Positions 1-64,000 of a stretch of 64,000 bases of DNA are shown one piece after another (within the stretch, counting starts at the first letter, position 1; the number at the start of each line of letters is the position of its first letter). This stretch comes from a virus. A program made the translations under genes and the position numbers. The stretch covers positions 4,322-68,321 of the IMG/VR virus record IMGVR_UViG_3300045988_138690, one strand, 5' to 3'. The notes under the pieces are model-generated. The model did not search any database. It was not told the DNA's origin and was given only the letters and a program-made list of their open reading frames with translations.

Positions 1-123
1 GCAAGATTATATGAGACAACTGTATCACGTTATGAAAGGCTTATTGAACACATGAAGATGAAGTTTGAAACTCTTGAACGTGCATTTATGGATGCGAAGG
101 AAACTTTCGACAGAGGAGCGTAG
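1..123 (+). CDS. 3' end of an ORF entering from the left edge (hypothetical, helical)
   Basis: Frame 1 is open from base 1 to TAG at 121-123, followed by a hairpin terminator. Confidence 0.3.
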   Translation, partial: ARLYETTVSRYERLIEHMKMKFETLERAFMDAKETFDRGA

Positions 124-126
124 AAA

Positions 127-158
127 TAAAAAAAGCTTCGTATTCCGAAGCCTTTATG
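127..158. terminator. Bidirectional hairpin terminator
   Basis: GCTTCG/CGAAGC stem (135-140/146-151), with an A-run on the left and a T-rich run on the right, between convergent ORFs. Confidence 0.5.
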
Positions 159-173
159 TTCAAGTGAAACCAT

Positions 174-368
174 TTATGCACCTTTGGTCTTGAGATGAAG
201 TATCTTCATTTCATAACTCACTTGTTTGTTTTGTATTTGCAGCTCTTTCTCAAGAACTGATATCCTTTCATAGGCAAGTTCCAGATCTTCAGACATTCGC
301 ATAGACTGTTGCATGAGGACTTTAATTTGCTTCATGAGGCGGAATACGGAAAGGTTAACTTCTTCCAT
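174..368 (-). CDS. Small coiled-coil protein, paralog of 29370-29546
   Basis: 64-aa ORF. The core LMKQIKVLMQQSMRMSEDLELAYERISVLEKE is about 60% identical by eye to the 29370 product. Divergent from the CI-like gene. Confidence 0.5.
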   Translation of the reverse strand: MEEVNLSVFRLMKQIKVLMQQSMRMSEDLELAYERISVLEKELQIQNKQVSYEMKILHLKTKGA

Positions 369-426
369 GATGTTTTATAGTTTAAAAGTTTGTTGATGTA
401 TTTAATACAACATTAATATTTTAAAA

Positions 427-457
427 ATGTTCAATGTTCATATATGTTATTGAACAT
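427..457. promoter_or_regulatory. Operator-like repeats in the divergent switch region
   Basis: ATGTTCA occurs at 427-433 and 434-440. The inverted copy ATTGAACAT (449-457) is complementary to 427-435. The site lies between divergent genes 174-368(-) and 496-834(+). Confidence 0.4.
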
Positions 458-495
458 GTTCCAAAAGATTTAATTTATTACAAAATAGTATTTTG

Positions 496-834
496 ATGGA
501 AAATAAGGATAATGCCGCATTACGTTTGCGGCAATTTGTGATGTATGCTAAAAGAGAAAAGCTTATAAAAAGCATTCGCCAGTTTGAGGGAATATGCGGC
601 TTGTCAAATGGATACGTGAATGTTTATTTACGAAAAGACCACGGTAATTTAGGAAGTGACAACATAGGTCGAATATCCAAAAATTTTCCAATGTTAAATC
701 TATACTGGCTATGCACCGGAGAAGGGGAAATGCTAAATTACGGGAGCCGGGAAAGGGAATATAAAGAGGTAATGGACATCATATCAGAATTGCAAGAAGC
801 CGTTAAAAAATTAAGGACGGACAATAATAAATAG
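496..834 (+). CDS. CI/Cro-like HTH transcriptional regulator
   Basis: HTH segment IRQFEGICGLSNGYVNVYL and motif NLYWLCTGEGEM, typical of phage CI-repressor N-terminal domains. The ATG at 496 is preferred over the TTG at 493. Confidence 0.7.
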   Translation: MENKDNAALRLRQFVMYAKREKLIKSIRQFEGICGLSNGYVNVYLRKDHGNLGSDNIGRISKNFPMLNLYWLCTGEGEMLNYGSREREYKEVMDIISELQEAVKKLRTDNNK

Positions 835-1020
835 AACAAATGTGATACCATAATTATTTTATTAATCGCATCGTATTGAAAATCAAATCAATGCAATAAG
901 CGCATAGTCCCGTACGCACCGCTATAATAGGGACGAGAAAATCGCCCCTATTTTGTTGTATATCAGATTGTTGTACAATAGTGTATACCATAAATAATGC
1001 GCAATTCGCATAAAAAACAG

Positions 1021-1054
1021 TGCCCGATTGTGCCTTTTTATGCCCGATTGTGCC
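1021..1054 (+). repeat. 14-bp direct repeat TGCCCGATTGTGCC x2 (candidate integrase arm sites)
   Basis: Exact copies at 1021-1034 and 1041-1054, 20 bp centre to centre, about 70-100 bp upstream of the integrase start. Confidence 0.6.
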
Positions 1055-1122
1055 CAATAAAAAGAGATTATGTGTTACCTTGTGTGATACCGATTTTCGT
1101 TCGATGCCTAAAAACTTACAAA

Positions 1123-2265
1123 ATGAAATATCCAACATTAAGGTTTGTCTTTGACCGGAAAAAGACCGCAACAAAAAGCCATAAGGCTTCCGTTCAGATA
1201 GAAGTCCTAAGTGAACGGAGAAGGAAATTCATAGGTACAGGCGTAAAATTGTATTCAGACCAGTGGGATGAAAGAAAAAAGGTTGTTAATTCAATGCAGA
1301 TGCATGAATTGAACCGAAGCCTTGATGAACAAATAAGGGTAATACAGGATTGGGTGAACGAGCTTATCCGTAAAAGAGAGCCGTTTGATTTTGACAGGCT
1401 TGATAAATTCATTAAGTTCACGAACAAATCGGAAAGTTTCATTGAATTTGCCGAAAGGAGATTGGAGGAAAGGCAGGATATAACAGAAAGCACAAAGAAG
1501 ACACATCGTACATTCACGGAGTCACTTAGGTCGTTCGGCCGTATCAATTATTTTTCCGATTTGACTAAAGAAAATATAACCATATATGATGACTGGCTGC
1601 ATGGGAAAGGGTATTCCCAACCTACCATCCACAATTACCATAAGCGGATGAAGCGTTATGTAAACGAAGCGATAAAATTTGAATTAATCGATAAAAACCC
1701 GTATTCAGGGCTTCATTTCGAACGTGGAAGGCATCAGATAAGGAAATACCTTACGGAGGATGAGCTAAAAAGAATAATGGAAGTGGAAATACCGTCTAAA
1801 ACCATTCAGCAGGTACGTGACTTGTTTGTTTTTCAGGCATACACCGGAATATCGTATGCAGACCTTGCAAAGTTTGACTTCAAGAATGATATCACAAAAA
1901 TAAACGGAAAGCTGGTAATTCAGGATATCCGGCAAAAAACAGAAGAAAGTTATTTTATAGTACTCCTTTCTCCGGCGGTTGCCATATTAGAAAGATACGG
2001 ATTTGTCCTTCCAATTATAAGTAACCAGCAATATAATTTAAGGCTTAAGATAGTGGCTGACTATGCCAAGATAGAAAAAAATCTAACCGTTCACATGGCG
2101 CGCCATACATTTGCTACAATGTGCTTGAATAACGGAGTAAGGATTGAAAATGTAAGCAGGATGTTAGGTCACTCCAACATAAGGACAACACAGGAATATG
2201 CGAAGGTACTTAATTCTGAGGTAGAAAAGTCATTCGACCTTCTGGAAAGAATGATAAAAAAATAG
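1123..2265 (+). CDS. int: Tyrosine integrase (Bacteroidota type with N-terminal arm-binding domain)
   Basis: The C-terminus HMARHTFATMCL...GHSNIRTTQEYAKV gives the R..HxxR..Y signature. The N-terminus MKYPTLRFVFDRKK is typical of Bacteroides integrases. The ATG at 1123 is preferred over the upstream extension. Confidence 0.9.
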   Translation: MKYPTLRFVFDRKKTATKSHKASVQIEVLSERRRKFIGTGVKLYSDQWDERKKVVNSMQMHELNRSLDEQIRVIQDWVNELIRKREPFDFDRLDKFIKFTNKSESFIEFAERRLEERQDITESTKKTHRTFTESLRSFGRINYFSDLTKENITIYDDWLHGKGYSQPTIHNYHKRMKRYVNEAIKFELIDKNPYSGLHFERGRHQIRKYLTEDELKRIMEVEIPSKTIQQVRDLFVFQAYTGISYADLAKFDFKNDITKINGKLVIQDIRQKTEESYFIVLLSPAVAILERYGFVLPIISNQQYNLRLKIVADYAKIEKNLTVHMARHTFATMCLNNGVRIENVSRMLGHSNIRTTQEYAKVLNSEVEKSFDLLERMIKK

Positions 2266-2269
2266 GAAA

Positions 2270-2308
2270 ATTAGGAGACCGAACGAATTAAATGGTCTCC
2301 TAATCTTT
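2270..2308. terminator. Bidirectional intrinsic terminator
   Basis: Perfect 10-bp stem TTAGGAGACC/GGTCTCCTAA (2270-2279/2293-2302) followed by TCTTTT, between convergent genes. Confidence 0.8.
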
Positions 2309-2313
2309 TACGC

Positions 2314-2730
2314 TTATTCATTATGTTTATGTCTATTGTATTTTTTCACAAATTCATGCCCGGATCTTAATGCGTCTGATAGTTGTTTTAAATCACAATT
2401 GTCCTGTATTTCCATTGTGAATTTAGGGAATTTATTTCTTATTAGTAAAAGTCTGTCGTTTTCGTCATCTTGCCTGAACTCGAATACAGGTGTAGGCATT
2501 GCAATTGAATACCAATGGGAAAACATATAGTTTCCCATCTCTGCCATTATATGAGCAAGTTTATTTGCACAATTATCATCGGATGTAAATTTACTGTCTT
2601 CGAGCACAGAAATACGTTGCGTTTCGTTGAACTTGTGTTCTTCAAACTTGCACACTATCAAGTTATCCGTGTCAGTCAGGACCCACCAGTTTGGAAAGTC
2701 CCGGCTTTTTTCTAATTTAAATCTGTTCAT
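2314..2730 (-). CDS. Hypothetical protein (138 aa)
   Basis: Long ORF, 3-nt gap to the upstream partner 2733-3188. No motif recognised. Confidence 0.6.
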   Translation of the reverse strand: MNRFKLEKSRDFPNWWVLTDTDNLIVCKFEEHKFNETQRISVLEDSKFTSDDNCANKLAHIMAEMGNYMFSHWYSIAMPTPVFEFRQDDENDRLLLIRNKFPKFTMEIQDNCDLKQLSDALRSGHEFVKKYNRHKHNE

Positions 2731-2732
2731 TT

Positions 2733-3188
2733 CTATATTATAGTTACAAATGATTCATCAATATATTCATATCCTATATACTTCATTTGTGCCTTATCAT
2801 TAGATCTGCACCACTTATGAAGCAAAACATTCATGTCATTGTTTATTTCTAATTCGAATTTATACTCCTTGCTTCGTTTAAATGGAAATTCCGTATATCC
2901 AGATAATAGCATGAAATCATTAATGGTTACCCCCGTGGAAAACCAGATAGTTTTACCGGACAATGAGGATGAACGAGACAAACGGAATTTCTTCCCAAAT
3001 ATTTCAACTTCCATGCCATCAGGGTTTTCTGCAATAACTTTTTCTGCAATTTCGGTTCGGAATTTAAGGTTTGTGCCTGCATATCCTATATGCGATGTTG
3101 CTTTAGGGCAATTAATATACTTCGGATTAGATAAGTCTCTACGAATGTCTTTTGCTCCGTTAATTAAGGATGTGATTTGAGTTTTCAT
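2733..3188 (-). CDS. Hypothetical protein (151 aa)
   Basis: Long ORF, first gene of a two-gene cassette. No motif recognised. Confidence 0.6.
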   Translation of the reverse strand: MKTQITSLINGAKDIRRDLSNPKYINCPKATSHIGYAGTNLKFRTEIAEKVIAENPDGMEVEIFGKKFRLSRSSSLSGKTIWFSTGVTINDFMLLSGYTEFPFKRSKEYKFELEINNDMNVLLHKWCRSNDKAQMKYIGYEYIDESFVTII

Positions 3189-3309
3189 AAAACAAACAGT
3201 TTTACGTGTGTCTCACGGCTGCACAACAGCTATTTTCTATATTGTAAATATACGTCTTATTTCTTTTTTAGCCAAATAAAGCTACAATTATTTTATGATC
3301 TTAAGGATA

Positions 3310-4242
3310 TTATTTAAAAAACTGTATGGCGTTTTTATCCAATTTGCCAATACCGCAACATATATACCCTTGGGTCATTTTTATATCTGAATGCCCCATT
3401 CTTTTGGAAATTTGAAGAATTGGCACGCCTAATTCCGCCAAGTTGGTAGCAAAACTTCTTCGGGCTGTATGGGACGCTATGAATTTCCATTTTTCGCCCG
3501 TTTCATTCTTCCCCCTTCGGAATAGTTTTACCCTTTCGTTTATCCCTGCTTTCCGGCATATATCCCGTATGGTATCGTTAAAGCTGCTATCGGAATACCT
3601 TTTCTTTCCGGCTATCGGGAGTAATTTGTGTAAAACTGGTTTTGCTTCGATAGTTGTTGCCGTTTTCGTTTTCTTGCTGACATAGTAAATATATCCGTTG
3701 CTTATGTTCTCATCCGTCATTTCCAATACATCCGAATGCCTTGCGCCCGTATAGCATCCGCACAGGAATTGCGCTAATATTATTTTCTCTTTCTCGTTTT
3801 CCGGGCGGTAACTTTCCAATATTGACAACTCGTTTAAGTTAAGATATACGCTTATGGAAGGCGTGTTTTTTACGCTTAATCTATCCTGATATCCAAGATA
3901 GGGTAAAGTAAATTCGTCCCGTGCATCGTTTAATACCGCCTTAATCATTGCAAAATAGGTTCTTCGTGAACTTTGCGCGCATCCTGAAAATACGGATGAT
4001 AAGTTATCTATATTTGATTTGGTAAAATCTTTCCAATCTGGTATAAAGCCAAGGTTGTTTTTAATTTTGGCAATTATCCCGTAATATTTAGGGTATTTGA
4101 GAATAAACCGCCCGCAAAAGGTGTTTTTCCAGTTCTTTACTTCTGGAAGTCCAGGTAATAAAAGTAGCCTATTCATCCTTTCCATTCCTTCCCGGCTCAT
4201 CTTGGAATTGAAAAGAAGCTTGTTTAATTCGTCCAGTTTCAT
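3310..4242 (-). CDS. Second tyrosine recombinase/integrase (310 aa)
   Basis: GARHSDV...HTARRSFATNLAELGVPILQISKRMGHSDIKMTQGYI gives the R..HxxR..Y catalytic signature. It lacks the arm-binding N-terminus of the first integrase. Confidence 0.85.
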   Translation of the reverse strand: MKLDELNKLLFNSKMSREGMERMNRLLLLPGLPEVKNWKNTFCGRFILKYPKYYGIIAKIKNNLGFIPDWKDFTKSNIDNLSSVFSGCAQSSRRTYFAMIKAVLNDARDEFTLPYLGYQDRLSVKNTPSISVYLNLNELSILESYRPENEKEKIILAQFLCGCYTGARHSDVLEMTDENISNGYIYYVSKKTKTATTIEAKPVLHKLLPIAGKKRYSDSSFNDTIRDICRKAGINERVKLFRRGKNETGEKWKFIASHTARRSFATNLAELGVPILQISKRMGHSDIKMTQGYICCGIGKLDKNAIQFFK

Positions 4243-4244
4243 GG

Positions 4245-4388
4245 CTATTTTTTTATTATGCCTTTCCTACACAAAATAACCGTAACAACAACACACGCAG
4301 CCCATAAAAGAAGTATAAAGCCTATACTACCAGTTGCGCCACAACATAGTAAAAATATGAATATTAACCATAAAGTTATACCTAACAT
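4245..4388 (-). CDS. Small hydrophobic membrane peptide (47 aa)
   Basis: MLGITLWLIFIFLLCCGATGSIGFILLLWAACVVVTVILCRKGIIKK. AAGGAGG lies 7 nt upstream, and the stop is 2 nt before the recombinase ATG. Below the ORF-track length cutoff. Confidence 0.35.
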   Translation of the reverse strand: MLGITLWLIFIFLLCCGATGSIGFILLLWAACVVVTVILCRKGIIKK

Positions 4389-4571
4389 TACTTATTCCTC
4401 CTTATTTTAAATTATTCGTTTATTCTTTATCGCCTACCCGGCAGCCGTATTACTGTCGGGGCATTATAACATGAACGTTGGTCGAAACCTCAACGTGCGT
4501 CTATGCTAATTGTGGCAATATATCCTTAATTTATTCGGTTATTAATTCTATAAACTTGCTTATCATATATC

Positions 4572-4805
4572 TTATTTAAATTCCACATTCAAACCGAAAT
4601 TTGCAAAATGTCGATCGATGCAGTTCGTTATAAATTCTAATGCATCCGGGTAGCTTCTGTTATTGCAGCAACCGAAAGCCCCGAAGGAACCGCAAAAACG
4701 CCCTTTGTTGAAACTATCCTTTGAAATGGTTGCTATTACCTTGTTATCTATTTGAAAGGCTGTATTTTCGCCCTGCTGGTTTACTGTTACTATAATTGTT
4801 TGCAT
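4572..4805 (-). CDS. Hypothetical protein (77 aa)
   Basis: ORF in the same-strand string of small genes. Confidence 0.5.
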   Translation of the reverse strand: MQTIIVTVNQQGENTAFQIDNKVIATISKDSFNKGRFCGSFGAFGCCNNRSYPDALEFITNCIDRHFANFGLNVEFK

Positions 4806-4823
4806 GATTGTTTGTTTTAATAG

Positions 4824-5279
4824 TTAATTGCATTCTGTTATCAGTATGGGAGAATTTTCATAGTTCACATTCCCGTATAACTCGCTTTCTATTTCTTTGC
4901 CTTTCTTTGGCTGGTAGTCCGTTCCTTGGACGTAGAAATTACCGTCAAATGGATATGCGTTAATATGTTTATGCGGTATGTCAGTTGCGCACATTCCAGC
5001 CCAATAAGGGTATCTAAATAGTTTACCGTCTTTGTCCCTTGCGATATAGAATTTTGCCAGATCTTTCTTATTATCGAAAAATACGGTTTTCTCGTTGATA
5101 GGCTCGTATTTGTCATTTATAGCGGATAAAGTATAAATCATTCCGCTAACCTTTACCCCGTTCAAATTGCAGCCTTTAATAAGTCTTTCCGTCTCTTTAC
5201 TTGCTGCTTCCATCGTTGTGAAAATGCAAGTATATAAGTTTTGACCTTTGCCCAAATAGGCGCGTACTTCGTAAATCAT
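4824..5279 (-). CDS. Hypothetical protein (151 aa)
   Basis: ORF in the same-strand gene string. Confidence 0.55.
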   Translation of the reverse strand: MIYEVRAYLGKGQNLYTCIFTTMEAASKETERLIKGCNLNGVKVSGMIYTLSAINDKYEPINEKTVFFDNKKDLAKFYIARDKDGKLFRYPYWAGMCATDIPHKHINAYPFDGNFYVQGTDYQPKKGKEIESELYGNVNYENSPILITECN

Positions 5280-5355
5280 TGTTTTGTTTTTTAGTTAGTA
5301 ATAGTTCCCGGCGGCGGTGTCGCTCCGCTTGTTGTCCTCCACGCCGGGATAATTA

Positions 5356-5544
5356 TTAAGCCTTGAATATAACAAGGTATTCCCCACCTCTTTTGCCTAT
5401 GTGTGTATGTTCGTAACGCCCTTTTTTGGCATTGTAATAAAATTCTCCGGTAACGTTATATTCCACGCCGTTAACCTCGTAAACCATACAACTATGATTA
5501 TTATTCATTCCTATCGCTTTTATTGCCTTCATATCTTTATTCAT
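5356..5544 (-). CDS. Hypothetical protein (62 aa)
   Basis: ORF in the same-strand gene string. Confidence 0.45.
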   Translation of the reverse strand: MNKDMKAIKAIGMNNNHSCMVYEVNGVEYNVTGEFYYNAKKGRYEHTHIGKRGGEYLVIFKA

Positions 5545-5635
5545 TTTCTTCGTTTACAAATTCCTTGATTTTCTCTATATCGGTGCAGCTGATGAACAAC
5601 ACGGAACCGAATAACAGTAACATAACGCCGAACAT
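5537..5635 (-). CDS. Tiny lipoprotein-like peptide (32 aa)
   Basis: MFGVMLLLFGSVLFISC... is a signal peptide plus Cys. The stop overlaps the next gene's start. Very short. Confidence 0.25.
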   Translation of the reverse strand: MFGVMLLLFGSVLFISCTDIEKIKEFVNEENE

Positions 5636-5648
5636 ATTATAAGCTGTT

Positions 5649-5984
5649 TTATCCGTTATTAACTGATTTGTACAATTCACGCGCAAATCGTTTAATCATT
5701 CTTTTGCGCTGAGTATAATTGTAACTATAATATAGTTTTTCCCATCGTTCGCACACTTTGCGCGCTTTTTCGTTGCTCGTTCCGAATGGAGCGTAACCGG
5801 TGCAGATAGCTATATTATTATACGGTTCGGGTAATTCGTATATATCAGCCGCCCAACCTTCTAAACGTTCGGTATGCCCTATCTTTGTAAGGTAGTTTAC
5901 TATACTCTGTATTTCGCAATAACCTAATGATATTACATTTTCTTTTCCGTAAATGCGATATATTTCTTTTCTTGTTGTCTTCAT
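5649..5984 (-). CDS. Hypothetical protein (111 aa)
   Basis: ORF in the same-strand gene string. Confidence 0.55.
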   Translation of the reverse strand: MKTTRKEIYRIYGKENVISLGYCEIQSIVNYLTKIGHTERLEGWAADIYELPEPYNNIAICTGYAPFGTSNEKARKVCERWEKLYYSYNYTQRKRMIKRFARELYKSVNNG

Positions 5985-6049
5985 AACATTGTTATTTTAG
6001 TGTGGATAAATGATTTTGATGTAGTAGGGGCTAACAAGCCCCGTTATTA

Positions 6050-6445
6050 TCAGCCTATAATATAGGGTTCTTTCATTGGTATGTATTCCATGCCATTAAG
6101 TTGGTAGATAGGAAGGAAGTTTCTAAACCAACCGTTACCGGCATCATAAAGACCTTTAAAAACAAAATCACAAGGAGAAGCACTATTAATTATTTTAAGA
6201 TCTCTATATCCAAAAACGTTACTTTCTCCGTTCTTCTTGATGAACTTCTTTAACCACTTCAAGCCCTGTTTGCCTTGTTCCTCTGTCAAGGGAATACCGT
6301 AACCGTCTCCGATACTTTCCAGCCAATCATAATTGATAACGTCTTTCTGTTCTCTGTTTGAACGGTTCTTTAATAGCTGTAATTGCTGTTTAGTGATTAC
6401 ACCGGCTTCTTTAATCTCTGAAAAGATACCTTCTAATGTCTTCAT
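6050..6445 (-). CDS. Hypothetical protein (131 aa from MKTLEGIF)
   Basis: The track ORF runs to 6571 but starts at a TTG and crosses the C8 tract. The ATG at 6445 is more plausible. Confidence 0.5.
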   Translation of the reverse strand: MKTLEGIFSEIKEAGVITKQQLQLLKNRSNREQKDVINYDWLESIGDGYGIPLTEEQGKQGLKWLKKFIKKNGESNVFGYRDLKIINSASPCDFVFKGLYDAGNGWFRNFLPIYQLNGMEYIPMKEPYIIG

Positions 6446-6533
6446 AACTGTAATATTTAAATGTTTATAATTCAACTTTATTACAGCGTTTAATTTTATT
6501 GGCGGATAATTTGGAAGTTTAAACCAAGATAAG

Positions 6534-6624
6534 TACCTTTGTTCCTGATTACGGGGGGGGTACTTATCCAAGTTATTCCCTTTCTTGAACCTGTTAGCAT
6601 TGCCAGTGTTAGCAGGTTCTTTTT
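6534..6624 (+). ncRNA. Candidate about 75-nt sRNA carrying the G8 tract
   Basis: TACCTTTG -7 box (6534-6541), G8 (6553-6560), hairpin GAACCTG/CAGGTTC (6587-6593/6613-6619) plus T5. No plus-strand ORF. Antisense to the 5' region of gene 6050-6445. Confidence 0.35.
6553..6560 (+). repeat. G8 homopolymer (context ACGGGGGGGGTA)
   Basis: Read directly. The same 12-mer recurs at 37461-37472. Confidence 0.95.
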
Positions 6625-6994
6625 ATCTCATCATAAAAACAACGCTTACAAGAATGTTATAACGCGCTTATTATTAGTGGTATATATAAACTTATTAAAT
6701 CAATACTTTATAATATCATATTAAATAACTGTATTACAGGAATATATAATATTATTAGCATAGGTTTAATAAGGGAATATTTTATCCCTTTCTTGTACTA
6801 CAAAGATAATAAAGACTTATCAGATATGCAAATATTTTACTATAATATTCACTGTATTATTAAATATATTTCTATGTTATGAAACATATGCTTTTTATGA
6901 TCGGATTTTGGATGAAGTATTTGTAACACATTGATACACATTGATTTATTATGCATATATCAAAATATTATTAGTATAATATTTAATATACCCA

Positions 6995-7002
6995 CCCCCC
7001 CC
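6995..7002 (+). repeat. C8 homopolymer (G8 on the minus strand)
   Basis: Read directly. Inverted relative to the 6553 tract, 434 bp away. Confidence 0.95.
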
Positions 7003-7249
7003 GATATTACATATGTAAATATTTAGTCATTCATTACTGCTCAAAATTTTTATTTTATTTTTTTATTTTCCTCCACTTTCCATTAGTCTATTTGCCTGCT
7101 TTTGCCCCTTTGCATTCCCGTTGTTTTTATATTTTTCCGATGTATTATTATCCTTCATTCTCTGTAGTTTAATTATTGTATACTACACTTTATATTCTAT
7201 TGAGATAAAATATATTATGAATTATATTGTATGATATGTATAAAATCTA

Positions 7250-7257
7250 TATATTTG
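7250..7257 (+). promoter_or_regulatory. -7 promoter box TATATTTG
   Basis: Matches the Bacteroidota TAnnTTTG consensus, about 110 nt upstream of the NTPase gene. Confidence 0.45.
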
Positions 7258-7364
7258 TAGAAAATATACTATGTATATGTGAATATATATTCTATAGAGC
7301 GTCCTGTTTTATACATATTATCAATTTGTTGTAATATAAATAACTGATATACAAATATTTGCTT

Positions 7365-8861
7365 ATGAATAGTTATTATGACCGCATATTGCATTTGATC
7401 ATCACTAATTTATGCACCCTTTCCGATGACGGGTTATTTGCCCGTTCATGCTCTGGTAATGATTATGCCGAAGCTTCCATGAATATCAAGGGTCTTGTGT
7501 TCAATGTCATGGCATCAAGTGATTTTCGTTATGTACATGGATGTTATTACCTGTTTACCGGGGAGATTTACGAGCCTGTCAATCCCGAACTTATAGGGAA
7601 GGCTGTCGAGGAGTGGTTAATACGGATGCGTGTCAGCAGTAAGGTTCTTCATTACTCCAGCAAGAAGTTCCAGGATGAAGCCAGGCTTTCTATCCGTATA
7701 AACAATCCTTTTTGTCCGGTATTCCATATCAAGGCTTACAAGAACGGTGTTGTGGATTTTACGGATGGCATCCTCCGTTCTTTTGACGCCAAGTACCATG
7801 TGATATACAAGCATCCGTATAATTACGATCCTTCTGCCAGATGTCCTATGTGGCAGTCTTTCCTTAAAACCGTATTGCCTGAACGTGACAGCAGGCTCAT
7901 ATTGCAGATGTATCTTGGCCTATGCACTTACGACCGTGGGAAAATGGTTGACAAGGTTGAAAACTGCCTTATGCTTTTCGGCACGGGAAGCAATGGGAAG
8001 TCTGTTATTTATGACACCATCACGGGTATATTTGGCAGGGAAAACGTTTCATCTATGGGATTGTTATCCCTTATCAAGGGAGGTGATGAAAGGTTGAGGA
8101 ATATAGCCCGTATAGACGGGAAGTTGGTTAACATGTGTCCAGAGATACAGGCAAGGGATATTTCCGGGTATGAGGACGCTTTCAAGACGCTCTGTTCCGG
8201 TGAGATGGTATATGGCAGGAATATAGGAGGCAATGTATACGAGGTGAGGAATGTACCTTGGATGATATTCAATATGAACAACCTTCCTAAGGCTTCCGAT
8301 ACTAGCTACGGGTATTTCAGGCGTTTCCTGTATGTTATGTTTGAGAATGTAATACCTGAGGAAATGCAGAACAAGCACCTTGCGGAGGATTTGAAGCAGG
8401 AATATCCGGGGATACTTAACTGGATAATAAGGGGTGGCAAATATTTGAAACAGAGGAAATTCGTATTCCCTAAAAGCGAAAACAGCGAGAAGCAGAAGCT
8501 TGTCGTTATGGGTGAAAGCAACATAACTTTTTCTTGGGCGTTTGCGCGCGGGGTAAGACCTTCCGCCAATACGAAAGGGGAACTGTTCACATGGATAAGG
8601 GCTTCTGACATGTATGACGACATGGTACGCTATGCGGAAGCAAACGGTTTTGAAAGTGTGAGTACTCAGGACTTCGGGCGGCAGCTCACTAAACTTGGGT
8701 TTGGCAAGATGAACAGGAGACGGGACTCAAGGGGTATCATATACAAGGTATTCGGATGTAACGAGGAGGAATTGAAGACCCCTGTCCCTATTGTAGCAGA
8801 CATGGATATGGACTTTGACGGGTATAACGGGGACGTGGAGTATGATGCGGAGGATATGTAG
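7365..8861 (+). CDS. D5/P4-family primase-associated NTPase (replicative helicase-like)
   Basis: CPMWQSFLKTVLP...LMLFGTGSNGKSV (Walker A) laid out as in the phage/plasmid primase P4-family C-terminal domain. The ATG at 7365 is preferred over the TTG at 7359. Confidence 0.8.
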   Translation: MNSYYDRILHLIITNLCTLSDDGLFARSCSGNDYAEASMNIKGLVFNVMASSDFRYVHGCYYLFTGEIYEPVNPELIGKAVEEWLIRMRVSSKVLHYSSKKFQDEARLSIRINNPFCPVFHIKAYKNGVVDFTDGILRSFDAKYHVIYKHPYNYDPSARCPMWQSFLKTVLPERDSRLILQMYLGLCTYDRGKMVDKVENCLMLFGTGSNGKSVIYDTITGIFGRENVSSMGLLSLIKGGDERLRNIARIDGKLVNMCPEIQARDISGYEDAFKTLCSGEMVYGRNIGGNVYEVRNVPWMIFNMNNLPKASDTSYGYFRRFLYVMFENVIPEEMQNKHLAEDLKQEYPGILNWIIRGGKYLKQRKFVFPKSENSEKQKLVVMGESNITFSWAFARGVRPSANTKGELFTWIRASDMYDDMVRYAEANGFESVSTQDFGRQLTKLGFGKMNRRRDSRGIIYKVFGCNEEELKTPVPIVADMDMDFDGYNGDVEYDAEDM

Positions 8862-8873
8862 GATTTTTTAATA

Positions 8874-8997
8874 TTCCGGTATGGTGGAACAATGAGAGAC
8901 ACTAAAGATAGTCGGAACAACAGAAAACCGTTGAGTTCTTCAAAAGCGTTGAAATTCGATAAGCAGAGCGTGCAGGTGCAAGTCCTGCTACCGGAAT
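8874..8997 (+). ncRNA. tRNA-like structured element (non-canonical, 124 nt)
   Basis: 8-bp closing stem TTCCGGTA/TACCGGAA (8874-8881/8989-8996), directly preceded by a T-arm-like hairpin GCAGG-TGCAAGT-CCTGC (8972-8988). Intergenic. Confidence 0.3.
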
Positions 8998-9042
8998 AAA
9001 TCATTTTATTATAGATATGTAAGACTCTTAAATAGACAAGAT

Positions 9043-9405
9043 ATGATAGTTCCAATAGATGATATGACTTTTAAAGAAAGCGAATATAATAGAGGTGGTA
9101 AAATTTGGAAAGCTTCTACATTATATGATTTTGCTAAGGCAAGGGAATATCCGGTTATGGATATGCCTATGTGGAATATAGATTTGACTATTGAACCTTT
9201 TGAGTGTAGTCAAATTCATAGCTTTATCTTTCAAATGAAAAGGGTGAGTGAATGTTCGCTTGATTATCCTATTATTTTGGATGAAGTGGGACAGATTGCT
9301 GACGGTTATCATAGGCTTTGCAAAGCTATATTGGAAGGGAAAGAGACAATAAAAGCTATCAGGCTGTTAGAAATGCCAGCACCGGATAGGATTGAAGAAC
9401 AATAA
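9043..9405 (+). CDS. ParB-like nuclease-domain protein
   Basis: The DGYHRLCKAILEG motif resembles the DGxHR core of ParB/Srx-fold domains. Confidence 0.5.
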   Translation: MIVPIDDMTFKESEYNRGGKIWKASTLYDFAKAREYPVMDMPMWNIDLTIEPFECSQIHSFIFQMKRVSECSLDYPIILDEVGQIADGYHRLCKAILEGKETIKAIRLLEMPAPDRIEEQ

Positions 9406-9416
9406 AATATTAAATT

Positions 9417-9827
9417 ATGAAAGACGGAGAAAAGTTACAGATTGGCAACTGGATTGCCGAAAAGGTAGAAATGGATGGTGTGGACTTCATGGAAGTGCGC
9501 ACGACGGATGGTGGCTTTAGGATTATGTACCGCATGGACTGCATGATGTACATGGCTATAGACTCTGTGAGCATGAAGGAAAAGGAGGCGATACAAGTAC
9601 TACTAAATAATGTTCTTGCGACCGCCAATTTGTTAGATGCGGGGTTTCAACATGATGTGATGATAGCCATTGGAAAAGTACTCGATCGGGTAAAATCTAA
9701 GCCTGTCAGTGACGAGGAAGATGCCAAGATACTTGCGGAGGAACGGGCGAAGTATGAGATAAAAAAGGAAATGGAGGAAGAAGATGGGGGAAATAGAGAA
9801 GGCGAAAGTCCTGAAAGCGGAGATTGA
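9417..9827 (+). CDS. Hypothetical protein with acidic C-terminus (136 aa)
   Basis: ORF in the same-strand string. Confidence 0.55.
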   Translation: MKDGEKLQIGNWIAEKVEMDGVDFMEVRTTDGGFRIMYRMDCMMYMAIDSVSMKEKEAIQVLLNNVLATANLLDAGFQHDVMIAIGKVLDRVKSKPVSDEEDAKILAEERAKYEIKKEMEEEDGGNREGESPESGD

Positions 9828-9975
9828 GAAGGACATCTCCGGTATGTTGGCTACTTATGAGAGAAATACGGGGCTTGTGGTGGGTGATATAGGGTTTGTT
9901 AGGCAGTCTGTCTTCGATGATATGGGAAATGAAATTAGCTTTCGGTATGTAGTGGAGATGACGGTTAAACTATGA
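9784..9975 (+). CDS. Hypothetical protein (63 aa)
   Basis: ORF overlapping the previous stop region. Confidence 0.4.
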   Translation: MGEIEKAKVLKAEIEKDISGMLATYERNTGLVVGDIGFVRQSVFDDMGNEISFRYVVEMTVKL

Positions 9976-9982
9976 AAGTGAA

Positions 9983-10210
9983 ATGAAACGGATAAGACTG
10001 TCTAAGGAAGAAAAAGAGGTGTTTAGGATGGTATCAAAATTTGGTGGGGAATGTCCTTCCACTTATCCTGCTCACGTATTTAATGCTTGTATAAGTTCTC
10101 TTGAAAGGAAAGGTCTTGTAAAGGCTCATTTCGTAAGAGGCGGAAGGTTGTATGGAGAGCAAAACTTACAGAGGAAGGCAAACACTATATATGCTCAAAT
10201 CCTAATTTAG
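9983..10210 (+). CDS. Small winged-helix-like protein (75 aa)
   Basis: The ISSLERKGLV segment resembles the recognition region of wHTH regulators. Weak call. Confidence 0.4.
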   Translation: MKRIRLSKEEKEVFRMVSKFGGECPSTYPAHVFNACISSLERKGLVKAHFVRGGRLYGEQNLQRKANTIYAQILI

Positions 10211-10341
10211 CAAATCCCATTGATATTAAAATGGTTGTATTTTCATTTCTATAACAGCGGCCGTGATTGCTTTAGTGACTCTGTTTGTTGGATGTTCGGC
10301 TGTTTTAAGACAATAGTCAGTTTTTATATCATGAAATAAAA

Positions 10342-10373
10342 GGGCACGGGAGTATTCTATGTACGCCGTGCCC
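10342..10373. terminator. Bidirectional hairpin terminator
   Basis: GGGCACGG/CCGTGCCC stem between convergent genes. Confidence 0.6.
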
Positions 10374-10399
10374 CTAAACTTTTTCCGGTTACGGATAAG

Positions 10400-10951
10400 C
10401 TATTCTTCATTTTCATCTTCTACTTTGGGAAGGGATTTTTTGCGTGCTTTGATGTATAGGGAGCATGATTTACAGGAAATCGGTAGATAGAAATGGACGG
10501 TGTTATCCTCTTCTATTGTTTCTTCTTTTTTCATTTGCTGGAGATCGGCTATTTTCATAAGGACATCGGCGCGTTCTTTTCCTTTTAGGTCTTTGACTGT
10601 GGCGGCAAGGGCATTTAGCACCTCGTCCTTGTCCCGGAACTTCCCGGTAAAGTCGTCTTCGGTTTCTTCTTTATCGTCTTTATCACACGAGGTCGGTATT
10701 TTCTTGAAACGTCCCAAGCGGATTGCCTTCTGCTTGGACTGCATATATGTAAGGATATTGGGATCATTTATGATCTTATCTATCTGCTCCTTGTTCCACT
10801 CATCGCTTAATGTGGGTTTGTATTGTCCGGTAGCTATAAACGCTTCGGTTGCATCCCAGCCCATCATTATCATATCTGCCATTGCACGTTCCAATACGGA
10901 TATGTCATACCGCTTGGTTTCATTAGTAAATCGCTTTGAATATTTAAGCAT
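10400..10951 (-). CDS. Possible terminase small subunit (183 aa)
   Basis: The N-terminal GWDATEAFIATG...IINDPNILTYMQSKQKA pattern resembles TerS proteins. Its position as the last gene of the packaging operon is atypical. Confidence 0.35.
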   Translation of the reverse strand: MLKYSKRFTNETKRYDISVLERAMADMIMMGWDATEAFIATGQYKPTLSDEWNKEQIDKIINDPNILTYMQSKQKAIRLGRFKKIPTSCDKDDKEETEDDFTGKFRDKDEVLNALAATVKDLKGKERADVLMKIADLQQMKKEETIEEDNTVHFYLPISCKSCSLYIKARKKSLPKVEDENEE

Positions 10952-10968
10952 ATTTTCTTGTTTTTAGG

Positions 10969-11757
10969 TTAATAGATAAATGCCATTCCGCATACGCAAT
11001 GGTTGTGCAGCGGAGGATACGGGTCTGACATCGGGTGAGCACGTATGGCATATTCATCACATATATGGCAAGGAAAACTGCTGGCTCTAAAAGTTATAAA
11101 ACCTTTTGCTCCGTTTTCTTCACCAAGAAGATAGGAGTATCTCATCCATCCTTCGGCTACCGCAAATACGGTAAGTCCTGAAAGAGCCGTAAAACTGCTG
11201 TTTGTACGCCCGACTCCGTAGCTTACGCCATCGGTCTGAATGCGCGTGGCATTCATGTTTCCTGCTTTGACGGCTTCTATAAAATCGGTATTTTCATAGG
11301 GGTGATCCAAATTATTGGATATAAGCTGTAGTGTATCCGTCTTAGATGTTCCGGCAAGCATGGATGCGGCTATGGCAGCTTCTAACTCATATTTGTATCG
11401 GTTGGTATATATAGCGTTACGCTCACCGAATGTTTTACCGTATGAGTTTCGGGTGATATATGCCAATACCTCATCTTCCTTATCATTGTGGGTGGCTACT
11501 GCAAGAGTGTATGTATAATCTTCTATTGTGGCACGTAAATCAGCAATAACAGCTTCCACTTCATGTTTCAGGTTCCGGTCTTGGGAGAAACGGAACATCC
11601 TTGGAGGAATGCTGTACTTACGAGATATGGATATTATCTTTTCAGCGGCACGGAGCATGGCGGCACGGAGATTGTTTTTTATGCTATTTTCCGCTTCAAG
11701 GCGCTTACGGATGTACTCCTTTGCTTCCTCTATTTCCTTATCCGACGGATACCTCAT
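10969..11757 (-). CDS. Head morphogenesis protein (SPP1 gp7 / Mu F-like)
   Basis: C-terminal CHICDEY...PPLHNHCVCG matches the PPxHPNCRC signature of the family. It follows the portal gene. Confidence 0.75.
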   Translation of the reverse strand: MRYPSDKEIEEAKEYIRKRLEAENSIKNNLRAAMLRAAEKIISISRKYSIPPRMFRFSQDRNLKHEVEAVIADLRATIEDYTYTLAVATHNDKEDEVLAYITRNSYGKTFGERNAIYTNRYKYELEAAIAASMLAGTSKTDTLQLISNNLDHPYENTDFIEAVKAGNMNATRIQTDGVSYGVGRTNSSFTALSGLTVFAVAEGWMRYSYLLGEENGAKGFITFRASSFPCHICDEYAIRAHPMSDPYPPLHNHCVCGMAFIY

Positions 11758-13319
11758 TCTTTTATTCCTTCTTCCACAGTTACCTTATTGCCTTCTTGCT
11801 TATTGGCTTCGGCTGTTTTTAACTCGAAAAGGAGGTCGGCTTGCTGTTCTTCCTTCTTTTCTTTTACAATCCTGTCCCATTCACCATTGGTCGTGTACAA
11901 GGTTTCTATGCGTTCTGATGCTGTTTTCTTGGAGCAAAAACCATTCTGTACGGCTGAAGCAAGGTCGGAAATTACAGTAGATGAATTTACGTGTACATAA
12001 GGTTCTATCCACCATTTCATATTAAGGTTGGTAAAGTCAATGGTTTTTTCCATTTCAACCCCATATCCATAAGAAAATATATCTACCATATCATCGAGAA
12101 AACCCTGATATTCGGAAGCGTCATTCATGGCTTTCTCCACAGCCGGAGAATATAGGATTTTCAGTGCCGCTGCTGGTAAATCCCCTGATTTCAATTCGGG
12201 AGGTTCAACAATGAAAGATTGCGTAAATATCATCTTGTATAGCGTATCGAGCTGTTTCATGTAACTTTCCGATGCGCTTTGGGCGCTTAAATAGGACACC
12301 TTGTCATCCGTTCCCATTGAAAGAGTTTTAATTGTACCGTTGGCATCATATTGGGCGTCAAGGTTACTTCCTTCACCTTGAAAAACAAGGGTTGGTTCCC
12401 CGAAAGCCTGATTGTTATGCGCCATTTGGGAGAAAGACATCTCGTAAGCGTCTATGCTGTCTTGGGAAGGGCTCCAGCACGCCCCATCTTCATCCCGATG
12501 GTACGCAACCGGAATACGCGGGAACCCATGTGGCACTCTTTCTCCGACCTGCGAATATCCGTCCAAGCCGAAAATGCCGAGTATCTTGTCCTTGATTGTT
12601 TTGGCGGCTTCTCCATTCTTTCTATATCGGTAGAAATACTTGTCATCCCATATTTCAAGCCACTCCGTAACCACTCCTCCGTTTTCGTCCATGTCATTGA
12701 ACGAACGCGCGAAAAGACGGAGTTTCCCGTTAAGCCCATAGTGTGGATAGCACGTATCACCGTTCTTGAAAGACAGCACCTTATACCCGAACACACCGTT
12801 GTCCAGATATCCCACAAAGGCCGTATCTCCGGTAGTCTTTACAGAACTGGCGGCATCGAAAAAAGCTATTTCCATGTTCTTTTTCAACCATCCTTCACGG
12901 TATGCATTAAATATGTCCTGTTCTTTCTGAGAGGGCTTAGGGCTACTTAATTCAAACTGTATATCGTTACCGCACAGATGTACCATTTGTTTTATTTTGA
13001 TTATCTGTTGGAATGCGAATGAGTATCTTGGTACAAACTCTGTATAATAACGGTTTTTTGTAGTTCCTGTATCGTTACCTTCTGCGTCATATATGGGAAC
13101 CTCCTCTACCCGTGTTATGTCTGGATATATATTCGGGTCATTTATGGAATGCCCGCTTGGATAGTATTCCCGAAGGAAATCCGCTTGCGTGACAATATTG
13201 AAAGACATATCGTCAAACGGCATTGGTACTTCTGTGGATGACGTAAAAATACCATGTGAATTACCGTTAGGCAATATTTTCTTCCAAGGTCTTTTTGTTT
13301 TTACTTCTTTTATATTCAT
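11754..13319 (-). CDS. Portal protein
   Basis: 521 aa, between TerL and the MuF-like gene, with 4-nt overlaps on both sides. Confidence 0.7.
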   Translation of the reverse strand: MNIKEVKTKRPWKKILPNGNSHGIFTSSTEVPMPFDDMSFNIVTQADFLREYYPSGHSINDPNIYPDITRVEEVPIYDAEGNDTGTTKNRYYTEFVPRYSFAFQQIIKIKQMVHLCGNDIQFELSSPKPSQKEQDIFNAYREGWLKKNMEIAFFDAASSVKTTGDTAFVGYLDNGVFGYKVLSFKNGDTCYPHYGLNGKLRLFARSFNDMDENGGVVTEWLEIWDDKYFYRYRKNGEAAKTIKDKILGIFGLDGYSQVGERVPHGFPRIPVAYHRDEDGACWSPSQDSIDAYEMSFSQMAHNNQAFGEPTLVFQGEGSNLDAQYDANGTIKTLSMGTDDKVSYLSAQSASESYMKQLDTLYKMIFTQSFIVEPPELKSGDLPAAALKILYSPAVEKAMNDASEYQGFLDDMVDIFSYGYGVEMEKTIDFTNLNMKWWIEPYVHVNSSTVISDLASAVQNGFCSKKTASERIETLYTTNGEWDRIVKEKKEEQQADLLFELKTAEANKQEGNKVTVEEGIKE

Positions 13320-14968
13320 CTTCTATAACGGTTAAACGGTTTTACTATTCTAGCAAATCGGGGTTTTACATGTGTTGTTTTCTTTATTTTGAATATCATA
13401 AACATAAACATGGCTTCGATAAAGTCAGGGGAATGCCCTACGATAGATTTCATTTCAGGCTTTTTTATAAGAGAGAACCCTTTGTCGGCTTCGTTGATGT
13501 TTTGGCGTATGGCCTTACGCTCCTTATTCAGTATAAGACATAAGGGAGTTCCTTTAAATTTCTTGTCTACCAAATCCTCATTGATTGATATCTCGCAGTT
13601 CATAAGCATATCGGCAAACATATACGCAGCCTGGGATTTCAGGTTTGCATAAATTCCCTTAAATTCTTCCGCAACAGCCTCACGGTTGTTGAACGGTACC
13701 GCTTTCGGGAAAAATCCCTTAAATGTCTGCCCAAGTCCGTTGAGGTCATATGTGAAGTTCTCTTCCCTCACATGCCATTCATTAAGCTTTGATTTTACGG
13801 CATTGACAGCCATACGGGAATTGAACTGGCATACATATATGTCTTGTATATGATTTCCCACCCATAACACCATTACCATGTTATCTCCACCTTCAAAAGC
13901 CACGTCGCATGATACCCTGCGTACATTGTCTCCCTGCTTGTAGGGAGCATGGTAGAAATTTTCCATGTGTTGGAGCTTTATCATATCGTCTCCTACGGAA
14001 CGGTATTTCCAGTTCCCGTCGAGGTCACGGGCTCTCTGTTCTTCGGACTGGTTGGCTAGGTTGGCTAGATAGGTAGGGTCGGAACGCATCAATTGTATAT
14101 TATCCGATAGTTTGGCTTCAATGAATGTGGCTGACTTTATAAACAAGTCTTGCGGTGTTCCGTATTGCTCATATTCCGGTCTCCAATATTTGTCTATCGT
14201 TTCCTTGCACTGCTGATATACTTCTTCTTTTGTATCCCCCCAATAAATACCGCTTGTGCTGTCTCCGTCCATAAAGCAATATCGCACTATTCCGTCACGT
14301 TCCGATATAGGGAAACCGTCTTCGCCAATCCACCAGTCTATGAATTTGGCTACCCAACTGTCAGGGTCGGGATTACAGGTACCAATTATGCGGTTTCGTA
14401 TAGAATAAGCATTACGGTTACAAGTAACCATATATTTGAACTTTGTGTAGTCCATATGGGTTATTTCGTCCACGCCAATATAAGAGTATTGGTGACCTTG
14501 GAAGCGTTTCTTGAAATCTTCCACGCTATCAGCGTGATAGGAAAATTCAAGAAATCCCCCTTTGTCGAAGTTCCATGTCATATCATTCTTAGACTTATTG
14601 TATTTTCCAAAAGGATTGTACAATTTATATGATGTTTCAACAAGGTCTGAAAGGTCATTTATCTCATGCCGCATAATTACAGACCGGAAGTTTTGATTTT
14701 TAATATCTTTCAAAGCTTCCATTAATAAAGTAAAAGATTTTGATCCTCCACGACATCCTCCCCCGATTATAATATCCGCACTTGAGTTGAGCATCTTTTC
14801 TTGCCCTCCCAATTGAGCTATTATTTTTAAGTGGTTAGGACGTTTCTTGTCCGAATCACGAAGGGACTGCACGTAATCACAATCAAGTACTTCGCAACCG
14901 TCCTTTGTAGTGGCTTTGTTGTCTATTACCTCCATATACGAAAAAAGAGCCGCATTAGCGCATGACAA
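13316..14968 (-). CDS. terL: Terminase large subunit
   Basis: Walker A-like IIGGGCRGGSKSF, Walker B-like YIGVDEITH, 550 aa, first gene of the operon. Confidence 0.85.
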   Translation of the reverse strand: MSCANAALFSYMEVIDNKATTKDGCEVLDCDYVQSLRDSDKKRPNHLKIIAQLGGQEKMLNSSADIIIGGGCRGGSKSFTLLMEALKDIKNQNFRSVIMRHEINDLSDLVETSYKLYNPFGKYNKSKNDMTWNFDKGGFLEFSYHADSVEDFKKRFQGHQYSYIGVDEITHMDYTKFKYMVTCNRNAYSIRNRIIGTCNPDPDSWVAKFIDWWIGEDGFPISERDGIVRYCFMDGDSTSGIYWGDTKEEVYQQCKETIDKYWRPEYEQYGTPQDLFIKSATFIEAKLSDNIQLMRSDPTYLANLANQSEEQRARDLDGNWKYRSVGDDMIKLQHMENFYHAPYKQGDNVRRVSCDVAFEGGDNMVMVLWVGNHIQDIYVCQFNSRMAVNAVKSKLNEWHVREENFTYDLNGLGQTFKGFFPKAVPFNNREAVAEEFKGIYANLKSQAAYMFADMLMNCEISINEDLVDKKFKGTPLCLILNKERKAIRQNINEADKGFSLIKKPEMKSIVGHSPDFIEAMFMFMIFKIKKTTHVKPRFARIVKPFNRYRR

Positions 14969-15003
14969 TTCACGCTAATACAGCTCTAGGCTTGGTTATA
15001 TCC

Positions 15004-15011
15004 GCAAATAT
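15004..15011 (-). promoter_or_regulatory. -7 box TATATTTG for the packaging operon
   Basis: The reverse complement of CAAATATA matches TAnnTTTG, 36 nt upstream of the terL ORF start. Confidence 0.45.
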
Positions 15012-15078
15012 ATGTATAAAATCTAAATTTTCATAGAAAATATACCAGTTTTTTGTTTGAAATATGAAATAAGGTATT

Positions 15079-15086
15079 TATATTTG
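15079..15086 (+). promoter_or_regulatory. -7 box TATATTTG
   Basis: TAnnTTTG, 19 nt upstream of the com-like ORF. Confidence 0.5.
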
Positions 15087-15104
15087 CAACATAATCAATA
15101 ATGT

Positions 15105-15290
15105 ATGATAAAAGTAAGGACTTCGTTGGATAATTTTTCTGTAAAGTCGGGAATGTCGCAAATGGTTACATGCCCTATATGTGGACAGAAAATGGGAGAA
15201 GTCAAATACTTAAACGGAGTAATAATGCTCAGAGTCCAATGCAGGCGATGCAGGAATTATATAAATGTTGATGTGACAGGAACGAAATAA
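15105..15290 (+). CDS. Mu Com-like zinc-finger protein
   Basis: CPICGQKMGEV...(18)...CRRCRNYINVD has the CxxC...CxxC layout and size of the Com family. The real start may be the internal MSQMV. Confidence 0.6.
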   Translation: MIKVRTSLDNFSVKSGMSQMVTCPICGQKMGEVKYLNGVIMLRVQCRRCRNYINVDVTGTK

Positions 15291-15311
15291 AGATTTAAAT
15301 ACATAAAGCCG

Positions 15312-15358
15312 ATAGAGCTGTGTTAGAGGAAAAACCTCTGATGCAGCTCTATTTTTTT
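15312..15358 (+). terminator. Strong nested hairpin plus T6
   Basis: Outer stem ATAGAGCTG/CAGCTCTAT (15312-15320/15344-15352), inner stem AGAGG/CCTCT, T-run 15353-15358. It ends 11 nt before the next start codon. Confidence 0.8.
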
Positions 15359-15369
15359 ATTCAAAAACT

Positions 15370-15996
15370 ATGGAAAAAGAAAAAATCTTATCCGCTCTGA
15401 TTGAGAAGCTTGGAAAAACCAGCTTTTCGCAGAAAACACTGGAAACATACGTGGATAAACATTTGCCCTCAGAGGGAACAGAGCCGGACGATGCTTATTG
15501 GGCATTACATACGGAAATTTTGAAAACCCTTGAAGGACAATACAACCATGATGTTGCCGTAGCCGTGGAAGAAGCAAAGAAAAACATTGCCACCCCACAA
15601 AATCCCGATCCAAAAACTGATCCTGTGGCTGATGATGCGATAACCAAGCGTCTGGAAGCTTTGGAAAAAGCGCTTGCCGACGAGAAGAAAAAATCTTCCG
15701 TGGATATGCTTAGAAATACGGTTTTAGGAAAGGGGGACGAGCTGAAAGTATCAAACAAGCCACTTTGGAACGATGTAGTAAAAATGGTGGAAGTAACGGA
15801 CGGTATGGATGACAGCCAGATGACCGAAACAGCCAAGAAACTATATGAGGAACGCCTTAAATCCTATTTCGGAGAAGGTGCGGCTCCTTATGGTGGCGGG
15901 AAAACCGTCTCACCGGATAACAAGGAGTATGAAAAGGAGCTTGATGATTTTTTCAGCCGTAAAGCGCAAGAGGGGAAGTTCCCTGAAAAGAAGTAA
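15370..15996 (+). CDS. Putative scaffolding protein
   Basis: 208 aa, acidic and helical, upstream of the capsid gene. Confidence 0.45.
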   Translation: MEKEKILSALIEKLGKTSFSQKTLETYVDKHLPSEGTEPDDAYWALHTEILKTLEGQYNHDVAVAVEEAKKNIATPQNPDPKTDPVADDAITKRLEALEKALADEKKKSSVDMLRNTVLGKGDELKVSNKPLWNDVVKMVEVTDGMDDSQMTETAKKLYEERLKSYFGEGAAPYGGGKTVSPDNKEYEKELDDFFSRKAQEGKFPEKK

Positions 15997-16016
15997 AACT
16001 AAAATCATTAAGGAAA

Positions 16017-16436
16017 ATGAGTACACTAGGAAATGTATTTGGCAAGACCTCCAAAGAATATGGGGGCGGCAAGAACATTTGGCATGAAGTGAAAGGGCAG
16101 TTTCCGGTAGGTGGAAAGATTACCAATATCTCTACCTATGTAGGTTCTGTCATTCCTTCCGGTTCAATGTGTAAGTTCGACCAGACAAAAGGTGAGATAA
16201 CCATTGTCAAGGCGAGCGAAGTAAAGACTGCTACGCAAGAGGGAGGTACCGTAGAGCCTTCTACCATAAAAGGGCTTTTGTACCACGACGTGTATGTAGA
16301 CGCGGATTTGGAGTCCCCATACGCTACGGGTGCGGTAGTTTTTGCAGGAGAGATTTATATTGACCGTCTGGCAGAAGAGATACCCGATGAGGTGCTGTCC
16401 GTACTGCCGATGATTGTTCCCATTCACGAAAAATAA
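16017..16436 (+). CDS. Putative head decoration/auxiliary capsid protein
   Basis: 139 aa, immediately before the major capsid gene (lambda D/E-like order). Call based on position only. Confidence 0.35.
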   Translation: MSTLGNVFGKTSKEYGGGKNIWHEVKGQFPVGGKITNISTYVGSVIPSGSMCKFDQTKGEITIVKASEVKTATQEGGTVEPSTIKGLLYHDVYVDADLESPYATGAVVFAGEIYIDRLAEEIPDEVLSVLPMIVPIHEK

Positions 16437-16450
16437 GGAGGCAGATAGAC

Positions 16451-17644
16451 ATGAGAACGAATGTAAAAAACTATTATGACCTGTTATCTTTTGGACTTGG
16501 AAACGCCCAATTCCAAAGCTTTGTAGATCGTTTCAACGATAAATACAATGTTCTGAATGTGGATGGATTCGACTGGGATAATGAAATTCAACTTGATTAT
16601 ACTTATGAACAGCTTATCAGCTCCCTGAATATTGCTACGCTTCCCGTATATGTTGACGAAGCATCCGAAGGGCTTGATAAAAGTTTTGGTAAATTCAGTA
16701 TTGGGTCTAACAAGATACCTACCCAGAGACATCGCTACCCAATCAGTGCCAAAATGTTGCGTGAGCAGATGATAATGATCCAGCGTTTTGGAGAAGCCGC
16801 CATGACACAGGGAGCTAGATACTCCATCCGAAACCTAATGTTTGACAGTACCGACAAATTGATCGCTGGTAACAGAAACGCATTGACGCACCAGCGTATG
16901 CGCATCGCTTCCAAGGGACAGTTTACCATTGATTTGGAAAATAATCCAAGAGGTATAAAAGGGCTGACTTTTGACTTTGGTATTCCTGCCGCAAACAAGG
17001 AAACCTTGAGCGGGACAGCAAGGTGGTGGACTACCTCGGAACATGTACCGGCAAACGAAGGATCCGCTTCCGATCCCATTCTTTTCTTGAAGAACAAGAG
17101 AAAGGAAATGAGAAAGAAGGGATTTCCACAAGGTCATTTTGAGATTGCCAGTGACCTGTGGGATGACTTGTTGACGCATACCAAGGTATTGTCTCGTATA
17201 GGGCTGTCCTTGTATCCGCAGGCGGCCAGTGCTACCAAGCCTGATACAGTAGGTGCGCAATATGCCCAGAACATGAGTGATGAAGCAAAAAAATCCGCTT
17301 TTGAAACCTTGGTGGGTTGTCCTATTGTCCCGAGAGATAGTATTGCGGCTGTGGAAAAATTCGATGAGGACGCAAAGGAAATCAAACCTGTGAACATCGA
17401 GAACTTTGATCCATTGAACGTGTCGTTTATCCCGGACGGGCAACTTGGAACCATCAAGTCCGTACAGCCTATTGTGCTAGCGGATGACCCGACAGAGCGC
17501 ATCGCATGGTTCGATGGAGGGCGCACCCTTCTTACCCAAAGATACGAGAGCAAGACAAGAACGATGTATATAGAAAGCGAGATGGCGGTTCTTTGTGTAC
17601 CGCAAATTCCGCAGTACATGTGCATCTATACTGTTACTGCTTAA
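16451..17644 (+). CDS. Major capsid protein
   Basis: 397 aa, positioned after the scaffold/decoration genes, with AGGAGG upstream. Call based on size and synteny. Confidence 0.65.
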   Translation: MRTNVKNYYDLLSFGLGNAQFQSFVDRFNDKYNVLNVDGFDWDNEIQLDYTYEQLISSLNIATLPVYVDEASEGLDKSFGKFSIGSNKIPTQRHRYPISAKMLREQMIMIQRFGEAAMTQGARYSIRNLMFDSTDKLIAGNRNALTHQRMRIASKGQFTIDLENNPRGIKGLTFDFGIPAANKETLSGTARWWTTSEHVPANEGSASDPILFLKNKRKEMRKKGFPQGHFEIASDLWDDLLTHTKVLSRIGLSLYPQAASATKPDTVGAQYAQNMSDEAKKSAFETLVGCPIVPRDSIAAVEKFDEDAKEIKPVNIENFDPLNVSFIPDGQLGTIKSVQPIVLADDPTERIAWFDGGRTLLTQRYESKTRTMYIESEMAVLCVPQIPQYMCIYTVTA

Positions 17645-17655
17645 CGTGAGATGAA

Positions 17656-18054
17656 ATGAAAAGCAATTCTCAAAATACAGTTACACTTGACACGACCATT
17701 GAAGGATATCTCCGTGGTTGTGTCGGGTTTGATGTCGATGACAGTGCCATAAGCAGCATACTTATAGATCGTGGGCTACTTCCTGGTACAGATGTGACTG
17801 AACTTGACAAACGGGCGAAAGAGTTGTGCAAAGCCGATCTTTATATGTGGTGCGCAAGCACTCCGAGCGTAAAGGGAAGCGTGGAGGACAGTCACGGGGT
17901 TTGGAAACACAAGGAAGGAGGAACTGAAAGTTCAGCTTTTGATAAACGTAACCTGCGTCAAATGGCAAACGACATTTATAGAAGGTATGGAGAGAATACG
18001 ATTGGTTCTACTATAAGAATGACTGCAAGGGGGATGAGGATATGGCGAAAGTAA
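17656..18054 (+). CDS. Head-tail connector/adaptor (putative)
   Basis: Position in the head-to-tail joining block. Confidence 0.4.
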   Translation: MKSNSQNTVTLDTTIEGYLRGCVGFDVDDSAISSILIDRGLLPGTDVTELDKRAKELCKADLYMWCASTPSVKGSVEDSHGVWKHKEGGTESSAFDKRNLRQMANDIYRRYGENTIGSTIRMTARGMRIWRK

Positions 18055-18368
18055 ATAATCCAAGCTTTCCGCACACGTGCAAGATTTACCGGATGGAGGG
18101 AGAAACTTCTTTCAGTGACGGGATTGAAACGGTTTTGTACGAGGGGGAGTGTTTGAAGTATGGCAGTAGCAACCTCCGTACATTCAAGACAGACAATGTG
18201 CTGAAAGGTGATTATGCAGTGGATGTGCCGGGTTTGATACTCGGAGTCAACAAGGGAGACTTTATAGACTTTACCGATTACAGCGGCACGTTTACAAGAA
18301 ACGTTATATCAGACCCTTCCCCGTCTGAAATGGGAAGCACGTTTTATTTCAATATGGCTAGCAACTAA
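18042..18368 (+). CDS. Head closure/neck protein (putative)
   Basis: Overlapping start. Synteny only. Confidence 0.4.
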   Translation: MAKVNNPSFPHTCKIYRMEGETSFSDGIETVLYEGECLKYGSSNLRTFKTDNVLKGDYAVDVPGLILGVNKGDFIDFTDYSGTFTRNVISDPSPSEMGSTFYFNMASN

Positions 18369-18372
18369 GGAT

Positions 18373-18918
18373 ATGGGAACAAATACGAAAGCTCTGGATA
18401 AAAGTTATGGAATACTCAAAGGACTTATGGAAAAACAGTTCATGGATATTCTGACACGGGCAGCTTATGGATTGCTTGTACATGCGGAGACTTCAAAAGA
18501 GTTCCATAACCTTACAGGGAATACGCTTACTTCCTATATGGTAGGAATATATTCGGAAGGTACATTAAAAAGGGTAGTAGCCATGAACGAGGCTGATGCG
18601 GTGGAACCTCCCACTCGTAAGAAACTTAGCCGTGGAAACGGAAGGGGGACTATATACGTGGAAGATTATGACAGTGGAAGGTTTATTCATGTAGCGAAAT
18701 ACAAGCTTATGCCTACGGATGAAGATTATGGTTACAATACTTCCAAAATGTTTTTGTCAGGGTATAAGCCCCAAACTACCAAAGGATTTGGCATTGTAAT
18801 GTGTACGGGTACTGAGTATTCCGAATATCTGGAAGCCGCACGGAGTCTTAACGTGCTTACTGAAACGTTCTATATTTCTCCAAGGGTCATTCTCCAAAAT
18901 CTAAAACCGATAAAATGA
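18373..18918 (+). CDS. Neck/tail completion protein (putative)
   Basis: Synteny only. Confidence 0.4.
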   Translation: MGTNTKALDKSYGILKGLMEKQFMDILTRAAYGLLVHAETSKEFHNLTGNTLTSYMVGIYSEGTLKRVVAMNEADAVEPPTRKKLSRGNGRGTIYVEDYDSGRFIHVAKYKLMPTDEDYGYNTSKMFLSGYKPQTTKGFGIVMCTGTEYSEYLEAARSLNVLTETFYISPRVILQNLKPIK

Positions 18919-18919
18919 C

Positions 18920-19333
18920 ATGGCACATGTAACGAGGTACTACATAAGTGAAATACTTGAGAATGTCTGCACAGATGTGACGGATGTCAGCAATAATGTA
19001 TTTCCTGAACACCGTCCTTCCGCTACCCAAAAGCAGATGGAAGATATGGTAGTGGTATCCCTTCCTGTAGCTTTCAACGAAAATAATGTATGTCAAACTA
19101 CCACTATCCGGTTTGAGCTTATGGCTCGTAATAGGGCTAACGGGATGGCATACACAAAAAGGCTTCAGGGAATGCTTGATGTTCTTATGGAAAAGTTTCC
19201 CATTACAGAGGAACGCTATTCCATAACAAAACCTTATGTCGCCCTCAAAGGCGATGACGGATTGGGTTTCACGGTTTGGAATGTGCAGGCTACGCTTATG
19301 GTGAATACAACAGACAGTTATCAATATGATTAA
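18920..19333 (+). CDS. Tail terminator-like protein (putative)
   Basis: Synteny only. Confidence 0.4.
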   Translation: MAHVTRYYISEILENVCTDVTDVSNNVFPEHRPSATQKQMEDMVVVSLPVAFNENNVCQTTTIRFELMARNRANGMAYTKRLQGMLDVLMEKFPITEERYSITKPYVALKGDDGLGFTVWNVQATLMVNTTDSYQYD

Positions 19334-19356
19334 TAAAATTTTAGGAGGAAAATAAT

Positions 19357-19941
19357 ATGCCAGGAATGACTATTACAAAAGGTCTTACAGACTTGAAAAC
19401 CCTTTTCAATGACATTGAGGAGGTTTATTACAAAAGTTCGGAGATTAAGGCATCCGACTTAGGCGCAAGTGCCTTGACTGTGGATATGGAGCTTCCCGTT
19501 CTTGAAGACGGTGTGAATTTAGATACGGGAGCTGCCGACGTGACGCAAATCAAGCTCACCACGGGTACTATCTGGACATCAAAAGCGGCAAAGGGAGACA
19601 GCGATATTTCGTTACAGGTAGCTTCTATTGCTGGAGCGGTAAATGAACTTTTCCTTGAAAAAGGAGCTGCTGTCGCTTCTGCTGCCGGGCTTATAGATGG
19701 AAATACATATAAGGGCAGCGGGTATAAACTTAACCCGAAAAAAGTAACCGGTGCTCTTGTGTTGCCAAGTAATGACAGAAGTACGATTATCGTGCTTGCA
19801 AATGTGGAAATGTATGCTTCCCTGATAGCGGCAGACGGTGACAATCCCGCATATTTCAATGTTACGGTAAGCCCAATGTCCAACTCGGATGGTGACGAAA
19901 TAATCATTTTGGAAAAAAGTACGGCATCCGACACGAAATGA
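19357..19941 (+). CDS. Major tail protein (putative)
   Basis: 194 aa, AGGAGG upstream, followed by a terminator and then the chaperone pair and the tape measure. Confidence 0.6.
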   Translation: MPGMTITKGLTDLKTLFNDIEEVYYKSSEIKASDLGASALTVDMELPVLEDGVNLDTGAADVTQIKLTTGTIWTSKAAKGDSDISLQVASIAGAVNELFLEKGAAVASAAGLIDGNTYKGSGYKLNPKKVTGALVLPSNDRSTIIVLANVEMYASLIAADGDNPAYFNVTVSPMSNSDGDEIIILEKSTASDTK

Positions 19942-19992
19942 TAATAAAAGAGTGTCCCGTCTCCTTAAGGGGATAGGCGTTAATTGAACAAA

Positions 19993-20028
19993 AAGGCGGT
20001 TGGCGTGTGCCGCCGCCTTCATTTTTTA
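19993..20028 (+). terminator. Intrinsic terminator after the major tail gene
   Basis: AAGGCGG/CCGCCTT stem (19993-19999/20013-20019) plus a T-run at 20022-20027. Confidence 0.7.
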
Positions 20029-20043
20029 TTAATACATAAATTT

Positions 20044-20535
20044 ATGGCAAAGAATAAAAAGGTGGAAAAAGCGACCATAGAACAGGAGCAGTTACTTAAT
20101 TCAGTGGTAGAGGACAAGAAGGATATAGTAGAGATAAGAGGACGTAAATTCAGGATAGGATGGCTGAGAAACCGGGCAAGAAGGAAGCTTACGGATATCG
20201 TCTTGAATGAAAAGGATGACAGCAAGGTTTCTTCCAAATGTTCAGCAGCCTTGGTACTGAACGGGTATTTCAAGATAAAGTTTTTCTATTGGTTTCTGTG
20301 GAGGTGGTTTTATTACGTTATGCAATATAGCGACAAGGAACTTTTGCCATTGGTTGAACTTTGTAAAAAAAAAGTACAAGTGGAGGATTACTGCATCATT
20401 ACAATATCTCTGACAGAAATGAAGGACACGATAAAGGCGATGACAAGAGAGGAAGTAAGTCGTATCCTTCAAGGGAATTTTATGGGGCAGCGTGGGCTAT
20501 CGGAGAAAAACACCCCTGTCTCACCGAACCCCTAA
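20044..20535 (+). CDS. Tail assembly chaperone (gpG-like)
   Basis: Sits immediately upstream of the tape measure. ATG at 20044 (MAKNKKVEK). Confidence 0.6.
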   Translation: MAKNKKVEKATIEQEQLLNSVVEDKKDIVEIRGRKFRIGWLRNRARRKLTDIVLNEKDDSKVSSKCSAALVLNGYFKIKFFYWFLWRWFYYVMQYSDKELLPLVELCKKKVQVEDYCIITISLTEMKDTIKAMTREEVSRILQGNFMGQRGLSEKNTPVSPNP

Positions 20536-20813
20536 AGTTGTTTTGGGGGCTTTGGACTATACCTATGTGGGGGTATTATGACACTTACACAGCCGCCCAA
20601 ATTGAACTCATGGCATGTGATTGTCCTGTGACAGTATACGGGAAAGGCAGTTCCGGAAGCAAAGGAAATAAAAATAATAAAGGAGAAAATTTCAAAAGGG
20701 TGGACGCATTGGACGTGATGGAACGTGCGGAACGATGGGAACGTAAGTACGGGAAAGACGGTGCGGGCATAACCTTGGATTTAAGAGGTTTTAAGTTGGG
20801 TAACAAAATATAG
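20367..20813 (+). CDS. -1 frame extension of the chaperone (gpGT-like; needs a frameshift)
   Basis: The -1 frame is open from 20367 to 20813 and begins inside the A9 run 20365-20373. There is no good independent start (TTG at 20538). Confidence 0.45.
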   Translation, partial: KKSTSGGLLHHYNISDRNEGHDKGDDKRGSKSYPSREFYGAAWAIGEKHPCLTEPLKLFWGLWTIPMWGYYDTYTAAQIELMACDCPVTVYGKGSSGSKGNKNNKGENFKRVDALDVMERAERWERKYGKDGAGITLDLRGFKLGNKI

Positions 20814-20824
20814 GAGGTATTTGT

Positions 20825-23800
20825 ATGGCAGATTTAGGCTCATTGTTTTACTCGTTGTATCTGAAAGATCATACGGACGAAGACCTGGACAAAATAAAGA
20901 AGAAATTAGAAAATATTCGTATAGAACTTGGTTATGATTTTAACGAAAATACCGTTGATGCTTTTTTAAAGAAACTTAGGGACACAGGCAAGGCTATATC
21001 AGACAACAAGGCTGCGCAATTATCTTCTGATAACGTGGCGAAAGCCGCGCAGGACACCCGCCTTAAACAGATGGAACGCGAAGCTAGGATATTGGGAGAT
21101 ATTCAGGCTAAGAAGTCAAAAGCCATGCAGCCTATCGATAGCGCCCTAAACTATGCAAGGACACGGGAAGCCATATCATTACCATACGAAAGTATTTCCT
21201 ATAAGAATGCCCAGAACCGACTCGCGTCATATATAAAGTCTCTTTCGCGGGAAGCGGATGCCCAGGAACGCATGAGAAAAGCCGCAGAGAAAAGTATTGC
21301 CACCCGTGAACGGGAAGCAAAGGCTGCACAAAGACAAACCAATGCAAACAACCATCTTAACACATCCATCGGACAGCAAAGCAGGCTTTTGACAGGACTT
21401 AGAGACCAGTTACTCAATGTATACTCCATATATTCGCTGGAACGGTTTGCCACTTCCCTGGTTGAAATAGGCGGGGAATTCCAGAAGCAGCGTATAGCGT
21501 TGCAAGCCATGCTTGGTGACGCAGCAAAGGCAGATGCCATGTACTCGCAGATCAAGGGTCTTGCCATTGAGAGTCCTTTTAATTTTAAGGAATTAATGGG
21601 TTATACAAAGCAGCTTTCCGCATTTTCAATACCCTATAACGAATTGTACGACACAACCAAACGTCTTGCTGATATTTCAAGCGGGCTTGGCGTGGATATG
21701 GGACGCATCATACTTGCTTATGGACAGGTGCGTAGCGCGGCTTTCCTCCGTGGGCAGGAAGTGAGGCAGTTTACGGAAGCTGGCATTCCGTTGCTTGATG
21801 AGTTGGCAAAAAAATTCTCTCAACTTGAAAACCGTGTCGTAAGCGTTGGAGAGGTGTTTGATAAGATAAGCAGGCGGGAAGTCCCATTCCAGATGGTGAA
21901 GGATGTTCTTTGGGACTTAACCAACGAGGGCGGGAAATTCTATAACATGCAGGAGGTTCTTACCGAAAGTCTGTCGGGTAAGCTGGCTAAGTTGAAAGAC
22001 AGTTATGAGATTATGCTTTCGGAGATAGCACAAGCGAATAATGGTCTATTAGGAGGAACGCTTGACATGCTCTCTTCCGTTACGGATCATTGGAGAGAAT
22101 TACTTCCTGTATTGTCTGGAATTATAGCTTCTTATGGGGCTTACAAAGCTGTCCTTATATCAGTAAACGCTATTCAGAAGGCTAATTTGGCGATAAACAA
22201 GATATCAGCTATAGTTGAGGTTGCAAGGGCTATTCAAGGACTTACAAGAGTGACTAAAGCACAGGCTGTTGCACAATACGCCTTGAATGCAGCAATGGCA
22301 GCAAACCCTTACTATTTAGTTGCCGCTGCAATAGGGGTGTTGATAGGTAGTATGGTATATTTAGCAAACGCAGAGACATCTGCGGAAAAAGCTACAAAGC
22401 ATCATCGCGAAGAACAGGAAAAATTTCAGAGTACTCTTGATGAAAGGAAATCCGAAATAGATGAACTTGTACGCACTATTCAAGATGAGACAGAAACTGA
22501 ATACAGACAAATATCAGCTTATGAAAAATTGAAAACACTTTCTCCTGCTTTGACGGACGCTTATTCACGGGAACAGTTGGCTGTATTAGAATTGTCAAAA
22601 GCACAAAAAGTGCTTAATGAAGAACGGGATAAACTTAATTACGACAATATAATTAAGAATATAAATAAATACACATCCGCTATAAATGGACTCAAAAGAA
22701 AATTGGGAGATAAGTCTTACAATCAGACTATCATATCAGAGGATATTAGTAACGCTCAAGATAACCTAGATAAATGGAAACAGGATCTTAGCGATTACAA
22801 TCGTCTAAAAAAAGAAGCGGAAGATAGCGTGAAACCAGTAGAAGTTAGATTATTCGAAGCAAAAGCGAGCAAGGATAAGATACAACAAGAATTTCTTGCT
22901 GCAAAAATGGCTTTTGAATTAGAACAGGAAAAATTTAAAAAAGGAGAAATTCTTCAAATACCTATTGATGTAGAACTTAGGTTTATAAATGCGCAAAATG
23001 CATTGAAAGATATAATAAATAAAATTTCCAGTTTGCCATCTGATGTAAACGAAGTTATTAGAAATAAGTCATATTGGGAAAGCATAAAAAAAGATGCCGA
23101 AGAAGCAAGAGACGATCTCGACGTATCCTTAGTGGGAGGTGAAAGGTGGAACAAACTTACAGAAACTATTAAAAATGCACAAAAAGAACTAGATAAATTT
23201 TCTGATAAAGAAAAAGCCAAAGACCATATAGCTGAATTTTGGAAAAAACGTATTGACTTAATAGACAAGGCTCTTTCCTCTTATAAGGAATGGAGTGCAT
23301 TAGAAGGAAAAGATGCTGCTTCAAACAGGGTAAAGGAAAATGTTGGGTTTAAAGAACTTTTCAATAAAAACAATGGGTTTTCACTTGACTTGGATAATCC
23401 GGAAGAAGCATGGAAGTTCGTACTTGGGAAACTAGGTAAGATAGAAAAACAGAAAGAATTGAGCCTATCCATAGAGATGAAACTTGACAAGAGCGCACAA
23501 GGTAAGATAAAGGAGGAACTTGATAAGTCTCTTAAAGAAATTCAATTATATGTTGATGATACCACAAAGAAGTGGGACTTGTTCAAATCCATACGAGAGA
23601 AAACGGGCAACAAAAAGTTTGCAATGCAGCTTGCTTTCGGTGAACTGAATGTTGGTGAAACGGATATGCTGAAAGGTTTCCGTGAGGAAATAGAAAAAGG
23701 CATAGAAGGGAAAGGAATATCCTTTGAGGATGTGTTGAAAATGGATGAAGCATCAATGAAGGATGCAGGCATTTCGTCCATAGAGCCATACGTGAAAGCC

Positions 23801-25837
23801 TACAATGACGGTATGATGCAGCTAAGAAAAGATACAGCCGATAACTTGGCTGAACTTGTAAGCAAATACCGTGACTATGCTACACAGGTGACGGAGATTG
23901 AGAACAAGCTGAATGATGATTTGGCTGACATAGAGAGCAACCGCCATAAACTTGAATCTGGTGGTGTGGATGTTGACAAAATGATTGCCGAACGCAGGAA
24001 GCAGGCTAATGAAGAGAAAGGAAGCGTAGCTTTTGAACAGTTTAAAGAATCTTCCGACTGGGTACGAATATTCGATGATTTGGATAGGGTTTCAAATGCC
24101 ACACTGGATTCAATGATTGATAAGGTGAAAGAGTTTGCTTCCTCCCAGAAACTTTCCGTGGAAGAGACGAAGGAACTTGTAGAAGCCTTACGTAAACTAA
24201 GAGGAGAGCAAACGGAACGTAACCCTTTCAAGGTTGTGGCAGGCGCTTTGAAAAATATCAAAGATGCAAAAAATGCAGTTAAGAATGCAACTACCAAAAG
24301 CGAAAAAGATAAAGCAGATAATGACTTATCGGGTGCTTATGGAGACTTAAACAATGGGATTACTGCCGTTATCGGTAAGTTTGACGCCCTATCTTCTGCC
24401 GCTGATATGCTTGGTGGCATGTTTGAAGCACTTGGCGCAGGTGATGGCCTTTCTTCTGCCGCAGGATTGATTGGTGGAGGTCTGCAAGGTGCATCGCAAG
24501 GAATGGGCATAGCTACATCTCTGTTTGGTGCAGCGGCTGGTCCATGGGGAGCTGCGGCCGGAGCAGCGGTAAGCCTCATTACAGGAATTGCGCAGATGCA
24601 CGACAAGAGGCTTGAAAAGAGTATCAATGAAAGCAAAAATCGTGTTGAGGAATTAAAGGCTGCATACGATAATCTGAATGCTTCTGTGGAAAGATTTGGA
24701 GATACGGGAACAAGAGCAGTAGAACAGCAACTTGCCCTGTATGGACAGTTGAATGAACAGGTACAGAGGAGTGGAAGTTCTCTAAGCACAAGTTATTCTA
24801 TCGTATATGAAGTTCTGAAAAATAGCGATAAATATGCAGAGCATTTGAAGGAACAGATAAAAGCCGGAGAACTTGCAGCTAGAGGATTATCCAAGTTTTT
24901 TGGAACAAATATTAAGATTTTCTCTGTAGAAGCTGATAAAGAAGCCTTGAAAGCACTTGAAGATGTAGGTGTAGGTGGAACAGAAGCATTGAAAACCTAT
25001 CAAGCTCAATACGTTTCACTCGTGGCTCAACGAAGGGAACTTGAGGGACAGCTTCGTGACGAAGAAGGTAAAAAGGATTCGGATAGTGGAAAAATTTCTG
25101 ATTATCAACAGCAGATAAATGAATTGAATGAGCAGATACGTTACTTTATTGAGGATTTAGCCAAGGAATTGTATGCAATAGATTTTGACGGTTGGGCAGG
25201 TCAGATAAGCGATGCGCTCATAAATGCGTTTGCAAACGGGGAAGATGCTGCATTGGCTTTCGATGATGTAGTGAACAACATAATGAAGGATGTAGCTAAT
25301 TCTATTCTGAAAAATTTGGTTATTTCGCCAATGATGGAGAAATTACAGCGGAAGTTATTCGGTGACGAAAACGGGAATGGTGGAGTTTTCAAATCTTTTG
25401 AAGATTTGAATAACAATACAAATATTGCTGCTTCCGCTATCAAAGATTTCTTTGATACGGAGGGTAATGCCATGCTGGATGCTTCACAAAAATTCCTTGA
25501 AGCTTTTGATAAGGCTACTGGAGGCGCATTGGCGGCTACCGGAGAAAGCGACACTTCCGGTCTGTCAAAAGGAATACAGGGTGTTACGGAAGATACGGCA
25601 AATTTACTCGCTTCTTATCTGAATGCCACGAGACAAGACGTAAGCGTGAAGAGGATTTTGCAGGAAAAATTTTTTAATGAAGAGTTCCCAAAAATGAGTC
25701 TTATAGCACAGGCGCAGTTACAACAGCTGAATGCGATAGCAAGAAATACGGAAAGAAATGCACAGTTTACAGAAGAAATACTGGATTTATTTAATATGGT
25801 TGTAGATAAAGGTGGAAGAAATGTGAGGATGCACTAA
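20825..25837 (+). CDS. Tail tape measure protein
   Basis: 1670 aa. Conserved TMP core ESPFNFKELMGYTKQLSAF...RGQEVRQFTEAGIPLL, long coiled coils, hydrophobic and Gly-rich segments. Confidence 0.9.
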   Translation: MADLGSLFYSLYLKDHTDEDLDKIKKKLENIRIELGYDFNENTVDAFLKKLRDTGKAISDNKAAQLSSDNVAKAAQDTRLKQMEREARILGDIQAKKSKAMQPIDSALNYARTREAISLPYESISYKNAQNRLASYIKSLSREADAQERMRKAAEKSIATREREAKAAQRQTNANNHLNTSIGQQSRLLTGLRDQLLNVYSIYSLERFATSLVEIGGEFQKQRIALQAMLGDAAKADAMYSQIKGLAIESPFNFKELMGYTKQLSAFSIPYNELYDTTKRLADISSGLGVDMGRIILAYGQVRSAAFLRGQEVRQFTEAGIPLLDELAKKFSQLENRVVSVGEVFDKISRREVPFQMVKDVLWDLTNEGGKFYNMQEVLTESLSGKLAKLKDSYEIMLSEIAQANNGLLGGTLDMLSSVTDHWRELLPVLSGIIASYGAYKAVLISVNAIQKANLAINKISAIVEVARAIQGLTRVTKAQAVAQYALNAAMAANPYYLVAAAIGVLIGSMVYLANAETSAEKATKHHREEQEKFQSTLDERKSEIDELVRTIQDETETEYRQISAYEKLKTLSPALTDAYSREQLAVLELSKAQKVLNEERDKLNYDNIIKNINKYTSAINGLKRKLGDKSYNQTIISEDISNAQDNLDKWKQDLSDYNRLKKEAEDSVKPVEVRLFEAKASKDKIQQEFLAAKMAFELEQEKFKKGEILQIPIDVELRFINAQNALKDIINKISSLPSDVNEVIRNKSYWESIKKDAEEARDDLDVSLVGGERWNKLTETIKNAQKELDKFSDKEKAKDHIAEFWKKRIDLIDKALSSYKEWSALEGKDAASNRVKENVGFKELFNKNNGFSLDLDNPEEAWKFVLGKLGKIEKQKELSLSIEMKLDKSAQGKIKEELDKSLKEIQLYVDDTTKKWDLFKSIREKTGNKKFAMQLAFGELNVGETDMLKGFREEIEKGIEGKGISFEDVLKMDEASMKDAGISSIEPYVKAYNDGMMQLRKDTADNLAELVSKYRDYATQVTEIENKLNDDLADIESNRHKLESGGVDVDKMIAERRKQANEEKGSVAFEQFKESSDWVRIFDDLDRVSNATLDSMIDKVKEFASSQKLSVEETKELVEALRKLRGEQTERNPFKVVAGALKNIKDAKNAVKNATTKSEKDKADNDLSGAYGDLNNGITAVIGKFDALSSAADMLGGMFEALGAGDGLSSAAGLIGGGLQGASQGMGIATSLFGAAAGPWGAAAGAAVSLITGIAQMHDKRLEKSINESKNRVEELKAAYDNLNASVERFGDTGTRAVEQQLALYGQLNEQVQRSGSSLSTSYSIVYEVLKNSDKYAEHLKEQIKAGELAARGLSKFFGTNIKIFSVEADKEALKALEDVGVGGTEALKTYQAQYVSLVAQRRELEGQLRDEEGKKDSDSGKISDYQQQINELNEQIRYFIEDLAKELYAIDFDGWAGQISDALINAFANGEDAALAFDDVVNNIMKDVANSILKNLVISPMMEKLQRKLFGDENGNGGVFKSFEDLNNNTNIAASAIKDFFDTEGNAMLDASQKFLEAFDKATGGALAATGESDTSGLSKGIQGVTEDTANLLASYLNATRQDVSVKRILQEKFFNEEFPKMSLIAQAQLQQLNAIARNTERNAQFTEEILDLFNMVVDKGGRNVRMH

Positions 25838-25869
25838 AAAAGGGATGGCTATTCCCATCCCTTCATTGA

Positions 25870-26115
25870 TTATTTTATCATTTGCATTTTGATAAGTAAA
25901 GACATCTTATTCGGGAAACTTTCCCCACTGTCCTCATTCCATTTTTTGGCAGCTTCAAGTTGTTCTTCTATACCTATTGTAGTATATTCTACAGCTTTGT
26001 AAAGATGACCTTTAAACTCAAATTTTTGATTAGGGAATGAATAGAGGGGATAATCTGATAAAAGAGCATCATGTTCTACTTTTTCTCCTTAAAAGTCTAA
26101 AATAATTTTTTCCAT
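25870..26115 (-). pseudogene. Small ORF interrupted by an in-frame TAA at codon 9
   Basis: MEKIILDF*GEKVEHDALLSDYPLYSFPNQKFEFKGHLYKAVEYTTIGIEEQLEAAKKWNEDSGESFPNKMSLLIKMQMIK is one frame of 82 codons with a single internal stop. Confidence 0.4.
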
Positions 26116-26164
26116 ATTATTAAAATTAAATGTTTATGCAAAGTTATAATTTAAAAACGATATT

Positions 26165-26674
26165 ATGAACGAACTTAACAAGAAACTTAGAGACCGGGCT
26201 ATAGAGCTTGGTCTATGCAAACAATGGAAGGGTGAATGGGACAAAGATCGTACCCAGGACGAACTAATTAAGATGTGGAAGAAAGGCAGTGACTTTTGCT
26301 TTGAGAAGCACGATTTCCCCAATAAGGAGTTTATAAAGGCTTACTTTGATAGGAAAGTATTGAACGACAATCTTGTTTTCGTGGATGAAATAGTCAATAT
26401 CACCAATGGAGAAAGCGGTACATGGGTGATAAACGGTAACTGTACTGGTAATATCTCTTTTGGAGGATTTGCGGCTGCAAGATTGTATGTAAGGCATGAT
26501 TGCGATGTCTCTATTGATGTATCGGGAATGTCTAAGGTGTTTGTATCGGTATATAACAATGCCAAAGTAAACGTAAAGCAAAGTGGTAGCTCAAAGGTAT
26601 ATGTGTACAAGAAAAGCCCCTCCTGCGAGGTGGATTTGGACGGAGATGTAATGGCGAGAGAGGGAAGTATTTAA
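26165..26674 (+). CDS. Hypothetical protein with beta-helix-like C-terminal repeats (169 aa)
   Basis: N-terminal LGLCKQWKGEW domain followed by V-x-V-x repeats. Confidence 0.6.
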   Translation: MNELNKKLRDRAIELGLCKQWKGEWDKDRTQDELIKMWKKGSDFCFEKHDFPNKEFIKAYFDRKVLNDNLVFVDEIVNITNGESGTWVINGNCTGNISFGGFAAARLYVRHDCDVSIDVSGMSKVFVSVYNNAKVNVKQSGSSKVYVYKKSPSCEVDLDGDVMAREGSI

Positions 26675-26680
26675 TTGTAA

Positions 26681-26748
26681 TAGTCAAGACTTGTTCTGAC
26701 AGTTTTTTTGTCCGATAGTAAAACAAATGTCAGAACAAGTCTTGACTA
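26681..26748. terminator. 68-bp palindrome (perfect 21-bp arms), bidirectional terminator
   Basis: TAGTCAAGACTTGTTCTGACA (26681-26701) and its exact reverse complement (26728-26748), between convergent genes. Confidence 0.75.
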
Positions 26749-26773
26749 ATTCACATTAACTATCAATATCAAA

Positions 26774-27697
26774 CTATCTATTCAATCGTTTTATAAATGA
26801 TATATCAGACAGCAGCGTTTTCTTTTCGTTGTCTGATAATATTTCATTATCTGATACAATTAATTCTTCCAGGTATTCAGTAAATCCAGTAACATCCTTA
26901 TTTATTTTCTCTTTGTACAATTCAATTGTTTTTGGAAGCCCCATTCTGCCTTCACCGTAGGTATCAGATAGAAGTTTTAATATATCACTATTTACTTCTG
27001 AATAGTCATTACCCTCATGTAATATTTGTATTTTAGAAGTGTTATCAACTTCTTTAGCTTGTCTTTCTATTATGATAGACAATACAGAACTTACTTTCTT
27101 TATAAATTCTTTAGATTCTGCATATCTTGCTTTTATTTGAATAGAGGGCATTGATAAATTGTTTATTGTTATAACCATTGAATAAACAACTACTTCTTGT
27201 ATTTTTGTATTAGAAGTTGTGCCTATTTCTCTTTTGCCTGTAGTTCCTCCGATAACAGCACCTGTACCTCCTAAAAGCACTCCTCCTACGGTCGCTCTAC
27301 CTATCATACTTGAAGTTTTAGCTTTTGATGTTCCACTTGTGGAAGTGATGGATGAACTAATTCTCCCATCTTCGTATATATCTACTTTTATGATGTCAGA
27401 AAAATTAAACATCCATGTTTCTTCCCCATATTTAAGATATACTACCTTAGACGATTCGTAAACTTCTATATTTGAATACGGACATTTGGATTGGTATCCA
27501 AAAGATATTTCGCCATACTTTCTTATCCTTTCTTCTTTTTCTAATTCTTCTTTTTCTTTTCTATTTTTATTTTCAATTTCTCTTTTTTTCTGTAGTTCTT
27601 GTATCTTTCTTATTTCATTGGCTTCTTTATTGTCCCCTATTGTTTTCAATACTCCAAATACTATACCAATTATTATACCTAAAATAATATAAGTCAT
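26774..27697 (-). CDS. Single-pass membrane protein with K/E coiled coil and a glycine zipper (307 aa)
   Basis: N-terminal TM MTYIILGIIIGIVFGVL, a K/E-rich segment, an S/T-rich linker, and GRATVGGVLLGGTGAVIGGTTG. Confidence 0.65.
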   Translation of the reverse strand: MTYIILGIIIGIVFGVLKTIGDNKEANEIRKIQELQKKREIENKNRKEKEELEKEERIRKYGEISFGYQSKCPYSNIEVYESSKVVYLKYGEETWMFNFSDIIKVDIYEDGRISSSITSTSGTSKAKTSSMIGRATVGGVLLGGTGAVIGGTTGKREIGTTSNTKIQEVVVYSMVITINNLSMPSIQIKARYAESKEFIKKVSSVLSIIIERQAKEVDNTSKIQILHEGNDYSEVNSDILKLLSDTYGEGRMGLPKTIELYKEKINKDVTGFTEYLEELIVSDNEILSDNEKKTLLSDISFIKRLNR

Positions 27698-27801
27698 TTT
27701 ATTGTTTTTTAATTTATATGCAAATATAGGCCATAATCAGCATTTGTTGTTATAATATACATCATGTTATTAAACATGTTTGCTTTTTCAAAGAGAATGC
27801 A

Positions 27802-27809
27802 TATCTTTG
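27802..27809 (+). promoter_or_regulatory. -7 box TATCTTTG
   Basis: Matches TAnnTTTG at the head of a non-coding leader. Confidence 0.5.
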
Positions 27810-27812
27810 CAA

Positions 27813-27967
27813 TGACTGATACAACATAATAATTCTTGGGCAAAATAAAGCGAATACATTTTGTACAAGATATTGGGAAACCCTCTAAGGTGGCAGAAAG
27901 GAAACAATCTGCGACATCTATGCCCTGTGTATGTTGTGTCAGTCACACCTACGGAGGGTTTCTTTTT
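27813..27967 (+). ncRNA. Structured leader/sRNA with alternative pairings
   Basis: Segment A (27813-27827) pairs with B (27931-45) over 15 bp. The stem GAAACCCTC/GAGGGTTTC (27877-85/27954-62) is followed by T5. B can alternatively pair with C (27986-99). Confidence 0.45.
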
Positions 27968-27984
27968 ATCATAATTCGTTTAAT

Positions 27985-28176
27985 ATGACTGACACAACGA
28001 ATTTAACTTTACCTACCTCCTACCAAAAGGCGGTAATCGGCATCCTTCTGAAAGAGAAGAAGATGCTCCGACGTATCAAACGCAGAAAAGGGCTTGTACC
28101 TTTCTGTGCAGTGCTAACCCTCTACCTTTTCCATTTGTTCCTATATCCGTTTGTCAAACTTGCAAGGTGGATTTGA
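27985..28176 (+). CDS. Small tail-anchored membrane peptide (63 aa)
   Basis: MTDTTNL...KEKKMLRRIKRRKG followed by the hydrophobic LVPFCAVLTLYLFHLFLYPFV. The start codon lies inside complementary segment C. Confidence 0.35.
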   Translation: MTDTTNLTLPTSYQKAVIGILLKEKKMLRRIKRRKGLVPFCAVLTLYLFHLFLYPFVKLARWI

Positions 28177-28522
28177 TAATTGTTGATTTACTTGCTTAGT
28201 TAGTATATAAAATTCTGTGATAATGCGGTATATATTTTGTATATCGTATGAGTAATTGTATGTAAATTTACTTATTTGATTGCTTGATTAATTGATTTAT
28301 TTATCAGATAATCAATAAGTTAAATATAAAATATCCTATTGCGTAATTGATTTTTGTTACTAACTTAGCAGGCAGAAACAACGTTGTTAGTCGTTCTTCG
28401 TGGTTGTCGAACGACTGGAATAAAGATATTATTGGGCATTTCCCTTTGGAGCAGACAACCACATTAGGCTTCATCGGGATTTGCCCTTTACTTTTTAATA
28501 TAGGAATAAAACGAATCAAGAT

Positions 28523-29272
28523 ATGAACGAATTAGTTTTCAAAGGTCAGAACGAACAAGTTTTGACTAACAGCCTATTGGTTGCTGAAAAGTTCTGCAAA
28601 GAACATGGTGATGTATTAAAAGCCATTGATGCTTTAGTTGATAAATTGTCTGAAAATCAATGTGAAGGATATTTTGCGGAAACATCAATTGATGTTCCTC
28701 AACCTAATGGTGGAGTAAGAAATTCACGTGTTGTAGTCATGAATCGTGATGGGTTTACTTTACTTGTTATGGGGTTCACTGGTAAGAAAGCCCTAAAATT
28801 CAAATTGGAATATATCGCAGCCTTCAACGCCATGGAGAAAGCATTGAAAGAACAACAAAACAAAAAACTTTCTGGCGCAGAATTTCTTCTTGAGCAAGCA
28901 AAGTTAATGGTTGAGCAAGAACGCAGACTTTCAAATGTAGAGAATGAGATTGAGGCAATAAAGAAAGAACGAGAAGAAAACGGGAAATTCCTATTGTCAG
29001 TGTCTATGTCTTCGGAAGAATTACCGCAGCTGTCTATGCGCGACAACATCCGTCAACTAGTAAACAAATACGCATCCGCCATGAATATAAGGCAGCAAGA
29101 CGTATGGCACAAGATTTATGACCAGCTGTATTACCTATATCATATCTCCATACGGAACTACAAGAAAGCAAGACGAGACGAATCCAAACTTGAAATAGCG
29201 GAGAGAAATCATTTCCTTGATAAGATATACAATATCATATCGAATTTGGTTCGTGAGATGAATATCTCCTAA
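28523..29272 (+). CDS. Rha-family phage regulatory protein
   Basis: N-terminal VLTNSLLVAEKFCKEHGDVLKAIDAL matches the Rha-domain signature (ttS..iAe.fgK.H.nVLr.I). Confidence 0.75.
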   Translation: MNELVFKGQNEQVLTNSLLVAEKFCKEHGDVLKAIDALVDKLSENQCEGYFAETSIDVPQPNGGVRNSRVVVMNRDGFTLLVMGFTGKKALKFKLEYIAAFNAMEKALKEQQNKKLSGAEFLLEQAKLMVEQERRLSNVENEIEAIKKEREENGKFLLSVSMSSEELPQLSMRDNIRQLVNKYASAMNIRQQDVWHKIYDQLYYLYHISIRNYKKARRDESKLEIAERNHFLDKIYNIISNLVREMNIS

Positions 29273-29369
29273 TAGTTATCATAAATATAATCACTTTTTT
29301 AAGGTTGCACACGCCATGCAGCCTTGAAAATCTATGTACCACTTTACTTATATTAAAAAAATTAACATT

Positions 29370-29546
29370 ATGGAAAACAAAATAGAAATACTTATAAAAC
29401 AGAACAGGATGCTTATGCAGCAATTGCTACGCATATCAGAAGACTTGGAACTTGCGCAAGAAAAGATAGCCAAGCTGGAAAAATCCGAATGTACAGGAAG
29501 CCTTAAAACGAAAAACCCCCACATGAAGATATTGAACCGTATATGA
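29370..29546 (+). CDS. Small coiled-coil protein, paralog of 174-368
   Basis: MENKIEILIKQNRMLMQQLLRISEDLELAQEKIAKLEKS, followed by a terminator. Confidence 0.5.
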   Translation: MENKIEILIKQNRMLMQQLLRISEDLELAQEKIAKLEKSECTGSLKTKNPHMKILNRI

Positions 29547-29559
29547 TAAAAAAACAAAG

Positions 29560-29594
29560 GGTGCAGTAGTTTTTATACTCACTGCGCCTTTTTT
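29560..29594 (+). terminator. Intrinsic terminator
   Basis: 8-bp stem (29560-67/29581-88) plus T6. Confidence 0.7.
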
Positions 29595-29634
29595 GTAGTA
29601 CAATAAAACATTTGATTGTATCACGTTATAGCCC

Positions 29635-30057
29635 TTATTCCAGTTCTTTCCCGGTCAAATCAAAATATATGTTTTGAAGCTGATGCAGATATTCAATGGG
29701 GATATTGGATAAAGGATATTCGGCACTGTTTATAGACACGAATAGTTTAGCGTCATTCACTCCATCATTATATAGGTATCGTCCGTATGACAATTCGATA
29801 TCGTTGCAGAACCCGTTATATTCCTTTGTAAATCCGCTTTTCAGGAGTAATTCCTCTGTCAATGGGATGGGTTCTACCATGGAAACCGGAACTTCACTAT
29901 AGCAAACCCCGTCGCCTACCTTACATTCCAGATACAAGTAATTGCGTTTTATGGCTTCCACTTTGCATACAGTGCCAGCAGGAACTTGGGTTATTACAAA
30001 AGTGTAATCATCTGATAATCTCACATAGTTCCCTAATTTTAAATTTTCTGTTTTCAT
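29635..30057 (-). CDS. Hypothetical protein (140 aa from MKTENLKL)
   Basis: ORF. The internal ATG is preferred over the Tyr-rich extension. Confidence 0.5.
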   Translation of the reverse strand: MKTENLKLGNYVRLSDDYTFVITQVPAGTVCKVEAIKRNYLYLECKVGDGVCYSEVPVSMVEPIPLTEELLLKSGFTKEYNGFCNDIELSYGRYLYNDGVNDAKLFVSINSAEYPLSNIPIEYLHQLQNIYFDLTGKELE

Positions 30058-30171
30058 GACAAGTTGATAATAATTTGTGTAAATATAATAATAAATGGGA
30101 TGTGTCAATGCATATAAAGATGTTTTTGTGTATATTTTCTATGTTTTTGTAGATTATATAATAAATATTTG

Positions 30172-30179
30172 TATATTTG
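30172..30179 (+). promoter_or_regulatory. -7 box TATATTTG restarting tail-gene transcription
   Basis: TAnnTTTG about 100 nt upstream of the Dit-like gene. Confidence 0.5.
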
Positions 30180-30281
30180 CAATGAGTAATCCATAATATA
30201 AGCTACATAAAGCCGTAAGAGCTTGGAATGGTACAATATATATTATTGTTCCCGTTTCAGGCTCTTTTTTTATCAAAGGAA

Positions 30282-30794
30282 ATGAACGAACCGTATTCCA
30301 TATTATTCCAGAAGATGAAGTCGGGTGCACCCGTTAAAGACCTTTTCGATAATTTCGGGATGGTGTGTACAGATTTCCCGTTGCCTTCTCCGGGTGATGT
30401 AAAAGACTTGCCAAAGCGTGACTGGGCAGAAGAAGACGGTGAAGATACCTTTATTCCGGATACTTTACCTCTAAAAGCGTATGACATTAAAATAAGTGTA
30501 TGCTACGAGGGAACAAAAGGCACGGCTATGGATAAGTTGGAGATGTTGCTTGACTATCTTACTGGAGAGGATAATTATGGTTCACGGTTGAAGATATACA
30601 ATGCCAAGACCCATACGGGAAGGCAGGACGTATATCTGACGAAAATAAGCGATACGGAATTGTGGCAAGGATACGATAGTGAAATTCTTGAGTTTAATAT
30701 GGAGCTGCATATGTGTGATCCGAAAACAAGGATTATCCCAAGTTATAAGACAGGTAGCAGTACAGTTGTTGAAAATTTGGTTGTAAGGAGTTGA
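30282..30794 (+). CDS. Distal tail protein (Dit-like)
   Basis: Position before the Tal-like gene. The N-terminus resembles siphovirus tail-family proteins. ATG at 30282. Confidence 0.55.
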   Translation: MNEPYSILFQKMKSGAPVKDLFDNFGMVCTDFPLPSPGDVKDLPKRDWAEEDGEDTFIPDTLPLKAYDIKISVCYEGTKGTAMDKLEMLLDYLTGEDNYGSRLKIYNAKTHTGRQDVYLTKISDTELWQGYDSEILEFNMELHMCDPKTRIIPSYKTGSSTVVENLVVRS

Positions 30795-30798
30795 CGAT

Positions 30799-33700
30799 AT
30801 GGGTTGGATAGTATATAGTAAAGACGGACAAACTGAAAGATGTGTACTACACAAGCTTGAATACAACGGAACTTTTATGGGTGAACGCACCGTATCTGCT
30901 ACATTGTCCTCTGAAAAAAAAATAGAATTCAATATATTTGACTACATTGAATACAGAGGGGAACGTTTCGAGCTCGACCTACTTCCTACCGTAAAGAAGA
31001 TATCAAGTAATAATTATAGTTATGATCTTCGTTTTGTATCGTTGAAATATGAGCTTGAACGATGTATGATGAGAGACATAGTTCCTAACGACAACGGAAT
31101 AGTTTATCCTACTCCTCTGACTATTGAATTTACTGGAACAGTCAAATACCTTACTGAGAGGATACAGGCATGCCTTGATGTCATGTATGGAAAGGGAGTA
31201 TGGAGCATTATCATTGCAGAAGGCACGGAAAGCGAAGAAAAAAGTATCTCAATGAGTAACCAAAACTGTTGGGATGCCCTTTCTCTTGTAAACACGGAAT
31301 ATAAGCTTAATTATTTTGTAAAAGGAAGAAACGTCACTATCGGCGGTGAGGAGCCTGTGGTTGACAATGTATTTGAGTACGGTAAAGGAAAAGGGTTATA
31401 TGAGATAGAAAGAATTTCCGATTCATACACAGGAGTAGTAACAAAGCTTCGCGCATACGGTGGAACAAGAAACCTTGACTACAGCTACCCTAAGCTTCCC
31501 GAATGGAAGGATAGCGTTCTTCCAGCCAACTATGCCTTATCTCCTTTGCGTCTTATGCTACCAAGCTTTAAGACTGACGGAGTCACTGATTTTGTATTGG
31601 CTTCTGATGAAGCAATTGCTAAATATGGCATTCGTGAAGGTGTAATAACCTACGATGATATTTACCCTTCTATTACAGGAATGAAGAATTCGTCAGGACA
31701 GGCAATTGACGAAATAAAAAGCGTAAGCGCTATAACGAGCGATACTCAACCAACCTTTACTGTAGGATTGTATGATTTAGGATTTGATCTAAGTGAGAGT
31801 ATTACTACCGATGAGGCGCAGCTTTCCATGAAATCCGGAGCGTTACAAGGATATACTTTCAATATAACCAAGATAGATAAGTCTTCGGACGGTAGCTATA
31901 TCCTTACGCTTGGGAGAAATACTCTCGAAGAAGGAGACACTGGGAATTTTACCGTTCCCAACAAGGATTGGAACATGAAATCCGGTGATAAATTTGTGCT
32001 TCTCAATATCCTCATGCCTCAAGAGTACATACGGAATGCCGAGAACAGACTTCTTTCAAGGGCGAAAGAGTATCTTGCCAAATACAGTAGTACGAATTAT
32101 TCCTACAACATTGGCATGGATGAAATTTTCATGGCAAGAAACGTAAACTTCTATAATGATATTATGGAAGGGAAACGACTTACAGTAAACGATAAAGAAA
32201 TAGGAATAAATAATGAAAATATAATTATCCAGTCTCTTACGATAAATGAAGGGAAAGGAATAATTCCGACATTTGAGGTTACGCTTAACAATGAACCAAC
32301 AGCAAGTACCCTTGATAGGATACAAGGTCAAATAAGCGAAGTAGAAGCAAGCGTAAACAATAAGTTCTCTTCTGATAGCGAACTTGCTAGACAATACAGA
32401 AAGAAGCTCGACAAGTCCGTGTGGGACAGCGTTTTTAAAATACACTACGATAATGCGGAAGCTCCTGAAAAGATAACATCCTTAGAGGTGTTAGTGGGTC
32501 TTTGGACGGATAAATGGATTTCTGCAAAAGGTATTGACGAGGGTTCCGGCAGTAGCGGTGAAGGCGGTGCATCCGCATTGTACCAATTGAACGACGTATC
32601 CAAGAATGCGGCAGGTAATGGTGTCCTTGGTGCTGAAAAGAATTCCCTTCTCGCTTATGACGGCACGCACTGGTACGGAATACCCCAATCTGCCATATCC
32701 CCCGATTTGGCGGGCTATGCAAAAGAGGAATGGGTCACTTCGCAATTGTCGGGATACGCCACTGTGGAAAGCCTGAATACCGTATCCGACAGGCTGAATG
32801 ACTTTCTTGTTGGCACCGACACGGACAACATCATCAACAAATGGAAAGAGCTTGAGAATTTCCTTTCCGGTTTTACGGAAACCGATACCCTTGCCGGGGC
32901 GTTGGGTAACAAGGCTGACAAATCCACCAAGGTAATAGCAGGTGCCGGTCTGATCGGTGGCGGTGATTTGTCTTCAAACATAACGTTCGCCCTTCCCGCT
33001 ACCGGGGTGTCTGCCGGAACTTATTCTAAGGTAACGGTTGATGTATATGGCAGGGTTACTTCGGGCGCTTCATTATCGGTGGATGATATTCCTTCCTTAT
33101 CCATAAGCAAGATAACAGGCTTGCAGGACGTACTTGACAACAAGCTTGATAAGAAAGACTTCACAGACTTGTTCGAGCGGATAAACATCGGCACTGATGC
33201 ATCCCCTAAATATGCAATCCATGCGAAATACGGGCTTTATGCCGATTGGCTATCGGCAAAGGGCGTTGACGAGGGTTCCGGAAGTGGCGGGTTGGATGAG
33301 ACTGAGCTGTGGTCTATTCTTGGGAATTCAGGTAATGAACAGATATCATTAACGCACTTGACGGAGGCATTGTCCGGTTACGCCACGCAGGACTGGGTGA
33401 CCGGGCAGCTCTCCGGTGTTGGCGGTGGCTCGGTAGACGGCATTATCCTTAACGGCAAGACATATTCCCCTGACGAGGAAACGAAGCTTATTACGTTGCC
33501 GGATTATCCTACATCCATGGACTGGGGAAGCATTACCAATACACCTTCTACATTGGCAGGATATGGTATTACCGATGCTTACACCAAAGCGGAGTCTAAC
33601 GCTAACTATGTTATAAAGTCTGGCGACACAATGACAGGTGATTTGAATGTCAGAGGTCAGTTACATGCAGGTGATGAACAGTTTGTAGCTACCTTGTTAT

Positions 33701-35895
33701 ACACTTTTATCGGAAAGGAAAAAGGTATTTATTTTTCTAATGACGCAAATAATGACTTGTTATATGTAAATACTCATTATAACAGGGTTCACAAATCTGG
33801 TTCTTTTACTATAAACGAAAAAACAGGAGTAATAGTATTTTCTAATAATCCTATTATTAGAAGTACCACCAATGCATATTGTAAATTAGAAATATCTGGC
33901 AATTCTAAAGGAGAATTTGGGGCTATCTCATCAGGTATATACTTATATAATTCAGTACGTGCTAATTTTTTATGGTATCGTGACGATGGCTCTTTGACCT
34001 TTGAAGGTAAAAAAATCCTTCATGAAGGCAACTATTCAGGAGTATTGGATAATCGTTATGTCCTCAAGTCGGGGGATACGATAACGGGAGATTTACATTT
34101 TAGCAGCAATACAAAGATTTATTTTAACAATAACGAAAATTTTAGTATTGGTTCTAATGGTAGTGTTGGTACATATTTAAAATACGGATCCAATATACTA
34201 AGAGTAACAAGTGACCACCCATACTACAATAACGATAAGATTTGGCACGCAGGCAACGACGGTTCAGGTTCGGGTCTGAATGCGGATTTGTTGGACGGAT
34301 TTCATAAAGGAGACATATACGGTGCTGTAGATCATAATAATGATTTAAATAACGTTATTGCTAAAAGCGACGGTATAGCATGGATTGGTTATCCGTATGC
34401 AGGAAGTGAGTCAATTCTTAATCAGCCATTAGGAAATAATGTAACTGATGCCCGTGGAGTAATGACATTTTATAATTATTACCCGCTTCAAATGTCATGG
34501 AGATATAATGATGCATCAAGTTTTTGGATGAGGACTAGATATAACGGTGTATGGAATAGCTGGTATGAAGTAGCTTTCACTAACGGGAATATAGCATCCG
34601 CCACAAGGCTGCAAACGCCACGTACTATTTGGGGGCAATCATTTGACGGTACAAGCAATATCAGCGGGTGGTTATCAGGAGCTACCACAATAGAATGCTC
34701 TACTGGTGTAAGAAGCAGAACGATATGTATTGAAACTGAAAGTGATGGTACTGCCGGAAGTAGAGGTAGTGAGATAAATTGTTTTATTTCTCCTTTGTAT
34801 TTACAGTACGCAACATCTTATGGCGTAATAATGTGTAACGGCGGTGGCAACGTAGGAATAGGAACTGTTTCGCCAGGTTATAAACTCCATGTTAACGGAG
34901 ACATTTTAGCTAATGGATATATACATAGTGTAAACAATGGCGTATCCAGTTCCTTTGGTGCGCAAAATTCAAGTTACTGCCATATAAGCACTAATGCTCC
35001 TGCGTTTTGGTTTAGTAGCGAATTAAGAATAAACGGAAGTATTCTTCCGTATGAAGGTAGTCACTGGATAGGTACTGAAGATAGTCCTTGGGGATATGTA
35101 TTCAGTAATGGATGGTTCAGATCATTGGGTAACACTGGATGGTATAATCAGACATATAGCGGCGGCATCTACATGACTGACAGCACTTATGTAAGGGTAT
35201 ACAGTAAGGAATGGTTCAGGTCTGACATGTATTCTGCCGGAAGTGGTGGATACCAAGATGATGCGTACAGTGCGGCTTATAACGCATGTGTTAGTAGTGG
35301 TGATAGTTATTGCTGTTATTCCTTCGTTCGTTATGGAGTAAGACCTTTCGGTATTGGATTTAATACCGATAACGAGATATGGCTTGGCACTCCTAATACA
35401 AACAGGACAGCCGCTGCACAATGGCTGCACATAAATTCCTCCGGTGTATGGACTAACGGGTATATGACAGCCAAAGAAACATCCGACAGACGTTTAAAGA
35501 AAGATTTCGACTACCATGTGGACTACCAGCAGCGCATACTCGATCTCGGAAAGATAGTTGACTTCAACTATAACGAGAAAGCTCTTACAAGAAGTGTCGG
35601 TTATGCGGACGACAAGCGCCACACCTCTGTAATCTATCAGGACGCTTTGAAGGCAAATATTACGGGTTTCTGCATGGAGGCTGATGATGGTTACGGGGTA
35701 ATCAATCCGATATGTCCCGACCTCATATTTACGGCTATCGGTGCAATCCAGATGAATATCATGGGACTACGGGACATTGCCGGAAGGACGGAGACTCTTG
35801 AAGAGAAGGTTGCCCGCCTTGATAAGGAGAATAAAAAAATGAAGTCCACTATAAATAAGTTGAAATCAATAATACGTAATACAGGTGCGTTATGA
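30799..35895 (+). CDS. Tail-associated/fibre protein with a C-terminal S74 intramolecular chaperone domain
   Basis: 1698 aa. Tal-like N-terminus, repeated fibre modules (SGDTMTGDL/SGDTITGDL; W[IL]SAKG[IV]DEGSGS x2), and C-terminal TSDRRLKKDF..., the Ser-Lys autoproteolytic chaperone signature. Confidence 0.8.
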   Translation: MGWIVYSKDGQTERCVLHKLEYNGTFMGERTVSATLSSEKKIEFNIFDYIEYRGERFELDLLPTVKKISSNNYSYDLRFVSLKYELERCMMRDIVPNDNGIVYPTPLTIEFTGTVKYLTERIQACLDVMYGKGVWSIIIAEGTESEEKSISMSNQNCWDALSLVNTEYKLNYFVKGRNVTIGGEEPVVDNVFEYGKGKGLYEIERISDSYTGVVTKLRAYGGTRNLDYSYPKLPEWKDSVLPANYALSPLRLMLPSFKTDGVTDFVLASDEAIAKYGIREGVITYDDIYPSITGMKNSSGQAIDEIKSVSAITSDTQPTFTVGLYDLGFDLSESITTDEAQLSMKSGALQGYTFNITKIDKSSDGSYILTLGRNTLEEGDTGNFTVPNKDWNMKSGDKFVLLNILMPQEYIRNAENRLLSRAKEYLAKYSSTNYSYNIGMDEIFMARNVNFYNDIMEGKRLTVNDKEIGINNENIIIQSLTINEGKGIIPTFEVTLNNEPTASTLDRIQGQISEVEASVNNKFSSDSELARQYRKKLDKSVWDSVFKIHYDNAEAPEKITSLEVLVGLWTDKWISAKGIDEGSGSSGEGGASALYQLNDVSKNAAGNGVLGAEKNSLLAYDGTHWYGIPQSAISPDLAGYAKEEWVTSQLSGYATVESLNTVSDRLNDFLVGTDTDNIINKWKELENFLSGFTETDTLAGALGNKADKSTKVIAGAGLIGGGDLSSNITFALPATGVSAGTYSKVTVDVYGRVTSGASLSVDDIPSLSISKITGLQDVLDNKLDKKDFTDLFERINIGTDASPKYAIHAKYGLYADWLSAKGVDEGSGSGGLDETELWSILGNSGNEQISLTHLTEALSGYATQDWVTGQLSGVGGGSVDGIILNGKTYSPDEETKLITLPDYPTSMDWGSITNTPSTLAGYGITDAYTKAESNANYVIKSGDTMTGDLNVRGQLHAGDEQFVATLLYTFIGKEKGIYFSNDANNDLLYVNTHYNRVHKSGSFTINEKTGVIVFSNNPIIRSTTNAYCKLEISGNSKGEFGAISSGIYLYNSVRANFLWYRDDGSLTFEGKKILHEGNYSGVLDNRYVLKSGDTITGDLHFSSNTKIYFNNNENFSIGSNGSVGTYLKYGSNILRVTSDHPYYNNDKIWHAGNDGSGSGLNADLLDGFHKGDIYGAVDHNNDLNNVIAKSDGIAWIGYPYAGSESILNQPLGNNVTDARGVMTFYNYYPLQMSWRYNDASSFWMRTRYNGVWNSWYEVAFTNGNIASATRLQTPRTIWGQSFDGTSNISGWLSGATTIECSTGVRSRTICIETESDGTAGSRGSEINCFISPLYLQYATSYGVIMCNGGGNVGIGTVSPGYKLHVNGDILANGYIHSVNNGVSSSFGAQNSSYCHISTNAPAFWFSSELRINGSILPYEGSHWIGTEDSPWGYVFSNGWFRSLGNTGWYNQTYSGGIYMTDSTYVRVYSKEWFRSDMYSAGSGGYQDDAYSAAYNACVSSGDSYCCYSFVRYGVRPFGIGFNTDNEIWLGTPNTNRTAAAQWLHINSSGVWTNGYMTAKETSDRRLKKDFDYHVDYQQRILDLGKIVDFNYNEKALTRSVGYADDKRHTSVIYQDALKANITGFCMEADDGYGVINPICPDLIFTAIGAIQMNIMGLRDIAGRTETLEEKVARLDKENKKMKSTINKLKSIIRNTGAL

Positions 35896-36995
35896 GTCAT
35901 AGTAATGGAATAATAAGTGAGCCTATAAATTTTTCCGACCCCTACATAGTTACAGGTACAGGGAAATATAACGGTGGGTATGACGTTGGTTATATCTGCT
36001 CAAATGCCCATGGCAGGACTGTCATGTGGGCGAAGAATAAGCCTATGCGCAATAGCAAGATGGAAGACTTGACAAACGAAGAAAAACGTATAGGGAAATA
36101 TGGGCTTCTCATTCCTGAAAGCAGTCTTAATGGCGCATATCAATATCTTCCTCCCCGTGGAGGTGACAGTGAACCGTATCGTATCACAGATTGGATAGGC
36201 TATAACCACAACTCCCCGTGTTTCATCAGGGTTGATTTCCCTGAACACATGTACCTTAACCAGTGGAATACCATTAACGTGTGGCTTGACAGCAGGGCTA
36301 GTGGCAATTTCAACGACAAGGCGATCAGCATATTGGACTTGTTCCATGACACGGACTATTATATCAGCCTTGTGGTACAGGGTGCAGAGGGGCGGGTTGT
36401 CGTGCTGACAGATCCGACACCTATTAAAACCCTTTGCGGTGAAAACGGTCAGAAACTCGTTACCTTCAACGTGGGGAATTCCGATTTCACGGATATGCAC
36501 ACTACAGCCAAATTCTACGTGGTTGCCAATTCAAGCAACAGTACTGATTATAATGTAAATACCATGCACAGTTTGGAAGCCGTTCCCGGGTTAAGCTGGC
36601 GTGAATATTCTTTGGAAAAATACGAAGAACCCAAGCTCAAACTCATCAGCGGTAAGTTTGATTATTATGTGGATGATACCGAATACGAGTTCTACGCACG
36701 AGGATGTACGCTTGTACTTGACAGCCCGTACACCGTTGACAAGCAGGTATCATTCGTATGCAAGGCAAACGTGTCATACGACAACATGGAAGGCGGTGGG
36801 GGTCATGAAATGTTCGGTGGCGTTTTCACCGTCAAGCCGGGACGGAATACGGTTACTATAGCTTCCACCCCGGTAGACTACAGTATCCGGCTTGATAGTT
36901 CGGGTACGGACATCGACATGTATGTGAACTATTCCATAGCGCAGTCCCCTGAATATCATGAGTATTTCTACAGGGAGTTTTACAGGTATGAATAA
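35892..36995 (+). CDS. Fibre/receptor-binding-like protein, paralog A
   Basis: The N-terminal ~110 aa are conserved with 37623-38768 (SNGIISEPI..SDPY..GKYNGGYD.GYICSN.HG...RITDWIGYNH). The C-termini diverge. Confidence 0.55.
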   Translation: MSHSNGIISEPINFSDPYIVTGTGKYNGGYDVGYICSNAHGRTVMWAKNKPMRNSKMEDLTNEEKRIGKYGLLIPESSLNGAYQYLPPRGGDSEPYRITDWIGYNHNSPCFIRVDFPEHMYLNQWNTINVWLDSRASGNFNDKAISILDLFHDTDYYISLVVQGAEGRVVVLTDPTPIKTLCGENGQKLVTFNVGNSDFTDMHTTAKFYVVANSSNSTDYNVNTMHSLEAVPGLSWREYSLEKYEEPKLKLISGKFDYYVDDTEYEFYARGCTLVLDSPYTVDKQVSFVCKANVSYDNMEGGGGHEMFGGVFTVKPGRNTVTIASTPVDYSIRLDSSGTDIDMYVNYSIAQSPEYHEYFYREFYRYE

Positions 36996-37009
36996 TTAAA
37001 AACAATTAT

Positions 37010-37399
37010 ATGGAAAAGATCAGATCATTATCGGACAAACGCCTTATCGTGGAATGCACGGTTAACGGCAGGCAAGGCAATTTCCTTGTTGACACGGGTG
37101 CGTCGGTAGGCTTGATAGCCGAAGACAGGGTAAGGAAGTTCGGGTTGCTTGAAGGCAGGCGTTATCCCGGTACGCTCATCGGTGCCGGAGGTGAAATAAG
37201 TGGCGTGCGTTATTGCAACACGTTTGCCAACCTGAAAGGAAAGGACATCCCCCAGTTCCTTATTGCCGACATCTCAGCGGTGAGGGAAAGCATAAGGAGG
37301 GAGACGGGAGTCGAGATACTTGGCATAATATCATTGCCGCAGATGAAGATTGCAGGAATGCAAGTCGACGCGAACGATAACCTTATAATAATTGAGTGA
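37010..37399 (+). CDS. Retropepsin-like (clan AA) aspartic protease
   Basis: FLVDTGASVGLI carries the D-T-G active-site motif. At 129 aa it is the size of a single-domain enzyme that would work as a dimer. Confidence 0.7.
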   Translation: MEKIRSLSDKRLIVECTVNGRQGNFLVDTGASVGLIAEDRVRKFGLLEGRRYPGTLIGAGGEISGVRYCNTFANLKGKDIPQFLIADISAVRESIRRETGVEILGIISLPQMKIAGMQVDANDNLIIIE

Positions 37400-37400
37400 T

Positions 37401-37502
37401 ATGGAAAGAGAGAAAGCAGACCTGCTCATATCAGGAAACCTTATTTGTAAACAAATGTTAACGGGGGGGGTAAAATCCACCCTTGTAAAAAAGAGAAATT
37501 AA
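37401..37502 (+). CDS. 33-codon uORF containing the G8 tract
   Basis: The ATG is 2 nt after the protease stop, and its TAA abuts the ATG at 37503 (taaATG). G8 at 37463-37470 lies inside it. Confidence 0.3.
   Translation: MEREKADLLISGNLICKQMLTGGVKSTLVKKRN
37463..37470 (+). repeat. G8 homopolymer (context ACGGGGGGGGTA)
   Basis: Read directly. Identical 12-mer to 6551-6562. Confidence 0.95.
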
Positions 37503-38768
37503 ATGAGTACTTCGATGTTGGGGATGCGCTACATATTGACGGTGATGTTGTTGTTGACAGTTTCGACAGCAAAGGCTATAACGTCGTCGTTACTGGTGCC
37601 GTTGTGGCACAAGGAGGTGGTTATGGGCTATAGCAACGGGACTATAACCGCACCTGTATCCGCTTCCGATCCGTACGCCGTACTTGGAGTTGGCAAATAC
37701 AATGACGGATATGATTGGGGGTATATATGCAGCAACCGGCACGGTAAAACCAACATGTGGAGCAAATTTAAGCCTGTTAGGTATAGCAAGCCTGATGATC
37801 TGTCTTTTGAAGACCGGAAGTATAAGGGATTTGGCTTTGAGATAATGCCACCGCAGGAGGATGCCATTCGTGCGAATGCCCAAAAATATGCGTATCTTGC
37901 TCCAAGGGGAGGGCAATTTAATGAATGGTTCAGGATTACCGACTGGATAGGTTACAATCATTATGCCCGACCGCCGTTAGACATGAATAGCAGCCATTTC
38001 CCCGATTATTGGGATTTCGACGAAACGGACACTGTCACTGTTGAAATGTTGGGCAACTGGGACGCGTCTGAAATGGAGTTCAGCGATTTTGGATCATTGG
38101 GAGAGTATTACCCTGCAATCTGTGTCATAGACCGTAACAACCCGCAAAATTACCAGTGGAAGACCGGGTTGGAACGGTTCAAGGAACATGGTATGCTGCC
38201 TATCGGTCTGTTCAGTTATGAGAGCATGTTCTTGTCCGATTACGTGGAATATTTCATAGTGGCGGCACGCGATTATAAGGAAACGTTCGAGGAGGAGAAA
38301 TCAACCGTTTTCCTGCCTATCCCGTCACTGGAAGGGCAAACATTTCACATAAATGTTTATAACTGGCAAGCAAAAGCTCCTACGGTTAACCTGTACAAGA
38401 TTGTTTGGAATGGCAATGAGCACAATTACGAGGCTCCTCCAAGCTCTATCAGTGTCGGAAGTGTCCGTGACTTCAAGCTAGGGTTTATATGGGAGATCAC
38501 CAACAATAATGACCAGCCGCTTTATATCGAGCCGGAAAGCATAATGATACATGCAAGGGAAAGCAACGGGCGTTTTGAAGCGTGGTTCTACAGCTCTCAT
38601 CTTGATACGGCAACGATTGATCCGGGTGAGACGTGGACGTGGCAAATGGAGTTTGACAATACGTACACCATCAGTGACTACGAAGGTTATTACGATATAG
38701 CTGCGACATTCTATTATAACGATAATAATTTATGGGATAATTCCTTTAATGTATATGGAGGATATTGA
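37503..38768 (+). CDS. Fibre/receptor-binding-like protein, paralog B (alternative start 37623)
   Basis: The long form adds a Sec-signal-like MSTSMLGMRYILTVMLLLTVSTAKA. The short form starts at MGYSNGTITAPV (37623), preceded by AAGGAGGTGG, and aligns with the start of paralog A. Confidence 0.6.
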   Translation: MSTSMLGMRYILTVMLLLTVSTAKAITSSLLVPLWHKEVVMGYSNGTITAPVSASDPYAVLGVGKYNDGYDWGYICSNRHGKTNMWSKFKPVRYSKPDDLSFEDRKYKGFGFEIMPPQEDAIRANAQKYAYLAPRGGQFNEWFRITDWIGYNHYARPPLDMNSSHFPDYWDFDETDTVTVEMLGNWDASEMEFSDFGSLGEYYPAICVIDRNNPQNYQWKTGLERFKEHGMLPIGLFSYESMFLSDYVEYFIVAARDYKETFEEEKSTVFLPIPSLEGQTFHINVYNWQAKAPTVNLYKIVWNGNEHNYEAPPSSISVGSVRDFKLGFIWEITNNNDQPLYIEPESIMIHARESNGRFEAWFYSSHLDTATIDPGETWTWQMEFDNTYTISDYEGYYDIAATFYYNDNNLWDNSFNVYGGY

Positions 38769-38791
38769 TTATTAACTAAATAAAAACAATT

Positions 38792-39127
38792 ATGGAAGCA
38801 ATTCAAGTAAACGTAAATCAAGGTACTCTGTTAAGAAGTACGTTCAAAAATTCGACAATCACCTCATCCAACATCAAGTTGATGGGCGACGAGCTTGTCA
38901 TGGAAGGTAACAAAGTGGTAATGTACAAGGGAAGTGTGCGCAAGTCTGATGAAACGGTTATCGGCACGTTCAGTTACAACAATGGATACAGCAGTATAGG
39001 TGGACCGGCAGGCGAGGGATACCGTTGCGAGGTTCTTGTAAATAAGGAAGAGGGTGCGGTTCTACAGGTAGAAGCCACCAACACCCTTCTCGTGGGTATC
39101 GGCAAGTTGCAGGAAACTAATGTATAA
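38792..39127 (+). CDS. Hypothetical protein (111 aa)
   Basis: ORF in the late-gene string. Confidence 0.5.
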   Translation: MEAIQVNVNQGTLLRSTFKNSTITSSNIKLMGDELVMEGNKVVMYKGSVRKSDETVIGTFSYNNGYSSIGGPAGEGYRCEVLVNKEEGAVLQVEATNTLLVGIGKLQETNV

Positions 39128-39147
39128 CAATTAAAACAATAACTATC

Positions 39148-39474
39148 ATGGAAAATAAAGAAAAGAAAGCAGAAGAAAAGAAAGTAGTTGACTTCACAGG
39201 CGTGGAGATTGAGAATATTGACGGGTCTAAAGAAAAGGTATGCCTTGTGGAAGAAGGTAAGGACGTGGTTGTCGGAATTATTGTAAAGCAATTTGCCAAT
39301 ACTGTTTATTCGCAGTCCAAAGACATAGGCGAAGTGGAATTAGCCCGTACCATCTACAAGACGGGGAAGGCTGAAATGGACAAATCACAGGCAAGCGCCT
39401 TGAAAAAGTATGCGGAAAACTACCCATACGTGTTGCGTACTGCCATAGAAAGTGCTTTTGACGTGTTCGACTAA
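39148..39474 (+). CDS. Hypothetical protein (108 aa)
   Basis: ORF in the late-gene string. Confidence 0.5.
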   Translation: MENKEKKAEEKKVVDFTGVEIENIDGSKEKVCLVEEGKDVVVGIIVKQFANTVYSQSKDIGEVELARTIYKTGKAEMDKSQASALKKYAENYPYVLRTAIESAFDVFD

Positions 39475-39699
39475 ATAAAAATCCCGTCCTGCCCATCACG
39501 GGTCAGACGGGAATGGATATGCCCGATATGTACAATAAAACCAAATTGTCAACAAATAAACAAACAGCAAACTATCAAGCATATCCCGTCAATAAAATGA
39601 GTAGATATCCATCGCATATCCTCACGGATTTGAAAAATATCTTAATACCTTGCAAATATACTGATAATTGGTTTTGGCAAACAATTTTGAAACGATAAA

Positions 39700-40167
39700 A
39701 TGAAGAGTAACATTATTACCCAAAGTATACCGGGCGGGTTCTCGGTAATAGCGAGCAGCTTTATTGTACAGTCATTGGAGCACATGATACCGTGGCTGAT
39801 AGTCTCATTTTCGGTTATTGTATGTGATTTGGCATTCGGAGTGAGAAAAAGTTTATTGATGAATGAGGAAGTACGTTTCTCCGGGGCTATACGCCGTACT
39901 ATGGGTAAGATGGTGACATACTTCGCATTCGTATGCATGGTTGTGATGATAAACATTGCTTCGGGCGACAAATGGAACATTGATATATATTCATGCCTGT
40001 TGATATGCTTTATTGAGTTTTGCTCCATAATAAGCAACATATTAAAGCCTAAGGGATATGATTTCGACATATTGAAGGCTTTAGGCTTATTCGGTAAAAA
40101 AGTTTTTAATGTTGACAAGGAAGATATAAGTGATATAATAACTAAAGATAAGGAGGACAAGAAATAA
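39700..40167 (+). CDS. Holin
   Basis: 155 aa with 3-4 predicted TM helices. VCDLAFGVRKS... resembles the phage holin (LL-H/TcdE-like) family. Confidence 0.65.
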   Translation: MKSNIITQSIPGGFSVIASSFIVQSLEHMIPWLIVSFSVIVCDLAFGVRKSLLMNEEVRFSGAIRRTMGKMVTYFAFVCMVVMINIASGDKWNIDIYSCLLICFIEFCSIISNILKPKGYDFDILKALGLFGKKVFNVDKEDISDIITKDKEDKK

Positions 40168-40276
40168 ATTTAATTGATTTTGTTTTCATTGCGCCGTTTG
40201 CTTTTTATGTCATAATCTATGCATTTGCGGTAAAAGAAACCAAATATAATAATAACTAACGAAAGGAATAAATCTG

Positions 40277-41032
40277 ATGAGAAAGATACGGATAAAAAAT
40301 GACATAAATGTCACCCTTTCCATAAAACGTGACGGTTCAATCGAAGACCTTACCGGAAAGGATTTGGCTATTGTCATGCAGGTCGGATACTTAAAGGCTG
40401 CCATCGAGGATTTTACCGTCGATGGGAACAAGGTAGGCTTTCTTTTCCCGGCATTGCAGCAGAAGCATACCGGAGTGTATTCCATCACCATACAGGTAAG
40501 GGATGGCGATGCCGTGAACACAGTGGACAAGTGTGACGCATTCGAGCTTGTGTCGTGCAGTTGCAATGTAGGCGGTACGGATGAGCCTAATATCGAAACC
40601 GTATCATTGGAATATTCTTTAGACCTTAAGACCGATACGGGCGGTTCTTCTTCGGGAGGCGGGGGAACAGGTGACTACAGAGACCTTGCCAATAAGCCTA
40701 AAATCAACGGCATCACCCTTGACGGGAACAATACCCTTGGAGAACTCGGCATACAACCGGAAGGCGAATATCTCACAAAGCAGGATATTCCGGATTTGAA
40801 GGGTAAAGACGGGAAGTCCGCTTATCAGATTTGGATTGATGCGGGAAATTCCGGTACGGAAGAGGATTTCCTTGTATCGTTGAAGGGTGCTGACGGGCAT
40901 ACCCCGGTAAAAGGTACGGACTACTTTACCTCTGATGACGTGTCACAAATTGTCAATGATGTGACAGCGGCCATATCCGGTCAGATTGATGGGATAAACG
41001 CCATTGTAGGTACGGAAGGAGGTGAAGCATGA
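40277..41032 (+). CDS. Tail-fibre-like protein
   Basis: Ig-like N-terminus, Gly-rich linker, and the GKDGKSAYQIWIDAGNSGTEEDFLVSLKGADG motif common in phage fibre proteins. Confidence 0.55.
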   Translation: MRKIRIKNDINVTLSIKRDGSIEDLTGKDLAIVMQVGYLKAAIEDFTVDGNKVGFLFPALQQKHTGVYSITIQVRDGDAVNTVDKCDAFELVSCSCNVGGTDEPNIETVSLEYSLDLKTDTGGSSSGGGGTGDYRDLANKPKINGITLDGNNTLGELGIQPEGEYLTKQDIPDLKGKDGKSAYQIWIDAGNSGTEEDFLVSLKGADGHTPVKGTDYFTSDDVSQIVNDVTAAISGQIDGINAIVGTEGGEA

Positions 41033-42156
41033 GCACGCTTGGCGAACTGAAATCAAACATATTATCGGTGATATCCAAGATGAAGGAAAACCTTGTTTCC
41101 AAAGGGGTACAGGTCAGCGATGCCGATACGTTGCATACATTGGCTGATAAGGTCAATGATATACAGGGGCAACCCGCCAACCCCAACATTTATACTGTAG
41201 ACTTGTCGGTATACAATTATACGGAGGAGGAGCTTGCCGAAGCGAAGGCGATACTTGACTACAACATTGTAGGAATATGGCAATCCGAGGAAGCGCAGAA
41301 GATACTTGGAATGCCGGAGTCTTCATACGGATTTTCTTCCATAAGTGACATGATATACAATAACGGTTGCGTGCGGCCAATACTTGTCCCAAGAATTACG
41401 CTTAGGGTTGGGGCGGTAAATCTGCAAATACCTACGGGTATCGCTTTAAGTACTGCCATATACAGGGGAGCGATGAACTATGAGGGATTGGGTACCGACG
41501 ACAAGCGGGCACGTAATTTCTCAGCGGCATGCAGGAGCAATTATGGTATCACAAGGTTGCCGGGAGGAAACTGGAAGGAGACATGCGGGATTGCGGACAT
41601 GATGTTTGAAAACTGCACAAGCCTTATCGATGTAGACCTTGAACTGCCGAATTGCACTTCTTGTACGAGCATTATGGGTAGTTGCTCCGAACTTAAGAAG
41701 GCACGCCTTGTAATTCCGAAGGTAGAAAGCAGCAGACAGTTTTTCAGGAGCTGTACCTCTTTGGAAGATGCATATATTGACATGCCTTTGAATGATAGGT
41801 TCGACTACAGCCTTGAAAGGTGTACGGGACTTAAGAAACTTACCATAATATTCGGGGCAAACATAGGAAGCTACAACAATTGCTTTAGCTGGGAATTTCC
41901 TGGCAACTACACTTTGCTGAAGAATATATGCATGCATCCTTATGCCACTGTTCTCAACCTGTCAACCATATCAAAGTGGGGTACGGATACTCCTGAAAAC
42001 AGGCAATCACTGGTTGATACCCTGATAACGTATTCTTATGACAGGGCATCCGCAGGTTACAGCGCTGCTGCCGTATCCCTCCATGCTGATGTAAAGGCTT
42101 TATTGACAGAAGAAGAACTGACGCAAATCACCGACAAAGGTTACACAATAGCATAA
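41029..42156 (+). CDS. BspA-type leucine-rich-repeat protein
   Basis: Repeats of the form F.nCtsL..v.lp (FENCTSLIDVDLELPNCTSCTSIMGSCSELKKARLVIP...FFRSCTSLEDAYIDMP). Confidence 0.6.
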   Translation: MSTLGELKSNILSVISKMKENLVSKGVQVSDADTLHTLADKVNDIQGQPANPNIYTVDLSVYNYTEEELAEAKAILDYNIVGIWQSEEAQKILGMPESSYGFSSISDMIYNNGCVRPILVPRITLRVGAVNLQIPTGIALSTAIYRGAMNYEGLGTDDKRARNFSAACRSNYGITRLPGGNWKETCGIADMMFENCTSLIDVDLELPNCTSCTSIMGSCSELKKARLVIPKVESSRQFFRSCTSLEDAYIDMPLNDRFDYSLERCTGLKKLTIIFGANIGSYNNCFSWEFPGNYTLLKNICMHPYATVLNLSTISKWGTDTPENRQSLVDTLITYSYDRASAGYSAAAVSLHADVKALLTEEELTQITDKGYTIA

Positions 42157-42160
42157 TTAT

Positions 42161-42361
42161 ATGATAACGCTTAAATCAAAAACCGGGTATGTGTTTACCC
42201 AATCGGCTGAAATCCCCCTTGAACAGAGGGTGTATGCCAAAGAATTGTACTTGGCGGTAAATGATACTCCTGGCAACTGGAAGGAGATTACCGATGAAGA
42301 AGCTGCATCCATGCAGGAAGAGTTGAACAAAATAACCAAGGAGGAAGGAAATGAATATTAA
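42161..42361 (+). CDS. Hypothetical protein (66 aa)
   Basis: ORF overlapping the endolysin start. Confidence 0.45.
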   Translation: MITLKSKTGYVFTQSAEIPLEQRVYAKELYLAVNDTPGNWKEITDEEAASMQEELNKITKEEGNEY

Positions 42362-42791
42362 GGACTATTTCGACATTCAGGAACTTGTATGCCGTCATGT
42401 GTACGATAAGTTCGGGGAAAGCGCTTGGCAGTTCTTTGACAGCCGCCTGCTTGAAACGTTGCTTGTTATCCGTGAGAAGCTTGGCAAGCCTATCCTTGTG
42501 AACAATTGGCAGGTTGGCGGCAACCTCACACAAAGAGGTTTTAGATGTAATGTATGCCAGCTTGTCGCTGAAAAGACAAGGCTTGAAAAAGTGTACGTAT
42601 CGGCACACATGCAAGGCACGGGTATAGACTTCGATGTAAAGGGCATGACGGCTCTTGAAGCCCGCAACTGGATTAAGGCAAACCAGATACTCCTTCCTTA
42701 TCCAATAAGGCTGGAACAGGATGTTACGTGGGTGCATCTTGACATGCGAAATGACGGCACAAGGGGAAAGGTAGTGTACTTCAAAGGGTAA
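42351..42791 (+). CDS. Endolysin, peptidase M15 family
   Basis: SAHMQGTGIDFD (H-x6-D) and WVHLD give the zinc ligands typical of M15 peptidoglycan peptidases. Confidence 0.75.
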   Translation: MNIKDYFDIQELVCRHVYDKFGESAWQFFDSRLLETLLVIREKLGKPILVNNWQVGGNLTQRGFRCNVCQLVAEKTRLEKVYVSAHMQGTGIDFDVKGMTALEARNWIKANQILLPYPIRLEQDVTWVHLDMRNDGTRGKVVYFKG

Positions 42792-42937
42792 TATTGATTT
42801 TAATTTCGTTCTTTGACATGTTGGGATTACCGTTAATCGTTTTTGCAAATGTGAATAACACACGTGTGGCATAATTTATATGTTAAATATATTGTTTTCT
42901 TTCTTATAAAAACTGATATTTGCGATAATTAAACCTC

Positions 42938-43801
42938 ATGAGACATATAGCTATGAATATAAAATTTGAAGGTCAAACGCATCAAATTGATGCAAACACC
43001 CTTATATCTTCATTGGTTCATTATCAGACAGTAATCAATGAAGCGAACCGGATTTACGGAAATGGGACAAGAAATATTACCTTAAAAGTAAATGCGATTA
43101 ATAAAGGATCATTTGTTGTAGATGTTTCTATCGAAGAAGGTCTTAAGGGATTATTCTCAAATGATACTATAAACTATATTGCGGGGCTTGTAACCATAAT
43201 AGGAGGAGTGTATGGTGCTTACTCTCACTTGAAAGGGAAGCCCGCAAAAAACAAAGAGGATATTAATAGTATCTCAATAAAAACCGGAAAGAATAGTAAT
43301 ATTGAAATCAATCAAAATATTGTAAACGTGTATAACCAGCCAGTCGTGCGTGAAGCTATATCTAAAACAATTCAAATGGCAGACGAAGACCCATGCGTTG
43401 ACGGTGTTAGTATAGATAATGGCGAGGGGTTTAAAACAGAGTTCAAGAAAGAAGACTTTAAAGAACTTATATATAATGACTTTGATAAAGAAGAAGATAT
43501 TCCAAACGAAAAGATAGAGGAGGTTGAAGCTCTTCTTACTATAATTGCTTTAAATTTTGAATCCGGAAGTAAATGGCAGTTTATTTATAACGGCTTTAAA
43601 ATACCGATGATAGTAAAAGATGATGCTTTGATGAAAAAAATAGATGAAGGTGAAAGGTTCGGAAAGGGAGATGCAATAAAAGTAAGAATGAGAATACTTA
43701 AGAGGTATAACAATCAATATAAAACCTACGAAAACAAATCTTATAAAATCGTAGAGTTTTATGAACATATAATAGCACCTAAACAATCCGATATATTCTA
43801 A
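42938..43801 (+). CDS. Orphan protein with a central hydrophobic helix (287 aa)
   Basis: Stand-alone ORF with its own terminator. Visibly AT-rich and K/N/I-rich. No motif recognised. Confidence 0.6.
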   Translation: MRHIAMNIKFEGQTHQIDANTLISSLVHYQTVINEANRIYGNGTRNITLKVNAINKGSFVVDVSIEEGLKGLFSNDTINYIAGLVTIIGGVYGAYSHLKGKPAKNKEDINSISIKTGKNSNIEINQNIVNVYNQPVVREAISKTIQMADEDPCVDGVSIDNGEGFKTEFKKEDFKELIYNDFDKEEDIPNEKIEEVEALLTIIALNFESGSKWQFIYNGFKIPMIVKDDALMKKIDEGERFGKGDAIKVRMRILKRYNNQYKTYENKSYKIVEFYEHIIAPKQSDIF

Positions 43802-43813
43802 GATTAAATATAG

Positions 43814-43850
43814 AAGGCGGTAATTCCAACAAGGTTTCACCGCCTTTTTT
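43814..43850 (+). terminator. Intrinsic terminator
   Basis: AAGGCGGT/ACCGCCTT stem plus a T-run. Confidence 0.75.
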
Positions 43851-43896
43851 GTGTCCGGGCGGTATCCAAGTTCGGACACCCTTTATTGTTGGATAT

Positions 43897-44391
43897 ATGA
43901 AATGTAATATTGGTGAATTTCGTAGGCTTCTTCTTTGGGCTGCAATAGGCATATTGGCAATGCTGTTATCATCTATGCTCTCTTCGTGCCGAACGAGGAC
44001 GGTCTATGTGCCCGTTGAAACCAAAGTCCTTGACAGTATCATCCTGCATGATACGACATTCCAAGAGAAGTTGGTACCTTATAAGGATAGCGTATCCATT
44101 GCTGATACTGCTTCATTTTTATGCAACCCATACGCATACAGCTATGCCGGTTACAGCAATGGCATGTTGCATCATTCACTTGGCATATACCCGTTTGCCA
44201 CAGTAAGGGTAAATGTCCCGTATTTCATTGAAAAGATAAGAAGGATTGAAGTGCCGAAGCCTTATCCGGTGGAAAGGGAATTGTCATGGTGGAATAAATT
44301 TAAAGTCAGATATGGTAATGTCAGCCTGTTTGCCAATTTGGTTTTCATAGCCTTTTTGGTGTACAAAATAATAAAGAAATTAAAGATGTAG
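43897..44391 (+). CDS. Lipoprotein with a C-terminal TM helix (unimolecular-spanin-like)
   Basis: Signal peptide with the lipobox-like LSSC, and a C-terminal VSLFANLVFIAFLVYKII. Start taken at MKCNIGEF. Confidence 0.45.
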   Translation: MKCNIGEFRRLLLWAAIGILAMLLSSMLSSCRTRTVYVPVETKVLDSIILHDTTFQEKLVPYKDSVSIADTASFLCNPYAYSYAGYSNGMLHHSLGIYPFATVRVNVPYFIEKIRRIEVPKPYPVERELSWWNKFKVRYGNVSLFANLVFIAFLVYKIIKKLKM

Positions 44392-44603
44392 AAGTCAGCT
44401 TGTAGTTGGCGCTCTTTTTGGGGCTTAGAGTGGAAAGAAAGCCCCCAACGTTCAAATTAATATTGCCACATAAAAATTTGAAAAAGCATAAGATACCGCA
44501 CGTTGGAGGCTTAATATCTTCAACACGGTATCTTGTGCTTTGTTCATATGGATCAAATATTTTATGTGGCAGGGCAAAGGTAAGCATAAAAATCATAAAA
44601 ACT

Positions 44604-44897
44604 ATGTGTAAGTCAGAAATCTTTGCCGAAACAATCAATCTCGTCTCCCGTGAGACTGAAATTCCTGTTAACCAAATACTTTCTTCAAAGAAGGATACGG
44701 AAACGGTTGATGCCCGCTATCTCCTTGTTTCCCTTCTTTCCGACAGGGGTATGTATCCGTCACAGATAGCCTCTCACATCAATAAGACCAAACGTGCGGT
44801 GAACTACATGATTACCAATTTCCGTATGCGTATGGAAAGTGGGAAAATGTTGAGAATATATTGGGAAAACATTAGGAAATCGTTGGGAAGCAACTGA
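44604..44897 (+). CDS. DnaA C-terminal-like HTH protein
   Basis: ILSSKKDTETVDARYLLVSLLSDRGMYPSQIASHINKTKRAVNYMI resembles the DnaA domain IV pattern. Confidence 0.45.
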   Translation: MCKSEIFAETINLVSRETEIPVNQILSSKKDTETVDARYLLVSLLSDRGMYPSQIASHINKTKRAVNYMITNFRMRMESGKMLRIYWENIRKSLGSN

Positions 44898-44920
44898 TTT
44901 TTTGATAGTTATCGTATATA

Positions 44921-44946
44921 TACTTTTGTAAACGGTCATATGACCG
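44921..44946 (+). promoter_or_regulatory. -7 box TACTTTTG plus a perfect 14-bp palindrome CGGTCATATGACCG
   Basis: Box at 44921-44928 and palindrome at 44933-44946, covering the expected transcription start 19 nt before the ATG at 44965. Confidence 0.5.
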
Positions 44947-44964
44947 GAATAAAAAGTATATATT

Positions 44965-45927
44965 ATGAGCGAAACAAAAACGTATGTGTTTCCTGAAAGT
45001 GGAAACAATGGCGGTGGTGGCATGATGGCGATGCTTGCTCCACTGTTGCAGCAGAAGGGCATAGATCCTAATCTGCTTGTTGCCATGAACGGCCGTAACA
45101 ATAACGGCTTCGGTGGAGAGGGTTCATGGTTTATCTGGGTGATTTTCTTGTTCTTCCTCATGGGATGGGGTAACAACGGATGGGGAAATGGCGGTTTCGG
45201 TGGTGGCAATGGTGCAGCCGGCATACCCAATTTGATTAACAATGACGCAGGAAGGGAATTGTTAATGAGCGCTATCCAAGGTAACGGACAAGCCATAAAC
45301 AACCTGGCTACAAACCTTAACTGTTCAATCGGTCAAGTCCAACAGGCTATCAATGGCGTAATGTCACAAATCCAACAGGTAGGTAACCAGGTAGGACAAA
45401 GTTCAATGCAGATAATAAACGCTATCCAATCCGGCAACTGTCAGATTGCACAACAAATTGCGTCTTGTTGCTGCGAGAACCGCCTTGCGATTTGCCAACA
45501 GACCAACACGCTTCAAAATGCCATCAACGGTGTGGCTACCGGACAGGAGAGGGGATTTGCATCCGTGGCTTATGAGACACAGCGCCAGACTTGCGACCTT
45601 CAAAACTCCATTAAGGACAGTACACAGCAAATTCTTGCCGGACAACGTGCTGCTGAGATGCGTGAGATGCAGAACAAGATCGACAAGCTTCGTGAGGAGA
45701 ACAGCAATTACAAGACATCTGCCATGACTTCTCAGATTGTAGGTCAGGCAACAGCCCCACTTGGAGCAGCTTTGAGCGATTTAAGCTCTCGTCTTGCCAA
45801 GATCGAGTGTGCCCAACCTCCCACATTCCCGATGCCGTATTGTCCTGCAAGTGGGAATTACGTGCCGGTGAACTATTCTGTTCCTGTTAATTTCGGTGTA
45901 TCTACATTGGGAACTTGCGGTTGCTAA
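44965..45927 (+). CDS. G/N/Q/C-rich membrane protein of unknown function (320 aa)
   Basis: Gly-Asn-Trp-rich N-terminus flanking a TM helix (WFIWVIFLFFLMGW), a long Q/N-rich helical region with CCC, and a Cys-rich C-terminus ...GTCGC. Confidence 0.65.
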   Translation: MSETKTYVFPESGNNGGGGMMAMLAPLLQQKGIDPNLLVAMNGRNNNGFGGEGSWFIWVIFLFFLMGWGNNGWGNGGFGGGNGAAGIPNLINNDAGRELLMSAIQGNGQAINNLATNLNCSIGQVQQAINGVMSQIQQVGNQVGQSSMQIINAIQSGNCQIAQQIASCCCENRLAICQQTNTLQNAINGVATGQERGFASVAYETQRQTCDLQNSIKDSTQQILAGQRAAEMREMQNKIDKLREENSNYKTSAMTSQIVGQATAPLGAALSDLSSRLAKIECAQPPTFPMPYCPASGNYVPVNYSVPVNFGVSTLGTCGC

Positions 45928-45941
45928 GAAAGGAGGTAATT

Positions 45942-46448
45942 ATGTTATATCCTAACTTAATGTATCCTTATTGGCTTCCAAGCCCTTTTCTGATGAACCT
46001 CTCCGCAAGGGGGATTAGACGGATTGACATTAACGGTATCTATGAACTTTCGACGAATGCCGTCCAGTTGACAGACGCAAGCGTAGATTATGGCATTAAT
46101 CCTTCCTGCTACAATGCGTTGCCATGTGAAAGCATAATTCTTTTAAAAGTTCATGCCGATGTACCGGCTGGTGGTGAAGCATTACCTGTATACGTAATAA
46201 CCCCTAACATGGGTCAGACTACACTGGCTACTGCCGGGGTTACTTCCGGCACATCGAAAGTTCCTGTTGTGGATAGCAATAACAATCCGGTCACCGGTAC
46301 TGATGTCACAGGTACTACGGAACGCCTTGCTTATTTGAATAAGCGCACAGGTGTTATACGTTTTCTGGAATTTACCGCTTCAACACCTACTGCCGCCAGT
46401 AATGACGCTCCGTCGGTAGCAAGCGTAAATGTCACAAAGTCAAAGTAA
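45942..46448 (+). CDS. Hypothetical protein (168 aa)
   Basis: AAGGAGG lies 5 nt upstream of the ATG. Same operon. Confidence 0.6.
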   Translation: MLYPNLMYPYWLPSPFLMNLSARGIRRIDINGIYELSTNAVQLTDASVDYGINPSCYNALPCESIILLKVHADVPAGGEALPVYVITPNMGQTTLATAGVTSGTSKVPVVDSNNNPVTGTDVTGTTERLAYLNKRTGVIRFLEFTASTPTAASNDAPSVASVNVTKSK

Positions 46449-46494
46449 AAACAATGGGCGGGAGAAATCCCGCTCCTTAAAGAGTTAATTAATT

Positions 46495-47028
46495 ATGCCT
46501 TTTCAGAATTTAAGAGTAAACAGCGAGTTCTTTGTCCTTCATAAGGACGGCACTCCTTATATTGAAGTAGGTTCCGTTGTCGGGGTTTCCAATCCTGTAC
46601 AGGAGTTTATGCAGCAGCCAGTCCCTTATGGGCAACCTCCAAGGATGGTAGTTGACGTAACAATCAAGGTAGGGGAACAAACGGTTACTTTCCAGAAGAT
46701 ACCTGCAATGTCTGACATTGCCGATGCGAACTTTCCCGGAGGTGGTAACATGGTCATATCAGGCTCAAGGGAGTCCATGAATGCGGAAGTTGCCGCCATG
46801 CGTAACCGTTCCTCTGAAATATTGGGTAAAGTAGATTACCACCGTTCAGTGATGGAGGCATGTGACAACATGCTCCAGATCCTTAATCCGGAATTGGCTG
46901 AACGCCAGCGTCAGGATGCTGAGAATAAAGCCCTAAGGAAGGAGCTTAGTGAACTGAAGGCGATGATGGCTGATTTCTTCAAATCTTCTGATAAGGCATC
47001 TGGTAATAACAATTCTAAAAAACAATAG
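46495..47028 (+). CDS. Hypothetical protein with a C-terminal coiled coil (177 aa)
   Basis: ORF in the same operon. Confidence 0.6.
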   Translation: MPFQNLRVNSEFFVLHKDGTPYIEVGSVVGVSNPVQEFMQQPVPYGQPPRMVVDVTIKVGEQTVTFQKIPAMSDIADANFPGGGNMVISGSRESMNAEVAAMRNRSSEILGKVDYHRSVMEACDNMLQILNPELAERQRQDAENKALRKELSELKAMMADFFKSSDKASGNNNSKKQ

Positions 47029-47029
47029 T

Positions 47030-47317
47030 ATGATGATGATTGAAATTTCCGAAAGCAAGGTCGAGAAAATGTCCGACTATGCGGAAAAGATGCTTCGCTA
47101 CGGCGGCAAGCTCATGCAGTGCATAGAGGAGCTTTCCGAAGGCGAGGGTATGGGCGAACGCCGGGATGATGACCGTTATTATGACGACGACCGTTATTAT
47201 GACGAGGAAAACATGGGCGAACGCGGTGGCTACGGTGGCGGCTCAGGCCGTGGAGGTAGTGGTATGGGACAGAGACGTGGAGTCCGTGGAACCGGGCGTT
47301 ATTCCCGTTACCGTTAA
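47030..47317 (+). CDS. Bipartite acidic / RGG-rich protein (95 aa)
   Basis: DDDRYYDDDRYYDEE followed by GERGGYGGGSGRGGSGMGQRRGVRGTGRYSRYR. Confidence 0.55.
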   Translation: MMMIEISESKVEKMSDYAEKMLRYGGKLMQCIEELSEGEGMGERRDDDRYYDDDRYYDEENMGERGGYGGGSGRGGSGMGQRRGVRGTGRYSRYR

Positions 47318-47364
47318 GTTTAACCGGGGAGGGCGCAAGCCCTCCCTGTAATCATTAAAAAATT

Positions 47365-47790
47365 ATGAGATACAGGGAACCTTTAGATATAAGAGATAAA
47401 AGACCTGAAGAAATGGAGGCATATTTGAGCAATTTCGGCTGGCACTTTAATAAAAAGATGTGCGACTTTGCCGTTTCTTTAATGAAAAGAATAAATCCGG
47501 CCACAGGTAAAAAGGAACGTATTGAACCTGTTTCAAAGGAAAAGGCAGAAGAACTTCTTACAAAATATGGAGTAAAGCTGGATAATAATTCACTTTATGA
47601 TTTCGTGTACGTAATCAATATGGGTAAAGCCGACTTTTTCAAATCCTCTATTCCTGATGAACAGCATCTTGCCATGTATGTCAAGGATGTGATTGATGAC
47701 CCTGACGCTCCAGACGGAACGACAATGCGTCGTTGGTATGCAACTATGATTGCGTCCGGTGAACCTATAGAATGGGACGAAATGGTATAA
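47365..47790 (+). CDS. Hypothetical protein (141 aa)
   Basis: ORF in the same operon. Confidence 0.6.
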   Translation: MRYREPLDIRDKRPEEMEAYLSNFGWHFNKKMCDFAVSLMKRINPATGKKERIEPVSKEKAEELLTKYGVKLDNNSLYDFVYVINMGKADFFKSSIPDEQHLAMYVKDVIDDPDAPDGTTMRRWYATMIASGEPIEWDEMV

Positions 47791-47793
47791 GGT

Positions 47794-48228
47794 ATGATAC
47801 GCCAACAGTTTACTCTTGAAAGGTATGACTGGAACGTCTCCGTATATTATGCCGTGGATGCCTATTATGTCAATGAAATAATAGACCGTATGTATTCTAT
47901 TGGATGTGACGGGGAAATGCTCCGTACAGCCTATGAGAATATGAGTTCGGGTAAAATGAATACCGGAGTCACATATTCCAACTTCCGGGACAGGGAAACG
48001 GTGATGGTTATAGCCATTACTTCCTCTTCAAAGGAGTTTGAGAAATCTTGGCGGCATGAGTGCGGGCATCTGGCTACCCACATATGCCAAGCGCTTGACA
48101 TAACCCCGTATGGAGAGGAAATCCAATATATCGGGGATGATATAGTGGAAAAAACGTGGAAGTGCGCTCACCCGTTGCTGTGTGAGTGTGACTGCTGCAA
48201 AAATAAAGTTAAACAATTAATAGATTAA
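47794..48228 (+). CDS. Small HExxH-motif protein (144 aa)
   Basis: WRHECGHLATH contains HExxH. The C-terminus is Cys-rich (CAHPLLCECDCC). Confidence 0.55.
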   Translation: MIRQQFTLERYDWNVSVYYAVDAYYVNEIIDRMYSIGCDGEMLRTAYENMSSGKMNTGVTYSNFRDRETVMVIAITSSSKEFEKSWRHECGHLATHICQALDITPYGEEIQYIGDDIVEKTWKCAHPLLCECDCCKNKVKQLID

Positions 48229-48232
48229 AGTT

Positions 48233-48499
48233 ATGTACCAAAATTCAAAAATTGAAGCAAGATGCGAGGCGGTCAGAATGGCTGCATGTGTAAAAGACGT
48301 TACGAGTGATAACTTACTCGAAATGGCTAAGAAGATAGAAAATTATATCGTGGGAGACATTGAGCTTCCGGATATTTATGACCCGAACGCCAATTTTAAG
48401 GAATTGGTAGAAAAAATATCTAATAGAGTTGTTGATGGAAATGAAAAAAGAACTCCTGGAGTTGAGCCTAATTTGATAAATACACTTGCAAATGCGTAG
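48233..48499 (+). CDS. Hypothetical protein (88 aa)
   Basis: ORF in the same operon. Confidence 0.5.
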   Translation: MYQNSKIEARCEAVRMAACVKDVTSDNLLEMAKKIENYIVGDIELPDIYDPNANFKELVEKISNRVVDGNEKRTPGVEPNLINTLANA

Positions 48500-48656
48500 T
48501 AAACAGATCAGAAAGGCATTGAAGAGCGACACCCCCATCAATAGCATGTACGCTCTTATCCCGGAGAGCAGGCGTGATGCTTTCAAACGTTTTGCCTCTT
48601 ACTTTGGTTTTACAGAAAACAATATTAAATCCATTTTATCAAATGAGAAACGATAG
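48492..48656 (+). CDS. Hypothetical small protein (54 aa)
   Basis: The ATG overlaps the previous stop. An imperfect hairpin follows at 48676-48714. Below the track cutoff. Confidence 0.3.
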   Translation: MRSKQIRKALKSDTPINSMYALIPESRRDAFKRFASYFGFTENNIKSILSNEKR

Positions 48657-48675
48657 GCTTGACATATTGATTGAA

Positions 48676-48714
48676 CAGACGGAAGACATCCCACATTGGA
48701 TGTTCTGCCGTCTG
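48676..48714. terminator. Imperfect hairpin between convergent transcription units
   Basis: CAGACGG...CCGTCTG outer stem and GACATCC/GGATGT inner stem. No clear T-run. Confidence 0.35.
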
Positions 48715-48768
48715 ATGGCTGTATTGCAATGGAACGTTTAGAACGTGTTGAACGGTTTGTTCATTGGA

Positions 48769-48951
48769 TTATACCGCTTGCTGTTTTGGCGAGGGTTGTC
48801 TCTTTGTTGTTGTAACTGTCTTTCCCCATATCATCGCATTATACAACGAAGCGGCATATAGTTTAACTTCTTCCTTGCTATCGAGGAATTCTACTTTTAA
48901 CGCAGCTCTCATAGCTTCCGTGTAAAGGTTCTTGTCTATCTTATCTTCCAT
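48769..48951 (-). CDS. Hypothetical protein (60 aa)
   Basis: Last ORF of the minus-strand early string. Confidence 0.4.
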   Translation of the reverse strand: MEDKIDKNLYTEAMRAALKVEFLDSKEEVKLYAASLYNAMIWGKTVTTTKRQPSPKQQAV

Positions 48952-49071
48952 ATAAATGTTCTATTTTTTAAATAAATATTGTTGTTGTCTCAAAAAATAC
49001 GGGTGTTATAATTTCTTTTATGTTCTATTTTTAATAAAACACAAAACATCCTTACATATATGTTGATACAA

Positions 49072-49515
49072 TCACCTGCATTTAACTTTAGTAAGCCCAT
49101 ATTTGGCAAGCTTCAGATATATTGTCCTGACGCTAACATTAAGCATTTCGGCTATTTTTCGGGGATGAATATTATCCTCTTTGTATAACTTGGTGATATT
49201 CTCTTCTGATAATGGGTCTATGAACGATTTATTAGGTTCATCTATTCCCAATCGCTTACGTGCCTTCCGGGCATATTCTTCGTTTTGCTTGTCTTTCGTT
49301 ACGTAGATTACGGTAATTTTATTAAGGCGAAGAGGAACCAAGTTCTTTTCAAACTGTTTGCGCTTCTCTATCAGGTGTTCCGCATCCCCGTTGACCGTTG
49401 TGTCTATCTTCTTGTATTGTTCAGGCAGACGGGCGTGTCTGTCTCTTAGTTTCTTTTCGGTTGCTCTCATGATTTTACTTCCACTTTTACCAAGTTCTGT
49501 ACTTCTTCTTCCCAA
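49072..49515 (-). CDS. Fis-type HTH protein
   Basis: C-terminal PRKIAEMLNVSVRTIYLKLAKYGL. Confidence 0.55.
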   Translation of the reverse strand: MGRRSTELGKSGSKIMRATEKKLRDRHARLPEQYKKIDTTVNGDAEHLIEKRKQFEKNLVPLRLNKITVIYVTKDKQNEEYARKARKRLGIDEPNKSFIDPLSEENITKLYKEDNIHPRKIAEMLNVSVRTIYLKLAKYGLTKVKCR

Positions 49516-49685
49516 ACGTCTCCCTCATTGCCTTCAAAGTCGAGATAAACCGTATCTTTAGGGCTTGGATTGTTGAAACTGGAAAGCAACCCTACTACCT
49601 GCATCGGTATTGAAAGTCGCTCTCCTTGTGGTGACGGGAGTTTTATTTTCACCCAGTCACCGATTCTTAAAGATGTTATTTTCAT
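49467..49685 (-). CDS. Hypothetical protein (72 aa)
   Basis: ORF in the early string. Confidence 0.45.
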   Translation of the reverse strand: MKITSLRIGDWVKIKLPSPQGERLSIPMQVVGLLSSFNNPSPKDTVYLDFEGNEGDVWEEEVQNLVKVEVKS

Positions 49686-50188
49686 TGATTTAATATCTTA
49701 ATTGCTCGTTCGACATCATTTTCTGACAATCCTAAATAGGTATCAGTCTTGATAAAATGTTCTGCTTGTTCAAGAAGCATATCGCTGTCATCGTCAAGTA
49801 TCACGTAATTGAAATCAATTCCAATTTCTTTATAGTTCCAGTTTTTACCGTTGTCAGAGTGAATATGGGTATCAATCCATTGCTTTATCTCAACTCCGCG
49901 AGGGATACCGAGATGAACACCTTGCATAACGTAGGCATACGCTTTTATAGTTACTCCAATAATCCTGTCAGCGTATGGAAATGGGAATGGTACTAATGGC
50001 CTTATAGTTGTCAATTCTCCTTTTGTATCTTCTACCGTATTTTTCCTCCACGATGAAGATATGATAATTTTAGCATCTGTCGCATCTATAATCTTCCCAA
50101 GTAAATCACACGCATCCTTATCAAGTGCATAATGAGACTTCTGCGTGGAAATAACTCCGTCTATATCAAGAAATATAATTTTCATCAT
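49682..50188 (-). CDS. HAD-superfamily phosphatase-like protein
   Basis: KIIFLDIDGVIS (DxDG motif I), IISSSWR (motif II), and ILDDDSD. Confidence 0.6.
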   Translation of the reverse strand: MMKIIFLDIDGVISTQKSHYALDKDACDLLGKIIDATDAKIIISSSWRKNTVEDTKGELTTIRPLVPFPFPYADRIIGVTIKAYAYVMQGVHLGIPRGVEIKQWIDTHIHSDNGKNWNYKEIGIDFNYVILDDDSDMLLEQAEHFIKTDTYLGLSENDVERAIKILNQ

Positions 50189-50342
50189 TTTATTATTCCA
50201 ATTTTATGATACCACTTATCCGCATGGCTGAACCATCCAAGCATGAACGGTTTGCCGAAAACAGTTACTTTGTAGAGTTTACTCATGTGTTAATTTGACT
50301 ATTAAAATCGTTAATAAATTTCCTTACTTGTAGGCTAAAACC

Positions 50343-50473
50343 TATATTTGTACCGCATTTGATTTGGAGCATTAACACCTCCAACCCGGCGAACTGTCAT
50401 TCGCCACCCCTCTTGTCCATTCTCCCTGAGAAAAGACATTTAAGCCCAATGTCCTGTAACTTTGGGCTTTTTT
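50343..50473 (+). ncRNA. Candidate about 115-nt sRNA with its own promoter and terminator
   Basis: TATATTTG box at 50343-50350, no ATG-initiated ORF, internal hairpins (GGCGAA/TTCGCC), and a terminator AAGCCCAA/TTGGGCTT plus T-run (50442-50473). Opposite strand to its neighbours. Confidence 0.45.
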
Positions 50474-50559
50474 AGTTGCACTTGACAGGGTGCAGCTTAA
50501 AGCTTGCTAATACAGGTTAGTAGGCAAAACGGAGAGGAGGTGTTATTGTGAAAAATCAA

Positions 50560-50682
50560 ATGCAAAATGAAAACGGCAAAACTCGTATTTTCTGTCGGTA
50601 TATCATAAGGAACGGTAAGCGGATATATCCAAAACATTCCAAATACTTTTCTTTCTTGGTAGATAGTAAGAAAGTGGCGTAA
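50560..50682 (+). CDS. Small basic protein (40-44 aa)
   Basis: GGAGAGGAGG upstream. MQNENGKTRIFCRYIIRNGKRIYPKHSKYFSFLVDSKKVA. Followed by a terminator. Confidence 0.35.
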   Translation: MQNENGKTRIFCRYIIRNGKRIYPKHSKYFSFLVDSKKVA

Positions 50683-50693
50683 TGCCGTTTTGA

Positions 50694-50718
50694 GGGGATG
50701 TACAGGCATCCCTTTTTT
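50694..50718 (+). terminator. Intrinsic terminator
   Basis: GGGATG/CATCCC stem plus T6. Confidence 0.7.
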
Positions 50719-50977
50719 ACTCGTATATTTCTTTACTTTTCAGTTTATCAAGGAACTTTTCATCTCCCGAATAGTCGGCACCGATAGCCTTTTTGCTTTC
50801 AACAATCTGTTCCAAAATGGTTATAGCTTCCTTTTTCACTTCTTCCACCTCGTTGTAACCGCAAGTATTGTCAATCAATCTTTCGATGTTTGATTTAGGT
50901 TTAGAAATCTGCTCGTTGAGTTTATTCAATCTCCAGTAGCAGAAATCAATGGTAGCGATGTGTTCCAGTTTATTCAT
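50717..50977 (-). CDS. Hypothetical protein (86 aa)
   Basis: ORF in the early string. Confidence 0.5.
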   Translation of the reverse strand: MNKLEHIATIDFCYWRLNKLNEQISKPKSNIERLIDNTCGYNEVEEVKKEAITILEQIVESKKAIGADYSGDEKFLDKLKSKEIYE

Positions 50978-51213
50978 TCCTTTTCAAATATTTCAATACA
51001 TTTCTTAACTCCATCGTTAAAACCCTGCTTATATCCTCTTGCATGTTCTCCGGTAGTATATACCACCATTGACAGCCAAAATATAAGGATACATGCCACC
51101 TTATACCAACCGGGTAGTGAGATAGAAAACGGCTTTAATGTTATTGTAAGTTCGCCAACCCATAATAGACCTGTTATGAATATAGCTGTAAATAAGATTG
51201 TTTTCATAGTCAA
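50974..51213 (-). CDS. Small membrane protein (79 aa)
   Basis: Two hydrophobic helices. Confidence 0.5.
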   Translation of the reverse strand: MTMKTILFTAIFITGLLWVGELTITLKPFSISLPGWYKVACILIFWLSMVVYTTGEHARGYKQGFNDGVKKCIEIFEKE

Positions 51214-51791
51214 TATCTTTTTCCGTTCAACATAGGTCTTAATTCATTGTACAACATTTTCTGATTGACATGCCATAGCAAATCCATGTTCAAATGTTTG
51301 GCGAGACCAAAGATAGCCAGTAACATGTAATTTAACTGTTCTTCAAATGAACAACCATATTCATATTCGTATCGTATAGGGATTGTAGAGATAGCATATA
51401 TGCTTTCTGTGAAGGTTTCACCATTGCAGCTTTCTGATAAATCATCTATTTCTTCTTCTGAAAATTCCTTGATATCTATCTTACGCAGTCCGCACAAGTC
51501 AAGCAGGCGTATAACTGCATCGGCAAGTTCATCCTCGATGGTATCTTTGATATATCTATTGAATACGTTGATAAACTTTTCTTCATTTGTTAGCCACCCT
51601 TGACACTCGGTATATTCACCGATCTTATGCTTTTCTTTATCAAAGTGTCTACTTTTTCTGTCCGATTCCACAGCTTCCATAAGCTCTGAAATGATAAGAC
51701 AAAGGTGGTGTTCGTTACTCAATTCTCTGTCGTGGAAACCGTGCTCGCAGGCGGTCTTATAAGCGCGATCGCGTAGTTCATTTAAATTCAT
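51210..51791 (-). CDS. MazG-like nucleotide pyrophosphohydrolase
   Basis: SELMEAVES and EDELADAVIRLLDL are the paired metal-binding helices typical of the MazG/all-alpha NTP-PPase fold. Confidence 0.55.
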   Translation of the reverse strand: MNLNELRDRAYKTACEHGFHDRELSNEHHLCLIISELMEAVESDRKSRHFDKEKHKIGEYTECQGWLTNEEKFINVFNRYIKDTIEDELADAVIRLLDLCGLRKIDIKEFSEEEIDDLSESCNGETFTESIYAISTIPIRYEYEYGCSFEEQLNYMLLAIFGLAKHLNMDLLWHVNQKMLYNELRPMLNGKRY

Positions 51792-51861
51792 GTTTTATAT
51801 TATTTAAATTATCTAACTCTTGTTTAATTAACTTGTCTATTTTATCGGCTTTCTCATACCG

Positions 51862-52074
51862 TTATTCTTCAACCAGCTTACTTTTCAGCCATTGAAGCTG
51901 ATTCATATAAATAACATCATCACGGTCTGAAACCCTACGGGTGTATTCCCTTATCTCATTCAGCTTGTCCTCCATGCGCCTATGCCATCTGCTTACCATG
52001 ATTAGGACAAATCCTAATGCAATGGCATTGAATAAAGAGATGGAGACTTTAATTATCAGTTCCACGGTTTCCAT
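51862..52074 (-). CDS. Small membrane protein (70 aa)
   Basis: One hydrophobic helix. Confidence 0.45.
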   Translation of the reverse strand: METVELIIKVSISLFNAIALGFVLIMVSRWHRRMEDKLNEIREYTRRVSDRDDVIYMNQLQWLKSKLVEE

Positions 52075-52082
52075 AATAAATT

Positions 52083-52778
52083 TTAATCAATCAGTTCAAA
52101 TTCGTAAACGAAGACATAGGGATTCGATTTCCATGTACCCTTGCAGGATATTCTGTCTATCAAAGCGGCAAATGCTTCTTGTGGTGTGTTCCCCGATAAA
52201 TGCAATACTCTGCCTGATTTGCACCTGTATGTGACGATATAGTAGTTCAGTTCTTTCTTTTTTCCGTCAGCTATAATAGCATACGATTTCATTGTTTTTA
52301 CACCTTCCTTGAAACAATCTTCATCGCTAATATTCTGTAGCTTTTCTATCTTAACGTCTGTAATGCGAACATGGTGGGGCATGAGGTCAGCGCGGACAAA
52401 CATTTTATTTTTCCAGCCGGGTGCGAATTTGGTTTTAGTATAAAATCCTATTCCGTCCTTATCATTAAGTGCGATTTCGGGATTCATCCCTAAACTTTCA
52501 TAACTTTGCGCAATGGCAACAACTTCACCGACTTTGTATTTTGGAATATTCCAACCCGTAAAGTCTCCTTTGTCGTTTTTCCAACCAAAAGCATAATTTA
52601 ATGGAGATACTATGTTCCCGTCATTATCGTAATCATTTGGTTCAAAAACGGGGAATACAATATCATAAGTTTCATTTGGTCTGTCATACTTGCAGACCCT
52701 TCTCGTCATAGTCTTCCGACCATCCAATACGGCTTGGGTTAAACCGTATTTATCATTAAACATTATTTTCTTAGCCAT
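52083..52778 (-). CDS. ASCH-domain-like protein
   Basis: N-terminal MFNDKYGLTQAVLDGRKTMTRRV pattern. Confidence 0.5.
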   Translation of the reverse strand: MAKKIMFNDKYGLTQAVLDGRKTMTRRVCKYDRPNETYDIVFPVFEPNDYDNDGNIVSPLNYAFGWKNDKGDFTGWNIPKYKVGEVVAIAQSYESLGMNPEIALNDKDGIGFYTKTKFAPGWKNKMFVRADLMPHHVRITDVKIEKLQNISDEDCFKEGVKTMKSYAIIADGKKKELNYYIVTYRCKSGRVLHLSGNTPQEAFAALIDRISCKGTWKSNPYVFVYEFELID

Positions 52779-52779
52779 A

Positions 52780-53229
52780 TCATATAAGTTTTAACGCTTC
52801 TTGCAAACCTGCTTCAAGTGCTTCCTCGTAGGTACCCCATTTCCCTCCATCGTTTGTTCTTTTATAAGTAGAACAGGCTATATGAGTTCCATTGTCAGCT
52901 TTAGATATTTCGTATCCATAGCCATAGCCATAAGCACAGTTATATACACATATATGCAGGTTCTTGGTTTCACGCAGCCACTTTTGAGCGACAGACTGAG
53001 GAGGAGATGATATTAAATAGGTTGATAAATTACAATGAAGGCAAGTGCCGTTACAGAAGAGATACTTCTCACATAATTCTGGAACAGGCAATGTGTTGTA
53101 ATACATTTTAATCCTATCGCCATCTTTATACAATGTACCATCGTTTTTATAAGCGTATAATGTTCTTTCATCAAATCCTTTTTCTTTCAGCAGCTTCGCT
53201 GTCTCTAATGTTACAAGTTCTTCGGTCAT
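52780..53229 (-). CDS. Hypothetical protein (149 aa)
   Basis: ORF in the early string. Confidence 0.55.
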   Translation of the reverse strand: MTEELVTLETAKLLKEKGFDERTLYAYKNDGTLYKDGDRIKMYYNTLPVPELCEKYLFCNGTCLHCNLSTYLISSPPQSVAQKWLRETKNLHICVYNCAYGYGYGYEISKADNGTHIACSTYKRTNDGGKWGTYEEALEAGLQEALKLI

Positions 53230-53231
53230 AG

Positions 53232-53663
53232 TTATTCCTCCATTTCTTTAAAGTGTTCAATCAGTTCGTTTACGGAAGCCTTATGCCATTTAAGAGATAC
53301 TTCTAATATACTGTCATAGTCTTTATTATAAACCCAAACTCCTTCAGGTGAAATAAACCATTGAAACTTATCGGTATCATCCCTCAATGCAGAGATAGCT
53401 AAGAAAAGTTCTTCGTTGGTTCCGCAATCAATTCTTCCTTCTTTGGTGATAGTATCTGCATCATATACCACTCCATATAAATTACCATAAGACGTTGTGA
53501 TAGCCTTTCCCTCTTCGATACTTTTATGACTTCCCTTGCCGTCATAATTATGTGCATCTAAAGTTGCATCACCAAAATTAAGAATTTCATATCCCAATTT
53601 TTCCAGCTTCTTCCGAAGTTCCTGTGTATTTTTGAGTATAAAGCACGGTGTTGTAAATTTCAT
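53232..53663 (-). CDS. Hypothetical protein (143 aa)
   Basis: ORF in the early string. Confidence 0.55.
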   Translation of the reverse strand: MKFTTPCFILKNTQELRKKLEKLGYEILNFGDATLDAHNYDGKGSHKSIEEGKAITTSYGNLYGVVYDADTITKEGRIDCGTNEELFLAISALRDDTDKFQWFISPEGVWVYNKDYDSILEVSLKWHKASVNELIEHFKEMEE

Positions 53664-53672
53664 AATTCCTCC

Positions 53673-53897
53673 TTATTTATTTTTGATTATTTCTCCAACA
53701 TTTTTAGGTGTTTCACGACAAGATGTAATAGTCACTTTGCCACGATTGATAAAACAGCTACAGTCAAACAAATCCATACATACTTGGTAATCCATCTCTT
53801 CACATTTCTCGTGTAGAGAGCATAAATCGCAACAAGTATATTGATGCACTGCTTCATGCAGTACTCCGTCTATTATTATTCCGTTCTTTATTTCCAT
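53673..53897 (-). CDS. Cys-rich small protein (74 aa)
   Basis: Eight Cys residues, so a possible zinc binder. Confidence 0.5.
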   Translation of the reverse strand: MEIKNGIIIDGVLHEAVHQYTCCDLCSLHEKCEEMDYQVCMDLFDCSCFINRGKVTITSCRETPKNVGEIIKNK

Positions 53898-53899
53898 CG

Positions 53900-54211
53900 T
53901 TATTCTCCTTTCAGTTTCTTTATTAGTGCATCAGCGAAACCAATACTCCATTCTGCCACCATATTTGAATCAGCATCCATTATCTGTTGATGTGAATTAC
54001 CACAAAATCCTTGCATAGCAGATTTAGCCAGTTCATAACGTCTTTGTTCCCAATCAATTACTAAATTCCCAACATTCAAAAAGTCTAGTTCGTATTCTCT
54101 GAAAACCATATTATCGCATACATATAGGTTATCTCCGCTATGTTGCGCGTTGATATTTACTTTTGGAATTACATCTATCGTAACTCCGGTTGCTCTCACT
54201 CTTGCTTTCAT
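53900..54211 (-). CDS. Hypothetical protein (103 aa)
   Basis: ORF in the early string. Confidence 0.5.
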   Translation of the reverse strand: MKARVRATGVTIDVIPKVNINAQHSGDNLYVCDNMVFREYELDFLNVGNLVIDWEQRRYELAKSAMQGFCGNSHQQIMDADSNMVAEWSIGFADALIKKLKGE

Positions 54212-54618
54212 TATTCACCCTCCTTTTTAATATATCCATTTTCAATACACCAGCACAGCATATAGTAGGATGCGTCAATGAGTTCTTTACTCTCTGTCAT
54301 ATTTAATATAGAACGTGAATAAGGTTCCATATATAAACATGTATAGCTATTTTCAAGCTTCTGTAAGGTTAGTACATGTGTGCCAATAAAACAAGGCTGC
54401 TTGTCTAAAATGTCCTGCAAGGTGTAAGCTGGATATTCATGTTTCATATTTGACTGACTTACAAAAATGTAAGGTTCTTCCTCTATTTCATCAGTTCCAT
54501 TGATTATAGCATCGGCAGTAGGTAAATACTGCCAGTGCATACTTGCATCGCTCGTATCTAAAGAGAGTTCCTGCAAGTGCTTCATCTGATCTATTGATAA
54601 TACTTGTTTTGATTTCAT
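54211..54618 (-). CDS. Hypothetical protein (135 aa from MKSKQVL)
   Basis: The internal ATG forms an ATGA overlap with the upstream mini-ORF. Confidence 0.5.
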   Translation of the reverse strand: MKSKQVLSIDQMKHLQELSLDTSDASMHWQYLPTADAIINGTDEIEEEPYIFVSQSNMKHEYPAYTLQDILDKQPCFIGTHVLTLQKLENSYTCLYMEPYSRSILNMTESKELIDASYYMLCWCIENGYIKKEGE

Positions 54619-54761
54619 AATTCGTAAGATAAAATTACAGCCGTTAATGCAATGAAAATGATTGCTACTATCAAGAAGATAGATAGACATCCCTTTTCGT
54701 ATTCTTCATCTTCCGATGGTGTGTTTTCGTTATACCAATCTAATGGATGCTTTAATTTCAT
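54615..54761 (-). CDS. Small tail-anchored membrane peptide (48 aa)
   Basis: MKLKHPLDWYNENTPSEDEEYEKGCLSIFLIVAIIFIALTAVILSYEL. Below the track cutoff. Confidence 0.3.
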   Translation of the reverse strand: MKLKHPLDWYNENTPSEDEEYEKGCLSIFLIVAIIFIALTAVILSYEL

Positions 54762-54763
54762 AT

Positions 54764-54949
54764 CTAATCTCCTTTCTCCTCAATATATTTTTCTGTAAAC
54801 TTGATAATTGTCTCTAAGAAAATACGGGTTGCATTATCAGATATAATACATCTACCACCGCTGTTCCCAATCTCATGCCTTTGGATTGAAAAGAACGCAT
54901 ACTCCTTTTTAGTGAGCGCGTACCATGCTACTTTTATTCGTTCAATCAT
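54764..54949 (-). CDS. Hypothetical protein (61 aa)
   Basis: ORF in the early string. Confidence 0.45.
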   Translation of the reverse strand: MIERIKVAWYALTKKEYAFFSIQRHEIGNSGGRCIISDNATRIFLETIIKFTEKYIEEKGD

Positions 54950-54952
54950 GTG

Positions 54953-55315
54953 TTAATCTCCTTTTTCTTTAATCCGTTCCAGTACATCCTTGTTGGTTTC
55001 AAGTATCTCATCAAAAGAGGGAATGGGCATCCAGGCAATTTCTTCATAATACATAGCTAATTTTGTTGCCCAATCTCCATTTTCATAGTAATTTTCCGAT
55101 ATAAAATATCCACCATTATGTTTCATCCTATTAAGAACTAATACTTTATTTTTAGTTTCCGGCAACCGTTCCTTAACGCTTATCCAAGGGGATTGCTTTG
55201 CCTGCCATTCGACACCAGCTTTGAAGTCTTTTTCGCTTTGCCACATATCTGGTTGAGAGTTCCATGCCCATTGCGAAGAGTACTCTCTTGCCGCTTCTTC
55301 TAATGTCTGTTTCAT
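54953..55315 (-). CDS. DUF551-like protein
   Basis: The WISVKERLPE motif is typical of DUF551 phage proteins. Confidence 0.5.
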   Translation of the reverse strand: MKQTLEEAAREYSSQWAWNSQPDMWQSEKDFKAGVEWQAKQSPWISVKERLPETKNKVLVLNRMKHNGGYFISENYYENGDWATKLAMYYEEIAWMPIPSFDEILETNKDVLERIKEKGD

Positions 55316-55317
55316 AA

Positions 55318-55476
55318 TCAATTATCTTCTACTATTACAGTTTCTATCCTTTCATGTTTAGGGTTGTTACCTTTTAATAGGTCTCTTTTTATCCTATCGG
55401 CAATACGTTCATTACAAATGGTATTCTTATCCTCGTAATCGTAAGAAATTATAATGGTTATTTTCTTCTGTTTCAT
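55318..55476 (-). CDS. Hypothetical small protein (52 aa)
   Basis: MKQKKITIIISYDYEDKNTICNERIADRIKRDLLKGNNPKHERIETVIVEDN. Below the track cutoff. Confidence 0.3.
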   Translation of the reverse strand: MKQKKITIIISYDYEDKNTICNERIADRIKRDLLKGNNPKHERIETVIVEDN

Positions 55477-55816
55477 AGCTTATTTCTTTTTCTTGATTTA
55501 ACCTTAATAGGATTACTCTTTGTTCCGGTACCGAACCACTCCAAACGGTAGCCATGTATCCGGAGCCAATATTTAAAATATGATATAGTTGTTTGTTTTA
55601 TAAAAAAATTGTTTTAATAAGAGCACACCCGAATAATGATAAAGTGTCGAATTTTAAAATTATTGCAGAAATGGATGTGCCCTTTGATTATTATTAGTTT
55701 AATTTATTCGTACATACTTACCTGCTATATCACACGCTTTCAGCACTTCTGCATTTTCTTCTCCAAAAACGATAAAATAATCTATTTTTAGATTTTAGGT
55801 TCATTTCTGTATTGAA

Positions 55817-56572
55817 TTATACAAATAATGATTGTTGCACACGTGATAACACTAATCTATTAGCTTCACGAAAAAAATCTTTTTTAATTTCAAATCCGTA
55901 TGCTTTACGCCCCAACTGAGCGGCAGCCAACAAAGTAGAGCCACTTCCTGCACATGGGTCAATCACTACATCTCCTTTATCGGTGAATATCTCTATCAGT
56001 CTACGAAGCAAGGGAACCGGCTTCTGTGTCGGATGTATTTTGGGAGTTTCATTATCCCTTACCCAGTCGAAGCAGTTAAATATCATCCGCCCGTCATTGT
56101 TGAACTTGGGCAACTTATCTCGGTATAACAGCAAGCCATATTCACAATTACCGACAATTTTCATATTAGCCTTTAATACCTGCGCGGAAAAATCCTTTCG
56201 GAAAACAAGGTTAATGTAGTTATTTAACCCGTATCTCTTGCCAAGTTCAATATATCTAAACTGATCCTCAAACTCACAAAAAATAATCATGCAAGGTGCT
56301 TTGCCTTTTTCTTTTGGCTCTTTTACCAGCATTTGGCTACAGAAGTGAATAAACTCTGCCGGACGGAAATCTTTGTCCGTATCGAAAAACTCTTTTCCGG
56401 CTTTATCGCTCTCACCGTTCTTATTATCTCCATCTACATACCATGATGGGTTAGAGGCATAGGCATTATTTCCAAGATTGTAGGGAACATCGGCTATAAT
56501 AAGCTGGGCTTTGGGTATTTGATACCTTTTGAAATTTTGGAAGTGATCATTATATAATTCTATGTCTTTCAT
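55817..56572 (-). CDS. DNA methyltransferase (N6-A/N4-C, beta class), no cognate nuclease seen
   Basis: Motif IV IIADVPYNLG is N-terminal and motif I VIDPCAGSGSTLLAA is C-terminal. Confidence 0.8.
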   Translation of the reverse strand: MKDIELYNDHFQNFKRYQIPKAQLIIADVPYNLGNNAYASNPSWYVDGDNKNGESDKAGKEFFDTDKDFRPAEFIHFCSQMLVKEPKEKGKAPCMIIFCEFEDQFRYIELGKRYGLNNYINLVFRKDFSAQVLKANMKIVGNCEYGLLLYRDKLPKFNNDGRMIFNCFDWVRDNETPKIHPTQKPVPLLRRLIEIFTDKGDVVIDPCAGSGSTLLAAAQLGRKAYGFEIKKDFFREANRLVLSRVQQSLFV

Positions 56573-56913
56573 GGCTTCACCTCCTTCGGTTTCCAGTCAG
56601 CAGACAACTTCGCCCATACGCGGAACTTGCTGTCAAAATCATCCAAATCCCTGAACATATCCATCTTTGACTTGTCGGTTTCAACAAGAGATGCAAATTC
56701 CCTGAAATACATGTCAGCGCTCCTGACAAAATTATTGTGAAGTCTCTTCAGGTTCCCAAGGAGCAATCCCTTGGATTTCATTAGGTCTGACGCTTCCTCC
56801 GACAACATATTAGCTTCACAGTTCAAGATGTGCGCTGCCGAAAGAAGGCTGTTCAGACGGTTCATGCTGCCATCAGCTTCGGCAGCTTGTATCAAATCTT
56901 TCTTTGGTTTCAT
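56569..56913 (-). CDS. Hypothetical protein (114 aa)
   Basis: ORF in the early string. Confidence 0.5.
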   Translation of the reverse strand: MKPKKDLIQAAEADGSMNRLNSLLSAAHILNCEANMLSEEASDLMKSKGLLLGNLKRLHNNFVRSADMYFREFASLVETDKSKMDMFRDLDDFDSKFRVWAKLSADWKPKEVKP

Positions 56914-56926
56914 AATCGTGTATAAA

Positions 56927-57115
56927 TTACTTTTTTCTTATCTGTAAAAATCCGCGTTTCTCACATTCACGCAGCAACTCCATATCTTCGTCCTTTATAT
57001 CACATGGTGTTTCATGGTTGACGCTCATATAGTCTGATATCCCGAATTTTCGGCATATATCGTGATAGAAACGTTTGTTTCGGCCTCTTGCAGTCCAACA
57101 TACTGTTAGCTTCAT
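56927..57115 (-). CDS. Hypothetical protein (62 aa)
   Basis: ORF in the early string. Confidence 0.45.
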   Translation of the reverse strand: MKLTVCWTARGRNKRFYHDICRKFGISDYMSVNHETPCDIKDEDMELLRECEKRGFLQIRKK

Positions 57116-57930
57116 ATTGAAAACAAATTAAGGAATTTGTTCACAAAGAAAACTTGTCCTTTGCCTGTTATTTTAGTAGTCAGTGTAGTATGTAAAACCC
57201 CGTTATTTCCGGAACGCACGCCTTTTTTGATTACAAATAACCCTTGTTCGATATACTTCTGATTAGGTACATTATACCTTTCTCCATGTTTGCCTAAATA
57301 TCCGTTTTCACGCATCCAAGCAAACAATTTCTTTTCACCTATATTGTATCCATTCTGCGCAATGAGCTTTGCAAGCTCTCCGATAAGGCATGAACTTTCC
57401 GCCCCTCTAAAAGCGTTTGTAAATGTTACGGCTGGTTTTGTTTCTTCAATTATGTTTTTGTTTTGTTCTTTGAGGATTTGATTTTCACAAGCTATCCTTT
57501 GCTTTTCCTCGCGTTCGCTCTTTAACTGTGTGGCAAGGCTGATAACAAGGTCTGGGTTGTTTATCATTTGTTCAAGCGTCGGCTGCGTAGCGGTCATGCC
57601 GTATTGAAGTAACTCTTTGATGCGCTTATTACACCATATAGCAAAAGCCGGGCTTAGCCAACGGGCAAACTCTAAGGCTACATCTTCGTGCATCCATGTG
57701 CCTTGTTCATTATTTCCTCCTTTAACTACTTGAATTAGTGCCGATATGGGAATATGCATATCGGCTGAGAGTGCTTCTGCAAACTCGGTAGTAGTTTTCA
57801 GCCTAAGCCAATCACCTACCAATTTTCCGAACGGTTTAGCCATTTCGGTTGCATTCACCATTACGTTATCTCCTTTTGAAAAATGAATTATAGTTCCGTT
57901 GTAATCGAATTTAATAATTGAAGTGTTCAT
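57112..57930 (-). CDS. KilA-N / KilAC (antirepressor-type) protein
   Basis: N-terminal VMVNATEMAKPFGKLVGDWLRLKTTTEF (KilA-N-like) and C-terminal LIGELAKLIAQNGYNIGEKKLFAWMRENGYL (KilAC/ANT-like). Confidence 0.7.
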   Translation of the reverse strand: MNTSIIKFDYNGTIIHFSKGDNVMVNATEMAKPFGKLVGDWLRLKTTTEFAEALSADMHIPISALIQVVKGGNNEQGTWMHEDVALEFARWLSPAFAIWCNKRIKELLQYGMTATQPTLEQMINNPDLVISLATQLKSEREEKQRIACENQILKEQNKNIIEETKPAVTFTNAFRGAESSCLIGELAKLIAQNGYNIGEKKLFAWMRENGYLGKHGERYNVPNQKYIEQGLFVIKKGVRSGNNGVLHTTLTTKITGKGQVFFVNKFLNLFSI

Positions 57931-58043
57931 AATATTTAATTTTTTAGATTTTACTCAATAGAAAAGTTTCTCTCCCTTTTTCCGGAAAGTGAGGTAGCCC
58001 GATAAAAGGCTACCCAACACGATAAGTATTTCAATCATGGCTG

Positions 58044-58676
58044 TTATTTCTTGACTATTCCCGTTCTTCTGTATTCATCCCACTTGTCATACTGCTTCGT
58101 TTCGACAAGATAGTGGAAGCATGAGCACTTGAGTTCTATTTCCCTGCGTTCGCTCCACCTTGTCCATTTGAGCATTTCTTTCGTGAACTGCAGTTCTTTT
58201 TCAAGCATTGCGATTTTCCGTTTGTCGGCTGCGCTTGACTTGGCAACCTTTGGTACAATCTCATTCACCTTGTGAAATACTTCACGATATACATCAAATA
58301 CGGGGCGAACCTTGCGGGCAATGAAGAACTCCATGCAGGGTAAGGAGAGGTAGCAATCGTATTTTACTCCGTTTACTAAGTTTTTGACTGTTACCACCTT
58401 CGCATTTTGGCAAAGGTAAAAATCAACACCTTCAATAAAACTATTTTTCAATTCTCGGAAAGCATCTCCTTTTCTTGTGTACACAAGCGGATAAACCGAA
58501 TCAAGATTTACCGGAAATTCTTCTTTTGATTTTGATAATTCAAGCACCGCCATGAAGTAGCGTTTGATTTCGCTTGTGGTACTTAGTAGAGATAACGATA
58601 CAGTTGTCGCACTGTTAGGCGCAAAGAGGGGCATACTATTGTTCTGCTCAACTCTGATTTCATTGTACTTTGGCAT
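58044..58676 (-). CDS. Hypothetical protein (210 aa)
   Basis: ORF in the early string. Confidence 0.55.
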   Translation of the reverse strand: MPKYNEIRVEQNNSMPLFAPNSATTVSLSLLSTTSEIKRYFMAVLELSKSKEEFPVNLDSVYPLVYTRKGDAFRELKNSFIEGVDFYLCQNAKVVTVKNLVNGVKYDCYLSLPCMEFFIARKVRPVFDVYREVFHKVNEIVPKVAKSSAADKRKIAMLEKELQFTKEMLKWTRWSERREIELKCSCFHYLVETKQYDKWDEYRRTGIVKK

Positions 58677-58916
58677 TTGATAAATGAAATTTGAGTTATA
58701 GATATAAAGAAAGCCGTTAGCTTCCCTTTACTCGCCAAAGTACGACTATAATAGTTTCCAATTACAGCCTATCAAGGAAGTCTAACGGCTTATATCTTTG
58801 CGATATAGCAGTCAAAACGACATAAAATATGCCGTAATCAGAATACTATACATATCATACTTTGGCGAAGTATGCCGCAAAGATACTAACTCAAATCAAA
58901 ATGCCAAAGGAAAAGC

Positions 58917-59558
58917 CTATTTTTTATCAAACTTATGCAACCTGTTATACTTGTAATTCCCTATCTCGAATCTATTCTCAAAGAATATGTTGTTTATCTC
59001 GCACATCTTCATGTAATCGGCATTGGCGTATAAATCTCCTCCTGCCATTTTCGCAAAAAGAATTTCCTTGTATTCTTCACGTGATATGTTTTCAGATGTA
59101 TTATGCTCAATCTTTACATCATTGAAAGAATGTATTATTTCGTCACGCTCTCTATCGTAAGTAGCAAACCAGTTCATTATTACAGAACCGTCAATGCGAC
59201 CGTAAAACTTACCGTATGCCGAATTTTCACGTGCACGTTTAAAGCAAAGACATACATCTTCAATGCGGAAATAGTAGTATTTTTCAAGAATAGAGTTAAC
59301 GACGGAAGCGACTTGATAATCATTCATATCTTCCCTCGTTCTTCCATAAAACAAAAGTGTGCCTTCTATGAACTTGACAAGAACTGCCTTTATGCAATCA
59401 GAGTTAGCGGATTTCCATTGTGACAGCTGGATTGGCGGAGAATTAATCGCTTGTTTAATGGTTGTTATCTCGCTACTGATGTTCTTGCAGATAGCTATCA
59501 GCTGCTTGGAAGATAGAACCGCTATTTCCTTGCTTGTTAGTGTAATTTCTGTTCCCAT
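58917..59558 (-). CDS. Hypothetical protein (213 aa)
   Basis: ORF that overlaps the upstream gene by 86 nt, so the start is uncertain. Confidence 0.5.
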   Translation of the reverse strand: MGTEITLTSKEIAVLSSKQLIAICKNISSEITTIKQAINSPPIQLSQWKSANSDCIKAVLVKFIEGTLLFYGRTREDMNDYQVASVVNSILEKYYYFRIEDVCLCFKRARENSAYGKFYGRIDGSVIMNWFATYDRERDEIIHSFNDVKIEHNTSENISREEYKEILFAKMAGGDLYANADYMKMCEINNIFFENRFEIGNYKYNRLHKFDKK

Positions 59559-59895
59559 TATTTCTAAAGCTATTATTACTCCAGCGCGCTAATCTCTTAC
59601 TAACTTCAAATGTCTTTTCTTTCTCGAACCTCATTTTCCGTCCCCCGCATTCAGACCAGTATTCATAAAATTCAATCAGCATATGATCAGGATATTGACC
59701 TTGATAAAAAAGCACTTCATCCTTAAACTTCTCCTTCCTTTCATCTATATTCTTTAATCCTGAAATTTTATTATTATAGCTAAACCCTGCTAAGAAAGCT
59801 TCCTCTAAAGACTTATCTTTATTGTTGCACGCCCATTCATGGGCTATTCTATCTATCTCCATAAAATCTAATTTTTTATAATTCAACTTCCTCAA
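59473..59895 (-). CDS. Hypothetical protein (140 aa)
   Basis: ORF in the early string. Confidence 0.5.
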   Translation of the reverse strand: MRKLNYKKLDFMEIDRIAHEWACNNKDKSLEEAFLAGFSYNNKISGLKNIDERKEKFKDEVLFYQGQYPDHMLIEFYEYWSECGGRKMRFEKEKTFEVSKRLARWSNNSFRNNGNRNYTNKQGNSGSIFQAADSYLQEHQ

Positions 59896-60241
59896 TTACA
59901 AATTCTATTCTTGGATTGAGTTTGTCAACCAATTTGCGCGCATGTATTTCTACACATTGACGGTCATTCTTTATTGCTTTACACGATTGAAGACAATCAA
60001 GTAAAATTTTAAAAGCATTGTCAAGATCAGGACGCAAGTTTTCGTGGTACACATCTACGTTTATCTTGAAGAACCCTTTTATTTTTTTGTCTCGAATGCC
60101 GCATTGTACATAAAAAGTTTTTTCGTACTCTTTAAGAACTTTCTGCTTAGCCAAAGAACCATGACCGTACAATGTAACAATCTTGTAACAATTGGATTTA
60201 CTCGGTATCTTCCCCCTTATTATCTGTTTATCATATATCAT
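59876..60241 (-). CDS. rusA: RusA-like Holliday junction resolvase
   Basis: 121 aa. RPDLDNAFKILLDCLQ matches the RusA D-x-D-N...K...D signature. Confidence 0.65.
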   Translation of the reverse strand: MIYDKQIIRGKIPSKSNCYKIVTLYGHGSLAKQKVLKEYEKTFYVQCGIRDKKIKGFFKINVDVYHENLRPDLDNAFKILLDCLQSCKAIKNDRQCVEIHARKLVDKLNPRIEFVIEEVEL

Positions 60242-60423
60242 ATATATTTTATTTTCAATTCAACATTCACAGGTTTGTCTTTCATCGTAGAGAAAGCATC
60301 AAGCAGCTTATCCTTGATTGTTTCCAAAGGTTTTGTTAGGATATGGCTCTCTATCACTGTAAGCGGTAGTTTTTTACCGCTGTATGTAATGAGAGCCATA
60401 GAGGTGATTACGTATGGTTTCAT
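60238..60423 (-). CDS. Hypothetical protein (61 aa)
   Basis: ORF with ATGA start/stop coupling. Confidence 0.45.
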   Translation of the reverse strand: MKPYVITSMALITYSGKKLPLTVIESHILTKPLETIKDKLLDAFSTMKDKPVNVELKIKYI

Positions 60424-60584
60424 GTATTGTAAAATTTCTTTGCCTGCCTTGCAATCTTTTTGTTTAGCTTACTTAGCATCTCATACTGTTTGCTGTCACT
60501 GCCTGCATTACGAATATCACGCTTTCGGTCTATCACAAATTTTTGAATGATTGCAATTTCGGTTTTGGTTAATGTAAGTCTCAT
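60420..60584 (-). CDS. Hypothetical small protein (54 aa)
   Basis: MRLTLTKTEIAIIQKF... has an N-terminus similar to the 61291-61488 product (MKLTLTKQEALLLQKL). Below the track cutoff. Confidence 0.35.
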   Translation of the reverse strand: MRLTLTKTEIAIIQKFVIDRKRDIRNAGSDSKQYEMLSKLNKKIARQAKKFYNT

Positions 60585-60600
60585 GGTAAATATATTTAGA

Positions 60601-60625
60601 GGAGAAGTCCCGAATCGAACGGGAC
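60601..60625 (-). other. tRNA 3'-half-like segment (T-arm plus acceptor 3' strand)
   Basis: The minus strand reads TCCCG-TTCGATT-CGGGA-CTTCTCC. No matching 5' half, D arm or anticodon arm lies within tRNA distance. Confidence 0.5.
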
Positions 60626-60654
60626 GCGCTGTTTTGCTGGAATTATTGAAACTG

Positions 60655-60885
60655 AATATAAACTAACTTTAAATAATCATGGCAAATCACACTATGTCAT
60701 TCCAATACTTTCAGCGTTACCATATTCTCCATGTTCTCGTCAGTTCCCGTATACAGTGCCATTGGCGTAACCCTGATTGGGCTTGACGGAAGAGAACAAA
60801 AACTACCTCATACAAGGCTATTGTTCCCGGATAGGCGGTCAATCCACACCGGGATAGTCAACATTGGGATAAAATATAAACTAAC
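60655..60885. repeat. 13-bp direct repeat AATATAAACTAAC bounding about 200 bp of non-coding DNA
   Basis: Exact copies at 60655-60667 and 60873-60885. Confidence 0.7.
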
Positions 60886-60929
60886 CTGAACCTTTCACAG
60901 GACTTCTACATCAGTAGAGGGCTTTTGGT

Positions 60930-61331
60930 TTATTTTATTAAGTCTAAAATCTTTGTTTTGGCAATAGCATCCAGCTTCATGTCTTGAAGCCCCTGCTTCA
61001 TGTATTCCGCCGCCTTTTTGTTGGCATCATCCATGTTCTTTGCCGCTATGAGAACGTAATATTTATTCTCTTTTTCTTTCCCGTTGTCGTCAACAAAAAC
61101 TTCAACAAGGGTTATCTTATAAAAGAACTCATCATCCTGCTTTTCATTGACAATCTCACGTATCTTGCTACGGCTGATTGCGAAAACGTCACAATTACCG
61201 TTGTATAGTTCATTGCCTTTTAGTTCGACATGACCGAAAAGTTCATCATCGGTAATATATTGTTCGGTGACTTCTTTTTCATCGCCTTTGTTATTGGTCT
61301 TGTTGACCTTCAGCTTTAGTTCGTAGTACAT
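60930..61331 (-). CDS. Hypothetical protein (133 aa)
   Basis: ORF in the early string. Confidence 0.55.
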   Translation of the reverse strand: MYYELKLKVNKTNNKGDEKEVTEQYITDDELFGHVELKGNELYNGNCDVFAISRSKIREIVNEKQDDEFFYKITLVEVFVDDNGKEKENKYYVLIAAKNMDDANKKAAEYMKQGLQDMKLDAIAKTKILDLIK

Positions 61332-61488
61332 TATTGTTCTGTTTTAAAATTTGTCTTTTGATTTTCTTGCTAAGCTTCCCGACAAAACGTCCATGCTTCT
61401 CCGTCGTTCCATCGGGCAGGCATTCCTTGTAGGAGTAAAGTAGCTTTTGCAGGAGAAGCGCTTCCTGTTTTGTGAGGGTGAGTTTCAT
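61291..61488 (-). CDS. Hypothetical protein (65 aa)
   Basis: ORF in the early string. Confidence 0.4.
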   Translation of the reverse strand: MKLTLTKQEALLLQKLLYSYKECLPDGTTEKHGRFVGKLSKKIKRQILKQNNNVLRTKAEGQQDQ

Positions 61489-61506
61489 TGGATTAAACCT
61501 TATAAG

Positions 61507-61887
61507 TTAAAATGGCAGTTGGTCGTCATCTTCAATTTGCGCAGCCGGAGCTTCCACGGCAGCAGCCGCATTGCTTGAACCCTCAAACTCATAAGGCTTG
61601 AAGTCTCCAAGATAAACCTTTGACTTGGTTTCCGCTTCCGTCTTGTTCGCATCCCTGTATTGCTTTGATAAAAACTGCTTGCAATAATGCGTCTTACCAA
61701 ACTGGCTCGGTTCTCTTCGCTCGTTGATGTTTAGCCCAAGATATACGGACTTCGCTTTCAGATTTTCGTCCATGCTTACATACAAGTCATTTTCCTCTAT
61801 CGGGATGACAATACACTTTTTGTTTTTGATTGTTGCTATGCCTGTCTTTTCAAGCTTCAGCAAATCTATGCTTCCGGTTAAATTCAT
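61507..61887 (-). CDS. SSB-like protein with an acidic C-terminal tip
   Basis: The sequence ends ...QIEDDDQLPF, like the DDDIPF partner-binding tip of bacterial SSBs. It is adjacent to the exonuclease/annealase pair. Confidence 0.45.
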   Translation of the reverse strand: MNLTGSIDLLKLEKTGIATIKNKKCIVIPIEENDLYVSMDENLKAKSVYLGLNINERREPSQFGKTHYCKQFLSKQYRDANKTEAETKSKVYLGDFKPYEFEGSSNAAAAVEAPAAQIEDDDQLPF

Positions 61888-62552
61888 TTTTTGTTAAGTA
61901 TTTGATTAATAATTTCATTTGCAGCCGTTATCCGCTTCTCAAATTCGGCTATTACATCTTCATCCCTTGTTATCTCTACAATGTGAATGTTATGTTTCAA
62001 GAACGGGCAGAAAACGACAAAATCCGCTTTGTCTAAACCTGTACAGGACATCTCCGCTTGTGTTTGGTAGAAGTATATAGGATTTACTGATTTAAGTGTA
62101 TCGTTATCCTTGATCTCGTTCATATACTCCATGAACTTTTTAGGAGTTGGGCATTTCACCTCTACCACCTTTCTTAAAGCATCTTTAATTGCTATCCGGT
62201 CAGGTGAAGCGGAGAAGTAAGGTATTGTAGGATGCTGTATGCTTTCACACTCTTCAAGTTTGCATCCTGCGACAAGTTGGTAACGTTCTGCCGCAAATTC
62301 CTCGACCTCGTTCCCCCAATCAGTATATTTATTACTGAAGCTTACTTGCTGCTGGTATATCTCGAAGTAGTAATCGTCTTCAATATACTTAGGGAGTAGA
62401 TTTCTCTCTGCGCACACTTCATATATATAGGAAAGGGCTGTCTTTCCAAACAGTTCCCCTTTCTTCCCGCTTGTCATAAGGTCTCCAATGCGACTTCCCG
62501 TAAAAAAACCAATTCGAGACTTCAACCATTCACTTGAATTTTGTTCTATCAT
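61884..62552 (-). CDS. YqaJ/lambda-exonuclease-like recombination exonuclease
   Basis: SEWLKSRIGFFTGSRIGDLM N-terminus and a VEVKCP (PD-(D/E)xK) motif. Confidence 0.8.
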   Translation of the reverse strand: MIEQNSSEWLKSRIGFFTGSRIGDLMTSGKKGELFGKTALSYIYEVCAERNLLPKYIEDDYYFEIYQQQVSFSNKYTDWGNEVEEFAAERYQLVAGCKLEECESIQHPTIPYFSASPDRIAIKDALRKVVEVKCPTPKKFMEYMNEIKDNDTLKSVNPIYFYQTQAEMSCTGLDKADFVVFCPFLKHNIHIVEITRDEDVIAEFEKRITAANEIINQILNKK

Positions 62553-63403
62553 TGCGCTGGCTGGTTAAAGATTTCACCTGTTGTTTTATCAGCTACCGGC
62601 TCCATTGCCTTTCTCATAGCTTCTTTTTTTGCTTCCTTGCTTCCTCTGATTGGCTTCATAAGTTCATCAACGGTAGTATCTCCGTCTTTCAGAGACTGAA
62701 CAATTCCAAGAAGCAACGCTATTTCATCCGCTTTAATCTGATTGATTGTTTGTTTGTCGCACAACTTAATTGTTTCCTCCTCTGTAATACCGTATTCATC
62801 AAACAAGAAGTCTATTGCACCTTTTCTTCTTTTGATTATTTTTTCTTCATCGGATAGATCACCGGTGATAAATTTTTGTGCGGCCTTATATACCTTTTCA
62901 ACCACCGCTTTAGGAACAACGGCAAACACCGCATTTCTGTATGCAATGCTATTTGCTGCATTTCCGGTAACGGTAATCATATCATCGCTGAACCTATTTC
63001 CGTTTTTACCTACAATGCTTCTTCTCACCTCAAAGGCAGAGGCTACGTTAGCTTCCAAATCCCAGCAGGTGCCTCTACTGATTATTTGCTTGTCGGTGAT
63101 TTGAACTACCTTAGCTTCTGTTCTCATATTTCCCCAATTGGAAACAATAATCTTTGCAAGGTGAACGGACGGCCCGGTAATAGGCTTTCCACCGCGAGGC
63201 AACGCATACCCGCAGCTTTGAGCCGTTTCTGCATCCATTGTTGCCATAGCAATAGAATTGTCAACGCACCTTTTGATGCTTCTTGGATATTGTTTTGCTG
63301 TTGCAACTTGACTATCTACGTTTGCGCGTTCAACTGCATCTACCTGTACGATTTGAACATCTTGTGCTTCTACTGGAAGCACTTCATAATTTTCTAAACC
63401 CAT
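62549..63403 (-). CDS. Single-strand annealing protein (putative)
   Basis: Gene immediately upstream of the exonuclease, with a 4-nt overlap. Start taken at MGLENYE because the 63484 start would overlap the upstream gene by 62 nt. Confidence 0.5.
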   Translation of the reverse strand: MGLENYEVLPVEAQDVQIVQVDAVERANVDSQVATAKQYPRSIKRCVDNSIAMATMDAETAQSCGYALPRGGKPITGPSVHLAKIIVSNWGNMRTEAKVVQITDKQIISRGTCWDLEANVASAFEVRRSIVGKNGNRFSDDMITVTGNAANSIAYRNAVFAVVPKAVVEKVYKAAQKFITGDLSDEEKIIKRRKGAIDFLFDEYGITEEETIKLCDKQTINQIKADEIALLLGIVQSLKDGDTTVDELMKPIRGSKEAKKEAMRKAMEPVADKTTGEIFNQPAQ

Positions 63404-63422
63404 TATTTCTATATTTATTAGT

Positions 63423-63659
63423 TTAACAATATCTTGATAACCCCTGGATGACACAAAGGCCCATTCTCTCTTCTTCAAGCTCATCAGGGGTATAATCGTA
63501 TTGACTACATTCTATCTCTGTGCGCAACTCCTCTATATCTTCCTCTATAAGCTGGATAACCTCCTCCTTTGAAGAATATCCGTATTCAGGAAGATACGCC
63601 AAAGAGGAGGACTTTACTTTGTTCAGTTCCTTATATAATTCTTCAAGTTCATTTTCCAT
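63423..63659 (-). CDS. Acidic hypothetical protein (78 aa)
   Basis: ORF in the early string. Confidence 0.45.
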   Translation of the reverse strand: MENELEELYKELNKVKSSSLAYLPEYGYSSKEEVIQLIEEDIEELRTEIECSQYDYTPDELEEERMGLCVIQGLSRYC

Positions 63660-63770
63660 TATTTTTGCTTTTAAACCGCCTGTACAAGGTTAAATTAAAA
63701 CGGTGCGCACTTCGTTTCTCTCGCGGCTTTTAGTACAGTAATAGCACTACCTTATTGCGGTTGGAATAGG

Positions 63771-64000
63771 TCAAACCTCTATTATCTCAAATTTTCCTTT
63801 TCTGATATATATCTTATGGTTATAGTAATCTTTGACTATTGCGTAATCAGATTTCGGTCTAATATTACCCGTACAATCTTCTACATAAGAATTGCCGTAG
63901 GCTTCCACCGTTGCACTGTCGTAGGCTTCCACCGTTGCATTGCCGCAGGCTTCCACCGTTGCACTGCCGCAGGCTTTCACCGTTGCACTGTCGTAGGCTT
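63771..64000 (-). CDS. C-terminal part of a repeat protein (ATVEAYGN octapeptide repeats), continues beyond the right edge
   Basis: The frame stays open upstream of the GTG at 63980 out to the window edge. Confidence 0.55.
   Translation of the reverse strand, partial: AYDSATVKACGSATVEACGNATVEAYDSATVEAYGNSYVEDCTGNIRPKSDYAIVKDYYNHKIYIRKGKFEIIEV
63901..64000. repeat. 24-nt tandem repeat, at least 4 copies
   Basis: GCTTCCACCGTTGCACTGTCGTAG-like units at 63901, 63925, 63949 and 63973. Coding (8-aa repeat). Confidence 0.85.

What the first reader, a model, noticed from the sequence alone, without database searches (positions are those of the whole stretch)
44921..48714. Self-contained eight-gene operon with no recognisable function, downstream of the lysis genes
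Eight same-strand ORFs run from 44965 to 48656, with gaps between -8 and 47 nt. They are 44965-45927, 45942-46448, 46495-47028, 47030-47317, 47365-47790, 47794-48228, 48233-48499 and 48492-48656.

They sit behind their own TACTTTTG -7 box (44921-44928). A perfect 14-bp palindrome CGGTCATATGACCG (44933-44946) covers the expected transcription start. The operon ends at a hairpin (48676-48714). A DnaA-domain-IV-like HTH gene (44604-44897) lies immediately upstream and could be the operator-binding regulator.

The products are compositionally odd:
- a G/N/W-rich membrane protein with a Q/N-rich helical body and Cys clusters;
- a beta-rich 168-aa protein;
- a coiled-coil protein;
- an acidic-then-RGG protein;
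- a 144-aa HExxH protein with a Cys-rich tail.

The head, tail, lysis, replication and lysogeny modules are all accounted for elsewhere in the window. This unit therefore looks like an independent, regulated system. Candidate roles are an envelope or superinfection function, a secreted product, or an auxiliary particle component.
Basis: partly seen in the sequence, partly recalled or inferred. Interest (0 to 1): 0.75.

Follow-up and report, generated by a model that had tools for sequence, protein, structure and literature searches.

The report
Conserved Bacteroidales-phage late gene cassette
The eight ORFs are a real operon whose six-gene core, with its own promoter, recurs in fixed order next to the lysis genes of thousands of gut Bacteroidales phages (crAss-like phages included), yet none of its proteins resembles anything of known function.

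Summary

The evolutionary unit is a six-gene core, P1-P6. P1 is a single-pass membrane coiled-coil protein. P2 is a swappable small beta-rich protein. P3 has a beta domain plus a coiled coil. P4 is an acidic mini-protein with an Arg-rich tail. P5 is DUF7841, with a fold that has no PDB match. P6 is a minimal HExxH zincin. P7, P8 and an upstream DnaA-domain-IV-type HTH gene are optional.

The order never changes in temperate Bacteroides prophages or in three crAss-like families. The module lies beside or inside the lysis cluster (holin, endolysin, a u-spanin-like lipoprotein). 39 of 72 non-redundant P1 upstream regions carry a Bacteroides-type promoter box.

In TAG-recoded crAss-like phages, P1 and P3 contain in-frame TAG codons, which marks them as late genes. 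P1's C-terminal tail co-varies with P2.

No search linked the module to any known system: profile, structure and defence-system libraries all failed.

Best guess (about 0.35): a late, membrane-anchored complex acting in the envelope/lysis phase. Rivals are a virion-associated fibre or cargo module and a moron-type exclusion system. Function is unproven.

The parts
44394..44410 (+). Terminator-like hairpin followed by a T-run, directly after the upstream u-spanin-like gene; marks the upstream boundary of the unit
   Evidence: z = -2.0
44604..44897 (+). Small DnaA-domain-IV-type HTH protein (97 aa); an optional upstream companion and candidate regulator
   Evidence: Pfam PF08299 E = 0.0026 for the window copy. 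15 of 19 diverse homologs match, best E = 8.5e-8. Present upstream of P1 in 30/56 IMG/VR loci and 16/48 genome loci.
44901..44904 (+). TTTG, a possible -33 element 16 nt upstream of the -7 box (not tested)
   Evidence: read from the sequence
44921..44928 (+). Bacteroides-type -7 promoter box TACTTTTG (TAnnTTTG), 44 nt before the P1 ATG
   Evidence: The box is present in 39/72 non-redundant P1 upstream regions, clustered at -44 to -70.
44933..44946 (+). Perfect 14-bp palindrome, which forms a 5-bp stem with a tetraloop in the leader. The structure is conserved in relatives; the sequence is not.
   Evidence: (z = -2.7)
44965..45927 (+). P1 (320 aa): N-terminal 'LLQQKGIDPNLL' motif, one W/F-rich hydrophobic helix flanked by G/N/W linkers, polar heptad repeats, invariant CCC, and a variable Cys-rich C-terminal tail
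   Evidence: phrog_16490 E = 1.8e-47. At least 7,895 clusters. Alignments A2/A6. TM analysis. Only marginal coronavirus HR1 hits.
45942..46448 (+). P2 (168 aa): variable small protein with no signal peptide. This is a swappable slot, because an unrelated type (P2b) occupies it in other phages.
   Evidence: phrog_31654 for relatives. Cys content co-varies with the P1 tail.
46495..47028 (+). P3 (177 aa): N-terminal beta-type domain plus a C-terminal coiled coil with a conserved LNPE motif
   Evidence: phrog_28898 E = 4e-47. A3/A7. Only coiled-coil-type PDB hits. Heavily TAG-recoded in crAss-like phages.
47030..47317 (+). P4 (95 aa): N-terminal helix, acidic D/E/R/Y middle, Arg/Gly-rich tail with the motif GERRG..GTGRYSRYR
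   Evidence: A P4-like ORF lies between P3 and P5 in 74/90 unique cases.
47365..47790 (+). P5 (141 aa): DUF7841, the most conserved member. Confident mostly helical model with no PDB fold match.
   Evidence: PF25223 E = 2.2e-32. AF2 pLDDT 87, pTM 0.82. PDB best E = 3.6. BFVD matches only DUF7841 proteins. Found upstream of P1 in Suoliviridae.
47794..48228 (+). P6 (144 aa): minimal zincin-like protein. H88, E89, H92 and Y112 are invariant; E108, C130 and C134 nearly so. Its start lies 3 nt after the P5 stop.
   Evidence: 593 representative clusters. A5. Only sub-threshold hits to M78/SprT/DUF6782/MPTase-PolyVal. No PDB sequence match.
48233..48499 (+). P7 (88 aa, acidic): lineage-specific add-on
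   Evidence: Found in Dulem virus 40. Absent from all 56 untruncated IMG/VR loci, seen in one truncated locus, and in 3/48 genome loci.
48492..48656 (+). P8 (54 aa, basic): optional add-on
   Evidence: Found in C3_41T2LP and Dulem virus 40. Present in about half of the IMG/VR loci and in 4/48 genome loci.
48676..48714 (.). Strong stem-loop between the convergent ends of P8 and the minus-strand gene 48769-48951. Probable bidirectional terminator, but it has no U-tract.
   Evidence: z = -3.2 / -3.6
43897..44391 (+). Context: u-spanin-like protein (lipobox LSSC, C-terminal TM helix) immediately upstream of the unit
   Evidence: The family recurs within 5 kb upstream of P1 in 18/48 genome loci.
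39700..40167 (+). Context: holin (three TM helices)
   Evidence: PF05105, 26.8 bits against a cut-off of 22.2; phrog_199

Best explanation
The operon is the window's copy of a hallmark accessory module of Bacteroidales phages. Its core is six genes, P1-P6, transcribed from their own host-type promoter through a structured leader. In some lineages a DnaA-domain-IV-type HTH gene sits in front and P7/P8 behind.

My preferred reading is that the module builds a late-infection complex anchored in the cytoplasmic membrane by P1, and that this complex acts during the terminal, envelope-directed phase of infection (control or completion of lysis and release). It would therefore be neither a defence island nor a core virion part.

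Proposed mechanism:
- P1 inserts through its single W/F-rich helix and oligomerises through polar heptad repeats and the invariant CCC.
- P1's variable C-terminal tail, which is either Cys/Gly-rich or aromatic, holds the swappable small protein P2.
- P3 (coiled coil), P4 (acidic body, Arg-rich tail) and P5 (new fold) assemble on this scaffold.
- P6, a minimal Zn-peptidase translationally coupled to P5, processes a partner or a host target.

Shown: gene content, fixed order, distribution, promoter, late translational gating in recoded phages, linkage to lysis genes, P1-P2 co-variation, and the absence of known homologs.

Inferred: membrane insertion and topology of P1, complex formation, catalytic activity of P6, and any role in lysis.
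For: 1. Linkage to lysis genes across unrelated lineages. The cassette follows the holin and L,D-carboxypeptidase in cr116_1. In cr1_1 it lies between the holin and the endolysin-like gene. In cr272_1 it lies directly upstream of endolysin and TerL. In Dulem 42 it is next to DUF5675 and the holin. In B. fragilis prophages and a B. thetaiotaomicron element it follows the holin and the amidase or GH108 lysin. The order holin, u-spanin-like, HTH, P1... recurs in species-representative genomes.

2. Late expression. P1 carries 1-2 in-frame TAG codons and P3 carries 2-7. In cr4_1 and cr52_1, TAG makes up 44% of P3's Gln codons, similar to the spanin-like gene (54%) and the endolysin (60%). Recoding marks late structural and lysis genes (bioRxiv 10.1101/2021.08.26.457843, section 8; PMC9523058).

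3. Only P1 has a hydrophobic helix. P2-P8 have no signal peptide or TM segment.

4. P1 tail and P2 co-vary (Spearman 0.71, n = 101), and this holds across non-homologous P2 types.

5. The most conserved part of P1 is its N-terminal motif plus TM helix. It is shared by podovirus-like crAss phages and by phages with long tape-measure genes. That fits a generic anchor such as a membrane better than a virion docking site.

6. Tight spacing and overlapping stops and starts indicate co-translation.
Against: - No homology to any lysis protein. The window and many relatives already have a holin, an endolysin and a u-spanin-like gene, so no lysis step is obviously missing.
- Tail-fibre genes also sit next to lysis genes in most tailed phages, so the neighbourhood is compatible with a fibre or virion module.
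- The cassette's own promoter, terminator and HTH, and its position at the prophage end, resemble a moron.
- P1 topology is unresolved and its AF2 model failed (pLDDT 43).
- P1 homologs occur alone, without P2-P6, in two putative Methanomassiliicoccales viruses.
- No expression or proteomic data exist for any phage that carries the module.
Confidence: 0.35

Rival explanations
1. Virion-associated accessory module. P1 would be a coiled-coil fibre or an ejected 'pilot'-type protein, with a variable distal tail carrying P2 as an exchangeable tip or adhesin. P3-P6 would be assembly chaperones or co-packaged cargo, for example an injected mini-zincin.
For: - Late gating by TAG recoding.
- GC content like the structural genes, not like the neighbours.
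- P2 is hypervariable and is replaced by unrelated types, and it co-varies with the P1 tail. This is the typical pattern of fibre plus tip.
- The module moves between very different phage types, as fibre modules do.
- Gly/Tyr/Cys-rich tails look like cross-linkable structural material.
- In vir215, P1 follows a tail protein, a reverse transcriptase and a tail-assembly-chaperone-like gene.
- P1's size and composition (G-rich N-terminus, hydrophobic helix, Q/N-rich helices) recall the phiX174 H pilot protein. This comparison is from memory and was not tested.
Against: - No match to any virion protein family, nor to solved virion chains. The phiCrAss001 virion chains are, to my knowledge, among the PDB entries searched.
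- The P1 N-terminus is conserved across phages with different virion architectures.
- A strongly hydrophobic helix would drive P1 into the host membrane.
- In temperate phages the unit lies after the lysis genes, behind a terminator and its own promoter.
- It is absent from phiCrAss001 and p-crAssphage.
Confidence: 0.25
2. One reading: a moron-type, independently regulated system, either superinfection exclusion or anti-phage defence. P1 would be the membrane-anchored effector or sensor, P2 a variable specificity subunit, P6 a protease and the HTH the regulator.
For: - Its own host-type promoter in 39/72 lineages.
- Flanking hairpins.
- An HTH gene upstream.
- A location at the prophage end, next to the integrase or host DNA.
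- Patchy, accessory distribution among crAss-like phages.
- A variable P2.
Against: - No significant PADLOC hit; only faint coiled-coil matches to ZorA/LmuB.
- The module is embedded in the late or lysis block of virulent crAss-like phages.
- P1 and P3 cannot be translated before the late code switch in recoded phages.
- Composition matches the late structural genes.
- Six to eight genes is large for an exclusion function.
Confidence: 0.15
3. P1 is itself a spanin-like fusogen linking inner and outer membranes. It would be a mirror image of a class I fusion protein: an N-terminal membrane anchor, an HR1-like coiled coil, and a C-terminal Gly/aromatic membrane-active tail.
For: - Lysis neighbourhood.
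- Profile hits exclusively to coronavirus HR1 (best E = 7e-4).
- Gly/aromatic '...FWG' tails.
- Conserved Cys, as in lambda Rz (from memory).
Against: - A separate u-spanin-like lipoprotein with a C-terminal TM helix is present beside the holin in the same phages.
- cr52_1 has a LysB-like gene as well.
- The P1 tail co-varies with P2, which has no signal peptide.
- The HR1 hits are marginal and compositional.
- P1 has no lipobox.
Confidence: 0.07
4. There is no joint function. The genes would be unrelated small late genes that stay syntenic only through shared ancestry and co-transfer.
For: No demonstrated interaction. Several members (P6, P7, P8, HTH) are dispensable in some lineages.
Against: The order is conserved at 25-55% protein identity across Steigviridae, Intestiviridae, Suoliviridae and non-crAss phages. 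P5 stays linked even when it is permuted to the other side of P1. P1 and P2 co-vary. Genes are translationally coupled.
Confidence: 0.08

Closest known systems
Phage lysis cassettes of Gram-negative hosts (holin, endolysin, spanin, plus accessory regulators such as antiholins)
   Same: Genomic position beside or inside the lysis cluster, late expression, and one single-pass membrane protein (P1) with a long helical domain and conserved Cys.
   Different: No homology to holins, antiholins, endolysins or spanins. Five soluble partners, including a zincin. Its own promoter. Holin, lysin and a u-spanin-like gene are already present next to it.
Class I viral fusion proteins (coronavirus S2 HR1), the source of the 'spike protein/glycoprotein' annotations on P1 homologs
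   Same: Polar Q/N/A/I-rich heptad repeats. These are the only PDB hits, for both the single sequence and the family profile (E = 0.004 and 7e-4).
   Different: The scores are marginal. The domain order is mirrored (anchor at the N-terminus). There is no fusion peptide or HR2 homology. This is a resemblance of coiled-coil style, not membership.
Tail-fibre plus tip/chaperone modules (T4 gp37/gp38, lambda Stf/Tfa type)
   Same: A long coiled-coil protein whose variable distal end co-varies with a small, exchangeable, hypervariable partner. The module moves between unrelated phages, lies near tail and lysis genes and is expressed late.
   Different: No sequence or profile similarity. P1 has a membrane-type hydrophobic helix, and its N-terminus is conserved across different virion types. 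No evidence of virion association.
Minimal zincins: ImmA/IrrE (Peptidase_M78), SprT-like, MPTase-PolyVal
   Same: P6 has invariant HExxH, a downstream conserved Glu and a Cys pair, and a size of about 140 aa. A few family members give weak hits to these Pfam families.
   Different: No member reaches a gathering threshold and the window protein hits none. The usual partner domains (an Xre repressor for ImmA, a polyvalent protein context for MPTase) are absent.
Prophage morons and defence hotspots at prophage ends
   Same: An autonomous promoter and terminator, a regulator gene, and a location next to the integrase or attachment site in temperate relatives.
   Different: Also embedded in the late block of virulent crAss-like phages. 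Late translational gating. No match to known defence families. Composition like the structural genes.

Membership tests
Spanin (i-/o-spanin pair or unimolecular spanin) | Gene located in the lysis cassette | tested here: met
   The cassette is adjacent to or inside holin/endolysin clusters in many lineages.
Spanin (i-/o-spanin pair or unimolecular spanin) | i-spanin: N-terminal TM helix with a periplasmic coiled coil. u-spanin: lipoprotein signal plus a C-terminal TM helix. | tested here: inconclusive
   P1 has one TM helix and long helices, but the charge distribution does not fix its topology. P1 has no lipobox.
Spanin (i-/o-spanin pair or unimolecular spanin) | It is the only outer-membrane-disruption candidate of the phage | tested here: not met
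   A separate u-spanin-like gene (lipobox plus C-terminal TM helix) lies beside the holin in the window (43897-44391), cr116_1, Dulem 40 and B. fragilis prophages, and in 18/48 genome loci.
Holin | Small membrane protein with 1-4 TM helices that matches a holin family | tested here: not met
   P1 has no holin hit in Pfam or PHROGs. The holin is elsewhere, at 39700-40167.
Class I viral fusion / spike protein | Significant homology to HR1/HR2, and the architecture fusion peptide - HR1 - HR2 - C-terminal TM | tested here: not met
   Best E = 0.004 (single sequence) and 7e-4 (profile), restricted to HR1. The anchor is N-terminal.
Zincin metallopeptidase (Peptidase_M78 / SprT-like / MPTase-PolyVal) | Invariant HExxH with a conserved downstream ligand | tested here: met
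   H88, E89 and H92 are invariant and E108 nearly so in 98 diverse sequences.
Zincin metallopeptidase (Peptidase_M78 / SprT-like / MPTase-PolyVal) | Score above the curated threshold of one of these Pfam families | tested here: not met
   The window P6 gives no hit. Among 98 members, 5 hit M78, 4 SprT-like, 3 DUF6782 and 1 MPTase-PolyVal, with a best E of 6.8e-5.
Zincin metallopeptidase (Peptidase_M78 / SprT-like / MPTase-PolyVal) | Zincin fold and peptidase activity | not tested
DUF7841 (PF25223) | Score above the gathering threshold | tested here: met
   P5 scores 112.1 bits against a cut-off of 25.2. Its structural neighbours in BFVD are DUF7841 proteins only.
DnaA domain IV HTH (PF08299) for the upstream gene | Match to Bac_DnaA_C | tested here: inconclusive
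   The window copy scores 18.2 bits, below the 31.5 cut-off. 15 of 19 diverse homologs match at E <= 0.01, best 8.5e-8.
Known anti-phage defence systems (PADLOC-DB) | Significant match of any component to a defence-system model | tested here: not met
   Only weak coiled-coil hits of P1 to LmuB and ZorA tails (E = 0.003-0.09). Nothing for P2-P8 or the HTH.
Virion structural / tail-fibre proteins | Homology to structural families or to solved virion proteins | tested here: not met
   The matching PHROG families are all 'unknown function'. No PDB sequence hits beyond coiled coils.
Virion structural / tail-fibre proteins | Presence in purified particles | not testable with these tools
   No proteomics exists for a phage that carries the module. 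The stool metaproteome tables were uninformative.
Moron (autonomous transcription unit in a prophage) | Own promoter and terminator | tested here: met
   Promoter box in 39/72 lineages. Hairpins at both ends in the window.
Moron (autonomous transcription unit in a prophage) | Expressed from the repressed prophage | not testable with these tools
   Needs RNA-seq of lysogens. TAG gating in crAss-like phages argues for late expression there.

The most novel reading that the evidence does not exclude
The P1-P6 module is a previously unrecognised multi-protein machine, specific to phages of Bacteroidales. It would be a membrane-anchored coiled-coil stalk with an exchangeable tip protein, a protein with a new fold and a minimal zincin. 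It would form a fourth functional component of the lysis/release programme, for example a sensor or timer that couples an intracellular or envelope cue to lysis. It is carried by a large fraction of gut phages, including crAss-like viruses.
Probability: 0.25. Interest if true: 0.8.

Novelty: categorically new. Interest (0 to 1): 0.62.

Why it matters
Phages of Bacteroidales, crAss-like viruses among them, are among the most abundant viruses in the human gut, and most of their genes have no known function.

This module is very common. P1 alone has at least 7,895 clusters at 90% identity. At least 590 IMG/VR contigs and 60 species-representative genomes carry it.

It keeps its gene order across virus families that share almost nothing else. 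It is expressed with the lysis and structural genes. Its proteins match no known fold or family.

Whatever it does (lysis control, release, an accessory adhesin, or exclusion), it is likely to affect how these phages kill or persist with their hosts.

The work also identifies tractable systems: the cultured phage C3_41T2LP and a 61.9-kb circular element in B. thetaiotaomicron BFG-119. It gives concrete hypotheses to test (the P1 tail-P2 pairing, the P5-P6 pair). It also shows that the 'spike protein/glycoprotein', 'outer capsid protein/viral fiber' and 'RNA polymerase sigma factor/ubiquitin-like' annotations in public crAss-like genomes rest on weak coiled-coil or unsupported similarities.

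Tried and rejected
- Pfam, PHROGs, NCBIfam and PADLOC on all nine proteins gave only unknown-function families and DUF7841.
- PDB sequence searches, single and profile, for P1, P2a, P3, P5 and P6 gave nothing beyond coiled-coil noise.
- The AF2 model of P1 failed (pLDDT 43), so no fold search was run on it.
- The AF2 model of P5 is good, but it has no PDB counterpart.
- A split ArdC-like reading of P5+P6 was considered. It found no support: P5 is not an ArdC-N fold by Foldseek, and P6 is not a Pfam MPTase member.
- P1 as an MCP-like signalling domain: an 'ERGFASVAYET' stretch resembles, from memory, the chemoreceptor hairpin tip. There is no Pfam MCPsignal hit and the segment is absent from half the family, so I rejected it.
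- P1 as the spanin was rejected as the main reading after the u-spanin-like family was found.
- Cassette families related to one another, or P2a related to P2b: hhalign says no.
- Archaeal host check with the divergent P1 in representative genomes gave no hits. The method needs exact words, so this is inconclusive.
- Non-Bacteroidota 'hosts' in the genome scan are MAG contigs, several of about 90-100 kb. They are probably mis-binned crAss-like genomes.
- Literature searches for DUF7841, C3_41T2LP and crAss lysis modules found no description of this block.
- Stool metaproteomics of recoded crAss-like phages could not be mapped to the cassette.

Full report
**1. Observation**

The eight ORFs are present exactly as described. 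The gaps are 14, 46, 1, 47, 3, 4 and -8 nt. Gene calls on identical metagenome contigs agree.

The motifs are also in place. TACTTTTG is at 44921-44928, the palindrome CGGTCATATGACCG is at 44933-44946, and the ATG is at 44965. The 48676-48714 stem-loop is strong (-23 kcal/mol, z about -3.2 to -3.6 on either strand). It has no U-tract and lies between convergent genes. A terminator-like hairpin at 44394-44410 closes the preceding gene.

Taken alone, the two 5' motifs are not beyond chance. The window holds 62 TAnnTTTG matches and four distinct perfect palindromes of at least 14 bp. My own arithmetic gives about 3.9 such palindromes expected in 64 kb of random sequence. Their significance comes from comparison with relatives (section 3).

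**2. The unit is real and very widespread**

Three products match phage-only families of unknown function: P1 phrog_16490, P3 phrog_28898 and P5 phrog_38431. P5 is also Pfam DUF7841.

tblastn of P1 finds 29-35 phage records. Most are uncultured crAss-like phages of Steigviridae, Intestiviridae and Suoliviridae. The rest include the cultured B. uniformis phage C3_41T2LP, Dulem viruses and csAssE-Sib. In all of them a series of genes of the same sizes follows P1. Window proteins P3, P5 and P6 are detected there in the same order. Dulem virus 40 has the HTH plus seven of the eight ORFs by tblastn, with a different type of P2 in the second slot.

Profile HMMs built from the cassette proteins were then run on three independent samples:
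- The three B. fragilis prophage loci, which were not used to build the profiles, gave HTH-P1-P2-P3-P4-P5-P6-P8.
- 56 untruncated IMG/VR loci all kept the same order. P1, P2a and P5 were in all 56, P3 in 55 and P6 in 54.
- 48 more divergent loci from species-representative genomes (P1 32-65% identical) had P1 in 48, P2a in 48, P3 in 47, P5 in 46 and P6 in 39.

A P4-like mini-ORF lies between P3 and P5 in 74 of 90 unique cases under strict criteria. It has an acidic body and an Arg-rich tail with the motif GERRG..GTGRY.RYR.

In Suoliviridae, P5 sits immediately upstream of P1 instead of downstream (PF25223, E about 1e-40). It is mislabelled there as 'RNA polymerase sigma factor/ubiquitin-like protein'.

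So the conserved core is P1-P6. P7 is rare, and P8 and the HTH occur in roughly a third to a half of lineages.

The P1 family has at least 7,895 clusters at 90% identity; the search hit its candidate cap. O6 has 593 clusters at 50% identity. O5 has 693 indexed hits.

All isolate genomes that carry the module on sizeable contigs are Bacteroidales: Alistipes, Parabacteroides, Paraprevotella, Leyella and Bacteroides. Hits in other phyla are MAG contigs, several of about 90-100 kb, and are probably mis-binned phage genomes.

**3. Regulation**

In 72 non-redundant P1 upstream regions, 39 contain TAnnTTTG. The boxes cluster 44-70 nt before the ATG, against a background of 0.076 per 130 nt. This includes crAss-like genomes.

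Leaders are enriched for stable stem-loops: 40% have z < -2, against 15% of random windows. The stems differ in sequence: CGGTC/GACCG in the window, an extended stem around CGGTTAATATTGACCG in B. fragilis relatives, CGGGGCG/UGCCCCG in Dulem 40, and GGCGCG/UGCGCC in cr272_1. cr272_1 has no HTH gene upstream. A structured 5' leader at the RNA level is therefore at least as plausible as an operator.

The upstream gene is a DnaA-domain-IV-type HTH at family level (15/19 homologs, best E = 8.5e-8). Other lineages carry an HTH_17 protein or a DUF7841 protein in that position.

**4. Timing**

cr272_1, cr4_1 and cr52_1 read TAG as a sense codon. P1 has 1-2 in-frame TAGs and P3 has 2-7. In cr4_1 and cr52_1, TAG makes up 44% of P3's Gln codons. 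That compares with 54% in the LysB-like gene and 60% in the endolysin. P2 and the holin have none, and P5 has none in those two phages and one in cr272_1.

Published work shows that recoded codons mark late structural and lysis genes. [quoted passage not shown] Full-length P1 and P3 are therefore late proteins in these phages.

In the window, the cassette's GC (0.44-0.49) matches the structural genes (0.45-0.48). Its neighbours are lower (0.33-0.41), as is the early region (0.35-0.39).

**5. Neighbourhood**

The module follows or is embedded in lysis clusters. This holds in cr116_1, cr1_1, cr272_1, cr4_1, cr52_1, Dulem 40 and 42, B. fragilis prophages and the B. thetaiotaomicron BFG-119 element.

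A conserved lipoprotein with a C-terminal TM helix sits beside the holin in the window (43897-44391) and in many relatives. This is the u-spanin architecture, and the family shares the motif C-(R/T)-T-T-x-Y-VPVE. It lies within 5 kb upstream of P1 in 18 of 48 genome loci. Outer-membrane disruption is thus probably already provided, which argues against P1 being the spanin.

**6. The proteins**

- **P1.** It is the only member with a hydrophobic helix. The charge distribution does not fix its topology. AF2 gave an all-helical but unconfident model (pLDDT 43). The only PDB similarities, for both the single sequence and the profile, are marginal matches to coronavirus HR1 (E = 0.004 and 7e-4). 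These explain the 'spike' annotations. I read them as a shared coiled-coil style and not as homology.
- **P1 and P2.** The Cys count in P1's last 35 residues correlates with the Cys count in P2 (Spearman 0.71, n = 101). '...FWG' tails go with short Cys-free P2a. '...CGC' tails go with long P2a or with the unrelated Cys-rich P2b. Shared ancestry inflates the statistic. The pattern nevertheless holds across non-homologous P2 types, which suggests a direct tail-P2 contact.
- **P3.** It has a conserved N-terminal domain and a coiled coil. Only coiled-coil-type PDB hits were found, with a faint PsaE-like signal at the N-terminus.
- **P5.** Its model is confident (pLDDT 87, pTM 0.82). It has no PDB counterpart (best E = 3.6), and in BFVD it matches only DUF7841 proteins.
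- **P6.** H88, E89, H92 and Y112 are invariant, and E108, C130 and C134 nearly so, in 98 diverse sequences. A few members give sub-threshold hits to M78/IrrE, SprT-like, DUF6782 and MPTase-PolyVal. It is a minimal zincin outside the curated families.
- **Defence models.** None match.

**7. Interpretation**

What the evidence establishes is a co-inherited, self-promoted, late-expressed six-gene module linked to the lysis genes. It has one membrane anchor and five soluble partners, and none has a known homolog.

I favour a membrane-anchored late complex acting in the envelope/lysis phase (0.35). The reasons are the repeated embedding in lysis clusters of unrelated phages and the lysis-like TAG gating of P3. 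A third reason is that the most conserved part of P1, its N-terminal motif plus TM helix, is shared by phages with different virion architectures.

A virion-associated fibre or cargo module (0.25) explains the variable P2, the tail co-variation, the structural-gene-like composition and the module's mobility. It does not explain the membrane helix or the conserved N-terminus.

A moron-type exclusion or defence system (0.15) fits the promoter, the HTH and the prophage-end position. It conflicts with the late gating and with the location inside the late block of virulent phages.

P1 as a spanin-like fusogen (0.07) and 'no joint function' (0.08) are less likely.

Two putative Methanomassiliicoccales viruses carry P1 alone, after the tail genes. 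These genes have Shine-Dalgarno sites, and Flg_new surface proteins lie next to them. P1 may therefore work on its own, but the host assignment could not be verified.

**8. Novelty**

The searchable literature does not describe this block. Public annotations call the genes hypothetical or give misleading names.

I rate the module as lying outside every known kind of system on present evidence. The caveat is that its function is unknown, so it could turn out to be a divergent form of a known functional class, such as a lysis accessory or a fibre module.

Noticed in passing
window 43897-44391 (also L002 3430-3810, L006 4368-4934, L018 9020-9415): A conserved family with the architecture of a unimolecular spanin: lipoprotein signal and lipobox Cys, motif C-(R/T)-T-T-x-Y-VPVE, and a C-terminal TM helix with a KK tail. 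It lies next to holins in Bacteroides prophages and crAss-like phages. It may be the unrecognised spanin of Bacteroidales phages.
   Followed up: partly
L161 = NZ_CP103284.1 (B. thetaiotaomicron BFG-119 'plasmid unnamed1', 61,862 bp, circular): A record deposited as a non-mobilizable plasmid is evidently a circular temperate phage genome. It has a BACON tail-fibre protein, a holin, a GH108 lysin and an integrase. It carries the cassette (P1 84% identical), with every cassette gene annotated as hypothetical. This is a tractable experimental system.
   Followed up: partly
L004 (cr272_1), L008 (cr4_1), L012 (cr52_1): TAG stop-codon recoding is visible in the cassette. P3 carries 7 TAG codons in 188 aa (44% of its Gln codons). 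It may therefore be the 'fourth preferentially recoded family of unknown function' reported for roughly 105-kb crAss-like phages.
   Followed up: partly
L010 (vir335) 4860-5783; L011 (vir215) 4878-5759: P1 homologs with all the family motifs occur alone in two viruses assigned to Methanomassiliicoccales. They are preceded by strong Shine-Dalgarno sequences and followed by Flg_new-repeat surface proteins. Host assignment was not verified.
   Followed up: partly
L008 5114-5740, L012 5348-5947, L009 4931-5674: Genes annotated 'RNA polymerase sigma factor/ubiquitin-like protein', or hypothetical, in Suoliviridae are DUF7841 proteins (E about 1e-40). The sigma-factor label looks unfounded.
   Followed up: yes
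window 37010-37399: A retropepsin-like aspartyl protease (PF13650, E = 5.8e-10) lies among the tail and late genes. This is unusual for a tailed phage.
   Followed up: no
window 41029-42156 and 40277-41032: A BspA-type leucine-rich-repeat protein and a tail-fibre-like protein lie downstream of the holin. Tail-fibre-type genes and lysis genes are therefore interleaved in this phage.
   Followed up: no
window 42600-44700: A low-GC stretch (0.33-0.38) lies between the late genes and the cassette. It contains a 287-aa phrog_3243 protein of unknown function and a minus-strand ORF (42288-42872). It could be a separate insertion.
   Followed up: no
L105, L109, L117, L151, L158 and similar loci (genome contigs): Contigs that carry the cassette are binned into MAGs labelled Methanobacteriaceae, Bacilli, Gastranaerophilaceae and similar. 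Several are about 90-100 kb long. They are probably crAss-like phage genomes mis-binned into unrelated MAGs.
   Followed up: no
window 45510-45610 (P1 residues about 179-208): The P1 segment 'QQTNTLQNAINGVATGQERGFASVAYETQRQ' resembles, from memory, the conserved hairpin tip of methyl-accepting chemotaxis proteins. There is no Pfam MCPsignal hit, and the segment is missing in about half of the family.
   Followed up: partly
window 49682-50188 (minus strand): A HAD_SAK_2 (PF18143) protein lies in the convergent early region just downstream of the cassette.
   Followed up: no
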